DNA of 64,000 bases from Pseudonocardia sp. (GTDB lineage: Bacteria > Actinomycetota > Actinomycetes > Mycobacteriales > Pseudonocardiaceae). The stretch covers positions 5,335-69,334 of the forward strand of contig JBFWRR010000007.1 of assembly GCA_050248815.1 (NCBI GenBank), in the 5' to 3' direction. The notes beneath the pieces were generated by a model that was not told the origin of the DNA, searched no databases, and was given only the letters and a program-made list of their open reading frames with translations. Made by a program: the position numbers and the translations under genes. Below are positions 1 to 64,000 of this stretch, piece after piece (positions within the stretch are counted from its first letter, which is position 1; each line of letters opens with the position of its first letter).

Positions 1-106
1 GCAGGGGGTGGGTGCGCCCCTTCGCAGGGGGTGGGTGCGCTTCTCGCAGGGGGTGGGCGCGCTTCGCAGGGACCGCAGCGTCTGCGAGGCGTCGCGCAGC
101 CCTGCG
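1..106. repeat. Degenerate 20-23 bp tandem repeat (GCAGGGGGTGGGYGCGC core, x3) ending in a CTCGCAG...CTGCGAG palindromic element
   Basis: GCAGGGGGTGGGTGCGC recurs at 1 and 24, with a variant at 46. CTCGCAG (43-49) and CTGCGAG (82-88) are inverted. The repeat may extend left of the window. Confidence 0.8.
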
Positions 107-222
107 CGGCGTCCGGCTGGGCTGGGGCCGCGGCCCCGTCGCCTCCGCCCGTCCGCGGGGCCGCCCCGGCGACCCGAACACATCTGCTTCCCCGTCCGGG
201 GCCGCCCAGGCACGATCGGGTG

Positions 223-1479
223 GTGACCGGTACCGCGCAGCAGCACGACACCGCCGCCGTCCAGCGCCGGACGATCGCCGTCCTGGCCGTGGCCCAGGTC
301 CTCGGTGGCGTCGGTGTGGCGACGTCGATCGTCGTGGGCACGCTGGTCGGGGCCCGGATCTCCGGCTCGGACGGTGTGGGCGGGCTCGCGCTGACCGCCC
401 TGGTGCTGGGCGCGGCGCTCGCGGCACTGGTGCTGGCCCGGGTGGCGACCCGGTCGGGCAGGCGGCCGGCGATCACGCTGGGCTTCGGCGCGGCGGCGCT
501 CGGCTCGGCCGCGGCCGCGCTGGCCGTGGTGGTGGGCAGCGTCGTGCTTCTGCTGGTGGGCCTGCTCCTGCTCGGCTCTGCGACCGCCGCGGGGCTCGCG
601 GCCCGCTACGCCGCCACCGACCTGGCAGAGCCGCGGCGGCGGGCGCGCGCACTGGCGTTGGTGGTCTGGGCGACGACGATCGGCGCCGTCGCGGGCCCGA
701 ACCTCGCCGGGCCCTCCCAGGTCATCGGCACCGCGCTCGGCCTCCCGCCGGACGCAGGCCCGTTCCTGCTCTGCGCCGTGGCGGTCGGCGCGGCCGCCGC
801 GACGGCCTGGATCGGGCTGCGTCCCGATCCGCTGCTGCTCGCCAGGGCCGCGGCGGCCCCGGCGGGGCCCGTCCGGGCCCCCGACGTGACCGGCCGCGAC
901 GTGCGGGCCGCGCTGCGGGCGCACCCGATCGCCCTGCTCGGCCTCACCGGGGTGGCGCTCGGGCATCTGGTGATGATCGCGCTGATGTCGATGACGCCGG
1001 TGCACATGGACCACGGCGGCGCCAGCCTGGAGGTGATCGGGCTGGTCATCAGCCTGCACGTCGCCGGGATGTACGCGTTCAGCCCGCTGTTCGGCTGGCT
1101 CGCCGACCGCACGGGCCGGGTCCGCACCCTCGCCCTCGGCGCGGCCCTGCTCGCGGCCTCCGCGGTCCTCGGCGCGCTCGCCGACCCGCACGACACCGTC
1201 GTGCTCGCGGTGGCGCTCACGCTGCTCGGGCTGGGCTGGTCCGCCGGCCTGATCGCCGGGTCGACGCTGCTCACCGAATCCCTGCCGGTCGACGTGCGGC
1301 CCCGGGCGCAGGGCCTGTCCGACGTCACGATGAACGTCGCAGGTGGCGTCGCGGGCATCGCGGCGGGGCTCACCGTCGCGGCCTCGTCGTTCGCCCTGCT
1401 CGGTGTGGTGGCCGCCGTCCTGGTGATCCCGTACCTGCTCGTGACCGGGACACTCGCCGTGCGGACGGCCACCGCCTGA
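223..1479 (+). CDS. MFS transporter
   Basis: About 12 hydrophobic helices and MFS motif A-like strings (ATRSGRRPA, LADRTGRVR). GTG at 223 lies 6 nt after a CACGAT -10-like hexamer; the track start at 31 is in the repeat. Confidence 0.88.
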   Translation: MTGTAQQHDTAAVQRRTIAVLAVAQVLGGVGVATSIVVGTLVGARISGSDGVGGLALTALVLGAALAALVLARVATRSGRRPAITLGFGAAALGSAAAALAVVVGSVVLLLVGLLLLGSATAAGLAARYAATDLAEPRRRARALALVVWATTIGAVAGPNLAGPSQVIGTALGLPPDAGPFLLCAVAVGAAAATAWIGLRPDPLLLARAAAAPAGPVRAPDVTGRDVRAALRAHPIALLGLTGVALGHLVMIALMSMTPVHMDHGGASLEVIGLVISLHVAGMYAFSPLFGWLADRTGRVRTLALGAALLAASAVLGALADPHDTVVLAVALTLLGLGWSAGLIAGSTLLTESLPVDVRPRAQGLSDVTMNVAGGVAGIAAGLTVAASSFALLGVVAAVLVIPYLLVTGTLAVRTATA

Positions 1480-1511
1480 CCGGCCGGGAGCGCGCCACTA
1501 CCCTGGGTGAT

Positions 1512-3452
1512 GTGACTGCCCCACCGTCCGTCTTCCCCGTCCTCGAGACGCTGCTGCCGGCCGTCCGCAAGCCCGTGCAGTACGTCGGAGGCGAGCTGAA
1601 CGCGCGCCCGGCGGGCGACGCCGCGTGGGACGCGACGCCGGTGCGCTGGGCGCTGCTCTACCCCGACGCATACGAGGTCGGGCTGCCCAACCAGGGCGTC
1701 ATGATCCTCTACGAGCTGCTCAACGAGCGCCCGGACGCGCTTGCCGAACGCTGCTACGCGGTCCAGCCCGACCTCGAGGAGCTCATGCGCTCGCGCGGCG
1801 TTCCGGCGTTCACGGTCGACGCCCACCGGCCGGTCGGCGCGTTCGACGTGCTGGGTGTGAGCTTCGCCACCGAGCTCGGCTACACGAACCTGCTCACCAC
1901 GCTCGACCTCGCCGGGATCCCGCTGCACGCGGTGGACCGGGGGATCGACCACCCGGTCGTCGTCGGCGGCGGGCACGCTGCGTTCAACCCGGAGCCGGTC
2001 GCGGACTTCGTGGACGTCGCGGCGCTCGGTGACGGCGAGGAGGCCGTCGGCGACATCACCGAGGTCGTCCGGGACTGGAAGGCGGCGGGCCGCCCCGGCG
2101 GGCGCCGCGAGCTGTTGCTGCGCCTGGCCGCGACGCCGGGCTGCTACGTCCCGTCGCTCTACGACGTCGCCTACGGCCCGGACGGCGCGATCGCGGCGGT
2201 GCGGCCGCTCGACCCGCGCGTCCCCGCCACCGTGCAGAAGCGCACCACCGTCGACCTCGACGAGTGGCCCTACCCGAAGACGCCGATCGTCCCGCTCGCC
2301 GAGACGGTGCACGAGCGGGCGTCGGTGGAGATCTTCCGCGGCTGCACCCGCGGCTGCCGCTTCTGCCAGGCCGGGATGATCACCCGTCCGGTCCGGGAGC
2401 GGTCGCTGCGCGGCATCGGGGAGATGGTGGACTCCGCGGTGCACGCGAGCGGGTTCGACGAGGTCGGCCTGCTGTCGCTGTCGAGTGCGGACCACTCCGA
2501 GATCGCCGAGGTGACCAAGGGCCTCGCGGACCGCTACGACGGCACCCACACCACGCTCTCGCTGCCGTCGACGCGAGTGGACGCGTTCAACATCGACCTC
2601 GCGAACGAGATCAGCCGCAACGGCCGCCGCTCCGGGCTCACCTTCGCCCCCGAGGGTGGTTCGGAGCGGATCCGGCGCGTGATCAACAAGATGGTGTCGG
2701 AGGAGGACCTCATCCGCACCGTCTCGGCCGCGTTCTCGCAGGGCTGGCGGCAGGTGAAGCTCTACTTCATGTGCGGGCTGCCCACCGAGGAGGACGCCGA
2801 CGTCCTGCAGATCGCGCAGATGGCCCACGACGTCATCCGGGCGGGTCGCGCCGCCTCCGGGCGCAACGACGTGCGCTGCACGATCTCCATCGGCGGGTTC
2901 GTTCCCAAGCCGCACACCCCGTTCCAGTGGGCGGCGCAGGCGCACCCGGACGTCGTCGACGCGCGGCTGCGCAAGCTGCGCGAAGAGATCAACTCCGACC
3001 GGCGGCTCGGGCGCAACGTCGGCATGCGCTACCACGACGGGCAGCCCTCGCTGATCGAAGGGCTGCTCGCACGGGGCGACCGCCGCGTCGGCGCGGTGAT
3101 CGAGGCGGTGTGGCGCGACGGCGGCCGTTTCGACGGCTGGAGCGAGTGCTTCTCCTACGAACGCTGGGTGGCCGCCTGCAAGGCCGAGCTGGAGCCGCGG
3201 GGCGTCTCGCTGGAGTGGTTCACCACCCGCGAGCGCGACCGTGACGAGATCCTGCCCTGGGACCACCTCGACTCCGGGCTGGACCGGGACTGGCTCTGGG
3301 AGGACTGGCAGGACGCCCTCGACGGGCGCGAGCAGGACGACTGCCGCTGGACGCCCTGCTTCGACTGCGGGGTCTGCCCGTCCACCGGCACCGACATCCA
3401 GGTCGGCCCCAGCGGGACCACGCTCCTGCCGCTCACGGTCGTGAACCGCTGA
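1512..3452 (+). CDS. TIGR03960-family B12-binding radical SAM protein
   Basis: CxxxCxxC motif (GCTRGCRFCQAG), N-terminal KPVQYVGGE/YPDAYEVGLPNQG block and C-terminal CFDCGVC. GTG at 1512 lies 7 nt after TACCCT (leaderless). Confidence 0.93.
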   Translation: MTAPPSVFPVLETLLPAVRKPVQYVGGELNARPAGDAAWDATPVRWALLYPDAYEVGLPNQGVMILYELLNERPDALAERCYAVQPDLEELMRSRGVPAFTVDAHRPVGAFDVLGVSFATELGYTNLLTTLDLAGIPLHAVDRGIDHPVVVGGGHAAFNPEPVADFVDVAALGDGEEAVGDITEVVRDWKAAGRPGGRRELLLRLAATPGCYVPSLYDVAYGPDGAIAAVRPLDPRVPATVQKRTTVDLDEWPYPKTPIVPLAETVHERASVEIFRGCTRGCRFCQAGMITRPVRERSLRGIGEMVDSAVHASGFDEVGLLSLSSADHSEIAEVTKGLADRYDGTHTTLSLPSTRVDAFNIDLANEISRNGRRSGLTFAPEGGSERIRRVINKMVSEEDLIRTVSAAFSQGWRQVKLYFMCGLPTEEDADVLQIAQMAHDVIRAGRAASGRNDVRCTISIGGFVPKPHTPFQWAAQAHPDVVDARLRKLREEINSDRRLGRNVGMRYHDGQPSLIEGLLARGDRRVGAVIEAVWRDGGRFDGWSECFSYERWVAACKAELEPRGVSLEWFTTRERDRDEILPWDHLDSGLDRDWLWEDWQDALDGREQDDCRWTPCFDCGVCPSTGTDIQVGPSGTTLLPLTVVNR

Positions 3453-3952
3453 TCAGCGAGCCCGCCATCCGGGTCGCCGACGAGCGCGACGTCACAGCCC
3501 TGGCCGCACTGCGCCGGGCCTGGCTGGAGGAGCGCACGGGCGAGGCGGGCGACCCCGCGTTCGAGGAGGCGTTCGCCCAGTGGTGGCGCGCCGAGCTGCC
3601 GCGGCGGACGTTCTGGGTCGCCGAGGTCGGCACGGCGCGCAGCGGGTACACGGCGGTCGGGTCGATCAACGTCGTGGAGATCGTCCACATGCCCCGGCCC
3701 GGCGCCCGGGGCGGGCGGATCGGCCACGTCGGGAACACGTTCGTGCTGCACGCCTTCGCCGGGCGCGGGCTGCCCGATGCGCTGCTCGCCGCCGCGATCG
3801 AGCACGCGCGGCGACGCCGGTACCGGCGGCTCGTGCTCGCCCCGACGGCGGGCAGCGCCGCGTTCTACCGCGCGGCGGGTTTCGAGCCCGCCGGGGAGGG
3901 TCTGCTGGTGCTGGACCCGTCGACGCTCCCGGACCCGGCACCGTCGGATTGA
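3449..3952 (+). CDS. GNAT family N-acetyltransferase (probable non-canonical start)
   Basis: The frame is open from 3449 and reads IRVADERDVTALAALR...GHVGNTFVLHAFAGRGLPDALL...FYRAAGF, i.e. the GNAT N-terminus, motif A and FY..GF. There is no ATG/GTG/TTG before 3674. Confidence 0.8.
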   Translation: MISEPAIRVADERDVTALAALRRAWLEERTGEAGDPAFEEAFAQWWRAELPRRTFWVAEVGTARSGYTAVGSINVVEIVHMPRPGARGGRIGHVGNTFVLHAFAGRGLPDALLAAAIEHARRRRYRRLVLAPTAGSAAFYRAAGFEPAGEGLLVLDPSTLPDPAPSD

Positions 3953-4064
3953 CCGGTGATCACCGTTCGGGTGCAAAGGCACCGGATGCGGTCGCCTCCC
4001 GTGCCGAGGCGGTGATCATGTGGGCGCGGGCGGGTGCCGGGCGCGCGGGTCGTAGGCTCCTGGC

Positions 4065-4856
4065 ATGGCTCGCGTGCGACCTGGTCAGGCCGCCAACCCG
4101 GCCCCCCCGACGGTGGCGCGGGTCCGCCTGCGCTTCGCGAAACGCGGGCGGCTGCGGTTCCTGTCGCACCGCGACGTCGCCCGCAGCTTCGAGCGGGCCG
4201 TCCGCCGCGCCGGCGTGCCCGTCTCGCACTCCCACGGCTTCAGCCCGCACCCGCGGCTGTCGTGGGTCGGCGCCGCGCCGACCGGGGCGGCCAGCGAGGC
4301 CGAGTACGTCGAGATCGGTCTGACCCGCGATGTGGATCCCGACGAGCTCGCCCGGGCGCTGGACGCGGCGCTGCCCGACGGCCTGGACGTGCTCGCGGCC
4401 GTCCGGGCGTCAGGAGGCGCGCTCGCGGACCGCATCGACACCGCCGTATGGCGGATCGAGCTGCCCGATGTGGATCCGGTCACGCTCGGCCTGGCGGTCG
4501 ATGCCCTGCTCGCGGCCGAGCGCGTGGTGGTCGAGCGGATCACCCCGTCGGGCCGCCGGGAGGTCGACGTGCGGGCTGCACTGGCCCGGCTGGAGGTCGA
4601 GAGCGGCAGTTCGAGCCTCGGACCTGCGGGCACCTCCCTGTCGAGTGTCACATCTGCGGACGCGTCCCCGGCACCGCGGTGCTGTGCGATACTGACCGCG
4701 GTCGTACGGCAGTCGACACCTGCCGTCCGACCCGACGACGTGTTGGGTGCACTCGACGTTGTCGCAGGTCTTCGGCCTCCGGTGCCCGCGCGAGCGACCC
4801 GGACGGCCCAGGGGCTGCTCGACGACCGGGGCATCCTCGCCGATCCCCTCGGCTGA
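4065..4856 (+). CDS. TIGR03936/DUF2344 radical SAM-associated protein
   Basis: RLRFAKRGRLRFLSHRD...SHGFSPHPRLS signature; TAGGCT -10 lies 6 nt upstream of the ATG. Confidence 0.92.
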   Translation: MARVRPGQAANPAPPTVARVRLRFAKRGRLRFLSHRDVARSFERAVRRAGVPVSHSHGFSPHPRLSWVGAAPTGAASEAEYVEIGLTRDVDPDELARALDAALPDGLDVLAAVRASGGALADRIDTAVWRIELPDVDPVTLGLAVDALLAAERVVVERITPSGRREVDVRAALARLEVESGSSSLGPAGTSLSSVTSADASPAPRCCAILTAVVRQSTPAVRPDDVLGALDVVAGLRPPVPARATRTAQGLLDDRGILADPLG

Positions 4857-5085
4857 CGTCCGGGTCACCACCCGGGACGCCGCCGTCCGATTCGGCGCCT
4901 GCTGCCGGCCCCCCGCCGGCGACGGACCGGCGTCGAGCAATGCGTGGCGCGGACGAACCCGGTAACGGGCCGGCTGCCCGCGACGAGCACGATCTTGAGG
5001 ATTGCTTCCCGCACACCCGCGGGAAGAACGCACGTGCCCCTGCGCGGCCGCCTCCTGGTGAGGCGCCCGGGGGTGAAGGAGCTGA

Positions 5086-8000
5086 ATGTCGGATATCGAT
5101 TCGCCCGCCGGTCGCACCGGCGGGCCTGTCCCCGTACCCGCGCTGGACGATCTGCCGGAGAAGCTGCGGGTGCACGCGCTCGCGCGGCTGCTCGGGCGCA
5201 CCAGCAAGGAGGTCCTCGCGACCCTGGCCGAGCTGGGGGTCGAGGCGCGCAGCGCGCAGTCCAGCGTCCTGCGAAAGGACGCGGAGCAGGTCGTCACGGC
5301 GCTGCTGCCCCCGGCGGAGGGCGATGCGCCCGGTGATCCGGGCGAGGTGACGGGCGGACCCGCTGCGGGCCTCCGGGAGGACGATCGCGGGGCGGCCGCG
5401 GATGCCGCGCCCGCCGCGAGTGACCCCGTGTCGGCGGCGAGTACCCCGGCGAGCGTTCCCGAGCCGACGGCGCCCGCCGGGAGCCCTCCCGTGCCCGCCG
5501 CGAGCACGCCGGCGACCGGCCCCGAGCCGACGGCACCCGCCCCGGCGGTGGGCCCGCCGGCTCCGGCGCAGGCCGTTCCCGCCGTCCCGCTCTTCGGCGC
5601 CGCCGAACCGGCCGCCGCGGCGGCCACCACGCCCGTCTTCGCCCCCGCGACGCCGCTGTTCCAGCCGCCGGCTCCCGCCACCCGCACCCGGCGCCGTTCC
5701 CGCTCCACGGCCTCCACGGCCTCCTCGGCCGCCGAGGTCACTGACACGACGGACTCCACGGCAGCCGCGAGCACCGCGGATGCCGCCGCCGCACCCGCCG
5801 AGGCCGACGGCTCCGCCGAGACCCTCGACACGACTCTCGACACGGCCCTCGACACGGCCCTCGACGGTGACGCAGATACCGCCGATACCGCCGATGCCGG
5901 CCCGGACGACGACGGTGAGGGTGGACGGCGCAGGCGCCGTCGCGGCCGCCGGGGCCGCGGTCGCGGCCGGGGAGCCGACGACGCCACCGACGAGCCGGAC
6001 GACTCCGGGGACGCCGAGCGCGGCGACGGCCCGGCGCAGGACGCCGACAGTGCCGACACGGCCGACACGGCCGACACGGACGCCGGAACCGACGAGGACG
6101 AGACCGACGACGAGGAGGCGGGGGAGTCGGACGAGTCCGGCGGTTCCCGGCGCCGCAGGCGCCGCCGCCGCCGTCGGGGCAACGGCGACGACGCGGACGA
6201 TTCGGGCGCGGCCGATCCGCCGAACACCGTCACGAGGCTCCGCTCGTCGCGTGGCCGGGACTCCGACGCCGACCGGGACTCCGACGACGGGGTGCAGAGC
6301 GTGCGCGGATCCACCCGCCTCGAGGCGAAGCGCCAGCGCCGCCGGGACGGTCGCGACGCGGGCCGACGCCGCGTCCCGATCCTGTCCGAGGCCGAGTTCC
6401 TGGCCCGCCGCGAGTCCGTGGACCGGGCGATGGTCGTGCGCGAGCGCGGCGACCGCGTCGAGATCGCGGTGCTGGAGGACGACGTCCTCGTCGAGCACTT
6501 CGTCACGGGCGGCGTGGACGGCTCCGGCAACGGCACGGGCAAGTCGATCGTCGGCAACATCTACCTTGGCCGCGTGCAGAACGTGCTGCCCTCGATGGAG
6601 GCGGCGTTCGTCGACATCGGGCGCGGCCGAAACGCCGTGCTCTACGCCGGTGAGGTCGACTGGGACGCCGCCGGGCTCGGCGGCAAGGCGCGGCGCATCG
6701 AGCAGGCCCTCTCCAGCGGCGACTCCGTGCTCGTGCAGGTCACGAAGGACCCGCTCGGGCACAAGGGCGCGCGGCTGACCACCCAGATCAGCCTCGCCGG
6801 CCGGTTCCTGGTCTACGTGCCCTCCGGCGGCGCGGCGGGGATCAGCCGCAAGCTGCCCGACGTCGAGCGCCGCCGCCTCAAGGACATGCTCAAGGAGATC
6901 GTCCCCAGCGAGGCCGGGGTGATCATCCGGACGGCCTCGGAGGGCGTGAGCCAGGAGGCGCTGGAGCGCGACGTCCGCCGCCTGCAGGCGCAGTGGGAGG
7001 TCGTCAAGGGCAAGGCGGAGGCCACGGGCCCGAGCAGGCCGAAGGCGCCGTCGCTGCTCTACGAGGAGCCGGACCTGCTGATCAAGGTCGTGCGCGACCA
7101 GTTCAACGAGGACTTCTCCACGCTCGTCGTCGCCGGGGACGACGCCTGGGACACGGTGTCCGGGTACGTCGGCCACGTCGCCCCCGAGCTGGTGGACCGG
7201 CTGCACCGCCACGTCGGGCCCGCCGACGTGTTCGCGGAGTACCGCATCGACGAGCAGCTGCTGAAGGCCCTGGACCGGAAGGTGTGGCTGCCCTCGGGCG
7301 GCACGCTGGTGATCGACCGCACCGAGGCGATGACGGTCATCGACGTGAACACCGGCAAGTTCACCGGGTCCGGCGGCAACCTCGAGGAGACCGTCACCCG
7401 CAACAACCTCGAGGCGGCCGAGGAGGTCGTGCGCCAGCTGCGGCTGCGCGACATCGGCGGCATCATCGTGATCGACTTCATCGACATGGTGCTGGAGGCC
7501 AACCGCGACCTCGTCCTTCGCAGGCTCACCGAATGCCTGGCCCGCGACCGCACCCGCCACCAGGTGGCCGAGGTCACCTCCCTGGGTCTGGTGCAGATGA
7601 CGCGCAAGCGGGTCGGCGGAGGGCTCCTGGAGCACTTCTCCACCACCTGCGAGCACTGCCGCGGCCGCGGGGTCGTCGTCAACGCCGAGCCGGTGGCCGA
7701 GCGGGTCGAGACCGGCCGCGGTCCGGACCGGGACGGCCGCCGTTCCCGCGGAGGACGCCGCCGCGGCGACGGGCCACAGGCCGGGGACGGCGGGCGCAAC
7801 GGCCGCTCGGCGGACGCGGAGCGGGGCCCGGTCCTTCCGGAGCCCGCGGCCGGTGCCGCCGGGCCCGGGACAGGGCAGGCCGCGGAGCCGGCGGAGCCGG
7901 CATCGGCGGAAGCCGTCGAGCCGGTGGCTCCCGCCGAGGCAGTGGTTCAGGAGGCGGTGGTTCAGGAGGCAGTGGCTCAGGAGGCGGTGGAGAAGGCGGT

Positions 8001-8745
8001 CGTGGTCCAGGAGGCGCTGGCCGCGGCGGTGAGCGCGGTCGCGGCGCCGGTCGACGCGCCCGCCGCGACGGCGGCCGCCTCGACAGCCGCGCCGGCCGGG
8101 CCGGGGGTGGTGACAGAGCGGGCCGAGGCGTCCGATCGGGTCGGGCCCGGCGTGGTGGCCGAGCAGGTGGGAACGGCCGACCAGGCTGGGACGCCCGAGC
8201 GGACCGCGGCAGCCGCCGCCGTCGCGGTGACCGGGTCCTCGTCGTTCGCGCCTGCGGCACCGGAGCAGACGGCCTCCCCGGAGGTCACCACGGTGTCAGC
8301 CGGGCGCACTGCGGGGCCCACGCCGGACCCGGCGGGCGACCGCCTGCCGAACGGCGTGGCCGACGGTGGGGGTGGTGTGGGTGGTGTGGGCGCAGCCGAC
8401 GCGGCCGCGCCGGCCCCCCGTGCCCGGCGCCGCGCCGTCCGCCGCAACGCCGGCGCACCGAGTGTGCCCGGTGGGGAGGCCACGGTCGCGGTGGTGACGG
8501 TCGCGGCGACGGACGGAGCGGCCACCGACGGCGGGGCGGCCTCGACCGGCCCGGCGACCGGGGCCTCGACCGGCTCGTCCACCGCAGGCGTCGTGGCCGG
8601 GCTCGCCGGCGTGGTCCCGCAGCCCGAGCCCACGGCCACGGCGCGCCCGCGCCGCGCCCGGCGCGTGGCATCCCGACCGGCCGGTCCGCCCGCGGCGGAG
8701 GCCGGCGAACCGGTGCCGGTGGAATCCGGGGGAGACCCGGTGTGA
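5086..8745 (+). CDS. rne: Ribonuclease E (actinobacterial type, catalytic core flanked by long disordered regions)
   Basis: GNIYLGRVQNVLPSMEAAFVDIG (S1 domain), IDVNTGKF, LRLRDIGGIIVIDFIDM, CEHCRGRG Zn-link, N-terminal KLRVHALA domain; SD AAGGAG. Confidence 0.96.
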   Translation: MSDIDSPAGRTGGPVPVPALDDLPEKLRVHALARLLGRTSKEVLATLAELGVEARSAQSSVLRKDAEQVVTALLPPAEGDAPGDPGEVTGGPAAGLREDDRGAAADAAPAASDPVSAASTPASVPEPTAPAGSPPVPAASTPATGPEPTAPAPAVGPPAPAQAVPAVPLFGAAEPAAAAATTPVFAPATPLFQPPAPATRTRRRSRSTASTASSAAEVTDTTDSTAAASTADAAAAPAEADGSAETLDTTLDTALDTALDGDADTADTADAGPDDDGEGGRRRRRRGRRGRGRGRGADDATDEPDDSGDAERGDGPAQDADSADTADTADTDAGTDEDETDDEEAGESDESGGSRRRRRRRRRRGNGDDADDSGAADPPNTVTRLRSSRGRDSDADRDSDDGVQSVRGSTRLEAKRQRRRDGRDAGRRRVPILSEAEFLARRESVDRAMVVRERGDRVEIAVLEDDVLVEHFVTGGVDGSGNGTGKSIVGNIYLGRVQNVLPSMEAAFVDIGRGRNAVLYAGEVDWDAAGLGGKARRIEQALSSGDSVLVQVTKDPLGHKGARLTTQISLAGRFLVYVPSGGAAGISRKLPDVERRRLKDMLKEIVPSEAGVIIRTASEGVSQEALERDVRRLQAQWEVVKGKAEATGPSRPKAPSLLYEEPDLLIKVVRDQFNEDFSTLVVAGDDAWDTVSGYVGHVAPELVDRLHRHVGPADVFAEYRIDEQLLKALDRKVWLPSGGTLVIDRTEAMTVIDVNTGKFTGSGGNLEETVTRNNLEAAEEVVRQLRLRDIGGIIVIDFIDMVLEANRDLVLRRLTECLARDRTRHQVAEVTSLGLVQMTRKRVGGGLLEHFSTTCEHCRGRGVVVNAEPVAERVETGRGPDRDGRRSRGGRRRGDGPQAGDGGRNGRSADAERGPVLPEPAAGAAGPGTGQAAEPAEPASAEAVEPVAPAEAVVQEAVVQEAVAQEAVEKAVVVQEALAAAVSAVAAPVDAPAATAAASTAAPAGPGVVTERAEASDRVGPGVVAEQVGTADQAGTPERTAAAAAVAVTGSSSFAPAAPEQTASPEVTTVSAGRTAGPTPDPAGDRLPNGVADGGGGVGGVGAADAAAPAPRARRRAVRRNAGAPSVPGGEATVAVVTVAATDGAATDGGAASTGPATGASTGSSTAGVVAGLAGVVPQPEPTATARPRRARRVASRPAGPPAAEAGEPVPVESGGDPV

Positions 8746-8868
8746 CACCCGCGAGGACCTTTCCGTACCCTGGGACGTCGAGTGCCGGAACACCTCGCGG
8801 TTCCGGCCGGGTCGGCACCGCCCGCCCGATCCAGTAGGCCCCCCGATTTCAGGAGTCGTGCGTCCACG

Positions 8869-9177
8869 ATGTACGCGATCGTCAAGACCGGCGGCAAGCA
8901 GTACAAGGTAGCCGTCGACGACGTGCTCACCGTCGAGAAGATCGTCGGCGAGCCCGGCGCGGAGGTCAGCCTCCCGGCCGTCCTCCTCGTGGACGGCGAC
9001 GAGCTGACCACCGATGCCGATGCCCTCGCTGCGGCGTCGATCACCGCGAAGGTGGTCGAGCACACCAAGGGTCCGAAGATCCGCATCCACAAGTTCAAGA
9101 ACAAGACCGGCTACCACAAGCGGCAGGGCCACCGCCAGCCGCTGACGAAGCTCCAGGTCACGAAGATCGCGAAGTAG
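8869..9177 (+). CDS. rplU: 50S ribosomal protein L21
   Basis: [14 protein letters not shown]...GHRQPLT; SD AGGAG upstream. Confidence 0.98.
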
Positions 9178-9183
9178 GTCGAG

Positions 9184-9438
9184 ATGGCACACAAGAAGGG
9201 CGCGTCCAGCTCGCGCAACGGCCGCGACTCGAACGCCCAGCGCCTCGGCGTGAAGCGGTTCGGCGGCCAGGTCGTGAACGCTGGTGAGATCATCGTCCGC
9301 CAGCGGGGCACCAAGTTCCACCCGGGGACGGGCGTCGGCCGCGGCGGGGACGACACGCTGTTCGCGCTGGTCGAGGGCGCGGTGCAGTTCGGCTTCACGA
9401 AGGGCCGCAAGGTCGTCAACGTGGTGCCGCAGGCCTGA
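9184..9438 (+). CDS. rpmA: 50S ribosomal protein L27
   Basis: [24 protein letters not shown]. Confidence 0.99.
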
Positions 9439-9517
9439 GAGGCCTGCAGTGCTCGCAGCGGACGCTGCGAGCGAGCGGCATCGGCGGGGGCCGCCAGGCC
9501 CCACAGCTGATTCGTGA

Positions 9518-9554
9518 CCGACGGCGGGCCGCCCACCGGGTGGCCCGCCGTCGG
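9518..9554 (+). terminator. GC-rich hairpin after rplU-rpmA (possible terminator or processing stem)
   Basis: CCGACGGCGGGCC (9518-9530) pairs with GGCCCGCCGTCGG (9542-9554); there is no U-tract. Confidence 0.5.
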
Positions 9555-9574
9555 CGTGTGTGGAGGACGGGGCG

Positions 9575-11053
9575 ATGTCGAGGTTCGTGGACCGGGTGGT
9601 GCTGCACGCCACCGCGGGCGCGGGCGGCAACGGCTGTGCCTCGGTGCACCGCGAGAAGTTCAAGCCGCTCGGTGGCCCGGACGGGGGCAACGGCGGGCGC
9701 GGCGGCTCGGTCGTGCTGGTGGTCGACCCGGACGTCCACACGCTGCTGGACTTCCACCACCGCCCGCACGCCGCCGCGCGCAACGGCACGCAGGGCCAGG
9801 GCGGGTTCCGGGCCGGGGCCAACGCGGACGACATGGAGCTGCGCGTCCCGGACGGCACCGTCGTGATGACCGCGGACGGCGAGGTGCTCGCGGACCTCGT
9901 CGGCGCCGGCACCCGGTTCGTGGCCGCCGCGGGCGGGCGCGGCGGCCTGGGCAACGCGGCGCTCGCGTCGGCGGCGCGCAAGGCGCCCGGATTCGCGCTG
10001 CTCGGCGAGCCGGGGGAGAGCGCCGACCTGGTGCTGGAGCTGCGGTCGATCGCCGACGTCGGGCTCGTCGGATTCCCCTCGGCCGGCAAGTCCTCGCTGG
10101 TCGCGGCCCTGTCCGCGGCCCGCCCGAAGATCGCGGACTACCCCTTCACCACGCTCGTTCCCCAGCTCGGGGTGGTGAGCGCGGGGGAGGAGGTCTTCAC
10201 CGTCGCGGACGTCCCCGGGCTGATCCCGGGCGCGTCCGAGGGACGTGGGTTGGGCCTGGACTTCCTGCGCCACGTCGAGCGCTGCTCCGTCCTCGTCCAC
10301 GTCGTGGACTGCGCCACCTACGAGCCCGGCCGCGACCCCGTCTCGGATGTCGAGGCGCTCGAGTCCGAGCTCGCCCGCTACACGCCCGCGCTCGGCGGGG
10401 CCCTGGCGGACCGGCCGCGGCTGGTCGCGTTGAACAAGGTCGACGTGCCGGACGCGCGCGAGCTCGCCGAGCTGGTCGAGCCGGAGCTGGCGCAGCGGTT
10501 CGGCTGGCCCGTGTACGCGATCTCCACCGCCACCCGCGAGGGCCTGCGGGAGCTGTCGTTCGCGATGGGGGCCGAGGTGCGCGCCCATCGTGCCGCGCTG
10601 CCCGTCGCCGAGCCCACCCGCGTCGTGCTGCGGCCCACGCCCGTCGACGACGCAGGGTTCACCGTGGAGGCCGATCCGGAGCTGCCCGGCGGGTTCGTCG
10701 TGCGCGGCCGCCGTCCCGAGCGCTGGATCCGGCAGACGGCATTCGACAACGACGAGGCCGTCGGCTATCTCGCGGACCGCCTCGCCCGCCTCGGCGTCGA
10801 GGAGGCGCTGGCGCAGGCGGGTGCGCAGCCCGGCTGCCCCGTCACGATCGGGGACGTCACCTTCGACTGGGAGCCCTCCACCCCGGCCGGGGTCGCGGTG
10901 CTGATGTCCGGACGGGGTACGGACCGGCGCCTGGAGCCGGACGCGCGGGTCTCCGCCGCCGAGCGCAAGGCCGCCCGGGCCGAGCGGCGCAGGCACCGCA
11001 CGGACGCGGAGCTGTTCGCGGACCTGCTCGACGACCCCGGGGACGCCGAGTGA
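9575..11053 (+). CDS. obgE: GTPase ObgE/CgtA
   Basis: [21 protein letters not shown]1 [23 protein letters not shown] and a C-terminal OCT domain. Confidence 0.98.
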
Positions 11054-11069
11054 CCCGCACCCTCCCGCC

Positions 11070-11116
11070 ACGAGCGGCACCCTCGTACGCACCGTGCGTA
11101 CGAAGGTGCCGTTCGT
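11070..11116. repeat. Long palindrome between obgE and proB
   Basis: ACGAGCGGCACC-C-TCGTACGCA-ccg-TGCGTACGA-A-GGTGCCGTTCGT: a 22-bp stem with one mismatch and one G-T pair. Confidence 0.8.
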
Positions 11117-11132
11117 CGCACGGGGGGCGGGC

Positions 11133-12251
11133 GTGACCGGGCCACGGCGCCGGATCGCGGCCGCCCGGCGCGTCGTCGTCAAGGTGGGGTCGTCGTCGCT
11201 CACGTCGCTGTCGGGCGGGCTCGACCCGGCACGGCTGGACGCGCTGGTGGACGCCCTCGCTGCGCGCCTCGCGGCGGGCAGCCAGGTGGTGCTCGTGTCC
11301 TCGGGTGCCATCGCGGCGGGGCTCGCACCGCTGAAGCTCGCCCGCCGCCCACGCGATCTGGCCACGCAGCAGGCGGCGGCGAGCGTCGGACAGCTGCTGC
11401 TCGCGCACGCCTACGAGACCTCGTTCAAGCGGTACGGCCAGCTCGTCGGGCAGGTGCTGCTCACCGCGGACGACATGATCCGCCGATCCCACTACCGCAA
11501 CGCCCAGCGCACCCTGGAGCGGTTGCTGCAGCTCGGCGCCGTGCCCGTGGTCAACGAGAACGACACCGTCGCCACGGACGAGATCCGCGTCGGCGACAAC
11601 GACCGGCTCGCCGCCCTCGTCGCGCACATCGTCGGGGCGGACGGCCTGATCCTGCTCTCGGACGTGGACGGCCTCTACGACGGTCACCCCCGCAAGCCCG
11701 GCGCGCGGCTGATCACGGACGTGGCCGAGCCCGTCGACCTGGACGCGGTGACGGTCGCCCGGCCCGGCGCGGGGAACCTCGGCACCGGCGGGATGGCCAC
11801 GAAGATCACGGCAGCGGCGATGGCGTCCGCGTCGGGGATCCCGGTGCTCCTGGCGGCGGCCGAGGACGCCGCCGCCGCACTCGACACGGCGGTGGAGGGC
11901 CCCAAGTGCGGCACCGCGTTCCGGGCGTCGGGGCGGCGGATGTCGGCGCGCCGGTTCTGGTTGCGGCACGCCGCGGACGTCCGCGGACGCCTCGACCTGG
12001 ACGCCGGGGCCGTCGCCGCCGTCGTGGACCGGCGCCGGTCGCTCCTGGCCGCCGGCATCCACGGCATCGAGGGCGACTTCGTCGCGGGTGACGTCGTCGA
12101 CCTGGTCGGGCCCTACGGCGTGGTCGTCGCGCGCGGGGTCGTCGGGTTCGACGCCGCGGAACTGCCCGGCCTCATCGGCCGCCGGACGCGGGAGCTGCCG
12201 CCGGAGCAGCGCCGCGAGGTGGTGCACGCGGACGACCTCGTGCTCATCTGA
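11133..12251 (+). CDS. proB: Glutamate 5-kinase
   Basis: [42 protein letters not shown] and a C-terminal PUA domain. Confidence 0.97.
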
Positions 12252-12255
12252 CCCG

Positions 12256-12358
12256 GCGAGTTGCGCATCCTGCTGTGGCGAGTTGCGCATCCTGCTGGCG
12301 CGAGTTGCGCATCCTGCTGTGGCGAGTTGCGCATCCTGCCGGCGCGAGTTGCGCATCC
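12256..12358. repeat. 22-bp tandem direct repeat, about 4.7 copies
   Basis: GCGAGTTGCGCATCC core at 12256, 12278, 12300, 12322 and 12344; the tails read TGCTGTG, TGCTGGC, TGCTGTG, TGCCGGC. Confidence 0.95.
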
Positions 12359-12460
12359 CACCAGGCCGGTGTGCGCCGCCATCCACCGGGTCCTGCCCGT
12401 CGCCTGCCCCGGCAGGGGCCCGATTGCGCCTGGTGACGGGCCGGAGAACACTCGGACGCC

Positions 12461-13687
12461 ATGACGGCCACCGAGGTGCGCAACCGGCTGGTGGACGATC
12501 TCCGCGCCGCCGGCCGGATACGGACGGCCGCGGTCGAGCGGGCGCTGCGGTCGGTGCCGCGCCACCTGTTCCTCCCCGGCGTCCCGGTCGAGGCGGCCTA
12601 CGCCGACGAGGCCGTCACCGTGCAGCACGTCGGCGGTGTGGCCACCAGCTCGGCCTCGCAGCCGTCGATGATGGCGATCATGCTGGAGCAGCTCGACGTC
12701 CGGCCCGGTCAGCGGGTGCTCGAGATCGGCGCGGGCACCGGCTACAACGCCGCGCTGCTCGCCCACCTCGCCGGCCCGGACGGATCGGTGACCTCGATCG
12801 ACATCGACCCGGCGCTCGTCGCAGGCGCCGCGGAGAACCTGCGCAGCGCCGCCGCCGAAGGCTTGACGGTGGGCGCGGAGGTCCACTGCGCGGACGGGGC
12901 CGCCGGGTACCCGCCCGGCGCCCCGTACGACCGGATCGTGCTCACCGTCGGTTGCCCGGACGTCCGGACGGAGTGGGTGCACCAGCTCGCCCCGGGCGGG
13001 CGCCTGCTGCTCCCGCTCACTCTGCGCGGCAGCCAGGTGTGCGTCGCCCTCGATCTCGGGCCCGACGGTGTGCTCCGCAGCAGCTCCGCGCGGGGCTGCG
13101 CCTTCGTGCGGCTTCGAGGTGCCGGGGCCGCCTGCGACCCGGACGTCGCCGTGCCGGGGACCCCGTGGACGGTGCGGCCGGCCGATCCGGCGACGTCGCC
13201 CGTCGATCCGGCCGCCGTCGCCGCGGCGCTCGCCACCCCGATGGGCGCCTCGGGCGGCGTTCGCCTCACCGCGAACGACCTCTGGGACGGCTTCGGCCTG
13301 TTCCTGGCCCTCACCGAGGCCGGGGCGTGCCGACTGCTGCGCACCGTCCCGGGGCGCGGCGGCGGTGGGCTGCGCGGCGCGGGGTTCGCTCCGCTCGCCC
13401 CCGGCCTGGGCTCACCCGCGCTGCTCCGCCCGGACGGTCTCGCGGTCGTCTCGGCACGGCCCGCGCGTCCCGCGGCGGTGCTGGCGTACGGCCCCGGCGG
13501 CCCGGAGCTCGCGAGCCGCCTGCTCGCCGCCCTCGGCGCCTGGACGGCGGTGGGGCGGCCCGACGTGGCCCGCCTGATGCTCGCCGTCCACCCGGGCGGT
13601 GACGGTCCGGCGACGCTGCCCGGCCAGGTCGAGGTGCTCACGGAGCAGTGCCGGATCGTGGCGGGATGGTCTGCGACGGCCTCCTGA
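12461..13687 (+). CDS. PCMT-like (protein-L-isoaspartate O-methyltransferase / FxLD-system-like) methyltransferase
   Basis: VPRHLF, SASQPSMMAIMLEQL, VLEIGAGTGYNAALLA, PYDRIVLT, plus a C-terminal extension of about 190 aa. Confidence 0.87.
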   Translation: MTATEVRNRLVDDLRAAGRIRTAAVERALRSVPRHLFLPGVPVEAAYADEAVTVQHVGGVATSSASQPSMMAIMLEQLDVRPGQRVLEIGAGTGYNAALLAHLAGPDGSVTSIDIDPALVAGAAENLRSAAAEGLTVGAEVHCADGAAGYPPGAPYDRIVLTVGCPDVRTEWVHQLAPGGRLLLPLTLRGSQVCVALDLGPDGVLRSSSARGCAFVRLRGAGAACDPDVAVPGTPWTVRPADPATSPVDPAAVAAALATPMGASGGVRLTANDLWDGFGLFLALTEAGACRLLRTVPGRGGGGLRGAGFAPLAPGLGSPALLRPDGLAVVSARPARPAAVLAYGPGGPELASRLLAALGAWTAVGRPDVARLMLAVHPGGDGPATLPGQVEVLTEQCRIVAGWSATAS

Positions 13688-13699
13688 CCGACGCGCCGA

Positions 13700-15817
13700 T
13701 CAGCCCGCCTGCGCCAGCGCGAACGGCAGCACGGCCGGTGCCCCGGCCGCCCGGACCAGCCGGGCCGCGACCGTCATCGTCCAGCCGCTGTCGATGACGT
13801 CGTCCACGAGCAGGACAGGGCCGTCGATACCCGAGAGGTCCGGCAGCGACGCGGCGTCGAGACCCTCCCACACCGCCGCGAGCCGCTGCGCGGAGTTCTC
13901 CGCCGCAGCGGGCCGCTCCCCGGCGGGGGCCAGCGTGCCGAGCAACGGCAGCCGCCCGATCTCCGCGAGCCGCGACGCGAGGTGGCGCAGCTGGTGGGGT
14001 CTCGTGCGCGAGCCGAGTCCGACGATCCCGACCGGGCGCTGCTCCCAGTCCCACCCGGCGAGCACCCGCACGCAGGCGTCCAGGACCGGGCCGGGGACGG
14101 GCGCGTCGGGGCCGTCGACGAGCTCGCGCAGGCGGGTGCCCCAGCCGATGTCCGACAGCCGACCGATGACCCGCCCCTGCGCTGCGACCTCGCCGGCTGC
14201 GATCCGTCCGGCGACCGGGACGCCCAGCTCCTTCATCCCCGACGGCCACTGCTTGCGGGGCGCAACGGCCACCCCGGGCCGTTCGAGCCGCTCCTCGGCC
14301 GCCTCGACGGCCCCGGCGTCCGCCGAGGGCGACCACACCGTGCCCGCGCACACGTCGCAGCGCCCGCACGGATCGTGCGGCCCCGGGTCGTCGAGCAGCC
14401 TGCGCAGGAACGTGAGCCGGCACTCGGTGGTGTCGAGGTAGTCCAGCATCGCCTGCTGCTCGGCCCGGCGGGCCGCCGCGACCCGGCGGTGTCGCTCGGT
14501 GTCGTAGCGCCACTCCTCGCCGGTGCGCACCCACCCGCCCTTGACGCGGTGGACGGCGCCGTCGCTGTCCAGCACCTTGAGCAGCATCTCCAGCCGGGTG
14601 CGCGAGAGGTCGACACGTGTCTCCAGCGTGGCGGTGGACATCGCGCCGTCCGCGGGCAGCGCCGCGAGGACCGAGCGGACCAGCGGCTCGGGCGGGAAGG
14701 CGAGCGAGGCGAAATAGCGCCAGATGTCGCGATCCTCCGCCCCCGGCAGCAGCACGACCTCGGCCCGCTCCAGCGCGCGGCCCGCGCGACCGATCTGCTG
14801 GTAGTAGCTGATCGGCGACGCCGGCGCGCCGAGGTGCACGACGAACCCCAGGTCGGGCTTGTCGAAACCCATGCCGAGCGCGCTCGTGGCGACGAGCGCC
14901 TTGACGCGGTCCGCGAGCAGGTCGGCCTCCAGCGCGAGGCGCTCCTCGGGCTCGGTGCGCCCGGTGTAGGCCGCGACGGGGAAGCCGCGTTCGCGCAGGA
15001 ACTCGGCGACCTCCTCGGCCGCGGAGATCGTGAGCGTGTACACGATTCCCGCGCCGGGCAGATCGGCGAGGCGGGAGGCGAGCCAGCCCATGCGCTGGGC
15101 GGGCGTGGGCAGCCGGACCACCGACAGCCGCAGGCTCGCCCGGTCCAACGACCCCCGCAGCACCAGGGGCCCCGCGCCGTCGCACCCGAGCTGCTCGGTG
15201 ACGTCGTGCACCACCCGGTCGTTCGCCGTCGCGGTGGTGGCGAGCACGGGGATCCCGTCGGGCAGGTCCGCGATCAGCCCACGCAGGCGCCGGTAGTCCG
15301 GCCGGAAGTCGTGGCCCCAGTCCGAGATGCAGTGCGCCTCGTCCACGACGAGCAGCCCTGCGCTCGCGGTGAGCCGGGGCAGGACGCGATCCCGGAAGTC
15401 CGGGTTGTTGAGCCGCTCCGGGCTCACCAGCAGCACGTCCACCTCGCCCGCCTGGACGGCGGCGTAGGTCTGCTCCCAGTCGCCGGTGTTGGCCGAGTTC
15501 ACGGTGGCCGCGTGAATGCCCGCGCGTGCCGCGGCGTCGATCTGGTTGCGCATGAGGGCGAGCAGCGGGGACACGATGACCGTGGGTCCCGCGCCGGACT
15601 CGCGCAGCAGCGCGGTGGCGACGAAGTAGACCGCCGACTTGCCCCATCCGGTGCGCTGCACGACCAGCGCGCGGCGCCGGTGCTCGACGAGTGCCTCGAT
15701 CGCCGTCCACTGGTCCTCGCGCAGCCGTGCCCCTTCGCCGGCCAGCGCGGACAGCACCTCCTCGGCTCGCGCGCGCAGCCCGGCGCCCGCCCCGATGGTC
15801 GTTCCCGTCGACGTCAC
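13700..15817 (-). CDS. recQ: RecQ-family ATP-dependent DNA helicase with C-terminal PRTase-like domain
   Basis: QRTGWGKS, DEAHCISDWGHDFRPDY, TATA, ALGMGFDKPD, YYQQIGRAGR, CGRCDVC and terminal LVDDVIDSGWT. GTG at 15817 follows a CACGAT -10. Confidence 0.92.
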   Translation of the reverse strand: MTSTGTTIGAGAGLRARAEEVLSALAGEGARLREDQWTAIEALVEHRRRALVVQRTGWGKSAVYFVATALLRESGAGPTVIVSPLLALMRNQIDAAARAGIHAATVNSANTGDWEQTYAAVQAGEVDVLLVSPERLNNPDFRDRVLPRLTASAGLLVVDEAHCISDWGHDFRPDYRRLRGLIADLPDGIPVLATTATANDRVVHDVTEQLGCDGAGPLVLRGSLDRASLRLSVVRLPTPAQRMGWLASRLADLPGAGIVYTLTISAAEEVAEFLRERGFPVAAYTGRTEPEERLALEADLLADRVKALVATSALGMGFDKPDLGFVVHLGAPASPISYYQQIGRAGRALERAEVVLLPGAEDRDIWRYFASLAFPPEPLVRSVLAALPADGAMSTATLETRVDLSRTRLEMLLKVLDSDGAVHRVKGGWVRTGEEWRYDTERHRRVAAARRAEQQAMLDYLDTTECRLTFLRRLLDDPGPHDPCGRCDVCAGTVWSPSADAGAVEAAEERLERPGVAVAPRKQWPSGMKELGVPVAGRIAAGEVAAQGRVIGRLSDIGWGTRLRELVDGPDAPVPGPVLDACVRVLAGWDWEQRPVGIVGLGSRTRPHQLRHLASRLAEIGRLPLLGTLAPAGERPAAAENSAQRLAAVWEGLDAASLPDLSGIDGPVLLVDDVIDSGWTMTVAARLVRAAGAPAVLPFALAQAG

Positions 15818-15823
15818 CCACCC

Positions 15824-15845
15824 ATCGTGGACCCCGGCACCGACG
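15824..15845 (-). promoter_or_regulatory. PafBC/RecA-NDp-like promoter upstream of recQ
   Basis: Minus strand reads CGTCGG-N10-CACGAT-N6-GTG, versus the mycobacterial consensus TGTCGG-N10-TAnnnT. Confidence 0.5.
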
Positions 15846-15898
15846 ATTTCGTCGCCGAGGGGTGGCATGGAGCGGGTCCGGACGGGGAACAGAGCCTC

Positions 15899-16093
15899 AT
15901 GGACACCCCGCTATTCCCACCGTCGGCCCCCCGGTGCCAGCGCTGTTCCCGGGCCGCGGCGGTCGTCGTCCGAGCCGAGGCCACCGGGGCCCCCGGGGCC
16001 GAACGGGCTCCACTGACCGCCTGTGTGGAACACCTGGAGTGGGCGTTCCTGCTCGACGTCGACGAGTGGTCGGGCCGCCGCCGGGCGGCCTGA
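15899..16093 (+). CDS. Small hypothetical protein (64 aa) with CxxC...CxxH motif
   Basis: MDTPLFPPSAPRCQRC...ACVEHLEWAFLL fills the gap between recQ and moxR. It is not listed separately in the track (it is the tail of 13982..16093). Confidence 0.45.
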   Translation: MDTPLFPPSAPRCQRCSRAAAVVVRAEATGAPGAERAPLTACVEHLEWAFLLDVDEWSGRRRAA

Positions 16094-16166
16094 CGGAGCC
16101 GGCGTCCGCCCCCGAGCAGGCGCTCGGGTTGCGCCGGACGCCCGGTCGCAGGGCAGGATGGCCGGT

Positions 16167-17042
16167 GTGACGCCCTTTCCGGCCCCGCTCTTCGGCTCCG
16201 TCGCGGACGTGGCCGAGAAACTCGCCGGGGTCGGCTACCTGGCCTCCACGGCCGTCGCCACCACCGTCTACCTGGCGGACCGCCTCGGCAAGCCGCTGCT
16301 CGTCGAGGGCCCGGCCGGGGTCGGGAAGACGGAGCTGGCGAAGGCGGTCGCCGCGGCGACCGGGTCGGGCCTGGTGCGCCTGCAGTGCTACGAGGGCATC
16401 GACGAGGCCCGCGCGCTCTACGAGTGGAACCACGCCAAGCAGCTGCTGCGCATCACCGCGGGCCAGGGGCGGGAGTCCTGGGACGAGACACGCGACGACG
16501 TGTTCTCCGAGGAGTTCCTGCTGCCCCGCCCCCTGCTCACCGCGATCCGCCGCAGCGAGCCCACCGTGCTGCTGATCGACGAGACGGACAAGGCGGACGT
16601 CGAGGTCGAGGGCCTGCTCCTGGAGGTCCTCTCGGACTTCCAGGTGACGGTGCCCGAGATGGGCACCGTCACCGCGAGCCGCCGCCCGTTCGTGCTGCTC
16701 ACCTCCAACTCGACGCGGGAGCTCTCCGAGGCGCTCAAGCGGCGCTGCCTGTTCCTGCACCTGGACTTCCCCGACGCCGACCTGGAACGCCGCATCGTCG
16801 CGAGCCGCGTCCCCGAGCTGCCGGAGGCGCTGGTGGAGGCGCTGGTGCGGACGGTGCGGGTGCTGCGCGGGCTGGAGCTGCGCAAGTCGCCGTCCGTCGC
16901 GGAGACGATCGACTGGGGACGCACCCTGCTCGCGCTGGGCCTGGACACCCTCGACGACGAGGCCGTCGCCGCGACGCTGGGCGTCGTGCTCAAGCACCAG
17001 TCCGACGTCACGAAGGCCGCGGCGGAGCTGCGTCTGAACTGA
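16167..17042 (+). CDS. MoxR-family AAA+ ATPase
   Basis: GPAGVGKT, RLQCYEG, LLIDETDKAD, ALKRRC; GTG lies 7 nt after CAGGAT. Confidence 0.93.
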   Translation: MTPFPAPLFGSVADVAEKLAGVGYLASTAVATTVYLADRLGKPLLVEGPAGVGKTELAKAVAAATGSGLVRLQCYEGIDEARALYEWNHAKQLLRITAGQGRESWDETRDDVFSEEFLLPRPLLTAIRRSEPTVLLIDETDKADVEVEGLLLEVLSDFQVTVPEMGTVTASRRPFVLLTSNSTRELSEALKRRCLFLHLDFPDADLERRIVASRVPELPEALVEALVRTVRVLRGLELRKSPSVAETIDWGRTLLALGLDTLDDEAVAATLGVVLKHQSDVTKAAAELRLN

Positions 17043-17177
17043 CCCGCCCGAGCCGACCGCTGCCTGCATCACCCCCGCAATACCCCCCGGGGAGGGGATT
17101 CTCCACACGCTCCGTGTGCGGAGACGATCGATACCCGATGCCTCGAACCCGATCCGATCACCCCGGAGGACCTGTCG

Positions 17178-17612
17178 ATGAAGGTCAGCACGCTGCTGCA
17201 GAAGAAGGGCAGCCACGTCCACACCATCCACCCGGCCGCGACGATCGCCACGGCCGCCGACGCGCTCGCCGGGTCGTCGATCGGCGCGCTGGTCGTCACG
17301 GACGTGGTGGGTGAGGTCGTCGGCATGCTCTCCGAGCGCGACCTCGTCCGGGGGATGCACGTGCACGGCGGCGCCGTCGTCGCGCTGACCGTGGCGGATC
17401 TCATGACGCGCCGCGTCGAGGTCTGCGCGCCCGAGGACACCGTCAACGACCTGATGCGCCGGATGACGGTCGGGCGGTTCCGGCACATGCCGGTCGTCGA
17501 GGACGGCCACCTCGCCGGCCTGGTGAGCATCGGCGACGTGGTGAAGAGCCGGATCGAGGAGGTGGAGCTGGAGAGCGGGGTCCTGCGGGACTGCTACCTC
17601 GCGAGCCGCTGA
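17178..17612 (+). CDS. CBS domain protein
   Basis: IGALVV, GMLSERD, FRHMPV, GLVSIGDVVK; SD GGAGG. Confidence 0.93.
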   Translation: MKVSTLLQKKGSHVHTIHPAATIATAADALAGSSIGALVVTDVVGEVVGMLSERDLVRGMHVHGGAVVALTVADLMTRRVEVCAPEDTVNDLMRRMTVGRFRHMPVVEDGHLAGLVSIGDVVKSRIEEVELESGVLRDCYLASR

Positions 17613-17675
17613 CGGGGCGGAGCGCGCCCGCCGCGACCGGTGCGGGCCGTCGGGCCGATGGCGCATGATGGCCGG

Positions 17676-19115
17676 GTGACAGGAGCCCCGCCCGCGATCG
17701 GCTCGGCCCACGGCCTGCCCGGCCACCTGGTCGAGTTCGTCGCCGCGCTGCGCCGCCACGGCGTGGCGGTGGGCCCGGGGGAGACCGTCGACGCCGCGCA
17801 GGTACTCGCGGTGCTGGACCTGCTGCACCGCGAGCACCTGCGCGAGGGGCTCGCCGCGGCGCTGCTGCGCCGGTCCGGGCAGCGCCAGGCCTTCGACACG
17901 CTGTTCGACCTGTACTTCCCGGCGGCCCTCGGGGCGGGTGTCGGCGAGGTGGAGGTGCCGCGCATCGACGACGCGGACGGGGGCCCCGTCGACGTGGAGG
18001 CGCTGCGTGACGTTCTCGCGGGCCTCCTGCGCGACGGCGACACCCAGGCCCTTGCGGAGCTGGCCCGCGCCGTCGTGGACGCGTTGGGGCGCGCGGGCGC
18101 CGGTGGGCCGGGTGCGCGCGGCGCGGGGACGGCGGGGAGCCGGCCGAGCTGGTCGGCCTACCAGGCGCTGCGGCTGCTGTCCCCGGAGACGCTGCTCGCC
18201 CGGATCCTCGACGATCTGCGCGGGCCGGACGCCACGCCGTTCGAGGTGGAGGTGCTGCGCCGCGAGATCCGCGAGCGGATCGCCGCCTTCCGCTCGATGG
18301 TCCTCGACGAGGTGCGGCGCCGTACCGCTGAGCTGCGCGGTCGTGACCAGGTCGCCCGCACGGCCGTGGCGAAGCAGGTGGAGCAGGTCGAGTTCCTGTC
18401 GGCGCACGCCGAGCAGCTCGCCCAGCTGCGCCGCACCGTGCAGCCGCTGGCGCGGCGGCTCGCGTCGCGGCTGGCCGTGCGCCGCCGTCACGCCCGGCGG
18501 GGCACGCTGGACATGCGCCGCACGCTGCGCCGTTCGATGTCCACCGGCGGGGTGCCGATGCGCCCGGCGTACCGCACGCGCCGGCCCGGCCGACCGGAGC
18601 TGGTGGTGCTCTGCGACGTCTCCGGCTCGGTGGCCGGGTTCAGCCACTTCACGTTGCTGCTGGTCCAGGCGCTGCGTGAGCAGTTCTCGAGGGTCCGGGT
18701 GTTCGCGTTCGTGGAGCGGGCCGACGAGGTCACGCATCTGTTCGCGCCCGGGGCGGAGCTCTCCGGGGTGATGTCGCGGGTGCTGCGCGAGGCCGATCTC
18801 GTCACCTTCGACGGCCACAGCGACTACGGCAGCTCGTTCGGCGGCTTCGCCGAGTTCTGGGGCGACGCGGTGGGGCCGAGGACCTCGCTGCTCGTGCTCG
18901 GGGACGGGCGCACCAACTTCCGCGACCCGAACCTCGCCGTCCTCAAGCGGCTCGCCGGGCAGGCTCGGCACGCCCACTGGCTCAACCCCGAGCCGCGCCG
19001 GCTCTGGGGCTCGGGCGACTCGGCCGCCCTGCGCTACGCGGACGTCGTCCCCATGCACGAGTGCCGTACGGCGGGTCAGCTCGCCACCGTCGTGGAGTCG
19101 CTCCTGCCGGTCTGA
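17676..19115 (+). CDS. VWA domain protein (CoxE-like MoxR partner)
   Basis: MIDAS-like LCDVSGSV, GHSDYG, LVLGDGRTN, WLNPEP. Confidence 0.92.
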   Translation: MTGAPPAIGSAHGLPGHLVEFVAALRRHGVAVGPGETVDAAQVLAVLDLLHREHLREGLAAALLRRSGQRQAFDTLFDLYFPAALGAGVGEVEVPRIDDADGGPVDVEALRDVLAGLLRDGDTQALAELARAVVDALGRAGAGGPGARGAGTAGSRPSWSAYQALRLLSPETLLARILDDLRGPDATPFEVEVLRREIRERIAAFRSMVLDEVRRRTAELRGRDQVARTAVAKQVEQVEFLSAHAEQLAQLRRTVQPLARRLASRLAVRRRHARRGTLDMRRTLRRSMSTGGVPMRPAYRTRRPGRPELVVLCDVSGSVAGFSHFTLLLVQALREQFSRVRVFAFVERADEVTHLFAPGAELSGVMSRVLREADLVTFDGHSDYGSSFGGFAEFWGDAVGPRTSLLVLGDGRTNFRDPNLAVLKRLAGQARHAHWLNPEPRRLWGSGDSAALRYADVVPMHECRTAGQLATVVESLLPV

Positions 19116-19256
19116 CAGCGCGGACGGACGTGGGGAGAACCCCACCACAGCCCGGGGGACGGCCCCCGCTCGTGCGGGTGCCTGCTCGCTGTCGGAGGTT
19201 CATCGCCGACGTCACAGTGGGGCGACACGGTGCGACACCCGGCCCAGGAGCCCCCC

Positions 19257-20891
19257 ATGACCAGTGTCATCGCGTCCCCACCCCGGCATCTCCCGCCGGC
19301 ACCCCCGGGCCCGGCCCAGCCCGTCCTGCTCCCGCCCCCGCCGGTATCCGCTCCAGCGGCCCCACGCCGGGTCGGCCGGACCGTCGGGTTGCTGGCCGCC
19401 GTGCTGCTGGTGTCGCTCAGCGGTGCGTCGTTCGTGTTGAACGTGTTCGGGCTGGGCGTGAGCGGGCTGCTGGACGAGTACGGGATCGCCCTGCTCGTCG
19501 GGCTCGTCGCATCGCTGCCCGCGGTCGCGGCGCTGCGGTTCCTCGGCCGTCGCAACCCGGCTCCGCTGTGGCTGTACGCAGCCGCCTTCGGCTGGGGCGC
19601 CGTCGTGGCGGGGGAGACGGCGGGTTGGGTGAACACCGGTGTCGACACACTGATCCTCGCCCCGATCTCTAACTCCGTCCTCGCCCTGGCCGGGCCGCCG
19701 CTCGCGGGGCCCGTCGAGGAGCCGCTCAAGGCGCTCGGCGTGGTGCTCGCCTTCGTGGTGTGCGCCCGGCACGTCCGCGGCTCGCGCGACGGGTTCGTGA
19801 TCGGTGCGCTGGTCGGGCTGGGCTTCAACTGGGTCGAGACGGCCACCTACATCGTCGTCGACGCCGCGGCCAGCGGCGTCGCGCCGTGGGCCTCGCAGTT
19901 CGGCGGACGCTTCGCCCTGTTCGCGCTCGGTACGCACGCCCTGTGGACCGGCATCTTCGGGCTCTTCCTGGGGCTCACCCGCCAGCCGGGCCGGCGTGCA
20001 TGGCTGCGGTTCGCCCCGCTCACCGGCCTGCTCGTCGTCATCGTGGCGCACGCCTGCTTCAACGGGTTCATCGTCGTCCTCGGCGGTGGCGCGTCGCCGG
20101 ACTCCGAGGCGGCGATCCCGTCGGTCAACACGTTCGTCGAGTTCCTCACGTCGTTCGGTATCGGCGCCGGGCTGGAGTTGGTGTTCGTGCCGGTGTGGCT
20201 GCTCGCCGCCGTCATGCTGTACCGCGGTCGCCGGTGGCAGGAGGCGGAGCGGGCGGGCTTCGCCGTCGCACCGGACGGGGCCCTCGGGCGGGTGCCGGGC
20301 GTCCCGGTCGCCGGGATCACCGGGGCGTGGCCGGTGGGTGCCGTCGCCGGGCGGCCGGGGTGGCCCGTGGGCGCCGCCGTGTCGTCGTCGGGTGCCGTGT
20401 CGTCGTCGGGTGCCGTGTCGCAGCCGCTCCCGGTACCCGCACCGCATCCCGCCCAGCCGCCGCTCGCGTGGCCGGTTCCCGCCGGGACGGCGACCCCCTC
20501 CGCCGCGCCCGTCCCGCCCACCGGTCTCCCGCCGCACGCACCGACCACCCTGCCCGCTGCGCGGCCGGTCACCGCACCCGCCGCCGTTCCCGCGCCTGTG
20601 ACCGGCGCAGCCGCGCCCGCCGGGAGGACCGCAGGGCAGGCCGTGCCACCCGTGGGCGGCCCGGCAGCGGCGTCGACCGCAGCACCCGCCGGCCCGGCGT
20701 CCGACCCGCCAGCCGTGTCGACCGCAGCCGTGTCGACCGCAGCCGTGTCGACCGCAGCCGTGTCGACCGCAGCGCCCGCCGGCGAGTCCCCCCGGCAGGC
20801 TGCCGCGTCGCGGCACACGTCCCCGGACATCGCGCTTCCGCAGCGCCTGCTGTCGGCCGAGGTACCCGCCCTCAGCGGCCCGCCGTCCTAG
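19257..20891 (+). CDS. PrsW-family intramembrane metalloprotease with long Pro/Ala-rich C-terminal tail
   Basis: GPVEEPLK, GLGFNWVE, HALWTG and HACFN motifs with multiple TM helices; SD AGGAG. Confidence 0.88.
   Translation: MTSVIASPPRHLPPAPPGPAQPVLLPPPPVSAPAAPRRVGRTVGLLAAVLLVSLSGASFVLNVFGLGVSGLLDEYGIALLVGLVASLPAVAALRFLGRRNPAPLWLYAAAFGWGAVVAGETAGWVNTGVDTLILAPISNSVLALAGPPLAGPVEEPLKALGVVLAFVVCARHVRGSRDGFVIGALVGLGFNWVETATYIVVDAAASGVAPWASQFGGRFALFALGTHALWTGIFGLFLGLTRQPGRRAWLRFAPLTGLLVVIVAHACFNGFIVVLGGGASPDSEAAIPSVNTFVEFLTSFGIGAGLELVFVPVWLLAAVMLYRGRRWQEAERAGFAVAPDGALGRVPGVPVAGITGAWPVGAVAGRPGWPVGAAVSSSGAVSSSGAVSQPLPVPAPHPAQPPLAWPVPAGTATPSAAPVPPTGLPPHAPTTLPAARPVTAPAAVPAPVTGAAAPAGRTAGQAVPPVGGPAAASTAAPAGPASDPPAVSTAAVSTAAVSTAAVSTAAPAGESPRQAAASRHTSPDIALPQRLLSAEVPALSGPPS
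20712..20771. repeat. 15-bp tandem repeat x4 inside the PrsW tail (encodes AVSTA)
   Basis: GCCGTGTCGACCGCA at 20712, 20727, 20742 and 20757. Confidence 0.95.
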
Positions 20892-20901
20892 CATCGGACG
20901 G

Positions 20902-21513
20902 GTGAACCTCGCCTGGCAGCCGTCGCTGTTCGACGACGGCGCGATCGAGGTCGACGCCACGTTCCGCGGGCTCACCCGCCGTGAGCTCGGCGACGGGGCG
21001 TGGGTCGACCACGTGCCCGGCTGGTGCCGCGGTGCGGACGCGCTGTTCGAGCGGCTCCTGGGGGAGGTGCCGTGGCGGGGCCGGGACGTGCACATGTACG
21101 ACCGGACGGTCACCGAGCCGCGGCTCACGCACCGCTGGCACTCCGGCGAGGAGCCCGCCGCTCCGGCCGAGCTTCTCGACATGGCCCGGCTGCTGGGGGA
21201 GCGCTACGGCGTCGCCTTCACGCAGGTCGGGGCGAATCTCTACCGTGACGGCGCGGACAGCGTCGCCTGGCACGGCGACCGCGTCGCCCGGGATCTGCCC
21301 GAGGCCGTCGTCGCGCTGGTGTCGCTTGGCGGGGTGCGCCCGTTCCGCCTGCGCCCGAAGGGCGGCGGCCCGGCCGTCGGCTACCGGCCCGGCCCCGGCG
21401 ACCTGCTCGTCCTCGGTGGCTCGTGCCAGCGCACGTGGCAGCACGCCGTTCCGAAGGTGCGTGCTGCGCCGCCGCGGATCAGCGTGCAGTTCCGCCACGC
21501 CTACGACCGGTGA
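20902..21513 (+). CDS. AlkB-like Fe(II)/2-oxoglutarate dioxygenase
   Basis: ANLYRDGADSVAWHGD (HxD), WQHAVPK, RISVQFR; TAGCAT -10 lies 7 nt upstream. Confidence 0.92.
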   Translation: MNLAWQPSLFDDGAIEVDATFRGLTRRELGDGAWVDHVPGWCRGADALFERLLGEVPWRGRDVHMYDRTVTEPRLTHRWHSGEEPAAPAELLDMARLLGERYGVAFTQVGANLYRDGADSVAWHGDRVARDLPEAVVALVSLGGVRPFRLRPKGGGPAVGYRPGPGDLLVLGGSCQRTWQHAVPKVRAAPPRISVQFRHAYDR

Positions 21514-21549
21514 GGGCCCCTGATCCACCCCCTGATCTACGCTGCGCCG

Positions 21550-22131
21550 GTGACGCGCAGGATCGGGGTGATGGGCGGGACGTTCGACCCGATCCATCAC
21601 GGCCATCTCGTCGCCGCCAGCGAGGTGGCGGACCTGTTCGACCTGGACGAGGTCGTCTTCGTCCCGACGGGGCAGCCGTGGCAGAAGTCGGAGCGGGAGG
21701 TGAGCCGCGCCGAGGACCGCTACCTGATGACGGTGGTGGCGACGGCGTCCAACCCCCGGTTCACCGTGAGCCGCATCGACATCGACCGGCCCGGCCCCAC
21801 CTACACCGTGGACACGCTGTCCGAGCTGCACGCGGCCGAGCCGGACGCGCAGCTGTTCTTCATCACCGGGGCGGACGCGCTGGCGCAGATCCTGTCCTGG
21901 CGCGACGTGGACGAGGTGTTCCGGTACGCGCACTTCGTCGGGGTGACGCGGCCGGGGTACGAGCTCGGTGACGACCACCTGCCGCACGGGGTGGTGAGCC
22001 TCGTCGAGGTGCCCGCGATGGCGATCTCGTCCACGGACTGCCGCCGTCGGGTCGCGGAGGGACGCCCGGTCTGGTACCTCGTGCCGGACGGCGTGGTGCA
22101 GTACATCTCGAAGGCGAGGCTCTACCGGTAG
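21550..22131 (+). CDS. nadD: Nicotinate-nucleotide adenylyltransferase
   Basis: [23 protein letters not shown]. Confidence 0.98.
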
Positions 22132-22132
22132 G

Positions 22133-24160
22133 TCACCAGCCCAGGAGGTCGCGCAGCGGCTGGTCGAGCAGGGGCGCCATCGTGGCCGCGTACGTGCCGG
22201 AGAGGTGGTTGTCGTCCATGTACACCAGGACGTTGCCGGCCTCGGCGGGGCACAGCTCTGCGTCGCAGAGCAGGTCTGCGGTGTCGAGGAACCCGACGTT
22301 GGCCGGCAGCGGGACCCGCATCCACGGCGGCTCGGGGGCGTAGACGGCGTCGCGGGGCACCCCGCACGCGGGGTTCTCACGTCCGTGCAGCTGCAGGCAG
22401 TCCGGTGGGGACTGGGGGAAGCGGGGGTTGTCGCGGACGGCGACGACGGGCATGCCCATCGAGCCAAGGCGTTCCCACTGCGCGAGATAGCCGGAGGGAA
22501 GCTCCTCGGTGAGCCCGGGGCGGACGTCGCGGGTCCCGATGGTGACCACGGCGTCCGGGCGAAGGCGGTCGATCTCGGCCAGGACCACGTCGTTCCAGCG
22601 GCGGCAGCTCACGTCGGCGGCGTCGGCGTTCAGCGGGCACGCGCCCTTGAGCATCGACGTCACCTGCCAGCCGTGGTGGCCCGCGAGCGGCAGGAGCGCG
22701 CCGAGGAACTGCTGGGCGTGGGAGTCGCCCACGACGACGATCCGCCGCTGCGGGGTCGCCTCGACGGGCTGCGTGCACGCGGTGTCGGTGTCGTACTCCG
22801 CGCCGGGGATCGGTACGCAGTCCCAGTGCTCGGTGTGGATCCAGTCGTCGTAGACGGCGGTGAACGGCGGTGCGACCTCGGCGGGCGCCGCCCGCAGCGC
22901 ACCGGAGATCGCGAGGGCTCCGGGGTGGTGCTCCTCGTGGAGGGCGGTCACGGTCGCGGGCGCGGCGAGCACGGCATACCAGGTGGTGCAGGTGGCGAGC
23001 ACGGTGACGAGGCCCGCGGTGGCGAGCCGGGTTCCCGACGGCCGCTCGACGAGGTGGTGGGTCGCGGCGGCGAGGGCCAGCGACACCGCGACGACGCCGA
23101 GCCCCGAGACCAGGCCGGCCCGCCGCTCACCTGTGGTCACGAGGACGAACATGAGCAGCGGCCAGTGCCAGAGGTAGAGGCAGTAGCTGAGGTCGCCGAG
23201 ATAGCGGACGGGACCGGTGCCGAGCCAGCGGTCCGCACCCCAGGCCAGGCCCGTGGTGCCCGCGACGAGCACGAGCAACGCACAGCTCGTCGGCCACAGC
23301 GCCGCGATCCCGGGGAACACCGCGCCGACCTGCAGGACCGCGCCACAGGCGACGAGCCCCACCAGCCCCGTCCAGCCCAGGACGGCACGGGTCCGGGCGG
23401 GCAGGGCGATCCGCGAGATCCCGAGTGCGAGCAGCCCGCCGAGGCCGAACTCCCACAGCCGGGTGAGCGTGTGGAAGTAGGCCAGCGGCTGGTCGCCGGC
23501 CGTGAGGGCGACGGAGAACGCGAGCGAGGCCGCCGTGAGCGCGGACAGCGTGACCGCGAGGCGCACGCGCAGCCGCGGCCCGCGCCCCGCCGCGGCGACG
23601 GCGGCGACGAGCAGCGGGAACAGCAGCAGCACCTGACCCTGGACGGACAGCGACCAGAAGTGCTGGACGACGCTGCTGGTGTTGTTGCGGGCCTCGTAGT
23701 CCACGGCGTCCGCGGCGAGCTGCCAGTTCTCGACGAACAGCAGGGACGCCACGACCTCGCGCAGCGTCTGCGGCAGGCGGCCGCTGGGCAGCACGAACGC
23801 GGCGACGGCGAGCGTGCCGAGCAGCACGGCGGCCGTCGCGGGCAGCAGCCGGGCGGCGTTGCGCGCCCACATCCGCCCCAGCGGCAGCGGCCCCGCGGCG
23901 GCGGCCCGGGCCAGGCGCCCGACCAGCAGGAACCCGGTGATCACGAAGAACACGTCGACGCCGCCGGAGATCCGGCCGAACCACACGTGGTACACGACGA
24001 CCAGTACCACCGCGACCGCGCGCAGGCCGTGCAGCTCCGGCCGGAACCCCGGGACCGCCGGTGGACGGGGTGCGCGCAGCCGCGCGAGGGTGCGGCGCAG
24101 GTGGCGCTGCAGCGACGCGGACGCGGGCGTGCGGGGCGCCCGGTGCGCGGCGATCGTCAT
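22133..24160 (-). CDS. Acyltransferase-3 plus SGNH fused O-acyltransferase (OafA/OatA-like)
   Basis: FRPELHGLRAVAV, GGVDVFFVITG, HFWSLSVQGQ, SYCLYLWHWP; SGNH domain with VGDSHA and DDNH. Confidence 0.92.
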   Translation of the reverse strand: MTIAAHRAPRTPASASLQRHLRRTLARLRAPRPPAVPGFRPELHGLRAVAVVLVVVYHVWFGRISGGVDVFFVITGFLLVGRLARAAAAGPLPLGRMWARNAARLLPATAAVLLGTLAVAAFVLPSGRLPQTLREVVASLLFVENWQLAADAVDYEARNNTSSVVQHFWSLSVQGQVLLLFPLLVAAVAAAGRGPRLRVRLAVTLSALTAASLAFSVALTAGDQPLAYFHTLTRLWEFGLGGLLALGISRIALPARTRAVLGWTGLVGLVACGAVLQVGAVFPGIAALWPTSCALLVLVAGTTGLAWGADRWLGTGPVRYLGDLSYCLYLWHWPLLMFVLVTTGERRAGLVSGLGVVAVSLALAAATHHLVERPSGTRLATAGLVTVLATCTTWYAVLAAPATVTALHEEHHPGALAISGALRAAPAEVAPPFTAVYDDWIHTEHWDCVPIPGAEYDTDTACTQPVEATPQRRIVVVGDSHAQQFLGALLPLAGHHGWQVTSMLKGACPLNADAADVSCRRWNDVVLAEIDRLRPDAVVTIGTRDVRPGLTEELPSGYLAQWERLGSMGMPVVAVRDNPRFPQSPPDCLQLHGRENPACGVPRDAVYAPEPPWMRVPLPANVGFLDTADLLCDAELCPAEAGNVLVYMDDNHLSGTYAATMAPLLDQPLRDLLGW

Positions 24161-24466
24161 CCCGTGCGCCCTCCGGGGATCCGGGCGCCGTCGCGTCCGG
24201 GGCGCCGAGCTGGTGCGGTGGGCGCATTCTGACAGCGCGCCGTCACGGCCGCTGACCGAGGGTAAATGCTTCCGGGCCGCACGCGCCACGGTGGGTCCCC
24301 CGCCCCGCCCTGCCCCGCCCCCGGGCGTGCGCGCCAGTTCGGCGGGACCCGGCTCCTGCTCGTGCCGTTCGTGCTGCTCCGGCGGCCGCCCGCAGCTGCG
24401 GGCGCGCGGGCTGCGAGACTGAGCGTGACGGCACGTCCACCGCGGCGGCCGGGAAGGCGAGGAAGG

Positions 24467-24871
24467 GTGACCGCAACCGACCACGCGCTCGAGCTGGCCC
24501 GGGTCGCCGTGGCTGCGGCCGCGGACAAGAAGGCGCGCGACATCGTCGTGCTCGATGTCTCCGACCAGCTCGTCATCACGGACTGCTTCGTCATCGCGTC
24601 GGCGGCCAACGAGCGCCAGGGCCAGGCCATCGTCGACGCGATCGAGGAGAAGCTGCGCGAGCGCGGCGTCAAGCCCACCCGGCGGGAGGGCACCAAGGAG
24701 GGCGGCTGGGTGCTCCTGGACTACGTCGACGTCGTCGTGCACGTCCAGCACGTCGAGGCCCGCGGGTTCTACGGCCTGGACCGGCTCTGGAAGGACTGTC
24801 CGGTGATCGAGTTCCCCGAGGCCGTCGTGACACCCGGCGGCGCCGCCGGTGCCGAGGACGAGCAGTGGTGA
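24467..24871 (+). CDS. rsfS: Ribosome silencing factor
   Basis: AADKKARDIVVLDVS, DCFVIASA, WVLLDYVDVVVH, FYGLDRLWKDCP. Confidence 0.97.
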   Translation: MTATDHALELARVAVAAAADKKARDIVVLDVSDQLVITDCFVIASAANERQGQAIVDAIEEKLRERGVKPTRREGTKEGGWVLLDYVDVVVHVQHVEARGFYGLDRLWKDCPVIEFPEAVVTPGGAAGAEDEQW

Positions 24872-24878
24872 CCGGCCC

Positions 24879-25496
24879 GTGACGCTGCGCCGCCTGGTGC
24901 TGCTCCGCCACGGGCAGACCGACTTCAACGCGACCGGGAGGATGCAGGGCCACCTGGAGTCCGTGCTCACCGACGCGGGCCGCGAGCAGGCCGCCCGCGT
25001 CGCTCCGGTGCTGGCGGCGATGGACCCGGCGCGGCTGGTCAGCTCGGACCTGCAGCGCGCCGTGGAGTCGGCGGACGCCATCGCCGCGGCCACCGGGCTG
25101 CCGGTGAAGGTCGACCCGCGGCTGCGCGAGACCCACCTCGGCGAGTGGCAGGGCCTGTCCGTCGTCGAGGTCGAGCAGGGCTGGCCGGGCGCGCTCGGCC
25201 TCTGGCGCGCGGACCCGGCGTGGACCCCGCCCGGTGGCGAGTCCCGCATCGACGTGGTGCGCCGGGCCATGCCCGTCGTGGACGAGCTGGACGCCGAGTT
25301 CGACGGCCCCCCGTCGGCCACGGCCGTCGTCGTCGCGCACGGCGGCATGATCGCGGGCCTGGTCAGCGGCCTGCTCGCGCTGCCGATCGTCGCCTGGCCC
25401 GCCATCGGCGGCATCGGCAACTGCCGGTGGGCGATGCTCGCCCGCCGCGACGACCATCCCCGCTGGCGTCTCACCGGGTACAACGTCGGCCCCTGA
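24879..25496 (+). CDS. gpgP: Histidine phosphatase family protein (GpgP-like glucosyl-3-phosphoglycerate phosphatase)
   Basis: LLRHGQT, SSDLQRA, LRETHLGEWQG, VAHGG; sits between rsfS and octT as in mycobacteria. Confidence 0.8.
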   Translation: MTLRRLVLLRHGQTDFNATGRMQGHLESVLTDAGREQAARVAPVLAAMDPARLVSSDLQRAVESADAIAAATGLPVKVDPRLRETHLGEWQGLSVVEVEQGWPGALGLWRADPAWTPPGGESRIDVVRRAMPVVDELDAEFDGPPSATAVVVAHGGMIAGLVSGLLALPIVAWPAIGGIGNCRWAMLARRDDHPRWRLTGYNVGP

Positions 25497-25497
25497 C

Positions 25498-26226
25498 GTG
25501 CCCGGCCCGGTCCTGCTCGTCCTCGCGGACTCCCTGGCCTTCCACGGCCCCGAGCGGGCCGAACCCGCCGACGAGCCGCGGCTGTGGCCCAACGTCGCCG
25601 CCGCCGCGCTCGGCGGGCGCTCCGAGCTGGTCGCCGGGATCGGCTGGACGGCCCGGCACGCCTGGCGCGCCCTTGCCGGCGACCCGCGCGTCTGGGCGCT
25701 GATGCCCCGGACGGACGCGCTGGTCCTCGGCGTCGGCGGGATGGACACCCTGCCCTCGCCGCTGCCCACGGCGCTGCGCGAGCTGATGCCGGTGCTGCGC
25801 CCGCCGACGCTGCGGCGCACCGTCCGCGCCGCCTACCGGGGTGCCCAGCCCGGCCTCTCGCGGGCCTTCGCGCGGCTGCCCGGCGGCGGGCCGGTGGCGC
25901 TGCCGCCCCGGCTGACCGTCGCCTACCTCGAACGTTGCCGGGTGGCCGTGCAGGCCCTGCGTCCCGGCCTGCCGGTCGTCGCGGTCCTGCCGCCGCCGCA
26001 CCGGGCCGCGGAGTACGGCGGGGTCCATCCGGGCCGGGCGCCCGCCGAGCGGGCCGTGCGGGCGTGGGCGGGCGTGCACGGCGTCGCGCTGCTGGACCTG
26101 CACGCCGTCGTCGGGGCGCACGTCCGCGGCGGGCACGGCAACCCGGACGGCATGCACTGGGGCTGGGCGGGTCACGCCGCCGTCGGCGGGGCGCTGGCCG
26201 AGGTACTGGAACCACTGCTGCGGTAA
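25498..26226 (+). CDS. octT: SGNH-fold diglucosylglycerate octanoyltransferase-like protein
   Basis: ADSLAFHGP, GWTARHAW, GGMDTLPSPLP, NPDGMHW; synteny rsfS-gpgP-octT-(degV). Confidence 0.85.
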   Translation: MPGPVLLVLADSLAFHGPERAEPADEPRLWPNVAAAALGGRSELVAGIGWTARHAWRALAGDPRVWALMPRTDALVLGVGGMDTLPSPLPTALRELMPVLRPPTLRRTVRAAYRGAQPGLSRAFARLPGGGPVALPPRLTVAYLERCRVAVQALRPGLPVVAVLPPPHRAAEYGGVHPGRAPAERAVRAWAGVHGVALLDLHAVVGAHVRGGHGNPDGMHWGWAGHAAVGGALAEVLEPLLR

Positions 26227-26244
26227 ACCGCTGGCGGGCCCGCG

Positions 26245-26269
26245 TACGGTGGTCGTCATGCGGATCTGA
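26245..26269 (+). promoter_or_regulatory. -10 element plus leaderless micro-uORF (Met-Arg-Ile-stop) upstream of the ABC-F gene
   Basis: TACGGT (26245-26250), then 7 nt, then ATG CGG ATC TGA (26258-26269), ending 50 nt before the ABC-F ATG. Confidence 0.5.
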
Positions 26270-26319
26270 GGCCGTCCACGTGCCCCTGCGCCTGCTCGCG
26301 CCTTTCTCGGAGTACCCGC

Positions 26320-27945
26320 ATGTCCTCCCTCGTCGTGTCCGATCTCGCCTTCACCTGGCCCGACGGACGGAACCTCTTCGACGGTCTCGACCTCGCCCTC
26401 GGTCCCGGCCGCACCGGCCTCGTCGGCACGAACGGCTCGGGCAAGTCCACCCTGCTGCGGCTCGTCGCCGGCGAGCTGCGGCCCACGCGGGGCACCGTCC
26501 GGGTCGACGGCGGTCTCGGCCACCTCCGCCAGGACCTCACGCTGGACGCTCGGCTGCGCGTCGACGAGGTCCTGGGCGTCGCCGCGGTCCGCCGCGCCCT
26601 GCGGGCGATCGAGGCCGGCAGCACCGATCCCGCCGACTTCGACACCGTCGGCGCCGACTGGGACGCCGAGGAGCGTGCCCGCGCCGCCCTGGACCGGCTC
26701 GGGCTCGCGCACGTCGGGCTGGACCGGCGGGTCGGCGAGGTGTCCGGCGGGGAGGCGGTCCTGCTGGGGCTGGCCGCGCAGGTCGTCCGCAGGCCCGGGG
26801 TGCTCCTGCTCGACGAGCCGACCAACAACCTCGACCTCGCCGCCCGCCACCGCCTGCGCGAGGCCGTCCTCGCCTGGCCGGGGGTGCTGCTCGTGGTGAG
26901 CCACGACCGGGCGCTGCTCGGGCTGGTCGACCAGGTCGCGGAGCTGCGCGGCGGGGCCGTCCGGCTGTTCGGCGGCGATCTGGACGATTACGAGGCGGCG
27001 CTCGCCGCCGAGCAGGAGGCTGCGCAGCGGGGGGTGCGCACCGCGGAGTCCGACGTCCGGCGCCAGGCGCGGGAGCTGGCGGATGCGCGTGTCGTGCTGG
27101 ACCGGCGCCGTCGTTACGGCCGCAAGATGTGGGCGGACAAGCGCGAGCCGAAGATCATCATGGGGGCGCGCAGGCGGGCTGCCGAGGTGTCGGCGGGCAA
27201 GCACCGCATCATGCACACCGAGAAGCTCGACGAGGCCCGCGAACGCCTCACCGCCGCCGAGGACGCCGTACGCGACGACGACGAGATCCGCGTCGACCTG
27301 CCTGCGACGGCGCTGCCTGCCGGGCGCGGCGTACTCACCGTCCGCGACGCGGTGCTGCGCAACGGCCTGCGCGTCCCCGTCCTCGACGTGCGCGGGCCCG
27401 AACGTATCGCGCTGGTCGGGGCCAACGGCAGCGGCAAGACGACCCTCCTGGAGACGGTGGCGGGCCGGCTCGAGCCCCGTTCCGGACAGGTGCACCCGGC
27501 CGTGCCGGTGCGCTACCTGCCCCAGCGGCTGGATCTGCTGGACGGCGGGCAGAGCGTGGCGGCCAACGTCGCCCGGTTCGCCCCCGACGCGGACGTCACC
27601 GAGATCCGCACCCGGCTGGCCCGCTTCCTGTTCCGGGGTGAGCGGGCCGACCAGCCGGTGGCCACGCTCTCCGGCGGCGAGCGCTTCCGCGCGACCCTCG
27701 CGGCACTGCTGCTCGCCACTCCCGCTCCGCAGCTCCTCCTGCTCGACGAGCCCACCAACAACCTCGACCTCGCGAGCGCCCGCCGGCTGCGCGAGGCGCT
27801 GGCCGCCCACCGGGGCGCCCTGGTCGTCGCGAGCCACGACGTGGCCTTCCTGCAAGGCATCGGGATCACCCGCTGGCTACGCGTCACCGGTGAGGTCCTG
27901 GAGGATCGGGGAACGCGCGAACCGGACTGGTCGAGCCCGGACTAG
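26320..27945 (+). CDS. ABC-F family ribosome-associated ATPase
   Basis: Two NBDs (GTNGSGKS/VSGGE/LLLDEPTNNLD and GANGSGKT/LSGGE/LLLDEPTNNLD) joined by a helical linker; no TM segments. Confidence 0.93.
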   Translation: MSSLVVSDLAFTWPDGRNLFDGLDLALGPGRTGLVGTNGSGKSTLLRLVAGELRPTRGTVRVDGGLGHLRQDLTLDARLRVDEVLGVAAVRRALRAIEAGSTDPADFDTVGADWDAEERARAALDRLGLAHVGLDRRVGEVSGGEAVLLGLAAQVVRRPGVLLLDEPTNNLDLAARHRLREAVLAWPGVLLVVSHDRALLGLVDQVAELRGGAVRLFGGDLDDYEAALAAEQEAAQRGVRTAESDVRRQARELADARVVLDRRRRYGRKMWADKREPKIIMGARRRAAEVSAGKHRIMHTEKLDEARERLTAAEDAVRDDDEIRVDLPATALPAGRGVLTVRDAVLRNGLRVPVLDVRGPERIALVGANGSGKTTLLETVAGRLEPRSGQVHPAVPVRYLPQRLDLLDGGQSVAANVARFAPDADVTEIRTRLARFLFRGERADQPVATLSGGERFRATLAALLLATPAPQLLLLDEPTNNLDLASARRLREALAAHRGALVVASHDVAFLQGIGITRWLRVTGEVLEDRGTREPDWSSPD

Positions 27946-27956
27946 GGTGGCGCGTC

Positions 27957-28829
27957 GTGCCGAGCGCTCCCCGCACCGACTCCCGCATTGCGGTCGTGAC
28001 CGACTCCACCGCCTACCTGCCCGCCGACGCCGTCGCGGAGCGCGGCATCCGCGTCGTACCGCTGGAGGTGCGGCTGGGGGAGCGCGTCGGCCGCGAGGGC
28101 GTCGACGTCACCACGGCCGAGCTGATCACCGCGCTCGCGGACCGGCAGCTCGACGTCCAGACCTCGCGGCCCAACCCGGCCGAGTTCGCCGGCTGCTACC
28201 GGGAGGCGCTCGACGCCGGTGCGCGCGGCGTCGTCTCGGTGCACATCTCGCGCGAGCTGTCGGGCACGTGGGAGGCGGCGCGCATCGCGGCCGACGAGGT
28301 GGGTCCCGAGCGCGTGCGCGTCGTCGACTCCCGCTCCGCCGCCATGGGACTCGGCTACGCCGTCCTCGCCGCGGCGGACGCCGCCGCCGCGGGGGCCGAC
28401 GGTGCGGCCGTCGAGGATGCGGCTGCCGACGTGGCCCGCCGCTGCCGGATGTTCTTCAGCGTCGACACGCTCGACCGGCTCCGCCGCGGCGGGCGTATCG
28501 GGACCACCGCCGCCCTCGTCGGGACGGCGCTGTCGGTGAAGCCGCTGCTGCACGTCGAGGACGGCCGGATCGTGCCGCTGGAGAAGGTGCGCACCACCGC
28601 GCGGGCCGCCCAGCGCCTCCGCGATCTCGCCCTCGCGGCCGCGGGATCGGGGCCGGTCGACGTCGCCGTGCACCACCTCGGCGCCCCGGAGCGGGCCGAG
28701 TCCCTGGCCGCGGAGCTGCGCGAACGCCTGCCGCGGATGAGGCGACTCGTCGTCTCCGAGGTCGGGGCCGTGATCGGGGCGCACGCGGGGGCGGGGCTGC
28801 TCGGAGTGGTCGTGGTGCCGGAGGGCTGA
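27957..28829 (+). CDS. DegV family fatty-acid-binding protein
   Basis: VVTDSTAYLP, TSRPNP, HISRELSGT, LRRGGRIG, VIGAHAG. Confidence 0.95.
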   Translation: MPSAPRTDSRIAVVTDSTAYLPADAVAERGIRVVPLEVRLGERVGREGVDVTTAELITALADRQLDVQTSRPNPAEFAGCYREALDAGARGVVSVHISRELSGTWEAARIAADEVGPERVRVVDSRSAAMGLGYAVLAAADAAAAGADGAAVEDAAADVARRCRMFFSVDTLDRLRRGGRIGTTAALVGTALSVKPLLHVEDGRIVPLEKVRTTARAAQRLRDLALAAAGSGPVDVAVHHLGAPERAESLAAELRERLPRMRRLVVSEVGAVIGAHAGAGLLGVVVVPEG

Positions 28830-29008
28830 ACCGGCCGCGGGGGAGCTCCTGGCGGCACGCACCGTGGAGCGTGCATCCTGGCGGCGACCGACCAGCCTGA
28901 ACGCAGTTCCGGCGGAGCGGTCCCGCGATCTGTCCACGTCGTGGCTAGCTGTCCACAGATCGACGATCCGTCCGTCCGGAGTGGTCTCCCGCACCTAGCG
29001 TCCGGGAC

Positions 29009-30055
29009 GTGCGTGAAGCCAGCTTGCGGCTCGCCGCCCTGGTCCGGTGGCGCGTGCCGCCGTGGGGCGGGGACGACGGGCGTGCGACGGGGCCCGGATC
29101 CCGGGCGCCGGGGGCGTCGGTGTCGGCAGAGAGGGTTCGGCCGACGGGTGCTCGGCGCCCACCGGGGAGGTCCGACGGGCGGCCGCCGGAGGGTTCCCGA
29201 CAGCTCGACGGTCCCGGTGCGGATCGGCCCGCGGGTCCGCCGGATGCGCCGGCGGCGGACGGGCCGCGCGACGGTCCCGGTGCGGATCGACCCGCGGGTC
29301 CGCCGGATGCGCCGGCGGCGGACGGGCCGGCGCGGCGCGATCCGCCGACGGTTCCCCTGCCCGTCGTCTCGACCGTCGGGCCTGCGGGCGCGTCCCTGGT
29401 CGGCAGGTTGGGCCGGTGGGTGCGGCGGTTCGTCCCCGCGGGTGCGATCGCGGCCCGCGTGGATCCCGGCAGGCCCGGGGCGACGGCGCTCGCGCTCGTG
29501 GCTGCCGCTGCGGCGCTCGTCGCGGCGGCGGGCGTGTGGCTGGAACGGCCCCGGGCGGAGCCGGTCGACGCGCTGCCTGCCGTCACGGCCGGAGCGCCCA
29601 TCGGGCAGTCCGGTCCGGCGGGGTCGATCGTGGTCAGCGTGACCGGCAAGGTCGCCACACCCGGCCTGGTCACGCTGCCGGACGGGTCGCGGGTCGCGGA
29701 CGCGGTCACCGCTGCGGGCGGGGTGCTGGCGGGGGTCGACCTGACCGGTGTCAATCTCGCCCGGCGCCTCGCCGACGGCGAGCAGGTCGTGGTCGGGGCC
29801 GCCGCTCCCGCCGGGGGTGTCCCGGGATCGGCGGTGCCGGAAGGAGCGGGCTCCGGGCCGGGACCGATCGATCTCAACCTCGCCACGGCCGCCCAGCTCG
29901 ACACGCTGCCGGGGGTCGGGCCGGTCACGGCGGAGCGGATCGTCGAGTGGCGCACACGCAACGGCCCGTTCCGGCGGGTCGAGCAGCTACGTGAGGTGGA
30001 CGGCATCGGGGAGCGGCGGTTCGCGCAGCTGCGAGCGCTGGTGACGGTCTCGTGA
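29009..30055 (+). CDS. comEA: ComEA DNA-binding protein (SLBB plus HhH)
   Basis: VSVTGKVATPGLVTLPDGSRVADA, NLARRLADGEQV, LDTLPGVGPVTA, VDGIG. Confidence 0.93.
   Translation: MREASLRLAALVRWRVPPWGGDDGRATGPGSRAPGASVSAERVRPTGARRPPGRSDGRPPEGSRQLDGPGADRPAGPPDAPAADGPRDGPGADRPAGPPDAPAADGPARRDPPTVPLPVVSTVGPAGASLVGRLGRWVRRFVPAGAIAARVDPGRPGATALALVAAAAALVAAAGVWLERPRAEPVDALPAVTAGAPIGQSGPAGSIVVSVTGKVATPGLVTLPDGSRVADAVTAAGGVLAGVDLTGVNLARRLADGEQVVVGAAAPAGGVPGSAVPEGAGSGPGPIDLNLATAAQLDTLPGVGPVTAERIVEWRTRNGPFRRVEQLREVDGIGERRFAQLRALVTVS
29207..29332. repeat. 63-bp in-frame tandem duplication in the comEA N-terminus
   Basis: GACGGTCCCGGTGCGGATC... starts at 29207 and 29270 (DGPGADRPAGPPDAPAADGP twice). Confidence 0.9.
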
Positions 30056-32976
30056 AGCGATCCTTTCCGCCGGCCCTTCGGGCGGCCGCAGCGCCCGGTG
30101 TGCGGGGCGCGATGGGAAGCCCAGCGGGGCGTGGCGGTGGTGGCGCGAACGCCGGGCCGGGGCGTGACGGTGGTGGCGGCGCCCGGGATCGTCCCGTGCC
30201 CGACGGCGACGTCCCCGAGGTCGCGCCGCCCGACCTCCGGCTCGTTCCCGGTGCCCTCGCGGCCTGGGCAACGGTGCTCGTGGGTCTTGCCGCCGGGTGG
30301 ATCGTGGCGGGCGCCCTGTCGATCGCGGCGGCGGTGGTCGCCGCGGTCGCGGCCGGGGCGCACCGTCCCGGCACCCGCGGGTCCGATCGCCGCGGTGGCG
30401 GGGCGGACCCGCGGGTCTGTAGCGGCGGGATCGAACCCGGAGTGCTCGCCGCCGCGGCCCGGGCACACCGCGCCGCCGACCGGGGACGCGGGCGCGGATC
30501 CCACGGCATCGCGGGGACGGCCCGCGCCCGTCCCGGCCGACCGGGGCTGCTCGCCCGGGCGCTCACCGCCCGCACCGGTGCCGGCGTGCTCGCCGCTGCG
30601 GCGTGCGCGGCTGCTGCCGGCCTGGTCGTCGCGGCGCACGGACTCCTCGTCGCCGTCCACCCGCTCGGGCCCGCTGCCGAGCGGGGCGCCGCGGCGACGC
30701 TGCGCGTGGTGCTCACCGACGATCCGCAACCGGTGCGTGAGGGTGGCTACGGTGCGCAGCCCGCGTCGGCGTCGCGAGTGCTGGTGCGCGCCTCGCTCCG
30801 GGCGGCGGTCGCGGGGGACGGGCAGTGGCGCGCGGGCGGCCGGCTGCTGCTGATCGCCCCTGCCGAGGGCTGGGCGGGCCTGCTGCCGGGCCAGGAGGTC
30901 ACAGCGGAGGGGCTGCTCGCGCCTGCGGGCCGCGCCGACCTCACCGTCGCGGTGCTGCGCGTACGGGGCGAACCGAGGGACGTCACGGCGCCGCCCTGGT
31001 GGCAGACCGGGGCCGGGACACTGCGGGACGGGCTGCGCCGGGCCGCTGGCGTGCTGCCGGAGGCCGAGGCGGGCCTGTTGCCCGGCCTCGCGGTGGGGGA
31101 CACGTCGCGCTCGGTCCCGGAGGTGGAACGCGACTTCCGCACGGCCGGGCTGACGCACCTCACGGCCGTGTCCGGAGCCAACATCGCGATCCTCGCGGGG
31201 GCCGTCCTGGGGCTATTGCGCCTGTTGCGCACCGATCCTCGCTGGGCGGCCGTCGCCGGAGCGCTCGCGGTGGCCGGGTTCGTGCTGCTGGCGCGCCCGT
31301 CGCCGAGCGTGGTCCGGGCCGCCGCGATGGGCGCGGTCGTGCTGCTCGCGCTGGCGCTCGGACGGCGCCGGTCCGCGGTTCCCGCGCTCGCCGCGGCGGT
31401 CGTCGCGCTGCTGCTGATCGATCCGGCGCTCGCCGTCGACCCTGGATTCGCCCTGTCCGTCCTCGCGACCGGGGCGCTCGTGCTCGTCGCCCCGCGCTGG
31501 GTCGCGGCGATACGCGCGCGGGGGGTACCCGCCGGGATCGCGGAGGCGATCGTGGTCCCGGTCGCGGCCCATCTCGCGACGGCACCGGTGATCGCCGGGT
31601 TGAGCGGGGAGATCGGGCTGGTCACCGTCGTGGCGAACCTGCTCGCCGCGCCAGCGGTCGCGCCCGCCACCGTGCTCGGGGTGCTCGCTGCGGTGCTCTC
31701 GCCGCTCGGGGACGCGCCGGCCCGGGTGTGCGCGTGGCTGGCGGGGCCGTCGGTCACCTGGCTGGTGGCGGTCGCGGACCGCGCCGCCGCGGTGCCCGGC
31801 GCGACGCTGCCCTGGCCGGCCGGGATCGGCGGGGGGCTGGCGCTCGCCGCCGTGGTGCTGCTGCTCCTCTACTTCGGGCGGGCACCGCGGCGGCGGGCCC
31901 TGCTGCTCGCCGTCGCCGTGGGGCTCGCGCTGGTGCTCGTGCCCACCCGGGTCGTCCAGCCGGGCTGGCCACCGCCCGGATGGGCCGTGGTGGCCTGCGA
32001 CGTCGGGCAGGGCGACGCCCTCGTGCTGGCGACCGGACGCCCCGGGTGGGTGGTCCTGGTGGACACCGGCCCGGACCCGGGGCCCGTTGATGCCTGCCTG
32101 GACCGGCTCGGCGTGGAGGGGCTCGCGCTGGTGGTGCTGAGCCATCTGCACGCCGACCACGTCGGCGGACTGGCCGGGGCGCTGCGCGGTCGGGCGGTGG
32201 CCGGCGTCGCCGTCGGGTCGGCCCACGAGCCGCGATGGGCGCTGCGGGAGGTCGCGCGGTACGCCGCGGCGGCCGGCGCGCCGCTGGTCGAGCTCACCGC
32301 GGGGCGGCGGCTGGGGTGGCCCGCGCTGACCGTCGACGTCCTTGGGCCCCGCCACGTGCCCGACCTCGTCGATCCCGACGACGGAACGGCCGTCAACGAC
32401 ACCTCGCTCGTGCTGCGGGCGCAGACGCCCGCGGGCAGCGTGCTGCTCACCGGCGACGTTGAGCTCGCCGCCCAGGCGGACCTGCTCGCCGCACCGGCGA
32501 CACTGCCTGCGCTGCGTGCGGACGTGCTCAAGATGCCCCATCACGGAAGCCGCTACACCAGCGCGGAGTTCCTCGCGGCAGTTGCCCCGCGCGCCGTGCT
32601 GGTCAGCGTGGGTGCCGGCAACCGCTACCACCACCCCGACACGCGACTGCTCGACGCCCTCGCCCGCGGCGGTGCGTTGGTGCGGCGCACCGACCAGGCA
32701 GGCGACGTCGCGCTCGCTGTGGGCCCCGGGGGTGCTGGTGGGTCTGGTGGGCCCGGTGGGTCTGGCGGCGCTGGTGGCCCCGGTGGCTTGCTCGTCGTGG
32801 CCCGCGGCGACCCGCTTCCCGCGCCGCGGCGGCGGGCGTCCCGGGCTCGACCGGGTGCGGCACACGTTCCCGGGTACAGGCCTCGCGGCCGGGTTCGCGG
32901 GGGTCCGGTGTATCACGGGTCATGGGCGTGCCTCGCAGGGGTTGCGTCTGCGTCGCAGAGGCTGCAGCCGCTGTGA
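30052..32976 (+). CDS. comEC: ComEC/Rec2 competence protein with C-terminal MBL domain
   Basis: HLTAVSGAN, RAAAMG, CDVGQGD, SHLHADHVGG, TGDVE, HHGS; GTGA overlap with the comEA stop. Confidence 0.92.
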   Translation: MKRSFPPALRAAAAPGVRGAMGSPAGRGGGGANAGPGRDGGGGARDRPVPDGDVPEVAPPDLRLVPGALAAWATVLVGLAAGWIVAGALSIAAAVVAAVAAGAHRPGTRGSDRRGGGADPRVCSGGIEPGVLAAAARAHRAADRGRGRGSHGIAGTARARPGRPGLLARALTARTGAGVLAAAACAAAAGLVVAAHGLLVAVHPLGPAAERGAAATLRVVLTDDPQPVREGGYGAQPASASRVLVRASLRAAVAGDGQWRAGGRLLLIAPAEGWAGLLPGQEVTAEGLLAPAGRADLTVAVLRVRGEPRDVTAPPWWQTGAGTLRDGLRRAAGVLPEAEAGLLPGLAVGDTSRSVPEVERDFRTAGLTHLTAVSGANIAILAGAVLGLLRLLRTDPRWAAVAGALAVAGFVLLARPSPSVVRAAAMGAVVLLALALGRRRSAVPALAAAVVALLLIDPALAVDPGFALSVLATGALVLVAPRWVAAIRARGVPAGIAEAIVVPVAAHLATAPVIAGLSGEIGLVTVVANLLAAPAVAPATVLGVLAAVLSPLGDAPARVCAWLAGPSVTWLVAVADRAAAVPGATLPWPAGIGGGLALAAVVLLLLYFGRAPRRRALLLAVAVGLALVLVPTRVVQPGWPPPGWAVVACDVGQGDALVLATGRPGWVVLVDTGPDPGPVDACLDRLGVEGLALVVLSHLHADHVGGLAGALRGRAVAGVAVGSAHEPRWALREVARYAAAAGAPLVELTAGRRLGWPALTVDVLGPRHVPDLVDPDDGTAVNDTSLVLRAQTPAGSVLLTGDVELAAQADLLAAPATLPALRADVLKMPHHGSRYTSAEFLAAVAPRAVLVSVGAGNRYHHPDTRLLDALARGGALVRRTDQAGDVALAVGPGGAGGSGGPGGSGGAGGPGGLLVVARGDPLPAPRRRASRARPGAAHVPGYRPRGRVRGGPVYHGSWACLAGVASASQRLQPL

Positions 32977-33142
32977 GGCGTGTCCGTCGTCTGCGAGGGG
33001 TAGGGGTGGCCGGTGAGGTCGGGGCGTGCCGCCATGAGCCCGCCGCCGAGCGGTGCACCGCCGTGGGCCGAGCCCCGCTGTCGCGGGGCGCCGCTGTCGT
33101 GGGGCCCGCCGCCGACCGGCGCGCCGCTGCCCGCCGAACGGG

Positions 33143-34423
33143 TCAGCCGCGCCCGGCGAGGGCCTCGCGCACCGCTTTGCTCGTCGATGGCACCGTCGCC
33201 GTCGGGCCGACCTGATCGGACACGGCGTCGAGGGTCTTGAGGCCGTCACCGGTGATGAGCAGCACGGTCTCGGCGTCCGGATCGAGATGGCCCGACGCGA
33301 CGAGCCTGCGGGTGCACGCGACGGTGACCCCGCCCGCGGTCTCGGCGAACACGCCCTCGGTCTGCGCGAGCAGGCGGATGCCCTCGACGACCTGCTCGTC
33401 GCTGACGTGCGCCACCGCACCCCCGGTGCGGCGCACGGCGTCCAGCACGTACGGCCCGTCGGCGGGGTTGCCGATGGCCAGAGAGCGGGCGATGGTGTCG
33501 GGCCGCACGGGCTGGACGACGTCGTGGCCGTCCTCGAAGGCCTTCGCCACCGGCGAGCAGCCGGTGGCCTGTGCGCCGAACACCGTGTACGGGGTGGCGT
33601 CGACGAGGCCGAGCGCGCCCAGCTCCTGGAAGCCCTTGTCGACCTTCGTGAGCTGGGAGCCGGAGGCCACCGGCACCACCACCTGCTCCGGGAGGCGCCA
33701 GCCGAGCTGTTCGGCCACCTCGTAGCCCAGTGTCTTCGAGCCCTCCGCGTAGTAGGGCCGGACGTTGACGTTCACGAACGCCCATTCCTCGTGCTCGGCG
33801 GCGAGTTCGGTGGCGAGGCGGTTGACGTCGTCGTAGTTGCCGTCGACGGCGAGCAGCGTGCCCCCGTAGACCGCGGTGGTGAGGACCTTCGCGCGCTCCA
33901 GCGACGACGGGATGAGGACCACGGAGTCCCAGCCCGCGCGGGCGGCGGCCGCGGCGACGGCGTTGGCGAGGTTGCCGGTGGAGGGACAGCACAGGACGGT
34001 GAAGCCGAGCTCGCGGGCGGCGGCGAGCGCGACGGCGACGACCCGGTCCTTGAAGGAGTGGGTGGGGTTGCCGGTGTCGTCCTTCACCCACAGGTTGCGC
34101 AGGCCGAGGGCGGCACCGAGCCGGTCGGCCTTGATCAGGCGGGTGAGGCCCGGTTCGGTGTTGGGGTGGCGCTGCACGTCCGCGGGGACGGGGAGCAGCT
34201 GCTGGTAGCGCCAGATCGACTTCGGGCCGGTCTCGATGGACTCACGCGTGACGGTGCCGAAGTCGTAGGCGACCTCGAGGGGCCCGAAGCACTGCGGGCA
34301 GGCGAACTCGGCGGCGAGCGGGATCTCGTGGCCGCACTCGCGACAGGACAGGGCGCGGGCCGGACCGAGGTCGAGGGCGGCCGGCGTCGCGGCGGCGGGC
34401 AGGGGGGTATCGGTGAGCGTCAC
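33143..34423 (-). CDS. thrC: Threonine synthase-like PLP enzyme (paralog with N-terminal Zn-ribbon)
   Basis: NPTHSFKDR (PLP Lys), PSTGNLANA, VPVASGS, AETAGG, LITGDGLKT; N-terminal CRECG...CPQC; SD GAGGAG. Confidence 0.88.
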   Translation of the reverse strand: MTLTDTPLPAAATPAALDLGPARALSCRECGHEIPLAAEFACPQCFGPLEVAYDFGTVTRESIETGPKSIWRYQQLLPVPADVQRHPNTEPGLTRLIKADRLGAALGLRNLWVKDDTGNPTHSFKDRVVAVALAAARELGFTVLCCPSTGNLANAVAAAAARAGWDSVVLIPSSLERAKVLTTAVYGGTLLAVDGNYDDVNRLATELAAEHEEWAFVNVNVRPYYAEGSKTLGYEVAEQLGWRLPEQVVVPVASGSQLTKVDKGFQELGALGLVDATPYTVFGAQATGCSPVAKAFEDGHDVVQPVRPDTIARSLAIGNPADGPYVLDAVRRTGGAVAHVSDEQVVEGIRLLAQTEGVFAETAGGVTVACTRRLVASGHLDPDAETVLLITGDGLKTLDAVSDQVGPTATVPSTSKAVREALAGRG

Positions 34424-34433
34424 GGAAGATCTC

Positions 34434-34548
34434 CTCATCTTCCCCGTGGGTCACGGGTCGGAATTGGCACCTGGTTCGCGCACGCGGACACGTGCGACGC
34501 CGGTTGCCGGGGCTTCGTCGGGCCGGTCCCTCTGCCCCTCTGGATGAG
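34434..34548 (-). ncRNA. SAM-I (S-box) riboswitch
   Basis: Minus strand reads CTCATCCAGAGGGGCAGAGGGACCGGCCCGACGAAGCCCCGGCAACC...GGTGCCAATTCC...GAAGATGAG, covering all S-box blocks. The 3' P1 strand overlaps the thrC SD. Confidence 0.95.
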
Positions 34549-34714
34549 CCATATGCGGTTGTGCACCCCGCGAGCCCCCGTGGCCGAACCTGCGTGGCCG
34601 CGGCCGCGGACGAGGCGGGAATGACCAACACGGTACGACACGACGTCGGCTTCTGCCCAGCGGCTCCCCCCGCACATGCGACCTCGCTCACTGCCCGGGT
34701 CCCGGGTCGGCGAC

Positions 34715-34736
34715 TGTCGGGGCGGTGCGCGAGCAT
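34715..34736 (+). promoter_or_regulatory. PafBC/RecA-NDp-like promoter upstream of holA
   Basis: TGTCGG-N10-GAGCAT, then 6 nt to the ATG at 34743. Confidence 0.55.
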
Positions 34737-34742
34737 GGCGAC

Positions 34743-35702
34743 ATGGCGTCCCCGGCACGGCTGCATCTCGTGGTGGGCGAGGAGGAGTTCCTGCTCGAAC
34801 GGGCGGTGGACGCCGTCGTCGGGCAGGTGCGGACGGCCGATCCGGCGGCGGAGCTGCGGCGGTTCCGGACCGCGGAGCTGACGCCGGTCGGCCTCGCGGA
34901 GAGCCTGAGCCCGTCGCTGTTCGCCGAGGCCCGCGTGGTCGTGCTGCTCGCCGCGCACGAGGCAGGCAAGGATCTGACGGCGGCGGTGCTCGGGCACGCG
35001 AGGGACCTGGCCGAGGGGATCGTCCTCGTCGTCGTCCACGCGGGCGGAGCACGCAACAAGGCCCTCGCGGACGGGCTGCGTATAGCCGGCGCGGAGGTCA
35101 CGTCGTGCCCGCAGGTCCGGTGGCCGAACGAGCGGGTGGCCTTCGTGAAGGCCGAGGTCAGACGGCTCGGAGGCCGCCTCGCCTCCGGTTCGGACGAGGC
35201 CCTGGTCGACGCCGTGGGGTCGGACCTGCGGGAGCTGGCCGCCGCCGCGGCGCAGCTCGTCGCGGACACCGGTGGGAAGGTCGACGCCGCCGCGGTGCAC
35301 CGGTACCACCGCGGCCGGGCCGAGGTCCACGGCTGGGACATCGCCGATCTGGCGCTGGCGGGAGACCGCGCGGGTGCGCTCGAGGCGCTGCGATGGGCGC
35401 AGGCGCTCGGGGTGCCGGCGGTGGTACTGGCGGACGCTCTGGCGTCGGGCCTGCGCACCCTCGCGCGGGTGGGCGCCGCGGGCCGGGGGGACCCGAACCG
35501 GCTCGCCGGGCAGCTCGGCATGGCGCCGGGAAAGGTCCGCAGGGCCCAGGCGCAGGTGCGGTCCTGGCACCCGGACGCGCTCGCGGCGGCGTTCCGGGTG
35601 GCCGCGGAGGTGAACGCCGACGTCAAGGGTGCGGCCGCGGACGCCGACTACGCGCTGGAACGGGCGGTGCTGCGGATCTGCGAGGCGCGCGGGAGCCGCT
35701 GA
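34743..35702 (+). CDS. holA: DNA polymerase III delta subunit
   Basis: LHLVVGEEEFL, SPSLF, LVDAVGSDLRELA, DVKG, YALERAV; canonical position before rpsT. Confidence 0.95.
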   Translation: MASPARLHLVVGEEEFLLERAVDAVVGQVRTADPAAELRRFRTAELTPVGLAESLSPSLFAEARVVVLLAAHEAGKDLTAAVLGHARDLAEGIVLVVVHAGGARNKALADGLRIAGAEVTSCPQVRWPNERVAFVKAEVRRLGGRLASGSDEALVDAVGSDLRELAAAAAQLVADTGGKVDAAAVHRYHRGRAEVHGWDIADLALAGDRAGALEALRWAQALGVPAVVLADALASGLRTLARVGAAGRGDPNRLAGQLGMAPGKVRRAQAQVRSWHPDALAAAFRVAAEVNADVKGAAADADYALERAVLRICEARGSR

Positions 35703-35745
35703 CGGGGCCCCGCTCCCGCGCCGAGTGGGCACGGAGTCCGGCTGC

Positions 35746-35900
35746 GGCCTGCGTGGGTGCACGCTCGGCGGGCCGTTCGCGTGCCGGGTGTGCGGTGGGT
35801 CCGGGGCCGGCCTGCGTGGGTGCACGCTCGGCGGGCGCCCGGCTCCGGTGTGCGGCGGGTCCGGCGGCGGCCTGCGTGGTTGCACGCTCCTCGGCCACCC
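35746..35900. repeat. 60-63 bp tandem repeat, about 3 copies, between holA and rpsT
   Basis: GGCCTGCGTGG(G/T)TGCACGCTC at 35746, 35809 and 35869; the intervening segments are similar to each other (GTGTGCGG.GGGTCCGG). Confidence 0.92.
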
Positions 35901-35974
35901 GGCCCGATTGTGCGCGGAGTCCCGTCCGGCTCGCCTGAGCGAGCCCCGGCCAGCGACCCTGCCCGGCCACACCG

Positions 35975-36006
35975 AAACGCCGCGTCACCCGGGGGTGGGC
36001 GGCGTC
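35975..36006 (-). terminator. Probable intrinsic terminator of rpsT
   Basis: Minus strand reads GACGCCGC-CCACCCCCGGGTGAC-GCGGCGTTT just after the rpsT stop, with a short T tail. Confidence 0.65.
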
Positions 36007-36018
36007 AGCGCGAAGGGA

Positions 36019-36285
36019 TCAGACGGAGAGCGTGTTGACGCGCTTGGCCATCGCCGACTTGCGGTTCGCGGCCTGGTTGGCGTGGATGACGCCCTTGCTC
36101 GCGGCCTTGTCGAGGGCCTTCGCGGCGTCGCGCTGGAGCACGACGGCCTTCTCGGTGTCGCCGGCCTCGGCGGCCTCGCGGAACTTCCGCACGGCGGTAC
36201 GGACCGCGGAGCGCACCGACTTGTTGCGCTGGCGGCGCTTCTCGTTGGTCTTGACCCGCTTGATCTGGGACTTGATGTTGGCCAC
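36019..36285 (-). CDS. rpsT: 30S ribosomal protein S20
   Basis: [10 protein letters not shown]...[20 protein letters not shown]. Confidence 0.99.
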
Positions 36286-36394
36286 GCGACTGCCTCGAGT
36301 TCTTCCTGCTGTAGGTCCGGGTACGGCTCCGGCGGCGGTGTGGTCACGCCGGGCGCTCGACGGACCATCCTACAGAGGCCCGCAGCGGCCCCCC

Positions 36395-36847
36395 TCACCA
36401 CGTCCGGTAGGGCAGGAACTTGCCGTTCAGCACGATGCGGACGCGGTCGCCCTTGGGGTCGGGAACGCGGGAGAGGTCCATCTCGAAGTCGATGGCGCTG
36501 ATGATGCCGTCGCCGAACTCCTCGCGGACGAGCTCGGCGATGGCCCGCCCGTAGACCTGCACCATCTCCTGCAGGCGGTAGACGACCGGTTCGGAGGTGT
36601 CGACGGCCGTCGCGCCGCGCACCGGCGGCAGCAGCAGCGCCTCGACGACCCCGTCGTCCAGTCCGAGGGCCTCGCCGAGGGTGGCGGCCTGCGCGGGGGT
36701 GAGCGTGTGCTGCCCGAGCAGGGCGGTGGTCGTCCACTCGGTGGACATGCCGATCGCGGCACCGAGATCGGCCCAGCGCAGCCCGGACCGGCGCCTGGCG
36801 GCGAGGACGGCGTCGGCGGCCCGGGTGCGGCTCAGGGGGGAGGTCAT
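36395..36847 (-). CDS. cynS: Cyanate hydratase (cyanase)
   Basis: N-terminal HTH-like domain, then EPVVYRLQE, VYG, EEFGDGIISAIDF, GDRVRIVLNGKFLPY. The Arg/Glu/Ser catalytic triad positions are present. Confidence 0.93.
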   Translation of the reverse strand: MTSPLSRTRAADAVLAARRRSGLRWADLGAAIGMSTEWTTTALLGQHTLTPAQAATLGEALGLDDGVVEALLLPPVRGATAVDTSEPVVYRLQEMVQVYGRAIAELVREEFGDGIISAIDFEMDLSRVPDPKGDRVRIVLNGKFLPYRTW

Positions 36848-36893
36848 GGGCCCAGATGGTCGGGGAGGGCGTGCGGTGCGGCAACCGCCTCCT

Positions 36894-36920
36894 GTGAACG
36901 CCGTGTTGCATCGCGGTTCG
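36894..36920 (-). promoter_or_regulatory. Putative GlnR box between cynS and the ATP-grasp operon
   Basis: Minus strand reads CGAAC-n6-GCAAC-n6-TTCAC (AC-n9-AC-n9-AC, 11-bp period). Confidence 0.5.
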
Positions 36921-37044
36921 ATCTGGCCGAGCGATGTCGCTCTGGGTCAGGATGTCGCCCGGGATCGGCGGTCCCGGGCGAGGACGGGTGACGGGGCCGG
37001 GTGTCGGCGGCGAGGAGGTCTGTGATGACGGCGGGTGCGCGCGC

Positions 37045-38700
37045 GTGAGCAGGGCGACGACGACCCGACGCACCCCGGAGCCGGACGAGCCGGGGGACCC
37101 GCGAGCCGACGCGACGGCGGACCTCTTCGCGGGGTACAGCGCGCCGGACCGGCCGCATCCGGACGCGTTCGACGAGATGTTCACCGCGGACGGGACGGTT
37201 CGCGTGGCCTACCGGGCGCTGCACGAGGTGCTCGCGCCGTCCTCGCCCGCGGATCTGGCCGCCCGCGCGGAGGCGCTCGGGCGGGCCTACACCGACCAGG
37301 GCATCACGTTCTCCCTGTCGGGCCAGGAGCGCCCGTTCCCGCTGGACCTGGTGCCGCGGGTGATCAGCGCCTCGGAGTGGACGCGGCTGCAGCGGGGGAT
37401 CGTGCAGCGGGTGAAGGCGCTGGAGGCGTTCCTCGCCGACATCTACGGCGATGCCGACATCGTCCGCGACGGCGTGATCCCGCGCCGGCTCGTGACGAGC
37501 TGCCAGCACTTCCACCGCGAGGCGCACGCGCTGACCCCGCCGAACGGGGTGCGCATCCACGTCGCGGGCATCGACCTGGTCCGCGACGAGCAGGGCACGT
37601 TCCGGGTGCTGGAGGACAACCTGCGCAACCCGTCGGGCGTGTCGTACGTGATGGAGAACCGCCGGACGATGGCGCGGGTGTTCCCGGACCTGTTCGCCCG
37701 GCAGAAGGTGCGGGCGGTCGGCGACTACGGCACGCACCTGCTGCGGGCGCTGCGCGCGGCGGCGGCGGCGAACGCGGCCGACCCGACGGTGGTGGTGCTC
37801 ACGCCGGGGGTCCACAACTCGGCCTACTTCGAGCACTCGCTGCTGGCCCGCCAGATGGGCGCGGAACTGGTGGAGGGCCGCGACCTGTTCTGCCGCGACA
37901 ACGTCGTCTACATGCGCACCACCGAGGGCGAGCAGCAGGTCGACGTCATCTACCGGCGCATCGACGACGACTTCCTCGATCCGCTCCAGTTCCGCCCGGA
38001 CTCGGTGCTCGGCGTGGCAGGGGTGCTGAACGCGGCCCGGGCGGGCAATGTCGTGATCGCCAACGCCGTGGGCAACGGGGTGGGTGACGACAAGCTCGTC
38101 TACACCTACGTGCCCGAGATGGTGCGCTACTACCTGGCCGAGCGGCCGCTGCTGCCCAACGTTTCCACCTACCGCTGCTGGCTCGACCACGAGCGCGCCT
38201 TCACCCTGGACCATCTCGACGAGCTGGTGCTCAAGCCGGTGGAGGGCTCCGGCGGCTACGGCATCGTGTTCGGCCCGAACGCCTCGGCCCGCCAGCTCGC
38301 GGCGGCCCGCAAGGCGATCCGCTCCGACCCGCGGGGCTGGATCGCCCAGCCGGTGGTGCAGCTGTCCACGGTGCCGACGAAGGTCGGGGACCGGCTGGCG
38401 CCGCGCCATGTCGACCTGCGCCCGTTCGCGGTCAACGACGGTGAGGGCGTCTACGTGCTGCCGGGCGGGCTCACGCGGGTGGCGCTGCCGCTCGGGAGCC
38501 TGGTGGTCAACTCCAGCCAGGGCGGGGGAAGCAAGGACACCTGGGTGCTGGCCGCGGGCCGCGACACCGCGGAGCGCGAGCTCGCCGGGCCGGGGCTCGC
38601 GGCCTCCGTCCCCGCGTCGGGTCCCACCCCGGCGCACGGCCCCGAGCTCACCTACGGCCAGCAGCAGCAACAGCAGCAACAGGCGGGGGGAGTGGCGTAG
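37045..38700 (+). CDS. Circularly permuted type 2 ATP-grasp protein (Rv2411c-like)
   Basis: PFPLDLVPR, GIDLVRD, VLEDNLRNPSGVSY, VLKPVEGSGGYG, RHVDLRPF, VVNSSQGGGSKDTWV and a C-terminal poly-Q. The start is approximate. Confidence 0.94.
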   Translation: MSRATTTRRTPEPDEPGDPRADATADLFAGYSAPDRPHPDAFDEMFTADGTVRVAYRALHEVLAPSSPADLAARAEALGRAYTDQGITFSLSGQERPFPLDLVPRVISASEWTRLQRGIVQRVKALEAFLADIYGDADIVRDGVIPRRLVTSCQHFHREAHALTPPNGVRIHVAGIDLVRDEQGTFRVLEDNLRNPSGVSYVMENRRTMARVFPDLFARQKVRAVGDYGTHLLRALRAAAAANAADPTVVVLTPGVHNSAYFEHSLLARQMGAELVEGRDLFCRDNVVYMRTTEGEQQVDVIYRRIDDDFLDPLQFRPDSVLGVAGVLNAARAGNVVIANAVGNGVGDDKLVYTYVPEMVRYYLAERPLLPNVSTYRCWLDHERAFTLDHLDELVLKPVEGSGGYGIVFGPNASARQLAAARKAIRSDPRGWIAQPVVQLSTVPTKVGDRLAPRHVDLRPFAVNDGEGVYVLPGGLTRVALPLGSLVVNSSQGGGSKDTWVLAAGRDTAERELAGPGLAASVPASGPTPAHGPELTYGQQQQQQQQAGGVA

Positions 38701-39645
38701 ATGCTCGCCCGCAACGCGGAGTCGCTGTACTGGATCGGCCGCTACGTCGAGCGGGCCGACGACACCGCCCGGATCCTGGACGTGTCGGTTCACGAGCTGC
38801 TGGAGGACGCCACCGTCCACGCCGACACCGCGGCGCGACGCCTGCTGGGCGTGCTGGGCGTCGTCCCGGGCACGGAGGACCCGCTTGATGCGTGGTCGCT
38901 CACCGAGCTGGTCGGCTACTCCGAGGAGCAGCCGGCGTCGATCGTCGCGTCGGTGTCGTCGGCGCGGGAGAACGCGCGTGGCGCGCGCGAGGTGGTGTCG
39001 GCGGAGATGTGGGAGTGCCTCAACGCCACCTGGAACGCGCTGCCGGAGCGGCAGCGCTACGCCCGCTGGGTGGGCCCGCACGCGTTCTTCAGCTACGTCG
39101 AGGACCGCGCGGCGATGCTCAACGGCCTCGCGGCCTCCACGATGAGCCGCGACGACACCTGGCGTTTCTACCTGCTCGGACGCTCCGTCGAGCGGGTCGA
39201 CATGATCGTGCGGCTCCTGCTGTTCCGGGCCTCGGACCGCCTGTCGTCGCCGGCGTGGCTCACGGTGCTGCGCTGCGCGGGGGCGCAGGACACCTACCTG
39301 CGCACCTACCGCGGGGCGCTGGACGCCCCGCGCGTCGTCCAGTTCCTGCTGATGGACAAGCTCTTCCCGCGCTCGGTCTTCCATGCGTTGCGCCAGGCCG
39401 AGACGTGCCTGAGCGACCTGCAGCACCGCCCCGCGGCCCGCGTCGGCCTGCAGGCGGAGGCGCTGCGGCTGCTCGGCCGGGCCCGCAGCGAGCTGGAGTT
39501 CCTGCCTCCGGACCAGCTGCTCGACGACCTGCCCGACCAGCTGCAGCGGCTGCAGTCGTGCATCCAGGAGGTCGGGGAGGCCGTGTCCCAGCAGTACTTC
39601 CACACCTCGCCCTACGTCGCGTGGACCCCGGAGGTGAGCCGGTGA
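38701..39645 (+). CDS. Alpha-E domain protein (DUF403)
   Basis: MLARNAESLYWIGRYVERA, ARENARGAREVVS, GRSVERVD, FPRSV. Confidence 0.94.
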   Translation: MLARNAESLYWIGRYVERADDTARILDVSVHELLEDATVHADTAARRLLGVLGVVPGTEDPLDAWSLTELVGYSEEQPASIVASVSSARENARGAREVVSAEMWECLNATWNALPERQRYARWVGPHAFFSYVEDRAAMLNGLAASTMSRDDTWRFYLLGRSVERVDMIVRLLLFRASDRLSSPAWLTVLRCAGAQDTYLRTYRGALDAPRVVQFLLMDKLFPRSVFHALRQAETCLSDLQHRPAARVGLQAEALRLLGRARSELEFLPPDQLLDDLPDQLQRLQSCIQEVGEAVSQQYFHTSPYVAWTPEVSR

Positions 39646-40484
39646 GCTGGCGGATCCGCATCGTGCACTCCACCGGCTACCGCTACGACGCGCCGGTGCG
39701 CGAGTCCTACAACGAGCTGCGGCTCACCCCGCGCAGCGACGGCCGGCAGAACGTCGTCGTCAGCCGCATCGAGACGACGCCGTCGAGCCGCCTCTACCGC
39801 TACAGCGACTACTGGGGCACCAGCGTCACGGCGTTCGATCTGCACGCCCCGCACCGCGAGCTCGCCGTCGTCGCGACGTCGGTGGTGGAGACCTCGGACC
39901 CGGCGGCCGTGGTGCGCGCCGCGTCGTGGGCCGAGCTGGACGGCGAGGCGGTGCGGGACCGCCAGACCGAGATGCTCGAGTTCACCACGTACGTGCCGCG
40001 CGAGCCCGCGCTCGAGAAGGTCGCCCGCGGCCTGCGCCGCCATGCCGACCCGGCCGACGCCGTCCTCGCCGCGTGCCGGTGGGTGCGCGAGCACCTCACC
40101 TACCGGCCCGGCTCGACCGGGGTGCACACCTCGGCCGTCGAGGCCTGGCAGGCGGGCGAGGGCGTCTGCCAGGACTTCGTGCATCTCACGCTGCTGCTGC
40201 TGCGCTCGGCGGGTGTCCCCTGCCGTTACGTGTCGGGCTACCTGCTGCCGCGCGGCGACACCCAGGTGCGCCAGACCGTCCAGGGCCAGAGCCACGCGTG
40301 GGTGGAGGCCTGGACGGGCGGCTGGTGGGCCTACGACCCCACCAACGACGTCGAGGTGGGCCAGCAGCACGTCCAGGTCGCGTCGGGTCGCGACTACGCC
40401 GACGTGGCTCCGCTCCGCGGGGTGTACACCGGCGGGCGGGGCACGGAACTGGAGGTCCAGGTGGACATGACGCGCCTGGCGTGA
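39642..40484 (+). CDS. Transglutaminase-like cysteine protease family protein
   Basis: IVHSTGYRY, GVCQDFVH, RYVSGY, SHAWVE, YDPTN, GRDYADVAP; GTGA overlap. Confidence 0.94.
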   Translation: MSWRIRIVHSTGYRYDAPVRESYNELRLTPRSDGRQNVVVSRIETTPSSRLYRYSDYWGTSVTAFDLHAPHRELAVVATSVVETSDPAAVVRAASWAELDGEAVRDRQTEMLEFTTYVPREPALEKVARGLRRHADPADAVLAACRWVREHLTYRPGSTGVHTSAVEAWQAGEGVCQDFVHLTLLLLRSAGVPCRYVSGYLLPRGDTQVRQTVQGQSHAWVEAWTGGWWAYDPTNDVEVGQQHVQVASGRDYADVAPLRGVYTGGRGTELEVQVDMTRLA

Positions 40485-40554
40485 GCGGTCGGCCCGACCC
40501 TCGTGGCGGGCGATCTGCGTGTTCCGTGCGGACGGCCGGGTGGTCCTCGCCGGG

Positions 40555-41418
40555 TCAGTCGCGGTGGGCGGTGATGATCCACGCCGCGGACGGGTAGAGC
40601 ACCCCGTCGCGGGTCCGGTGGGCCTCCACGGACGCCCGCAGCGCGGCGAGAGCACGCAGGCGTGTCGCGCCGTCGAGGTCGGCGAGCAGGGAACGGGCGA
40701 AGCCCATGCCGGCGAGGAAGGTGTAGGCCTGCTCGGCGTCGGGTCCGAAACAGATCGGTTCGGCCACGGCCGCGGTGTCGACGCGGGTGAGTCCCGCCGC
40801 CGCGAGCAGGCGGCGCGCCCGGTCCGGGTCGGCCAGTGCGAACGGCCCGGGCGCGGCGGGGGGCGGCGGCGGCAGTGCACGTCCGGCGGCCAGGGCCGCG
40901 GTCAGCTCCAGCACCCAGGGATTGCGGTCCACCGGCTGCCATACGAGCTGCACGAGCCGTCCACCCGGGCGCAGCGCGCGGCGGATGTTGGTGAAGGCGG
41001 CGACCGGGTCGCCGAAGAACATCGTCGCGGTGCGGCCGAGGGCGAGGTCGAACGCCCCGTCGGGGAAAGGGTGGATCTGCGCGTCGGCCTGGAGGAAGCC
41101 GGCGTGCTCCAGCCCTTCCTCGGCGGCCCGGCGGCGGGCGATGTCGAGCATCCGCGAGGACAGGTCGACGCCCAGTACCGACCCGCGGCGTGCCGTGCGG
41201 GCCGCCGCCCGGGTGGTCGAGCCGGTACCGCAGCCGATGTCGAGCACCCGATCGGTGGGCGCGATCGCGCATGCGGCGAACAGGTGTGCGTCGTAGCGGC
41301 CCAGGCTCGCCTCGAAGACCGCGGCGTTCGTGGCCCAATAGTCCCCGTCGGGCCCGTCCCAGGCGCGCAGGGCCTCGGCGTTGGAGGGATCGACCGGCAC
41401 GGTGTCGGTGGTGCTCAT
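40555..41418 (-). CDS. Class I SAM-dependent methyltransferase
   Basis: VLDIGCGTG, GVDLS, ADAQ, MFFGDP, LRPGGRL, PGPFALAD; the ATG at 41418 follows SD AAGGGG. Confidence 0.92.
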   Translation of the reverse strand: MSTTDTVPVDPSNAEALRAWDGPDGDYWATNAAVFEASLGRYDAHLFAACAIAPTDRVLDIGCGTGSTTRAAARTARRGSVLGVDLSSRMLDIARRRAAEEGLEHAGFLQADAQIHPFPDGAFDLALGRTATMFFGDPVAAFTNIRRALRPGGRLVQLVWQPVDRNPWVLELTAALAAGRALPPPPPAAPGPFALADPDRARRLLAAAGLTRVDTAAVAEPICFGPDAEQAYTFLAGMGFARSLLADLDGATRLRALAALRASVEAHRTRDGVLYPSAAWIITAHRD

Positions 41419-41438
41419 GGCTGGCCCCTTCGGATATT

Positions 41439-41476
41439 CTCCCTTTGGGAGTGTTCCGGTGTACTCCCAAAGGGAG
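41439..41476. promoter_or_regulatory. Perfect 14-bp inverted repeat (probable PadR operator pair)
   Basis: CTCCCTTTGGGAGT-N10-ACTCCCAAAGGGAG between the divergent methyltransferase and PadR genes; each arm is itself CTCCC-N3-GGGAG. Confidence 0.75.
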
Positions 41477-41498
41477 AGCCATGTCAAGGGTTCCGGCG

Positions 41499-42143
41499 AT
41501 GACCACGACGTCCTACGCGATCCTCGGCCTGCTCGCGATCAGGCCGTGGACGACCCACGAGCTGATCCAGCAGATCAGCCGCAGCACCCGCCGGATCTGG
41601 CCACGCGCGCAGAGCAAGCTCTACGAGGAGCCCAAGAAGCTCGTGGGCCACGGCTTCGCACTCGCCGAGGAGGATCCGGTCGGCAGGCGCCGCCGCACCC
41701 GCTACACGATCACCCCGGCCGGCCGGCAGGCGCTGGCCACGTGGCTCGGTGAGCCGGGCTCGGGCCCGGTGCTGGAGTTCGAACAGCTCCTCAAGATCAC
41801 CTTCGCGGACAGCGGCACCAGGGACGACGTCCTGGCCCACCTGGCTGCCACCCGGGCGTGGGTCCGCCGGGAGAACCAGGCCAACCTCGCCACGGCCCGG
41901 GCGTACCTGACCGGTGAGGGTGCCTTCCCGCAGCGGGCCGCGGTGAACCAGCTGGGCGGGATGTTCCTCACCGAGTTCTACGTGATGGTCGACCGCTGGG
42001 CGCAGTGGGCCACCGCGGTCGTGCAGACCTGGCCGGAGGACCCGCGGCAGGCCCGGGTCGACCCGGACGTCCAGGCCCGGGCGGTTCGGCTCGCGGAGAG
42101 CCTCATCGCACCGGAGGAACCGGAGGAGCGCACGGACGACTGA
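41499..42143 (+). CDS. PadR-family transcriptional regulator
   Basis: SYAILGLLA, IWPRAQSKLYEEPKKL, RTRYTITPAGRQAL..WL. Confidence 0.92.
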   Translation: MTTTSYAILGLLAIRPWTTHELIQQISRSTRRIWPRAQSKLYEEPKKLVGHGFALAEEDPVGRRRRTRYTITPAGRQALATWLGEPGSGPVLEFEQLLKITFADSGTRDDVLAHLAATRAWVRRENQANLATARAYLTGEGAFPQRAAVNQLGGMFLTEFYVMVDRWAQWATAVVQTWPEDPRQARVDPDVQARAVRLAESLIAPEEPEERTDD

Positions 42144-42171
42144 TCCGGGCGCGGCCCGGGGCGCAACCCCG

Positions 42172-42699
42172 TCAGGCCTCCTCGACCGAGAAGTTGATCA
42201 ACCCGCCGTCGACCTGGGTGACCGTCACCTTCAGCGGGATGTTGTTGCCCGCCGCCGCGACGGCACAGGTCTGCGTGGCACCCATCGTCGGTTGGAGGGC
42301 GCCGTCGCAGGTGAGGCTGTCCACCGGCACCCCCAGCTGCGGTTCGACGAGCTCCTGGACCTTCTTCTCGAGGAGGTCCTGCGACACCGGGCGGGCCTCG
42401 GTCGCGACGTTGTAGTTGACCGTCGAACCCTCCACCGAGGTGACGGTGACGACCGCGCCGATCGGCTGCCCGTCCGACGTGGTGGTCTCGCACGTGACGG
42501 TCGCGCCGACCTGACCGGCCAGGTCGCCCGGGCAGGTCACCGGGCCGAGCCCCGGGATCTGCTGGGCGAGTGTGGACGCGACGTTCGTCTCGAGGTCGCT
42601 CTTCGAGACGCTGACCGAGCACGCGGTGGCGCCCAGCGCCACCCCGGCCGCGACGGCGACCGTGGCGATCGTCCTGACAGTGCGTGACAGTGCGGCCAC
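42172..42699 (-). CDS. DUF4333-like lipoprotein (two repeats)
   Basis: Signal peptide with lipobox LGATAC and two VTC/LTC...C modules; SD AAGGAG. Confidence 0.8.
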   Translation of the reverse strand: MAALSRTVRTIATVAVAAGVALGATACSVSVSKSDLETNVASTLAQQIPGLGPVTCPGDLAGQVGATVTCETTTSDGQPIGAVVTVTSVEGSTVNYNVATEARPVSQDLLEKKVQELVEPQLGVPVDSLTCDGALQPTMGATQTCAVAAAGNNIPLKVTVTQVDGGLINFSVEEA

Positions 42700-42844
42700 C
42701 GACGCTCTCCTTCGATCCGCGCCGGTCCAGGCGCCGGCCAGCGGTGATCCTCTGGCATCGCCGGTGTCGTGTCATGGGCCCGTACCGGTGAATCTGTGTC
42801 TGCGCGGTCGGTCGCTCCGGCCGGCCACCCGAACCGCGGGCGGT

Positions 42845-45800
42845 TCAGGGGCGGTGCCGGCCCGGCGCGATCCGCACCAGGTCGAGCACCGCCCGCACCG
42901 GTCCGTCGACGGGGGCGCGCAGCGTGATGCCCTCGCGGTCCAGCGCCTCGACCAGCAGGCCGACCCCCGCACTCCCCAGGTAGGTGAGCCCCGTGACGTC
43001 CAGGACGACCGGCACGTCGCCCGCGAGTGCGGACGTCAGGTCCTCGCGTACCGTGGCCACCCCCGCGAGGTCCAGCTCCCCGGTGATCACCACCCGCCGG
43101 GCGCCGTCCCCCGTGAGCACGCGCAGCCGCGTGGGCGACACGGGCGGCGCGCTCGGCATCCGCTCCGCGGCGGCGGGCACCATCCGCGGCGTCATCCGGA
43201 AGCGGACGACGGTGCCGCCCGGCCCCGGTTCGACCGCCGCCTCCGAGCTGAGCAGCCGGATCAGGTCCAGCCCGCGGCCGCGGTAGCCGCGGTCGACCGG
43301 CGGCGGGCGCCACGTCCCGAAGTCGCGGACCAGCACGTCGACGGCGCCGCCCGGCCCGAGCTGCAGCCCGACCTCGACGGCCCCGGTCGTGCCGTCCGGG
43401 TAGGCGTGCTCGACGGAGTTGGCGACGGCCTCGCCCAGCGCGAGCTGCAGGTCGTCGGCGGGCTCCCCGGCGATCCCGGCCGTGGCCAGCCACCCGGCCA
43501 CCGACCGGCGCAGCCCGCGCAGCTCCTCGGCGCGCGCCGGGATGCGCAGGTGCAATGGCTCCGGACCGAGCCGCGCCGCGATGACGGCGACGTCGTCGGG
43601 TGGGCCCGCCGGGTGCAGGACGCGTGCGAGCACCTCGTCGATGAGCCGGTCCGGCGCCGCGCCCATCGCCGCGAGGGCGGCCCTGCGCAGCCGGCGCAGC
43701 CCGTCGTCGATGACCTCACCGCGGCGCTCGACGAGACCGTCGGTGTAGAGCAGCAGGACCGCGCCCGCCGGGAGCGTGGTGGCGGCCTCGGTGAACCCAC
43801 CGCCCGCGCCCAGCACCCGCCCCGGCGGCCCGTCGAGGTACTCCGCGTCCCCGTCGGTCAGCACGAGCGGAGGCGGGTGCCCGGCGCGCGCCCAGCGCAG
43901 GTCCCCGCTCGCCACGTCCAGGACGAGGCAGGCCACGGTGCTCGCCCGCGCCCCCGTGACACGGCGGGCGAAGCGGTCCAGGCGGGTGAGCGCCGCGGCG
44001 GGTCCGCACCCGTCGAGCAGGGCGGCCGCCAGCGCGCTGCGCAATTGCCCCATCACGGCCGCGGCTGCCGCACCCTGCCCGACGACGTCGCCCACCACGA
44101 TCGCGACCTTCTGCCCGTCCAGCGGCAGCACCTCGTACCAGTCCCCGCCCGCCTGGGATCCGTGCGCACCCGGCTCGTAGCGGGCGGCGAGCCCGAGGCG
44201 CTCGATCGTCGGCAGCTGCGCGGGCAACAGGCTGTGCTGCAGCGTCTCGGCGATCTCGCGGCGGGTGTCGGCGAGCGCGGCGCGCTCGAACGCCTGGGCG
44301 GCGTGGGCGCACACGGTGCGGGCGAACTGCTGCTCGTCCGGGTCGAAGGTGCGGCGGGTCGCGAAACTCGCCGCGAGTGCGCCCACCACCCGGCCGCCCA
44401 CGAGCATCGGCAGCGCCATCAGGGCCTCGTTGCCCGTGACCGCGTGGTGCTCGGTCAGGTGCGGGAAGCGCTCCCGCCAGTCCTCGTCCGAACGCAGCCA
44501 CACCGGCTCCGCGGTGCGCGCGCACACCCCGACGGGCTGGTCGTCCTCCGCGCGGACGACGCCGTAGTGGCGCAGCAGGAGGTCCGGGTAGCCACTCGAG
44601 TGCACGACGCGCAGGCCCAGCGCCGGATCCCGCAGGTAGGCCGCGACGGCCGTCGCACCGAAGGCGTCGCGGACCCCGACCGCCATCACCCGCGCCGCCT
44701 CCGCCACGGTGCCCGCCGCGGCGAGCGCCGTCGTGATCTCGACGAGCCTTCGCTCACGGGTGCTCAGCCGCTCGGCCTCGAGCAGCAGCGCCGCCCGGCG
44801 GCCCAGCTCGGCGGCCAGCGCCCGGTCCTCCGCGTCGTACTCGCGCGGGGCGCCGGTCGCGACCATCGACAGCGTCCCGCGCATCCGCCCGCCGACCACG
44901 AGCGGCACGATCAGCGCCGAGCGGAAGCTCAGGTCACGACGCATCTCGTAGTCCGACTCGCCGGCCGCGATCGCGCGGAGCTCCGCATCGGTCGGGGTGG
45001 CGACGACGAACGGTTCACCGGCGTCGTAGCGGTCGCGCAGCGCGGGGGACAGGGGGTAGCCCGCGGTGGTCAGGAGCTGCCGCTCGGCGGCCGGGCGCGC
45101 GGGGCTCACCACGGCGAGCGGCCGGAGCATCCCGTCCGGGCCGAGGGCGGACACCGCGCCGAGATCGGCCATCGCGGGCACCGACCGCCGCAGCAGGGTG
45201 GTGAGCCTTGCGGCCAGCGGGCCGCCCTCGTCGGCCCGGCCGATCTCGGCGAGCAGCGCCGTCACCTGCCGGGCGCGCTCCTGGGCGGTGACGTCGACCA
45301 TCACACCCTGGAGCCGTTCCACCGCGCCGTCCTGGCCGAGCGCGACGTGCACGAGGTCCTGGCACCAGACGGTGTGCCCGTCCGCGGCGCGCAGGCGGTA
45401 CGCGGACACCTCGAAGTCGACGCCCCCGGCGATCCCGTCCGCGTGGCGGGCGGCCACGCGCTCGCGATCCTCGGGGTGGATGAGCGAGCGCCAGAAGTCC
45501 TTCGGACCGAGCCAGCCCTGCGCCGGGTGCCCGGTGAGTTCCTCCACCGGCTCGGAGACGAACACGACCTCCTCGGAGCGGGCGTCGATCTCCCACACGA
45601 CGGCCGCGAGCCCGTCCACGAGCGAGCGCAGCCGGGCCGCCAGGGCCTCGGCCGCGTCGCGGGCCGCCCGCTCGGCGGCGGCCCGTTCCCGCAGCCGCTG
45701 GGCGGCGGCGTGTTCCGACTCGGCCCGCTGCTGCGCCGCGGCGGTCAGCGCGTCCGCGACGGCGGCGCCGACCTGGCGCGCGACCAGGTCGAGGAACGCG

Positions 45801-46699
45801 CGGCAGTCCTCGTCGAGCTGGCCGCGGCGCACCCCGATCGTGATCACGCCGACCGGCCGGGCGGAGCCCGCGACCAGCAGCGGGAGGAGCACGGCCGTGT
45901 CCGCGACCTCCGAGCCGGGGGCGCGGTGCCCGGGGTGGGCCCGCGCGTCGGCGGGGAGCACCTCCGTCGACCCCGTCCGGACGACCCGGGCGAGGGAGCT
46001 GTCGGGGGGCGCGAGCGGGATCGCCCCGGTGTCCCCGGTGTCCCCGGTATCGAGGCCGTGGCTCGCCACCAGCCGCAGCACCGGTCCGGCGCCCGCATCG
46101 TGGTCGACCAGGTGCACCGTCGTGAACGGGGTGTCGGCCCGTTGACCGGCGAGCACCTCGACGGCGGCCTCGCACGCCTGCTGCGGCGTGCGTACCCCGG
46201 CCGCGGCGACCTCGCCGAGGCGGCGCAGGGTGGCGAGCCTGCGCCTGCCGAGGACGTGGTCCGTCACGTCCAGGCCGACGACCGACACCCCGGTCCACGG
46301 CCCGGCCCCGCCTGCGGGGATCGGGGTGCATGCGAGGGTCACGAAGACCTCCTCGACGTACCCGTGGCGCACGACCGGCACCGGCTGCTGTGCACGGCGG
46401 ACCGGTGCGCCCGTGGCGAGGGCCTCCCGCGCCAGGTCCCTCACGACGGCCCATCCCGCCGGGTCCGGCTCGCCGTCCGCCGCGGGCGGGCCGCCCATCA
46501 GCGCGACGATCGGGTCGTTGGCGACCGCCGCCAGGTCGGGTCCCCACAGCACGGCCGAGGGCAACAGGGAGGAGCGGCAGTGCTCGATCGCTGCGTGCAG
46601 CGCCGGGAACCGGCCCTCGCCGGGGGCGAGCACCGTGCGCGCGGCGGCTCCGGGCTCCGGAGAGGGACCGGCCGCACCGGTCGGCTCGACGGCAGTCAT
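42845..46699 (-). CDS. Multi-domain partner-switching regulator: GAF/PAS sensors, SpoIIE PP2C phosphatase, RsbW-type HATPase and STAS
   Basis: GGDWYE, VGDVVGQG, LYTDGLVE, DDVA (PP2C); LGEAVANSVEHAY, DFG.W, RGRGL (HATPase); GELDLA...LTYLGSAG (STAS); PAS IHPEDR; SD AGGAGG. Confidence 0.93.
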   Translation of the reverse strand: MTAVEPTGAAGPSPEPGAAARTVLAPGEGRFPALHAAIEHCRSSLLPSAVLWGPDLAAVANDPIVALMGGPPAADGEPDPAGWAVVRDLAREALATGAPVRRAQQPVPVVRHGYVEEVFVTLACTPIPAGGAGPWTGVSVVGLDVTDHVLGRRRLATLRRLGEVAAAGVRTPQQACEAAVEVLAGQRADTPFTTVHLVDHDAGAGPVLRLVASHGLDTGDTGDTGAIPLAPPDSSLARVVRTGSTEVLPADARAHPGHRAPGSEVADTAVLLPLLVAGSARPVGVITIGVRRGQLDEDCRAFLDLVARQVGAAVADALTAAAQQRAESEHAAAQRLRERAAAERAARDAAEALAARLRSLVDGLAAVVWEIDARSEEVVFVSEPVEELTGHPAQGWLGPKDFWRSLIHPEDRERVAARHADGIAGGVDFEVSAYRLRAADGHTVWCQDLVHVALGQDGAVERLQGVMVDVTAQERARQVTALLAEIGRADEGGPLAARLTTLLRRSVPAMADLGAVSALGPDGMLRPLAVVSPARPAAERQLLTTAGYPLSPALRDRYDAGEPFVVATPTDAELRAIAAGESDYEMRRDLSFRSALIVPLVVGGRMRGTLSMVATGAPREYDAEDRALAAELGRRAALLLEAERLSTRERRLVEITTALAAAGTVAEAARVMAVGVRDAFGATAVAAYLRDPALGLRVVHSSGYPDLLLRHYGVVRAEDDQPVGVCARTAEPVWLRSDEDWRERFPHLTEHHAVTGNEALMALPMLVGGRVVGALAASFATRRTFDPDEQQFARTVCAHAAQAFERAALADTRREIAETLQHSLLPAQLPTIERLGLAARYEPGAHGSQAGGDWYEVLPLDGQKVAIVVGDVVGQGAAAAAVMGQLRSALAAALLDGCGPAAALTRLDRFARRVTGARASTVACLVLDVASGDLRWARAGHPPPLVLTDGDAEYLDGPPGRVLGAGGGFTEAATTLPAGAVLLLYTDGLVERRGEVIDDGLRRLRRAALAAMGAAPDRLIDEVLARVLHPAGPPDDVAVIAARLGPEPLHLRIPARAEELRGLRRSVAGWLATAGIAGEPADDLQLALGEAVANSVEHAYPDGTTGAVEVGLQLGPGGAVDVLVRDFGTWRPPPVDRGYRGRGLDLIRLLSSEAAVEPGPGGTVVRFRMTPRMVPAAAERMPSAPPVSPTRLRVLTGDGARRVVITGELDLAGVATVREDLTSALAGDVPVVLDVTGLTYLGSAGVGLLVEALDREGITLRAPVDGPVRAVLDLVRIAPGRHRP

Positions 46700-46770
46700 C
46701 CCCCTCCTGGTGGTTTCCCGGAGAAGGTAGTCGGGCGCGGTCTGACGAAGCCACTCCTACCGGGCGCGGG

Positions 46771-46968
46771 TCAGGTGGCGGCGCGGTTCAGCCGCTCCGC
46801 GGCGAGCTCGGCGAGGGTGCGGATCGAGCAGGGGTGACGCTCCGGGTGGGCGTCGTGGGCGCGGCACAGGCCGACGTGATCGGGGGTGTGCTCGCGCAGC
46901 AGGCGCTCGACCAGCTCCGGTGTCGCGGCGAGCTGTTCGGCACAGGCGGCGAAGGCATCCGGCAGCAT
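46771..46968 (-). CDS. Small hypothetical protein (65 aa), H-x-PD-x2-G-x-C-x2-H...PC motif
   Basis: SD GGAGAG upstream; alignable by eye to 50144..50353. Confidence 0.7.
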   Translation of the reverse strand: MLPDAFAACAEQLAATPELVERLLREHTPDHVGLCRAHDAHPERHPCSIRTLAELAAERLNRAAT

Positions 46969-47197
46969 GTTTCTCGTTCTCTCCAGGCGGGAGCGGACCA
47001 GCTTCGTACCTGACCGACGAGCGAGGCAACCGCCGGTTTCGGCTCCGGCACCAAGTTGGTCCGACCGAGCCTGGCCGGCTGCCCGGGGTCGCGTCCGAAC
47101 GGTCCGATACGGCTACGGCACTTCCGCCGGGACCGCGGCAGGGTGCCGGGCGGGCGCGCGGCCCCGGCACCGCCCGATCCGGACCGTGTCGTTCCGC

Positions 47198-47611
47198 TCA
47201 CTCCGTGCAGCTGCCGACGATCTTGTCGATCTCCACGTCCAGGTTGATGTGGCGTGACTCGTCACCGAACGCCACGACCTCGAGGGAGGCGTCCACGAAA
47301 TGACGCAGCATGTCGCGGTCCACCTCCAGGACCGCGCGTCCCTCCGAGGAGCAGATCTCGATCTCCACGACGTCGTAGCCGTGCACCTCGCACGGTCGCA
47401 TCCGGATGTCGCCCTCGCCGACCGGGCCGGCGAGGGAGGCGATCACCAGCTCGCGCCCGACCAGCCACTCGACCCAGCGGTCCTTCCTGGTCCGGACCGC
47501 GACGGTGATCGCGAACGGGTCCGACGCGTCGTAGCTCCAGCGCGTCACGATCGGCGCGGGCTGCCCGTGCAGCACGGTGAACATGTCCTGCTGGACCGAG
47601 CTGGTCGTCAT
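47198..47611 (-). CDS. SsgA-like sporulation/cell-division protein (SALP)
   Basis: WSYDASDPFAI, VEWLVGRELV, GEGDIRMRP, SSEGRAVLE, FVDAS..VV..GDE; SD GGGAG. Confidence 0.88.
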   Translation of the reverse strand: MTTSSVQQDMFTVLHGQPAPIVTRWSYDASDPFAITVAVRTRKDRWVEWLVGRELVIASLAGPVGEGDIRMRPCEVHGYDVVEIEICSSEGRAVLEVDRDMLRHFVDASLEVVAFGDESRHINLDVEIDKIVGSCTE

Positions 47612-47744
47612 GGTCGCTCCCAGTGCCGCGGAGGTGGCCGGGCGCCACGTGCGCCGACCTCACCTGGGCATCGCGGGCCGCGACCCGAACGCACCACCCC
47701 GCATCCGGGTTCACCCGAACAGGGGCGCGCACGGGACGGACGGC

Positions 47745-48224
47745 TCATGAGCCAGGTGCGATCGCGGCCCGCGAGACGACCCAGATGCCGCGGGGACCGG
47801 TGCGTCCGGGCTGCACCAGCACCAGGTGCGCGACGGTCCCGCCGGGTCCATGCAGGGTCACCGACAGCTCCGGGCCCCCGCCGGAGTGGCCGCCGAGCAG
47901 CTCCGCGGAGGCGTCCGGCCAGCCATAGGCGGCGGCGCCGAAGGCCGTGGCCACCGATTCCGGGTCGAGCAGCCACGGCTGGGCCCCGGCGTCCACCCGT
48001 TCCTGCACGACGGCGACCCCGGGGCCACCCACGGGCCAGGGCAGCGGCGGGTCGGGGGCCGCCGCCGTCGGGAGCGCTCCCGTCGAGGGCGCTCCCGTCG
48101 AGGGCGCAACCGGGGGAGCGGGAGGGGCGTCCGCTCGCCCGGCCGCTGCGCAGCCGCCGAGCGTGAGCACCAGCGGCAGGGCCGCCCCGAGCAGGACGGG
48201 GACGACGGGCAGCCCGCGCTCCAT
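47745..48224 (-). CDS. Putative lipoprotein
   Basis: Hydrophobic signal peptide with lipobox LGGC, a Pro-rich linker, then QERVDAGAQPWLLDP...QPGRTGPRGIWVV. It is the tail of track ORF 47745..50114. Confidence 0.7.
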   Translation of the reverse strand: MERGLPVVPVLLGAALPLVLTLGGCAAAGRADAPPAPPVAPSTGAPSTGALPTAAAPDPPLPWPVGGPGVAVVQERVDAGAQPWLLDPESVATAFGAAAYGWPDASAELLGGHSGGGPELSVTLHGPGGTVAHLVLVQPGRTGPRGIWVVSRAAIAPGS

Positions 48225-48332
48225 GGCGGGCACGGTAGCGGCGGGCTTCGCGAACCCCCCCGTCGGGAGGTAGGGCGGGTTCGCGTTCGTCACTAGGGTC
48301 GGTCGTGAACGACAGTCGATCCTCGTGAGGCG

Positions 48333-50042
48333 ATGTCCATGAATCCTTCGGCCCGGTCCTTCTACGCGGCCCGTGAGTTCCTGTTCACCCACCGCGAGGA
48401 CTACGGGACTGCCTACCGGGAGTTCCGCTGGCCCGAGATCGGCGAGTTCAACTGGGCGCTCGACCACTTCGACGCCGTCGCCGCGGATCCCGAGCGCGGG
48501 GCCCGCCGCGCGCTGTGGATCGTCGAGCAGGACGGCTCCGAGGCGCACTGGACCTTCGCCGAGCTCGCCGAGCGCTCGAACCGGGTCGCGAACTGGCTGC
48601 GGGACCAGGGCGTGGCCCGTGGCGACCGCCTCGTCCTCATGCTGGGCAACCAGCTGGAGCTGTGGGAGACGCTGCTCGCCGCGATGAAGATCGGCGCCGT
48701 CGTCATCCCGGCCACGACGCTGCTGGTGGCGGGCGACCTGCGCGACCGCATCGACCGGGGGGCGGCCCGCCACGTCGTCGTCGGTGCGGCCGACACCGGG
48801 AAGTTCGACGGGGTGGAGGGCGACTACACGCGGATCGCCGTGCGGTCCCCGGACGGGGTGGCGCCGCAGGGCTGGCTGCGCTACGAGGACGCGTACGAGG
48901 CCCCGGCTGAGTTCACCCCGGACGGTGTCACCCGCGGCGAGGACACGCTGCTGCTCTACTTCACCTCCGGCACGACCGCCAAGCCCAAGCTCGTCGAGCA
49001 CACCCACGCCTCCTACCCGGTGGGGCATCTGTCGACGGTCTACTGGATCGGGCTGGAGCCGGGCGACGTCCACCTCAACATCTCCTCGCCCGGCTGGGCC
49101 AAGCACGCGTGGAGCAACGTCTTCGCGCCGTGGATCGCCGAGGCGTGCGTGCTCGTCATGAACTACGCGAAGTTCGACGCCGCGAGCGTGCTGAGCGTGC
49201 TGGACCGCTGCGGGGTGGACAGCTTCTGCGCCCCGCCCACGGTGTGGCGGATGCTGATCCAGGCGGACCTCTCCTCCCTCGCGAAGCCCCCGTCGAAGGT
49301 CGTCGGGGCGGGCGAGCCCCTCAACCCCGAGGTCATCGAGCAGATCGAGAAGGCGTGGGGCGTGCGGATCCGGGACGGCTTCGGCCAGACCGAGACCACG
49401 CTGCAGATCGGCAACTCGCCCGGCCAGACCGTCAAGCCCGGCTCGATGGGCCGTCCGATCCCCGGGTACCCGATCGTGCTCGTCGACCCCGCCACCGGCG
49501 CCACCGACGTGGACGAGGGCGAGATCTGCATCGACCTGTCCCGACGGCCGCTCGGGCTCATGGTCGGCTACGCGGGCGACCCGGAGCGCAACGCCGAGGC
49601 GATGGCGGGCGGCTATTACCACACCGGTGACGTCGGCTCCCGGGACGCGGACGGCTACATCACCTACGTCGGGCGCGCCGACGACGTGTTCAAGGCCTCG
49701 GACTACCGGATCTCGCCGTTCGAGCTGGAGAGCGTGCTCATCGAGCACCCCGCCGTCGCGGAGGCGGCGGTCGTGCCGTCGCCGGACCCGCTGCGCCTGG
49801 CCGTCCCGAAGGCCTACGTGGTGCTCGCGGCGGGTCACGAACCGAACGAGGAGACCGCGCGCTCGATCCTCGAGTTCGCCCGCGACAACCTGGCCCCCTT
49901 CAAGCGCGTCCGGCGCCTGGAGTTCTTCGACCTGCCGAAGACGATCTCCGGCAAGATCCGCCGTGTCGAGCTGCGTGGTCGGGAGGGAGAACTGCACGCC
50001 GACGCGTCGAACCAGCCGCCCGGCGAGTACACACTTTCGTGA
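48333..50042 (+). CDS. AMP-binding acyl-CoA synthetase (medium/short chain)
   Basis: YFTSGTTAKPK, GAGEPLN, DGFGQTE, YHTGD, GRADD, PKTISGKIRR. Confidence 0.95.
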   Translation: MSMNPSARSFYAAREFLFTHREDYGTAYREFRWPEIGEFNWALDHFDAVAADPERGARRALWIVEQDGSEAHWTFAELAERSNRVANWLRDQGVARGDRLVLMLGNQLELWETLLAAMKIGAVVIPATTLLVAGDLRDRIDRGAARHVVVGAADTGKFDGVEGDYTRIAVRSPDGVAPQGWLRYEDAYEAPAEFTPDGVTRGEDTLLLYFTSGTTAKPKLVEHTHASYPVGHLSTVYWIGLEPGDVHLNISSPGWAKHAWSNVFAPWIAEACVLVMNYAKFDAASVLSVLDRCGVDSFCAPPTVWRMLIQADLSSLAKPPSKVVGAGEPLNPEVIEQIEKAWGVRIRDGFGQTETTLQIGNSPGQTVKPGSMGRPIPGYPIVLVDPATGATDVDEGEICIDLSRRPLGLMVGYAGDPERNAEAMAGGYYHTGDVGSRDADGYITYVGRADDVFKASDYRISPFELESVLIEHPAVAEAAVVPSPDPLRLAVPKAYVVLAAGHEPNEETARSILEFARDNLAPFKRVRRLEFFDLPKTISGKIRRVELRGREGELHADASNQPPGEYTLS

Positions 50043-50143
50043 CGCAACCCGCTGCTCACCGCCGATCGACCGGATCCCGCCGGTCGCCGGATCGCGTTCC
50101 ATCGGCCGCGACATGACCGAGGGGGCGATGGTGTGCTGAGCCG

Positions 50144-50353
50144 GTGAGCACCTCGACGAGGTCCGTGGCCCCCCTGGCGGAGGTCATGGCCGGCATGCCG
50201 GAGGTCTGGCGCACGCTGCTCGTCGCGCACGTGCCGGACCGCTTCGGGCACTGCACCACCTGCAGGCACAGCGTGAGCGGGTCCGCGCCGCGCTGGCCGT
50301 GCACCCTGCACCGCATCGCGAGCGACGCACAGCGGATGGCCGAGGAGGTCTGA
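50144..50353 (+). CDS. Small hypothetical protein (69 aa), H-x-PD-x2-G-x-C-x2-C...WPC motif
   Basis: Alignable by eye to 46771..46968; fills the gap after the acyl-CoA synthetase. Confidence 0.7.
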   Translation: MSTSTRSVAPLAEVMAGMPEVWRTLLVAHVPDRFGHCTTCRHSVSGSAPRWPCTLHRIASDAQRMAEEV

Positions 50354-50369
50354 CCGGTCACGTCGGGAC

Positions 50370-50880
50370 GGGGCCGGGCTCACCGGCGCGCGGGCGCGTG
50401 CCGGGTCGAGCAGCAGGCGCTCCGCTCCGTGGCGGGCCACGACCTGCAGGCCCACCGGGGCGCCGTAGCGCGTGCGCCCGGCCGGCACGGTCACCGCCGG
50501 GTGACCGGAGAGGTTGGACGCCCAGGTCAGCGCGACGCTCAGTTGCTCCCCGAGGCCGTCGTGCCCGTCCGGCGGGCCCGGTGTCGTGGGGGTCAGGAGG
50601 AGGTCGGCGTCCGCGAAGAGCGCCGCGAGCCGCCGGTCGTCGTCGGCGCGCAGGGCGAGCGCGGTGGCGGGGGTGACGCACGCGGGTCCGAGCGCAGCGC
50701 GGCCGGTGCCGTCCAGGCGGGTGCCGGGTCCCGCGGTGTCACCGCGACGTCGCACCAGGACAGGCCCGTGTCGGTCGCGAGGCGCTCCGCCGCGACCGCG
50801 GCAACCGCGCCCGCCGACGAACCGCCCGGCGACAGGTCCGCCCGCCACGGGTCGCGGGTCGGTCCGCGCTCGCCGGGACC
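50370..50880 (-). pseudogene. Amidase-signature family remnant
   Basis: One frame gives GPTRDPWRADLSPGGSSAGAVAAVAA; another gives LFADADLLLTPTTP...NLSGHPAVTVPAG...PVGLQVVARHGAERLLL. The N-terminus and the GSDxGGSIR nucleophile block are missing. Confidence 0.85.
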
Positions 50881-50890
50881 GCGGGCACGG

Positions 50891-50950
50891 CGGGGCTCGG
50901 CGGGGCTCGGCGGGGCTCGGTAGGGCTCGGTGGGGCTCAGCGGGGCTCAG
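50891..50950. repeat. 10-bp tandem repeat x6
   Basis: CGGGGCTCGG x3, TAGGGCTCGG, TGGGGCTCAG, CGGGGCTCAG. Confidence 0.93.
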
Positions 50951-51576
50951 CGGCGGAAGTGGCCCGGCCACTCGCCGTACGGGATGCGGGTGATGTCGAG
51001 GACCTCCCCGATCGTCGACCACTCGTTGCGCCCCAGCCGGGCCAGCGGGCGCAGCTTGTCGACCATCGGCAGGCCCCCTTCGGCCGGGTCGCCGTCCAGG
51101 ACGTCCGTGGCGATACTCGCGTGCACCACCCGCCCGATGACCACCGTGCAGTCGCCCAGGGTCAGGTCCCGCTCCAGGCGGCACTCGAACGCCACCGGCG
51201 ACTGCGCCACCCGCGACGGCGCCACGAGCGCGCTCGGCTCAGCAGTGAGCCCCACCGCACCGAACTCGCTCACACCCGCCGGGAAGTTCGTTCCCGTGGC
51301 GTTGACCTGCTCGAACAACCACTCCGGCGCGAGGCAGACGACGAACTCGCCCGTCTGGCGCACATTGGCGAGCGAGTCCTTCACGCCGACGGAGGTGAAC
51401 TGGAGCATCGGCGGGGTCACGCACGCCACGGTGAAGAACGAGTGCGGCGCGAGGTTGTCCACCCCGTCGGCCGATCGGGTCGAGACCCACGCGATCGGCC
51501 GCGGCACCACGCTCGCCGTGAGGAGCTTGTAGAACCGTCGGGCGCCGAGCTCGCCGGGGTCCAGGTCGGTGCGCAT
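50947..51576 (-). CDS. Flavin reductase-like (DIM6/NTAB family) FMN-binding protein
   Basis: VVPRPIAWVST, NLAPHSFF, KDSLANV, SPVAFECRL, LARLG. Confidence 0.92.
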   Translation of the reverse strand: MRTDLDPGELGARRFYKLLTASVVPRPIAWVSTRSADGVDNLAPHSFFTVACVTPPMLQFTSVGVKDSLANVRQTGEFVVCLAPEWLFEQVNATGTNFPAGVSEFGAVGLTAEPSALVAPSRVAQSPVAFECRLERDLTLGDCTVVIGRVVHASIATDVLDGDPAEGGLPMVDKLRPLARLGRNEWSTIGEVLDITRIPYGEWPGHFRR

Positions 51577-51608
51577 GCCTGCGATCCTGCCCCGTAACCT
51601 CGCCCGCC

Positions 51609-52550
51609 GTGCGGGGACGTGTGCTCGGTCTGCTGGTCGGCGCGGTCGCGGACGCGCTGCTCGGCGATCCCCGGCGGGGTCACCCGGTCGCCGGCTTCGG
51701 GCGGGTCGCTGCGGCGCTGGAGCAGCGCTGGTACGCGGACTCGCGGGCGGCGGGCGCGGCCTACACCGCTGCCCTGGTCGGTGGCACGGTCCTGCTCGGC
51801 GTCCTGGCCGAGCGGCTCCCGGCCCGGACGCTGACGACGGCGGCGGCGACGTTCGTCGTCCTCGGTGGTGGATCGCTCGCCCGGGAGGGCGACGCCCTGG
51901 CCGGGGAGCTGTGCCGCGGGGATCTCGCCGCGGCCCGCCGCCGGATCCCGAGCCTGTGCGGGCGCGATCCCGCGTCGCTCGACGCGGCGGGCATCGCCCG
52001 GGCCGGCACGGAGTCGCTGGCGGAGAACACCTCGGACGCCGTGGTCGCGCCGCTGCTCTGGGGCGCGGTCGCGGGCGTGCCGGGTCTGCTCGGATACCGC
52101 GCGGTGAACACGCTGGACGCGATGATCGGCTATCGCTCGCCGCGCCTGCTGCGCTTCGGTTGGGCCGCCGCCCGGCTCGACGACATCGTCAACTGGGTCC
52201 CTGCGCGGGTGACGGCCGTGCTCACGGCCGCGGTGGCGCCGCTGGTCGGCGGCTCGCCGCGGGCGGTGCTGCGAGCGTGGCGGCGCGACGCCGCCGCGCA
52301 TCCCAGCCCGAACGCGGGTCCCGTCGAGGCGGCGGCCGCCGGGGCACTCGGCGTGAGGCTCGGGGGGCTCACCGTGTACGCGCACGGGCTGGAGCAGCGC
52401 CCGGTGCTCGGCTCGGGTCCGCCGCCCGCGCCGGCGGACCTGCGGCGGGCGGCGCGGCTGTCGAGGCTGGTGGGCGCCGCCGCTGTACTGGTCGCCGTCC
52501 TGGTCGCTGCCCCGACCGCCGGTCTCGCCTCGAGGACGCCGGTGCGCTGA
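51609..52550 (+). CDS. cobD: Adenosylcobinamide-phosphate synthase CbiB/CobD
   Basis: GDPRRGHPVAGFG, ESLAENTSDAVVAPL, YRAVNTLDAMIGY, HPSPNAG. Confidence 0.95.
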   Translation: MRGRVLGLLVGAVADALLGDPRRGHPVAGFGRVAAALEQRWYADSRAAGAAYTAALVGGTVLLGVLAERLPARTLTTAAATFVVLGGGSLAREGDALAGELCRGDLAAARRRIPSLCGRDPASLDAAGIARAGTESLAENTSDAVVAPLLWGAVAGVPGLLGYRAVNTLDAMIGYRSPRLLRFGWAAARLDDIVNWVPARVTAVLTAAVAPLVGGSPRAVLRAWRRDAAAHPSPNAGPVEAAAAGALGVRLGGLTVYAHGLEQRPVLGSGPPPAPADLRRAARLSRLVGAAAVLVAVLVAAPTAGLASRTPVR

Positions 52551-52589
52551 TCGACGGCACGCCGCCGTTCTCGACGGCGTCCGCCGAGG

Positions 52590-53390
52590 TCAGGAGCCGT
52601 CGTCGTCGCCCGCGAGGGCCCGGCGCAGGGCGGTGCGCTCCTCGGCGCGGGTGGGCCGGCCGCGGCGCTGCAGCATCTCCAGCCGGATGAACCAGGCGAG
52701 CGCGAACAGCGCGATCGCGCCGAAGGAGAGCCACTGCAGCGCGTAGGAGAAGTTCGTGAACGGCGCCCCACCCGACGGCGCCTCGACCGGCAGCGGGGTC
52801 AGCACGCCCGGCTGCTCCGCCGCGAGCTGGACGAACCCGGCGACGAGCGGCAGGCCCGTCGCCTCGGCGAGGACGGCGGCGTCGGGTGCGTAGACCTGGA
52901 GCCGCCCGTCCGCCCGGAACGGGGGACGCGCGTTCGGGTCCTGCTGGTCCGGGCGCAGCCGGCCCAGCAGGGTCACCTCGCCGGTCGGTGCGGCGGCGTG
53001 GTCCGGGACGACCGACCCGTCCTCGGAGGTGACGGTGCCGCGGTCCACGACAATCACCGTGCCGTCCGCCGTCCGGAACGGGGTCAGCACCTCCATCGCG
53101 GGCTTGCCGTCGACGACCCGCAACCGCACGAGCGCCTCGCCGCCGGGCAGGTAGGAGCCGGTGAGCGTGACCTGGCGCCACTCGTCGGGCTGCTGCACGC
53201 CGTCCGGGCCGACGAGCGTGGCCAGGGGCACCGGGGGCGTCGCCGACGCGGCCGCGATCGCCGCCTCCTCGGATTCCCGCTGCGCCTCCCGCCCGAACTG
53301 CCACGGCGCGAGCAGCGTGTAGCAGGCCACGACGAACCCGAGGACGGCGGCGACGAACGCCAGCCAGCCGGGTCGGAGCAGGAACCGCAC
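52590..53390 (-). CDS. SURF1 family membrane protein
   Basis: [43 protein letters not shown]; GTG lies 6 nt after TACGGT. Confidence 0.92.
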
Positions 53391-53409
53391 GTCACTACCG
53401 TATGCCCTC

Positions 53410-54993
53410 GTGGGCGGGGCATTGCTGGTGGCGGGTACCACCTCGGATGCGGGGAAGAGCGCGCTGGTCGCCGGGATCTGCCGGTGGCTGCACCGCAGCG
53501 GGGTGTCGGTGGCGCCGTTCAAGGCGCAGAACATGAGCAACAACTCCGTCGTCACCGGGGACGGGGGTGAGATCGGACGGGCGCAGGCGATGCAGGCGGC
53601 GGCGTGCGGGCTCGCCCCGAGCGTCGCGTTCAACCCGGTGCTGCTCAAACCGGGCAGCGACCGGTCCGCGCAGGTGGTCGTGCACGGCCGGGCGACCGGG
53701 ACGGTGAGTGCGCGCTCCTACCGCGACCGCAAGCCCGAGCTGCTCGACACCGTCGCGGCCACCCTGGCCGGGCTGCGGGAGCGCTTCGACGTCGTCGTCT
53801 GCGAGGGTGCGGGGTCGCCCGCCGAGATCAACCTGCGCCCGACCGACATCGCGAACATGGGGCTGGCCGCCGCCGCGGACCTGCCCGTCGTCGTGGTCGG
53901 TGACATCGACCGCGGCGGGGTCCTCGCCCACCTGCTCGGGACGGTCGCGGTGCTGGACCCGGCCGACCAGGCGCGTATCGCCGGTTTCGTCGTCAACAAG
54001 TTCCGGGGCGACCCGGCCCTGCTCGCGCCCGGCCTGGCACAGCTGTCGGCGCTCACCGGCCGCCCCACCTACGGGGTGATCCCCTGGTCGGAACGGTTGT
54101 GGCTGGACGCCGAGGACTCGCTCTCCGCGGTCGCGGACGGCGTGCTCGGCCGCCCGGCGCCGCCGCGCGGGTCGCAGTGGCTGCGGGTCGGCGTCGTCCG
54201 GTTGCCGCGGATCTCCAACGCGACCGACGTCGAGGCGCTGGCGTGCGAGCCCGGCGTCGCCGTCCGGTACGTGACGGAGCCCTCGCGGCTCGCGGACGTC
54301 GATCTCGTGGTGCTGCCGGGCTCGAAGGCGACGGTGCCGGACCTCGCGTGGCTGCGGCGCACCGGGCTCGCGGACGCCGTGGCCGCGCACGCCCGCGCGG
54401 GCCGTCCGGTGCTGGGGATCTGCGGCGGCTTCCAGATGCTGGGCACCCGGATCGAGGATCCCCGCGGCGTCGAGGGGGGTTCGGCCGACGGGCTCGGCCT
54501 GCTGGACCTGGAGATCGTCTTCGACGAGCAGAAGCACCTCGGCAACCCGGTGGGGACGGCCCTCGGAGAGCCGGTGCGCGGCTACGAGATCCATCACGGT
54601 CGCGTGGTGCGCAGCGGGCACCGGGGGCTGGTGGACGGCACGGACGGCACGGAGGGCGCCGATGCGGGCGCCGTGCTGGGCACCCACTGGCACGGCCTGC
54701 TGGAGAACGACGGGTTCCGCCGCGTCCTGCTCGAGCGGGTCGCCGGGCGTGCCGGGCGCGCCGGGTTCGTCCCGGCCACCGACACGGACTTCGCCGCCGA
54801 GCGCGTCGCCCAGCTGGACCTGCTCGGGGACCTCGTCGAGACCCACCTCGACCTCACCGCACTGCGCGAGCTGATCGACGCAGGCGCCCCGGCGGGCCTG
54901 CCGACCGTGCGCACCGACCTGGGGCCGGCGCAGCCAGTTGCCGCGCCCGAGATCGCACCCGGCGGGCCGGCCGACCCCTCCGGAGGCCGCTGA
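53410..54993 (+). CDS. cobQ: Cobyric acid synthase
   Basis: [52 protein letters not shown]. Confidence 0.97.
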
Positions 54994-55055
54994 ACGCGAT
55001 CTCGGGAACGCGAACCGGCAGACTGCGTGAGCACCCGATCCGCCGAGGAGCCCCG

Positions 55056-57104
55056 TTGGACTTCTGCTCGCCGTACCGGCACGGCTTCCTGCGCGTCGCC
55101 GCCGCCACCCTCGTCACGTCGATCGCCCGCCCCGCCGAGAACGCCGCTGCCGTCCTCGCCACCGCCCGCGGATGCGCTGCCGAGGGGGTCGGCCTGGTCG
55201 TGTTCCCCGAGCTCACGCTGTCCGGGTATTCGATCGAGGACATCCTGCTGCAGGACGTCCTGCTCGACGAGGTGGAGCGCGCCCTCACCGAGGTGGTCGC
55301 CGCCTCGGCCGACCTGCTGCCGGTGCTGGTGGTCGGCGCGCCGCTGCGCCACGGCAACCGCGTCTACAACTGCGCCGCCGTGATCCACCGTGGCCGGGTG
55401 CTGGGGGTGGCGCCCAAGTCGTACCTGCCGACGTACCGGGAGTTCTACGAGCGCCGCCAGCTCGCCCCCGGCGACGACGCGTCGGGCACGATCCGCGTCG
55501 GCGGCGCGGACGTCCCGTTCGGGCCGGACCTGCTGTTCGCGGCCACGGACGTGGCGGGGTTCCTGCTGCACGTCGAGATCTGCGAGGACATGTGGGTGCC
55601 GGTCCCGCCGAGCGCGCAGGCCGCGTTGGCCGGCGCGACGGTGCTCGCGAACCTCTCCGGGAGTCCCATCACCGTCGGCCGCGCCGAGGACCGCAAGCTC
55701 ATGGCCCGCTCCGCGTCCGCGCGCTGCCTCGCCGCCTACGTCTACGCGGCGGCCGGGGAGGGCGAGTCGTCCACCGACCTCGCCTGGGACGGCCAGACGA
55801 TGATCTGGGAGAACGGGCTGCTGCTCGCCGAGACCGAGCGTTTCCCGCGGGGGCCGCGGCACTGCGTCGCCGACGTCGACCTCGACCTCCTGCGCGCCGA
55901 GCGCGCCCGCATGGGCACCTTCGACGACAACCGCCGCCACCACGCGCCGCAGACCCGCCGGATCGGGTTCCGCCTGGACCCGCCCGGCGGCGACATCGGG
56001 CTGCGCCGGGTCGTCGAACGCTTCCCGTTCGTCCCCGCCGACGAGGCGCGCCTTGAGCAGGACTGCTACGAGTCGTACTCGATCCAGGTCGCGGGCCTGG
56101 AGCAGCGGTTGCGCGCGATCGGGCAGCCGAAGGTCGTCATCGGGGTCTCCGGCGGGCTCGACTCCACCCACGCCCTGATCGTCGCCGCACGGGCGATGGA
56201 CCGCGAGGGCCGCCCGCGCAGCGACATCCTGGGATTCACCCTGCCCGGCTTCGCCACCGGCGAGCGGACGAAGGCCAACGCGCACCGGCTGATGGCCGCG
56301 CTCGGCGTCACCGCGCAGGAGATCGACATCACCGAGACGGCCCGGCTCATGCTCACCGAGCTGGGGCACCCGTTCTCCGCGGGCGAGCCCGTCTACGACG
56401 TCACGTTCGAGAACGTCCAGGCCGGGCTGCGCACCGACTACCTGTTCCGCGCGGCGAACCAGCGCGGCGGCATCGTGCTCGGGACGGGCGACCTGTCCGA
56501 GCTGGCGCTTGGCTGGTGCACCTACGGTGTCGGCGACCAGATGTCGCACTACAACGTCAACGGCGGGGTGCCCAAGACGCTGATCCAGCACCTCATCCGG
56601 TGGGTGGTGTCGTCCGGGCAGTTCAGCGCGGAGGTGGGGGAGGTGCTCACCGACATCCTGGACACCGAGATCACCCCCGAGCTCGTACCGGCCGACGCGG
56701 GCGGGCAGGTGCAGAGCACCGAGGCCACGATCGGGCCGTACAACCTGCAGGACTTCACCCTCTTCCACGTGCTGCGTCACGGCTTCCGGCCGTCGAAGAT
56801 CGCGTTCCTCGCCTGGCACGCGTGGCACGATGCCTGCTCGGGGGACTGGCCCGCGGGCTACCCGGAGTCGAAGCGGCCCGCCTACCCGCTGGGCGACATC
56901 CGCCACTGGATGGAGGTGTTCGTGCAGCGGTTCTACGGGTTCAGCCAGTTCAAGCGCTCGGCGCTGCCGAACGGGCCGAAGGTGTCGGCGGGTGGGTCGC
57001 TGTCGCCGCGGGGAGACTGGCGGGCGCCCTCGGACCTCTCGGCGGCGATCTGGCTGGACGAGCTGCGCAGGGAGGTACCGGTTGTCGACCCCGATAACAT
57101 CTGA
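55056..57104 (+). CDS. nadE: Glutamine-dependent NAD+ synthetase
   Basis: TTG start after GAGGAG; nitrilase domain (FPEL, EICEDMW) plus synthetase domain ([42 protein letters not shown]). Confidence 0.97.
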
Positions 57105-57134
57105 ACGTCTGCTCAAACGTGAAAGGGTTGGTGC

Positions 57135-59675
57135 GTGACAGCGCCCCTGACGACCTACCCGTTCTCCGCCCTCGTGGGGCAGGACGACCTCCGGCTCGCG
57201 TTGCTGCTCAACGCCGTCCATCCCGGCATCGGTGGCGTGCTGGTGCGCGGGGAGAAGGGCACCGCGAAGTCGACGGCGGTGCGGGCGCTCGCGGCGCTGC
57301 TGCCGCCCGTCGAGGTCGTGGCGGGGTGCCGGTTCCGCTGCGACCCGGACGCGCCGGACCCGGGGTGCCCGGACGGGCCGCACCCGGCACCGACGGCGCG
57401 GACACCGGCGCGCGGCGCCGAGGCAACGCCGGTCGAGCCCGGGTCGGCGATGGCGCGCGCGATCGCGAGGGCGGACGTCGCGCTCGCGCTGGCCCGGGCC
57501 GAGCGGGCGGATCGCGACGACGAGTCCGGCTTCGGCAGTGACTCCGGGCCCGGGGCCGGCTCCGGCTCGGGCTCGGGCTCCGCTCCTCGTCCGCCCGGCA
57601 CGGCCGGTCCGGGGTCCGTCGCGAACGCGCTGGCCGCCGCCCGCGCCGCGGCGGCCGAGCGGGCCCGCTCGCGCGGGCAGGCCTCCGCCGGCCCCGCCGC
57701 CGCGGAGCGCGGCGCCGCGGGGGTCGTGCGCGTTCCCGCCCCGCTCGTCGAGCTGCCGGTCGGAGCCAGCGAGGACCGGCTGGTCGGTGCGCTGGACCTG
57801 GAGCGGGCGCTGGCCGAAGGCGTGCGGGCGTACCAGCCGGGACTGCTGGCGGATGCGCACCGCGGTGTGCTCTACGTGGACGAGGTCAACCTGCTGCCCG
57901 ACCATCTCGTGGACCTGCTCCTCGACGCCGCCGCGATGGGCCGCGCCCATGTCGAGCGCGACGGGGTGTCCGTGTCGCACGCGGCGTCGTTCCTGCTGGT
58001 CGGGACGATGAACCCGGAGGAGGGCGAGCTGCGTCCGCAGCTCTTGGACCGCTTCGGGCTCACGGTGGACGTGCGGGCCTCGCGCGAGGTCGACATTCGG
58101 GTCGAGGTGGTGCGCCGCAGGCTCGCCTTCGAGACGGACCCCGCCGGCTTCGCCGCGCGCTGGGCGGGTGCCGAGTCGGAGGTCGCGCAGCGGATCGCGG
58201 CGGCGCGCGAGCGGCTGCCCCGCGTCGTGCTGCCCGAGGCCGAGCTGCGGCGGATCGCCTCGGTGTGTGCCGCGTTCGACGTGGACGGGATGCGGGCGGA
58301 CCTCGTCATGGCCCGGGCGGCGCTGGCCCACGCGGCCTGGCGGGGCGCGGACGTCGTCACCGAGGAGGACGTGCGGGTGGCGGCCCGGCTCGCGCTGCCG
58401 CACCGGCGCCGCCGCGACCCGTTCGACGAGCCCGGGATCGACGAGCAGGACCTCGAGGACGCGCTGCGGGAGGCGGCGCAGGCGACCGGACCCGACGGCC
58501 CCGACGGACCCGACGGCCCGGGGGGCGGCCCCGGACCCGGGGAGCCGGACGGATCCGGGTGCGACGGTGGGTCGGCCGACCGGACCGACGACACCGACGG
58601 CGCGGACCGCGCGGACCGCGCGGACCGCGCGGGGGAGGGTGCCGACCGGGCCCGCGACGCCGCACCCGATCCGGGCCGCGGTTCCCGCGACGCCTCCGCG
58701 CACGCCCGGTGCGGGCCCACCGGAGAGCCGCGCGACGCCTCCGCCCGCGACGACGCACCCACCCGCGCCCTGCCGGCGCCGGGTGCGCCGTTCCGTGCCC
58801 GGCTGATCGAGGTTCCCGGCCTCGGCGAGGGCGCCCCCGGCCGCCGCTCCCGGGCCCGCACGGACGCGGGCCGCGTCGTCCGGCCGACCGGATCGGCCCC
58901 GAAGCGGGCCGCGGACCTGCACCTGCTCGCCACCCTCGCCGCCGCGGCGCCGCACCAGCAGGCCCGCCGTGCGACCCCGCGGGACACCGCCGATCCCGGA
59001 CGAGCGGCCCCCTCGAACGCGGGGAGCGTGCGAAGGGGCCACCCGTCCACGGGGAAGGCCGTCGACGTCCGCCCGCACGACCTGCGCGGATCCCACCGCG
59101 AGGGCCACGAGGGCAACCTCGTCCTGTTCGTCGTGGACGCGTCCGGGTCGATGGCGGCGCGAACGCGGATGGCGGCGGTCGCGGGGGCGGTGATGTCGTT
59201 GCTGCGCGACGCCTACCAGCGGCGCGACAAGGTCGGGCTGGTGACCTTCCGGGGCGGCGCGGCCGAGGTGGCGCTGCCGCCCACATCGAGCGTCCCGGCG
59301 GCGCAGGCCCGCCTCGCCCGGCTGCGCACGGGCGGGCGCACCCCGCTCGCGGACGGGCTGCTGCGCGCCCGGCGGGTGCTCGCGGTGGAGCGGCTGCGTG
59401 ACCCGAAACGCCGCCCGCTGGTCGTCCTGCTCACCGACGGGCGCGCGACGGTCGCCGCCCGCCCCGGCTCCGACCCCGTGGCCGACGCCCGTCGCGCGGC
59501 CGGGCTGCTGGCGGCCGACGGGGTGGCGTCGGTGGTGGTGGACTGCGAGAGCGGGCCCGTCCGCCTCGGGCTCGCCCGGACCGTGGCCGCAGCCGCGGGT
59601 GGCGCGCTGGTCACCGTCGACGAGCTGTCCGCGGACCGCGTCGCGGGCGTGGTGCGCGCCGCCCGGGCCGCCTGA
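57135..59675 (+). CDS. Magnesium/cobalt chelatase I-D fusion subunit (AAA+ plus VWA)
   Basis: [46 protein letters not shown]; VWA domain with VDASGSM, GGRTPL, LTDGR. Confidence 0.93.
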
Positions 59676-59757
59676 CCCTGCCGAACCCCGCCCGCGCGGC
59701 CTCGGTCGGCGGCCCGGCCCTGCTTCATGATCACCGCGGCAGGTGCGGGGCGCTCGT

Positions 59758-62521
59758 CTACGAACGCCGTGTACCGGGGGTGATGATCATGCCGGGGGTC
59801 GTCCGGTCGAGGATCTCCACCGTGCCCCGGCCGCCGTCGACGCGGACCCGGTCGCCGGTGTGCAGCCGGGTCGTCGCGTTCCCGCACCCCACGACCGCGG
59901 GCACCCCGAGCTCGCGCGCCACGATCGCGGCGTGCGAGAGCGGCGCCCCCACGTCGGTGACGACGGCCGCGGCGCGGGGGGAACAACGGCGTCCAGCCGA
60001 CGTTCGTCGCCGAGGTGACGAGCACCTCCCCGGGCCGCAGGGTGTCGGCGTCCTCGGCGGAGGTGAGCACCCGGACCGGGCCCTCGACCACGCCCGCCGC
60101 ACCGGGGAAACCCGCGACCGGGCCGTCCGCTGTGCCGTCGGACGGGTCACCGCGCCCTCCGCCCGCCCCGCTGCGGTCGTCCACCCGGTCGGTGCGTCGA
60201 TGCGGATCGGCCGCCCAGGCGTCCGGGTCGAACCTGCCGCAGATCCACACGGGGTAGGGCGGCAGCGCCGCATAGTGGGCGTACGCGGCCCGTCGCGCCG
60301 GCACGGCGGCCAGACCGGGAGCGGCGTCCGCTCCGGATCTGCCGGCCCCGCCCGGCCCGCCCGACCTGCCCGACCCACCCGGTCCGCCGGCCGCGGCGTC
60401 CCCACCGCGCTCACCCGATCCACCGGCGTCCAGCAGCGCGAGCAGCTCGTCGAGGCGCAGGAAGAACAGGTCGTCCCCGTGCCCGGTGACCTCGCCCGCG
60501 CGCAGCACCCAGTCCCGCAACAGCCAGAACACCCGCACCGCCTCGGAGCGGGCCAACTCCCGGTCCCTGGCCACGCGGGCCCAGGTGTCCAGCCTGCGCC
60601 GCAGGCTGCGCGCCCGCCTCGGTCCCGCGCGGTCGATGCGCTTCCAGGCCTGCGCCCGCGCGGCCTCCTGACGTTCGACGAGCGCGAGCCCGTCCGTGCC
60701 GATCTCCGCGAGCGCGGCGAGCTCGCGGTCCAGCCACTGCGGGTTCTCGGCGGGCCGTGGCGCCGAGAGCTCCAGCTCGTGCTGGCCGCGGTGGCCCCAC
60801 CGCGCGACGTAGGTGGCGCGGTCGATCTCGCCGCGCGCGAGGCGGGCCAGCCCGAGCACCGGGCCGAGGCTGTCCATCGCGCCGCCGCCCGGCCCGGCCC
60901 CCGACATGAGCAGCGCCGCGTCGCGCTCCCCGACGTCGCGGGCCAGCTGCCCGGACAGGGCGAGGCCGCCGTTGCCCCCGCGCGCGACCGCTCCGAGCAG
61001 CGCGGACGCCGAGCGCAGCAGCGACTCCAGCTCGGCGCGCCACAGTGCGGCCAGCTCCGCAGCGCCTGACCCCGCCGCAGCGCCCGACCCCGCCCCACAG
61101 GCCGCGATGCGCTTGCGCAGCTGCGCGCACCGGGCCGGGATCTGCTCGGCGTTGCGCGGGAACCCCCTGCGCAGCGCGGCGTAGCGGCGCTGGGCCGCCA
61201 CGGTGGGGCCGGTCACCGAGCGCAGCACCGTCCAGCGGGAGGCGCGCAGCCGCGGCACGCGCATCCCGTCGGGGATCCCCCCGAAGACCTGCACGAGGGC
61301 CTTGCGCGCCTTCGCACCGAGGAACACGGCGTCCGACATCGCGAGCAGCGCGCTGATGTTGAGGTAGAGCCGCCCGCCGATGTTGCCCGCGAGCGGGTGG
61401 CCCGCGATCGGCGGCATCGGCATCGACTCGTCGAGGAAGATCCGCACCACCGACCAGGTGATCGGCGTCATCACGTCCGGGACAGCCTCGCCGACGTTCG
61501 CGGACGTCCAGAGGAAGTCGCCGGTGAGGCTGTCGTTCCAGGCCTCGCCCAGGGTGGTGACGGGCCGGGCCTGCAGGACGTGCAACACCCCGCCGGCGCG
61601 CGCCCACTCGACGTCCATCGGGGTGCCGTAGAGCTCCTCGATCCGCGCGCCGAGCGCGGCCAGCTCGCGAGCCTCGGCGTCGGAGAGCACCGGGAGCCGG
61701 CGTCGTTCCTCGGGCACGGCCACCGTCACGGGTCCGCCGCCCTCGCGGCGTACGGTCATGACGGTCTTGTCGGCCACCCGGGTCGCGACGGCACCGCCGG
61801 TGACGGTGAGGACGTCCGGGGTGACCTGCCCGCCCACGACGGCCTCGCCCAGCCCCCACGCGGCGTTGATCACCACGCGGTCGCGGAGCCCCTCCACCGG
61901 GTCCGCGGTGAAGGCGACGCCGGAGGCGTCGGCGTCGACCATCCGCTGCACCACGACGGCGGTCGCCACGTCGTCTCCGGTGATCCCGGCGCGGACGCGG
62001 TAGGCGATGGCCCGGGCCGACCACAGCGACGCCCAGCAGCGGCGCACCGCGTCGAGCACGTCCGTGGCGCCGCGGACGTCGAGGAAGGTCTCCTGCTGTC
62101 CGGCGAAGGACAGGTCGGGGAGGTCCTCGGCGGTGGCCGACGAGCGCACCGCCACGGGCACGCCGCCCGCGGGGTCCTCGCCGGGAGCCGGGTCCAGCGT
62201 GCGGTACGCGTCGGCGACGGCTCCGGCGACCTCGTCGGGGACGTCGGCGAACAGCGGCTGGATCCGGGCCGCGGCCGCCTGCCGTGCGGCGTGGCGCCGC
62301 CCCGGGTCCTCGTCGTTCTCGGGGGTTGCGGCGAGGTCCGCGAGCGCCGCGGTGATCTCGGCGTGCAGCGGGGCGGCGGCGAGCCGGTAGGCGTCCGTGG
62401 TGACGCAGAAACCGCCTGGTACGGGCAGGCCCGCGGCGGCGAGCCGGGCGAGGGAGGCACCCTTGCCGCCGACGCGGGGCAGGTCGGCGGAGGGGTCGTC
62501 GAGCGGGATCACGATCGACAT
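59758..62521 (-). pseudogene. PEP/pyruvate-binding (RPH-like) phosphotransferase with a +1 frameshift at 59976-59981
   Basis: GGKGASL, VAVRSSATAEDLPDLSFAGQQET, DVEWA, LQARPVT. The His-swivel block SHAAIVARELGVPAVVG is in another frame; removing one C from a C6 run gives GWTPLFPRAAAVVTD. This could be a sequencing error. Confidence 0.85.
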
Positions 62522-62551
62522 GGCCCGCATCCTGGGCCATACGGTGGACCC

Positions 62552-63166
62552 ATGCCACAGGGACAGGTCACCACCGTGCCCGACGACGGGCTCACCACCC
62601 GCCAGCGCCGCAACCGCCCGCTGGTCGTCGTGCACACCGGGGAGATGAAGGGCAAGTCGACGGCCGCGTTCGGGCTGGCCCTGCGGGGATGGGCGCAGGG
62701 CTGGTCGATCGGGGTGTTCCAGTTCGTGAAGTCGGCGAAGTGGCGGGTGGGCGAGGAGGCCGCGTTCCGTGCGCTCGGTCGGGTGCACGCCCAGACCGGC
62801 GAGGGTGGGCCCGTCGAGTGGCACAAGATGGGCGAGGGCTGGTCCTGGGCACGCAAGAAGGGCAGCGCGGACGACCATGCCGCCCAGGCCGCGGAGGGCT
62901 GGGCGGAGATCCGCCGCCGGATCGAGGCTCAGGCCCACGACGTCTACGTGCTCGACGAGTTCACCTACCCGATCAAGTGGGGCTGGGTGGACGTGCACGA
63001 GGTGGTGGACGTCCTGGCCCGCCGGGAGGGGCGCCAGCACGTGATCGTCACCGGTCGCGACGCGGCGCCGGAGCTGATCGAGGCGGCGGACCTCGTCATG
63101 CAGACCACCAAGATCAAGCACCCGATGGACGCCGGGCAGAAGGGGCAGCGCGGCATCGAGTGGTGA
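62552..63166 (+). CDS. cobO: Cob(I)yrinic acid a,c-diamide adenosyltransferase
   Basis: HTGEMKGKSTAAFG, QFVKS, VLDEFTY, VTGRDA, KIKHPMDAGQKGQRGIEW. Confidence 0.96.
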   Translation: MPQGQVTTVPDDGLTTRQRRNRPLVVVHTGEMKGKSTAAFGLALRGWAQGWSIGVFQFVKSAKWRVGEEAAFRALGRVHAQTGEGGPVEWHKMGEGWSWARKKGSADDHAAQAAEGWAEIRRRIEAQAHDVYVLDEFTYPIKWGWVDVHEVVDVLARREGRQHVIVTGRDAAPELIEAADLVMQTTKIKHPMDAGQKGQRGIEW

Positions 63167-63419
63167 GCCGTCCGCGAACATCGCCGACGACGCCCCGGTC
63201 GTCCGCGGGGATTCCCGCCGCCCGAGCCGGTGCTGCCGACGGCCGAGGAGGGAACGGTTCGCCCAGGTCGGTGGCCTGCCGGGCGCGCCGCCGTGCCCCG
63301 TCGACGGCGGGCTCGCCGACGGCGACGCGGTGGGGCCCACCCGCGTGGTCCACACCCCCGGTCACACGGGCGGCAGCATCGCCCTGCACCTGCCCGCGCA
63401 GCGTCCGTTCGCGGGCTAG
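63167..63419 (+). pseudogene. Metallo-beta-lactamase-fold hydrolase remnant
   Basis: Pieces in three frames: ADDAPVVRGD, PPEPVL, and FAQVGGLPGAPPCPVDGGLADGD...VVHTPGHTGGSIALHLP followed by TAG. The HxHxDH N-terminal part is absent. Confidence 0.75.
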
Positions 63420-63430
63420 TGTCCGCGCAC

Positions 63431-64000
63431 GTGGACCAGATCAGACTCGGCTCGACCGGCCTGCACGTCTCTCGCATCTGCCTGGGGATGATGAGCTACG
63501 GCTCGCCCGCGTGGCGGGAATGGGTGCTCGACGTCGACGCCGCCCGCCCGCTGGTGCGCAGCGCCGTCGATGCGGGCGTCACGTTCTTCGACACCGCCGA
63601 CATGTACTCCGACGGCGCGAGCGAGGAGGTCACGGGCCTGCTGCTGCGTGAGTTCTTCGGCAGCCGCGACGACTACGTCCTCGCCACCAAGGTGTTCAAC
63701 CCGATGGGCCGTGGTCGCAACGACCGGGGACTGTCGCGCAAGCACGTCCTGGCCGGGATCGACGCGTCCCTGAGCCGCCTCGGCACCGACTTCGTCGACC
63801 TCTACCAGATCCACCGCTGGGATCCCGAGACCCCGATCGAGGAGACGATGGAGGCGCTGCACGACGTCGTCCGGGCGGGGAAGGCGCGCTACATCGGCGC
63901 GTCGAGCATGTACGCCTGGCAGTTCGCGAAGGCCCAGCACGTCGCGGACCTCGGCGGCTGGACCCGGTTCGTCTCCATGCAGGACCACTACAACCTGATC
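63431..64000 (+). CDS. Aldo/keto reductase (3'-truncated by the window end)
   Basis: Translated by hand: RLGSTGLHVSRICLG, FFDTADMYSDG, LATK, SLSRLGTDFVDLYQIHRWD, GKARYIGASSM. Confidence 0.93.
   Translation, partial: MDQIRLGSTGLHVSRICLGMMSYGSPAWREWVLDVDAARPLVRSAVDAGVTFFDTADMYSDGASEEVTGLLLREFFGSRDDYVLATKVFNPMGRGRNDRGLSRKHVLAGIDASLSRLGTDFVDLYQIHRWDPETPIEETMEALHDVVRAGKARYIGASSMYAWQFAKAQHVADLGGWTRFVSMQDHYNLI

Follow-up and report, generated by a model that had tools for sequence, protein, structure and literature searches.

A window of 64,000 nucleotides of Pseudonocardia sp. DNA contains a gene that is labelled threonine synthase in the database and is preceded by a SAM-I (S-box) riboswitch. The locus raises two questions: which reaction does this SAM-controlled enzyme catalyze, and, if it incorporates sulfur, which molecule delivers it? 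The initial annotation had proposed a sulfur-incorporating enzyme misnamed thrC, which would convert O-phosphohomoserine to homocysteine or cystathionine using free sulfide or a carrier protein encoded elsewhere. We analyzed the leader, the enzyme and its orthologs, the sulfur carriers and the remaining threonine and methionine genes of the genome.

The SAM-I riboswitch and the start of metM

The riboswitch-controlled gene, hereafter metM, was located at 33143..34423 on the minus strand and encodes 426 aa plus a stop. Its assignment was based on matches to the PALP and thrC profile models, on identity to a Streptomyces MetM-like protein and on membership in a clade of SAM-I-linked proteins. 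The listed start of the open reading frame was an ATG at 34438, which falls within the P1 helix of the riboswitch. The proteins of 19 congeners begin with MTLT or MSLL at the position of a GTG at 34423; this GTG was thus taken as the start codon in preference to the ATG, and the stop ends at 33143.

The aptamer was detected at 34432..34550 on the minus strand. The match to Rfam RF00162 exceeded the gathering score of 44.4 bits with 78.7 bits (E 7.6e-17) and covered model positions 1-108, which is the full model, so that the complete S-box described in the initial annotation was confirmed. The 3' end of the aptamer lies 8 nt before the metM start codon on the same strand. All 69 actinomycete loci, the window and 68 orthologous ones, had RF00162 directly upstream of metM.

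The cmscan alignment placed the 5' strand of the P1 helix, CUCAUC, at 34543..34548 (minus strand) and the 3' strand, GAUGAG, at 34434..34439 (minus strand). Both were conserved: GCUCAUC was kept in nearly all orthologous leaders, and the 3' strand was likewise kept. Reading of the sequence gave a Shine-Dalgarno GAGGAG at 34431..34436 (minus strand), 7 nt before the GTG, and this was the sole plausible Shine-Dalgarno of metM. The first three of its six bases lie within the P1 3' strand, in agreement with the overlap noted earlier (GATGAG in the DNA). The same arrangement of Shine-Dalgarno, P1 and GTG was observed in 20 of 20 Pseudonocardia leaders.

RNAfold further predicted an alternative hairpin at 34424..34443 (minus strand), in which GGAAGAU pairs with AUCUUCC around a GAGGAG loop and which is mutually exclusive with P1. 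This 7-bp hairpin was calculated at -9.9 to -12.2 kcal/mol locally and formed part of the minimum free energy structure of the whole leader; the hairpin fold and the P1-closed fold were nearly isoenergetic (-57.5 vs -56.3 kcal/mol). A conserved anti-sequestering hairpin was considered and rejected, as only 8 of the 20 congeners were predicted to fold in the register with the Shine-Dalgarno in the loop and the rest folded in another register. The alternative hairpin is thus a predicted structure that lacks conservation in register across the genus.

A scan of 32900-34800 for consensus promoters and terminators returned no matches, and such a scan is uninformative at 75% G+C. With 8 nt between the end of the aptamer and the start codon, with no terminator fitting or detected there, and with half of the Shine-Dalgarno inside P1, the geometry of the leader suggested that metM is controlled at the level of translation. 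When SAM is abundant, the aptamer would close P1, engaging the 5' half of the ribosome-binding site, and translation would be switched off.

The genomic neighborhood of metM

As the initial annotation had stated, metM lies between comEC and holA, outside any hom-thrC-thrB operon. The comEC gene (30052..32976, plus strand; TIGR00361, 191.6 bits) is convergent with metM, and holA, encoding the delta subunit of DNA polymerase III (34725..35702, plus strand; TIGR01128, 120 bits), is divergent from the riboswitch. The stop codons of metM and comEC are just 166 bp apart; the claim that no carrier gene follows metM was therefore upheld, and no small carrier ORF, hidden or overlapping, was found 3' of metM in the window. 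The same held for the genus: among 19 other Pseudonocardia loci, metO was absent 3' of metM in all 19, holA was a neighbor of metM in all 19, and comEC was within 1.5 kb downstream in 14. The proteins closest to the window protein were all from Pseudonocardia, with identities of 84-91%.

Orthology of the window protein to Streptomyces MetM

The MetM/MetO pathway was described in Streptomyces albulus (Hasebe, Adachi, Maruyama and Hamano 2024, Appl Environ Microbiol, doi 10.1128/aem.01247-24, as cited in PMC12172450 and bioRxiv 10.1101/2024.10.14.618325). According to the accounts given in these two citing sources, S. albulus MetM is a threonine-synthase homolog that converts O-phospho-L-homoserine to homocysteine with MetO-thiocarboxylate as the donor (PMC12172450; bioRxiv 10.1101/2024.10.14.618325, Appendix 4). 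The same accounts state that sulfur is loaded onto MetO by MoeZ and that its terminus is matured by Mec, that a SAM riboswitch lies upstream of S. albulus metM, and that metM is frequently misannotated as threonine synthase; the former further places MetM in parallel to the conventional MetX/MetY route of that organism (PMC12172450).

We used a Streptomyces MetM-like protein (locus L054) as the orthology reference, standing in for S. albulus MetM. Its counterparts in 80 named Streptomyces species shared 87-96% identity with it, and the Pseudonocardia protein shared 65.6%. In Streptomyces, metM is co-transcribed with the gene of its dedicated carrier MetO, and genes of the L054 type are followed by a gene for a ThiS-fold carrier of 91-92 aa with the C-terminus ...IPAVAGG or ...AVAGGC; the terminal Cys of the latter form is consistent with the reported requirement for Mec. 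In a maximum-likelihood tree, the 69 SAM-I-linked actinomycete proteins formed a single clade (SH-aLRT 98), within which the 20 Pseudonocardia sequences grouped beside the metO-linked Streptomyces clade; the organism's own canonical ThrC was a very distant outgroup. A single high-scoring ortholog was present in 155 of the 201 genomes of the class Actinomycetes that were searched.

The protein matched Pfam PALP at 232.8 bits and, as annotated earlier, combines a ThrC fold with a CxxC...CxxC motif. The codons of this N-terminal Cys4 zinc-ribbon motif (C27, C30, C42 and C45; CxxC-x11-CxxC) occupy 34289..34345 on the minus strand. The motif was found in 69 of 69 orthologs with all four cysteines invariant, and it sits in an N-terminal extension of ~65 residues. 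Alignments to ThrC structures in the PDB started at residue 67-70, so the extension is covered by no solved ThrC; a solved MetM structure was not found in the PDB, where the nearest entries are ThrC. The PLP-binding lysine K125 (codon 34049..34051, minus strand; motif SFKDR) occupied an invariant column and lined up with the SFKDR lysine of ThrC from Bacillus subtilis (6cgq). The phosphate-binding loop S148-T149-G150-N151 (STGN) was also invariant. In total, 133 of 426 positions were invariant, including the four cysteines, K125 and the STGN loop. Assignments as cysteate synthase, threonine dehydratase or serine dehydratase were rejected, as their scores were far under the cut-offs.

Taken at the level of sequence, these results identified the window protein as a clear ortholog of Streptomyces MetM. 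They argue for the proposal of a misnamed enzyme that incorporates sulfur into O-phosphohomoserine and yields homocysteine. We infer the homocysteine product from this orthology together with the logic of SAM control, since an OFF switch suits the methionine branch, and the gene very likely encodes a SAM-repressed MetM-type homocysteine synthase. In the proposed reaction, ThrB would supply O-phosphohomoserine, with thrB located elsewhere in the genome, beside the genuine ThrC gene. MetM would replace the phosphate of O-phospho-L-homoserine with sulfur, giving L-homocysteine, from which methionine and SAM are made.

Distribution of metO and CysO-type carriers

With no metO at the locus, we searched the whole genome for the carrier domain Pfam ThiS (PF02597). 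Four matches were obtained: ThiS in thiO-thiS-thiG, two MoaD-like domains and one CysO-type gene. The latter (contig C31, C31:6920-7270) is the genome's only CysO/MetO-family carrier. Its neighborhood reads pncB, the clpS region, mec, cysO, cysM, a rhomboid gene and murI, the gene order of M. tuberculosis Rv1330c-Rv1338. A relocated metO was rejected as an explanation, as four MetO sequences used as tblastn queries recovered this CysO gene alone, at 57-62% identity. No MetO-clade carrier was detected in the whole assembly (154 contigs and 91% complete, which leaves a metO on missing sequence possible), and no MetO-type carrier was detected in 15 other Pseudonocardia genomes, some of which consist of only two contigs. 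The sulfur donor is thus not specified by the Pseudonocardia locus, with neither a metO beside metM nor a MetO-clade carrier in the assembly. The suggestion that a carrier is encoded elsewhere found its counterpart in this CysO-type gene and in the accessory genes Mec (Prok-JAB, 78.6 bits, beside cysO) and MoeZ (NF005902, 767.8 bits vs a cut-off of 647).

Carriers were then compared across 63 genomes with a classified metM locus, 24 of them with metM-metO and 39 with lone metM. All 24 metM-metO genomes contained at least two strong CysO/MetO-family genes, namely MetO beside metM and another elsewhere. Exactly one carrier was found in 33 of the 39 lone-metM genomes, and every lone-metM genome examined keeps CysO. 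The unlinked carriers that were fetched lay directly beside cysM in 15 of 15 cases, with mec within reach in 13 of them. In the carrier tree, the 24 metM-linked MetO proteins formed one group (SH-aLRT 82), and the carrier of the window genome fell with Pseudonocardia CysO, outside the MetO group. The linked or lone state changes at least 4 times on the MetM tree. Because metO was absent at 45 of the 69 orthologous metM loci (about a third of the orthologs being co-transcribed with a carrier), the presence of metO was treated as characterizing the operon rather than the enzyme family.

These genomes also differed in their other methionine routes. Neither MetX (E <= 1e-80) nor HTS/MetA was found in 30 of the 63 genomes. 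The lone-metM genomes without MetX and MetA numbered 12 of 39, two of the twelve being single-contig assemblies, and MetM is probably the only homocysteine route in those 12.

CysO as the candidate sulfur donor

The absence of a MetO-clade carrier leaves CysO as the only CysO/MetO-family carrier of the genome. By this elimination, CysO-thiocarboxylate may well be the sulfur donor of MetM, a proposal that we regard as evenly balanced. The C-terminus of CysO, activated by MoeZ and trimmed by Mec, would then pass its thiocarboxylate sulfur to MetM. In M. tuberculosis, the CysM/CysO/Mec/MoeZ system (Rv1334-Rv1336) makes cysteine from O-phosphoserine. A broader model, which we hold somewhat more tentatively, is that CysO is shared by CysM, acting on O-phosphoserine, and MetM, acting on O-phosphohomoserine, in Pseudonocardia and, among the actinomycete families sampled, in about half. 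Under this model, a single, later origin would account for MetO as a dedicated paralog, which those lineages would have lost or never gained, and the shared system would provide the sole homocysteine route in the 12 genomes described above. The possibility that CysO of lone-metM genomes is more MetO-like was examined and rejected: CysO was ~54-64% identical to MetO in both sets of genomes. Since this identity was equal in both, there was no positive sequence signal for a second client of CysO. No mention of CysO as a MetM donor was found in the literature that was searched.

The chief alternative retains a MetM-type homocysteine synthase and supposes that, in the metO-less lineages, free sulfide or a small sulfur donor is used directly without a carrier. 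This would agree with the lack of a dedicated carrier gene, and sulfide is used by MetY and CysK, which are among the related PLP sulfhydrylases. A trial in a Microcystis study also bears on this point, in which Na2S with a MetM-like ThrC gave only an unidentified product (PMC12172450). A sequence signature of a functional shift in lone MetM was sought and rejected, as no alignment column in the 69-ortholog set distinguished lone MetM from metO-linked MetM. The lack of a separating column, with 133 of 426 positions invariant, argues for an unchanged mechanism. The retention of CysO in all lone-metM genomes examined, and of Mec and MoeZ in the Pseudonocardia genome, likewise speaks against carrier-free chemistry. 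Direct use of sulfide is thus possible but rather unlikely.

Canonical threonine synthase and other methionine routes in the genome

The database label itself offers another explanation, in which the gene encodes a genuine second threonine synthase, the amount of which SAM would adjust to keep the threonine and methionine branches in balance. The window protein did pass the NCBIfam thrC model TIGR00260 at 276.7 bits against a cut-off of 167.1, and it keeps the STGN motif and the PLP lysine. However, the metO-linked Streptomyces MetM ortholog passed the same cut-off at 270.4 bits, so TIGR00260 fails to separate MetM from ThrC. A separate thrC (TIGR00260, 300 bits) that adjoins thrB (TIGR00191, 189.8 bits) was found on contig C4 between lysA and rho, and the window protein was only ~34% identical to its product. 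The riboswitch-controlled gene is therefore neither the sole thrC of the genome nor the organism's threonine synthase. Plant threonine synthase is activated by SAM; an OFF switch would lower the enzyme at high SAM, which is the opposite of such branch-point logic. The SAM-I riboswitch carried by all 69 orthologs, roughly one in three of which are encoded together with a sulfur carrier, also does not fit a threonine synthase, and we consider this explanation very improbable.

The genome also encodes MetX (NF047917, 535.8 bits), a MetY-type sulfhydrylase (TIGR01326, 583.7 bits) and MetB-like and cystathionine-lyase-like enzymes. These results indicated that MetM stands in parallel to a conventional MetX/MetY route in the Pseudonocardia genome. 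The MetB-like and lyase-like enzymes would accommodate the cystathionine product named in the initial annotation, with O-phosphohomoserine and cysteine joined as by plant cystathionine gamma-synthase and a beta-lyase then needed for homocysteine, but this part of the proposal gained no support and is highly unlikely, because the fold is of the ThrC/CysM type and not of the Cys/Met-metabolism PLP family that contains cystathionine gamma-synthase, and because the characterized ortholog, as described in the citing accounts, makes homocysteine from a protein thiocarboxylate (PMC12172450; bioRxiv 10.1101/2024.10.14.618325).

Significance

The novelty implied by the initial annotation did not hold, given that the MetM/MetO pathway was published in 2024. 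A SAM-riboswitch MetM system has already been described in Streptomyces, and the Pseudonocardia locus adds no new kind of system. What is modestly new is the occurrence of metM without a carrier throughout Pseudonocardia and in about half of the sampled actinomycete families, an arrangement that makes CysO a candidate common donor for cysteine and methionine synthesis in those lineages. The named close relatives of the window protein are labelled "threonine synthase" in the sources. Metabolic reconstructions will miss this methionine route, as the thrC model accepts MetM and the gene occurs in 155 of 201 Actinomycetes genomes. Use of CysO for a second enzyme, or use of sulfide by MetM, would bear on the division of sulfur between cysteine and methionine in actinomycetes.

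Comparison with known systems

Compared with canonical ThrC (PDB 6cgq, 1uim and 2d1f), the MetM-type protein shares the fold family, the O-phosphohomoserine substrate, the PLP lysine and the STGN loop. It differs in its additional Cys4 extension of ~65 residues, in its control by SAM and in its product, which would be homocysteine rather than threonine.

The resemblance to the M. tuberculosis CysM/CysO system lies in the reaction type, in which a PLP enzyme displaces the phosphate of an O-phospho-amino acid with a protein thiocarboxylate, and the Pseudonocardia genome carries the mec-cysO-cysM cluster in the same neighborhood. CysM itself is different, being a CysK/CysM-type enzyme without a zinc ribbon that uses O-phosphoserine and yields cysteine; CysM and MetM were ~29% identical over 154 residues.

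The closest known system is MetM/MetO of S. albulus, as far as the citing accounts describe it. The Pseudonocardia system differs in that metM occurs without metO and is placed between comEC and holA. Both systems have an orthologous ThrC-family enzyme with a Cys4 ribbon and a PLP site, a SAM-I riboswitch upstream of its gene, encoded Mec and MoeZ, and a MetX/MetY route in parallel.

Genomes without the conventional homocysteine enzymes

MetX was scored as absent when no match was found at E ≤ 1e-80. It was observed that 30 of the 63 MetM-bearing actinomycete genomes (G055, G090, G211, G109, G063 and 25 others) lacked both MetX and HTS/MetA, including four of the six Streptomyces genomes sampled. 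The MetM route may be the sole source of homocysteine in these 30 genomes.

Sulfur carriers and their C-termini

The cysO gene of our Pseudonocardia genome (contig C31:6920-7270, locus L001) encodes 10 residues, AATTETVAGG, beyond the canonical ...AVAGG end. Tails after Gly-Gly were also found in other actinomycete CysO genes (loci L076-L090), including MA in Streptomyces, AA, R, SGRAT, and 21 residues in another Pseudonocardia, and GGC formed the C-terminal end in 3 of 24 MetO proteins. C-terminal trimming seems common, and the hydrolase Mec is presumably its agent.

Riboswitch and neighboring genes

Besides the metM leader, our genome carries only one other SAM-I riboswitch, which lies outside the window (C28:60145-60230, + strand, 54 bits; locus L075). 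Directly 3' of it is a gene for a 332-aa DAO-family FAD oxidoreductase, which matches Pfam PF01266 (55.6 bits) and is only weakly similar to N-methyltryptophan/sarcosine oxidases. The SD GGAGGAG adjoins the aptamer, as at metM. SAM control of such an oxidoreductase is an unusual gene choice.

Many actinomycete families have a gene for a cold-shock protein of 66-72 aa (...KWFN.EKGYGFI...) no more than a few hundred bases downstream of metM or metO (loci L027, L031, L034, L035, L039-L041, L044, L046, L047, L049, L051, L068, L069, L071 and L073); it is absent there in Pseudonocardia. One in-frame TGA was found inside the metM match at loci L051 and L052, which belong to the related genomes G120 and G075.

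Another Pseudonocardia genome (G011) contains two mec-cysO-cysM clusters (loci L084 and L085), the second of which is divergent, with CysO and CysM showing 50% and 55% identity, respectively, to the proteins of our genome.

Follow-up and report, generated by a model that had tools for sequence, protein, structure and literature searches.

Two small genes around an ssgA-like gene

What are the two very small open reading frames that lie on either side of the gene for an SsgA-like protein (SALP) in Pseudonocardia sp., and do their products work with that protein? The window, by which we mean the whole 64,000-nucleotide stretch of contig JBFWRR010000007.1 analysed here, contains the following features in the region of interest.

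42845..46699, minus strand: partner-switching-type protein of 1284 aa with PAS, GAF, PP2C (SpoIIE), HATPase_c_2 and STAS domains (Pfam)
46771..46968, minus strand: ORF A, microprotein of 65 aa with an ATG start, CxxH (HCHC) clade
47198..47611, minus strand: SALP, 137 aa (Pfam SsgA, E=1.5e-26), directly upstream of ORF A
47745..48224, minus strand: predicted lipoprotein of 159 aa, a gene call in the public assembly, between the SALP and ligase genes
48333..50042, plus strand: AMP-binding acyl-CoA ligase-type enzyme, 569 aa (Pfam AMP-binding, E=6.6e-58)
50144..50353, plus strand: ORF B, microprotein of 69 aa from GTG 50144, mainstream CxxC (HCCC) type
50947..51576, minus strand: flavin reductase (Pfam label), convergent with ORF B, at the far edge of the conserved block
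51609-52550, plus strand: CobD (Pfam label), following the flavin reductase gene

A preliminary description of the locus had the two frames flanking the SALP gene. Their coordinates are as it gave them; the frames lie on opposite strands, and the lipoprotein and AMP-binding ligase genes intervene between ORF B and the SALP gene. It had also called both frames unannotated, which is true only in the sense of unnamed, because the public assembly of this genome carries both as gene calls for hypothetical proteins. ORF A is indeed directly downstream of the SALP gene and co-oriented with it (gap of 229 bp), and upstream of the gene for the partner-switching protein (gap of 71 bp), which has a strong AGGAGGGGG ribosome-binding site. 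ORF B starts 101 bp downstream of the acyl-CoA ligase gene on the same strand, with GTG 50165 (the public 62-aa call) and ATG 50186 as other possible starts. The predicted lipoprotein, whose position is kept genus-wide, shows a signal peptide and a lipobox-like LTLGGC on inspection of its sequence and falls in no Pfam family. Scans of 46500-51000 for sigma-70 promoters and intrinsic terminators found none, as expected in a high-GC actinomycete. ORF A is probably co-transcribed with the SALP and PP2C/anti-sigma-kinase/STAS genes, and ORF B is probably co-transcribed with the acyl-CoA ligase gene.

Both frames are coding

Long spurious frames are numerous in high-GC genomes, and the scans returned no promoter or terminator consensus; the two ORFs might on those grounds be small frames that are conserved yet have no function, or mis-calls produced by high GC. 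This is highly improbable. Values of dN/dS are well below 1, at 0.13-0.56 for ORF A, which indicates purifying selection, and at about 0.09-0.10 for ORF B, which indicates strong purifying selection; 20 homologues of ORF A were found, at 58-92% identity. The codon-position GC pattern is correct (GC1/2/3 = 0.82/0.52/0.91 for ORF A), the AlphaFold (AF2) models are of high confidence, and the His and Cys positions are invariant over hundreds of sequences. RNA contigs cover both ORFs. Three studies have metatranscriptome contigs of relatives at 93-96% that extend over ORF A, one contig running from the 3' end of the SALP gene into ORF A, and a single contig of a relative covers 50170-50327 in ORF B, although such contigs may include DNA and their coverage is no proof of translation. 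Both ORFs are real protein-coding genes for anciently diverged members of one uncurated family.

A shared His/Cys tetrad and its predicted fold

The paralogy of the two ORFs, first proposed by eye, was borne out by BLASTP (E=4e-7, 31% identity over 54 residues), and both align along the entire core motif of the family, LA-x-MP-x-VW-x2-LL-x2-H-x-PD-x2-G-x-C-x2-[CH]-x(4-13)-[WH]PC-x-L-x2-[IL]A-x2-A, with own-genome profile scores of 1e-19 to 1e-25. The motif with four conserved His/Cys residues noted at the outset holds in a 29-sequence alignment and again in one of 78 sequences. The tetrad common to both ORFs reads H-x7-C-x2-[C/H]-x8-12-C, with putative ligands H27 (46888-46890), C35 (46864-46866), H38 (46855-46857) and C47 (46828-46830) in ORF A, and H29 (50228-50230), C37 (50252-50254), C40 (50261-50263) and C53 (50300-50302) in ORF B. 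In ORF A numbering, P17, H27, G33, C35, P46, C47, A53 and A56 are invariant in the 29-sequence alignment; the remaining ligand position is occupied by H38 in the A type and by Cys in the B type. The CxxH sequences form a single clade in the tree (support 100/93), with C9, H41 and H45 as further conserved residues, and this clade is probably derived, the second knuckle Cys having been replaced by His. Each ORF has three Cys residues, of which only two belong to the tetrad in ORF A.

Structure prediction of each ORF alone, suggested in the preliminary description, gave confident models with a common helix-helix-knuckle-helix topology, at pLDDT 92.8 for ORF A (helices 5-14, 17-26 and 48-64) and 84.9 for ORF B, where the elements follow in the same order. 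The predicted fold would begin with two short helices, followed by a Cys-x2-Cys/His knuckle and then a long helix at the C-terminus; the tetrad would comprise the His that ends helix 2, both knuckle residues and the Cys that starts helix 3. Four His/Cys positions invariant across the family fit a metal site, and its most likely occupant is a structural Zn(II) ion. A CxxC knuckle combined with a Cys at the N-terminus of a helix is classic zinc geometry, and the loop that joins ligands three and four, which ranges in length from about 4 to 13 residues across the family, suits a structural zinc knuckle better than an iron-sulfur site. Both 3Cys/1His and 2Cys/2His ligand sets are known for [2Fe-2S] centres, as in CDGSH- or Rieske-type proteins, and a WhiB gene directly precedes that of one family member, so that the tetrad might instead bind an iron-sulfur cluster and the proteins serve as redox or NO sensors like the WhiB-like proteins. 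Given the loop, the knuckle geometry and the lack of similarity to either the Wbl or the CDGSH family, we regard this alternative as decidedly unlikely.

An uncurated family confined to Pseudonocardiaceae

No named family had been recognised in the two sequences, and none was found when the ORFs and 78 family members were searched against Pfam, NCBIfam, PHROG, PADLOC and PDB. Neither a PDB sequence profile search nor Foldseek against PDB and BFVD produced a relative or a structural neighbour. A family profile recovers 866 representative clusters at E<=1e-3, none with a characterised family name among those looked up; all of the names read "hypothetical protein". Several leads were set aside. 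DUF6085 (PF19563) matches ORF A only (E=0.022, residues 3-51, 15.1 bits against a gathering threshold of 27.1 bits) and is taken as chance, since the match is sub-threshold and ORF B and the other members tested score nothing; no other library family gave ORF A any score. The LRR and Xop names that surface in library searches are due to a false positive among the profile matches, the LRR protein P0139. Weak matches in other genera were considered as ZAS anti-sigma factors and rejected; they are longer, fall in no Pfam family and combine the same HCCC core with a disordered tail. Longer matches (143-451 aa) contain no Pfam domains and are thus uninformative on domain fusions.

The family comprises proteins of about 60-90 residues and is confined to Pseudonocardia and its relatives in the Pseudonocardiaceae. 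The idea of a lineage expansion proved correct: this genome has six copies, and all 24 other Pseudonocardia genomes contain between 1 and 25 each. Outside the genus the family is thinner, with matches at E<=1e-3 in 31 of 60 Pseudonocardiaceae genera. Copies occur in none of 16 other families of the order, and none of 250 other genomes of the class matches at E<=1e-7.

Paralogues beside WhiJ/BldB-type pairs and on mobile elements

For the genomes of relatives, genes were called with a simple GC3-based caller and the microproteins by HMM-anchored calling plus six-frame HMM counting. The preliminary description had named XRE/DUF397 genes among the neighbours to look for, and the association is strong. 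An XRE-DUF5753 (WhiJ-like) gene lies within 3 kb in 23 of 65 paralogue loci, 19 of which also have a DUF397 (BldB-like) gene (background about 0.8%; binomial P about 8e-30, several loci being orthologous between genomes and not all of them independent). Roughly one copy in three is divergent from an XRE-DUF5753 gene and its DUF397 partner. In this genome the paralogues C27 and C120 have the layout DUF397<XRE<>HCCC with intergenic regions of roughly 105 bp, and those two regions contain the genome's only two copies of the operator-like motif GGGAAC-N9/10-GGGATTCCC; the adjoining XRE protein would be expected to control the microprotein gene. About half of the paralogue loci have no recognisable regulator adjoining. 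ORF A and ORF B lack the XRE-HCCC operator-like motif nearby and have no XRE-DUF5753, DUF397 or HTH neighbour on the contig region. The function of the window copies is therefore extrapolated from their paralogues. Five of the 65 loci also lie by an AMP-ligase gene, which is within expectation because this enzyme family is so abundant.

Other copies keep different company. An excisionase/MerR-like small HTH gene is divergent at position -1 in nine of the 65 loci, and T4CP or SLT conjugation genes occur within 5 kb in nine; a plasmid copy, the one match of a tblastn search against plasmids, sits in the gene order WhiB-HCCC-DUF2637-T4CP. These neighbours, together with a copy number that ranges from 1 to 25 inside one genus, could mean that the family is mainly cargo of conjugative plasmids and integrative elements, to which it would be of use in transfer, establishment or conflict between elements, with the window copies as domesticated or decaying remnants. 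We judge this improbable. ORF B is a fixed core gene with dN/dS of about 0.1, PADLOC, PHROG and phage searches (the last by tblastn against phage records) returned nothing, and XRE-DUF397 modules are common also in non-mobile chromosomal regions.

Is there a link to the SALP?

ORF B is a genus-wide core gene. Its orthologues across the genus stand in the same ligase/CobD setting, and the order of ligase and ORF B is kept in 10 of the 12 loci of 18 kb and in the majority of those of 3 kb. The block of SALP, lipoprotein, ligase and ORF B genes is likewise conserved genus-wide, with ORF B and SALP together in 10 of the 12 loci, about 3 kb apart. This core block is vertically inherited, and such closeness, which inherited synteny would explain equally well, is weak functional evidence. 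ORF A has a different history. Synteny comparison places it beside the PP2C/STAS gene in this species group only, and its arrangement with the SALP gene is shared only by the nearest relative (L035) and a metatranscriptome strain of 93% identity; it appears to have been put between the SALP and PP2C/anti-sigma-kinase/STAS genes in this species group alone.

The preliminary description had suggested that the microproteins may be developmental or redox regulators acting with the SALP. Such a role could consist, for instance, in modulating septum-site selection or in linking the SALP to the PP2C partner-switching protein. In its favour are the place of ORF A, which follows the SALP gene at 229 bp and precedes the PP2C/HATPase_c_2/STAS gene by 71 bp without any terminator-like site; the relative's contig that spans the 3' end of the SALP gene and ORF A; the presence of ORF B in the SALP block at 10 of 12 genus loci; and the fact that WhiJ/BldB-type modules, to which the paralogues are linked, govern development in Streptomyces. 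The wider genus does not bear it out. In other Pseudonocardia, twelve loci of the ORF A type lack any SALP or SpoIIE gene within 1.5-6 kb, no HCCC-like gene follows the SALP gene in other species, and ORF B and SALP are divergent, separated by two genes in a core syntenic region. A role with the SALP is not supported, because family members lie mostly away from any SALP gene and are associated with WhiJ/BldB-type pairs, and we consider it unlikely.

Proposed role of the family

The explanation that we favour, and hold to be moderately probable as a whole, is that this uncurated Pseudonocardiaceae family consists of zinc-stabilised adaptors occupying the genomic slot that is filled in Streptomyces by AbaA and IosA, and that the window has two stand-alone copies. 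We infer an adaptor function because paralogues fill the AbaA/IosA slot of WhiJ/BldB clusters. They would be small, locally regulated proteins, stabilised by zinc, that bind another protein, either a regulator or a signalling component. The family has multiplied in Pseudonocardia, where other copies have small HTH regulators as neighbours and are borne on conjugative plasmids and integrated elements, and the window copies are chromosomal versions that stand alone with no adjoining regulator of this kind. A bolder version would make the family a new metal-dependent effector or third component of WhiJ/BldB-type modules, an AbaA/IosA analogue outside Streptomyces, and would have ORF A, with its C9, H41 and H45, rewired into an operon with an SsgB-type SALP and the PP2C/anti-sigma-kinase/STAS protein, where it could couple a metal or redox cue to the control of septation or sporulation. 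This is possible but rather doubtful.

Few regulatory units of actinomycetes have expanded as much as the WhiJ/BldB (XRE-DUF397) modules or are as poorly understood. The genes of these modules that block development in Streptomyces are the adjacent third ones, abaA paralogues and iosA, and Pseudonocardia appears to use uncurated, probably zinc-binding microproteins in this third-gene slot. The family may thus offer a second way, and a structurally simple one, into the workings of these modules, and with 866 representative clusters and no Pfam model it merits curation. The result for the window is more modest: two orphan copies, one of them newly beside a SALP and a partner-switching phosphatase, an unproven lead for Pseudonocardia development.

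Comparison with known systems

The ZAS domain (zf-HC2, PF13490) is likewise a small helical domain common in actinomycetes, with a zinc site of His and Cys-x2-Cys and a regulatory partner that it binds. It has H-x3-C-x2-C within helices and an upstream ligand, whereas the microproteins have an H-x7-C-x2-C/H knuckle and a downstream Cys, without a Pfam match at E<=1 and without a transmembrane or sigma-factor neighbour. WhiB-like (Wbl) proteins are also small, Cys-rich, actinomycete-restricted, multi-copy regulators, often borne on plasmids or phages, but they carry a [4Fe-4S] cluster on four Cys (C-xn-C-x2-C-x5-C) in another fold; the microproteins have only three Cys and no match to Pfam Whib.

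The closest parallel is with the WhiJ/BldB clusters of Streptomyces, in which AbaA-like proteins or IosA occupy the third-gene slot and the neighbouring WhiJ paralogue controls a divergent gene whose product inhibits development (PMC10294661). The microproteins show no similarity to AbaA in sequence, and its HATPase_c_2 domain is absent from all 78 family members (Pfam). IosA (vnz16670) is a protein of about 15 kDa and pI 10.3 with no metal motif reported (PMC10294661), whereas ORF A and ORF B are of 7.2-7.6 kDa and pI 5.9 and 7.8, a comparison by size and pI only. Unlike the Streptomyces genes, the window copies are not beside any XRE/DUF397 pair. The microprotein family resembles IosA in being without an informative sequence or structural neighbour. 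It resembles both AbaA and IosA in that a third of the paralogues are small genes divergent from an XRE-DUF5753 gene paired with DUF397, with a conserved repeat in the intergenic region at two loci.

Two paralogous microprotein genes

Two microprotein genes in the window, ORF A and ORF B, belong to one family whose members carry either a CxxC pair (HCCC, the ORF B type) or a CxxH pair (HCHC, the ORF A type). They and their neighbours are as follows.

42845-46699, minus strand: PAS-GAF-SpoIIE(PP2C)-HATPase_c_2-STAS protein (the PP2C protein), 1284 aa
46771-46968, minus strand: ORF A, 65 aa, ATG start in the ORF listing
47198-47611, minus strand: SsgA-like protein gene (SALP), 137 aa, Pfam SsgA at E=1.5e-26
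47745-48224, minus strand: predicted lipoprotein, 159 aa, no Pfam family
upstream of ORF B: AMP-binding ligase, 569 aa
50144-50353, plus strand: ORF B, 69 aa, GTG start in the ORF listing
after a 593-bp gap (50354-50946), convergent with ORF B: flavin reductase gene

ORF A and ORF B align over 54 residues at 31% identity (BLASTP, E=4e-7), which bears out both the paralogy and the shared motif put forward in a preliminary description made from the sequence alone. That description called them unannotated; both are in fact called as genes in the public assembly of the same genome, at 65 aa for ORF A and 62 aa for ORF B, and the term is right only inasmuch as they are unnamed. ORF B has three candidate starts, GTG 50144, GTG 50165 and ATG 50186, the last with GGAGG 3 nt upstream. 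Amino-acid conservation among its orthologues reaches upstream of Met15, so that either GTG is likelier than ATG 50186.

ORF A and ORF B are real genes. The codon-position GC of ORF A (GC1/2/3 of 0.82/0.52/0.91) conforms to the pattern of coding sequences in the genome. Pairwise dN/dS by the Nei-Gojobori method, taken with orthologues, is 0.13-0.56 in 12 comparisons of ORF A and 0.09-0.10 in two ungapped comparisons of ORF B. Metatranscriptome contigs from strains 93-96% identical cover ORF A in three separate studies, of activated sludge, sediment and soil. One of 531 nt links the SALP 3' end, across the spacer, to ORF A, and a contig of 158 nt from another metatranscriptome lies inside ORF B. 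Such contigs, in which DNA carry-over is possible, are evidence at the level of RNA rather than translation.

An undescribed family expanded in Pseudonocardia

The microprotein family is undescribed. A word-indexed search returned 20 homologues of ORF A and seven of ORF B, any that are named being "hypothetical protein". In the joint alignment of 29 sequences, the columns P17, H27, G33, C35, P46, C47, A53 and A56 (ORF A numbering) are invariant, and at position 38 ORF A-type sequences have His and ORF B-type sequences Cys. When queried against 1.84 billion representative proteins, the profile built from this alignment gave 866 matches at E<=1e-3, 47 of them at E<=1e-10, nearly all of 55-160 aa. 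Inspection of about 190 sequences yields the consensus LA-x-MP-x-VW-x-x-LL-x-x-H-x-PD-x-x-G-R-C-x-x-C-x(4-13)-WPC-x-L-x-x-IA-x-x-A. As the preliminary description had recognised, no named family applies: Pfam and NCBIfam hold no family for any of 78 members, PHROG and PADLOC give no family match, the PDB sequence search returns no relative, and all ten clusters looked up are unnamed. The sole library score, to DUF6085, was obtained by ORF A alone at 15 bits against a cut-off of 27 and was rejected, as was the single LRR protein in the member list, a false positive.

Related loci bear Pseudonocardia titles, and the assembly to which the window belongs is a MAG from landfill or sludge. The earlier view of the family as lineage-expanded is supported by its copy number, with six copies in this genome (the window pair and one each on contigs C14, C27, C67 and C120) and 1-25 in each of the 24 other genomes sampled from the genus (24/24). 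No copy turned up in 16 other families of the order, and 250 other genomes of the class, with eight candidates scored per genome, gave no match at E<=1e-7. Within the Pseudonocardiaceae, 31 of 60 genera match at E<=1e-3, many of the weak matches outside Pseudonocardia being proteins of 220-270 aa with the same core in a different architecture. In this longer form, seen at loci L106-L113, an N-terminal helical segment precedes the HCCC core (GWR-x-LL-x-x-H-x-PD-x-x-GRC-x-x-CPG...RWPC-x-VW), after which come a long disordered stretch and, at the C-terminus, a conserved PPIGGH(L/M)ETD..IHRA motif; these proteins, too, have no Pfam family.

In a maximum-likelihood tree the CxxH sequences, ORF A included, form one group (support 100/93) nested among CxxC sequences near the XRE-linked paralogues of this genome. 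ORF B falls in a separate supported clade (95/94), and the two are thus old paralogues rather than the products of a recent duplication.

Divergent regulators and mobile elements beside family members

Neighbourhoods were surveyed at 65 loci, comprising 60 paralogue loci in eight genomes with several copies each, the four other copies of this genome and one plasmid copy. The microprotein was anchored by HMM, its neighbours were called and clustered, and recurrent clusters were labelled with Pfam. Recurrent regulators are HTH_31+DUF5753 (WhiJ-like XRE) proteins, DUF397 (BldB-like) proteins, a small MerR/excisionase-like HTH protein and a 410-aa XRE protein; other recurrent clusters are T4CP (TraG-D_C), SLT transglycosylase, DUF6879, Methyltransf_19 and a flavoprotein. 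A recount by six-frame HMMs, which makes the outcome independent of our custom gene caller, places an XRE-DUF5753 gene within 3 kb at 23 of the 65 loci, 19 of these also with DUF397. The background is 97 DUF5753 genes in about 71 Mb of nine genomes, or about 0.8% per locus, giving a binomial P of ~8e-30, a figure that the non-independence of orthologous loci weakens but cannot remove. An association with XRE/DUF397 genes, which the preliminary description named among the neighbours to look for, is found.

The commonest layout, DUF397 < XRE < > HCCC, is divergent. In nine further loci the small HTH gene is divergent at position -1, and in five the 410-aa XRE gene precedes the family member in the same orientation. 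The C27 and C120 copies of this genome have the canonical layout, and their intergenic regions of 105-110 bp contain the operator-like sequence GGGAAC-N9/10-GGGATTCCC (C27:37853-37875 and C120:5909-5932). The 5.8-Mb assembly has no further copy, and the surroundings of ORF A and ORF B lack the sequence. A third copy lies in the equivalent intergenic region of another Pseudonocardia genome. Elsewhere in this genome (C80:10020-10304 and C18:63571-63870), small ORFs unrelated in sequence to the family are likewise divergent from XRE-DUF5753 genes, one encoding a 94-aa protein with C...C...CPDC, which suggests that small proteins of several different families can occupy the divergent position. A distinct sub-context is found at three loci in other genomes (L053, L071 and L084 in G023, G005 and G022, respectively), where genes for a 380-440-aa XRE protein, a flavoprotein (PF02441) and an HCCC protein follow one another on one strand beside an SNF2 helicase.

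Conjugation genes are nearby in nine loci, and a plasmid collection searched by tblastn returned a single match, on a 58-kb plasmid of Pseudonocardia broussonetiae. The order there is WhiB, family member, DUF2637, hypothetical protein and TraM-recognition protein (T4CP), with a DUF6879/HTH pair divergent upstream. A rival explanation, under which the family has a mobile-element function, would draw on these loci; it has also to accommodate ORF B, whose orthologues, in most Pseudonocardia genomes, are flanked by the AMP-binding ligase gene on one side and the flavin reductase/CobD genes on the other.

Synteny of the window copies

ORF B lies 101 bp downstream of the ligase. In 18-kb views, the whole block is kept at 10 of 12 loci: SALP and lipoprotein genes on one strand, ligase and ORF B divergent from them, flavin reductase convergent with ORF B, then CobD in the direction of ORF B. 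This conservation within the genus marks ORF B as a core gene. Its distance of about 3 kb from the SALP gene is conserved as well, but the region is vertically inherited and the distance tells little of function. The lipoprotein gene is kept between SALP and ligase genus-wide, at 38-68% identity. In the 593-bp gap that follows ORF B, the minus strand encodes, at about 50400-50700, the C-terminal fragment of a GatA/FAAH-like amidase-signature enzyme (E ~2e-7 to PDB chains) without the N-terminal part. The equivalent gap in the nearest relative, L035, is only 19 bp. The fragment looks like a pseudogene remnant or a small insertion specific to this genome.

ORF A lies, as first described, downstream of and co-oriented with SALP (229 bp) and upstream of the partner-switching PP2C protein, which begins 71 bp further downstream. 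The latter joins PAS, three GAF domains, PP2C/SpoIIE, a HATPase_c_2 anti-sigma-kinase domain and STAS in a single chain. HATPase_c_2 is the AbaA-like domain type, so the gene after ORF A encodes the domain found at the corresponding position of Streptomyces WhiJ/BldB clusters. Of 25 genomes of the genus, only about five carry an ORF A-type gene. At 12 such loci in other species and MAGs (60-70% identity), there is no SALP or SpoIIE gene within 1.5-6 kb, the neighbours being HAD-IIA hydrolase, Nei and P450 genes, and nothing HCCC-like lies behind the SALP gene in other species. Only L035 (91% identity) and a 93% metatranscriptome strain share the arrangement; the adjacency is therefore a recent, lineage-specific juxtaposition. 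The functional link to SALP proposed in the preliminary description is not supported by these comparative data.

Predicted structure and proposed role

In the AlphaFold2 model of ORF A, made with the family alignment (pLDDT 92.8, pTM 0.78), residues 5-14, 17-26 and 48-64 form helices, the last two separated by a short bridged knuckle; that of ORF B (pLDDT 84.9) has the identical order of elements. Foldseek searches of the PDB with both models, and of BFVD with that of ORF A, return nothing at E<1. The invariant His/Cys tetrad consists of a His where helix 2 ends at its C-terminal side (H27 of ORF A, H29 of ORF B), a knuckle pair (C35-x2-H38, C37-x2-C40) and a Cys at the N-terminus of helix 3 (C47, C53). 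Structural zinc sites are built in this way, from a His at a helix end, a knuckle pair and a Cys at a helix N-terminus, and the tetrad is a putative site of this kind. The rival reading, in which the tetrad binds Fe-S instead of zinc, would use the same residues, three Cys in the HCCC type and two in the HCHC type.

Conserved residues are nearly all at core or ligand positions, while surfaces differ between paralogues (about 190 sequences), a pattern that fits partner-specific adaptors. The family is most likely a zinc-stabilised three-helix adaptor that would act by binding another protein, its expression governed, in the ancestral setting, by a divergent HTH regulator. ORF B would be a derivative that has become fixed in the chromosome and probably shares a transcript with the ligase gene. 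ORF A, acidic (pI 5.9) and enriched in His, would be a derived copy only recently brought into what is probably a SALP-ORF A-PP2C transcription unit; that it now acts in development is a possibility only, and an improbable one.

Comparison with known systems

Two zinc- or cysteine-containing groups were considered and rejected. The microproteins are not ZAS domains, from which they differ in ligand spacing and in having no Pfam match, nor are they Wbl proteins, having too few Cys and likewise no Pfam match. In Streptomyces, paralogues of bldB (DUF397) adjoin those of whiJ (XRE), often with abaA (HATPase_c) paralogues and once with iosA (vnz16670), which encodes a 15-kDa protein without informative sequence or structural relatives; overexpression of iosA or abaA6 blocks sporulation (PMC10294661). 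XRE/DUF397 pairs were once proposed to be toxin-antitoxin systems and behave as pleiotropic regulators (PMC10364602). Although not homologous to AbaA, the Pseudonocardia microproteins, taken as a family at large, occupy the same genomic slot as AbaA and IosA.
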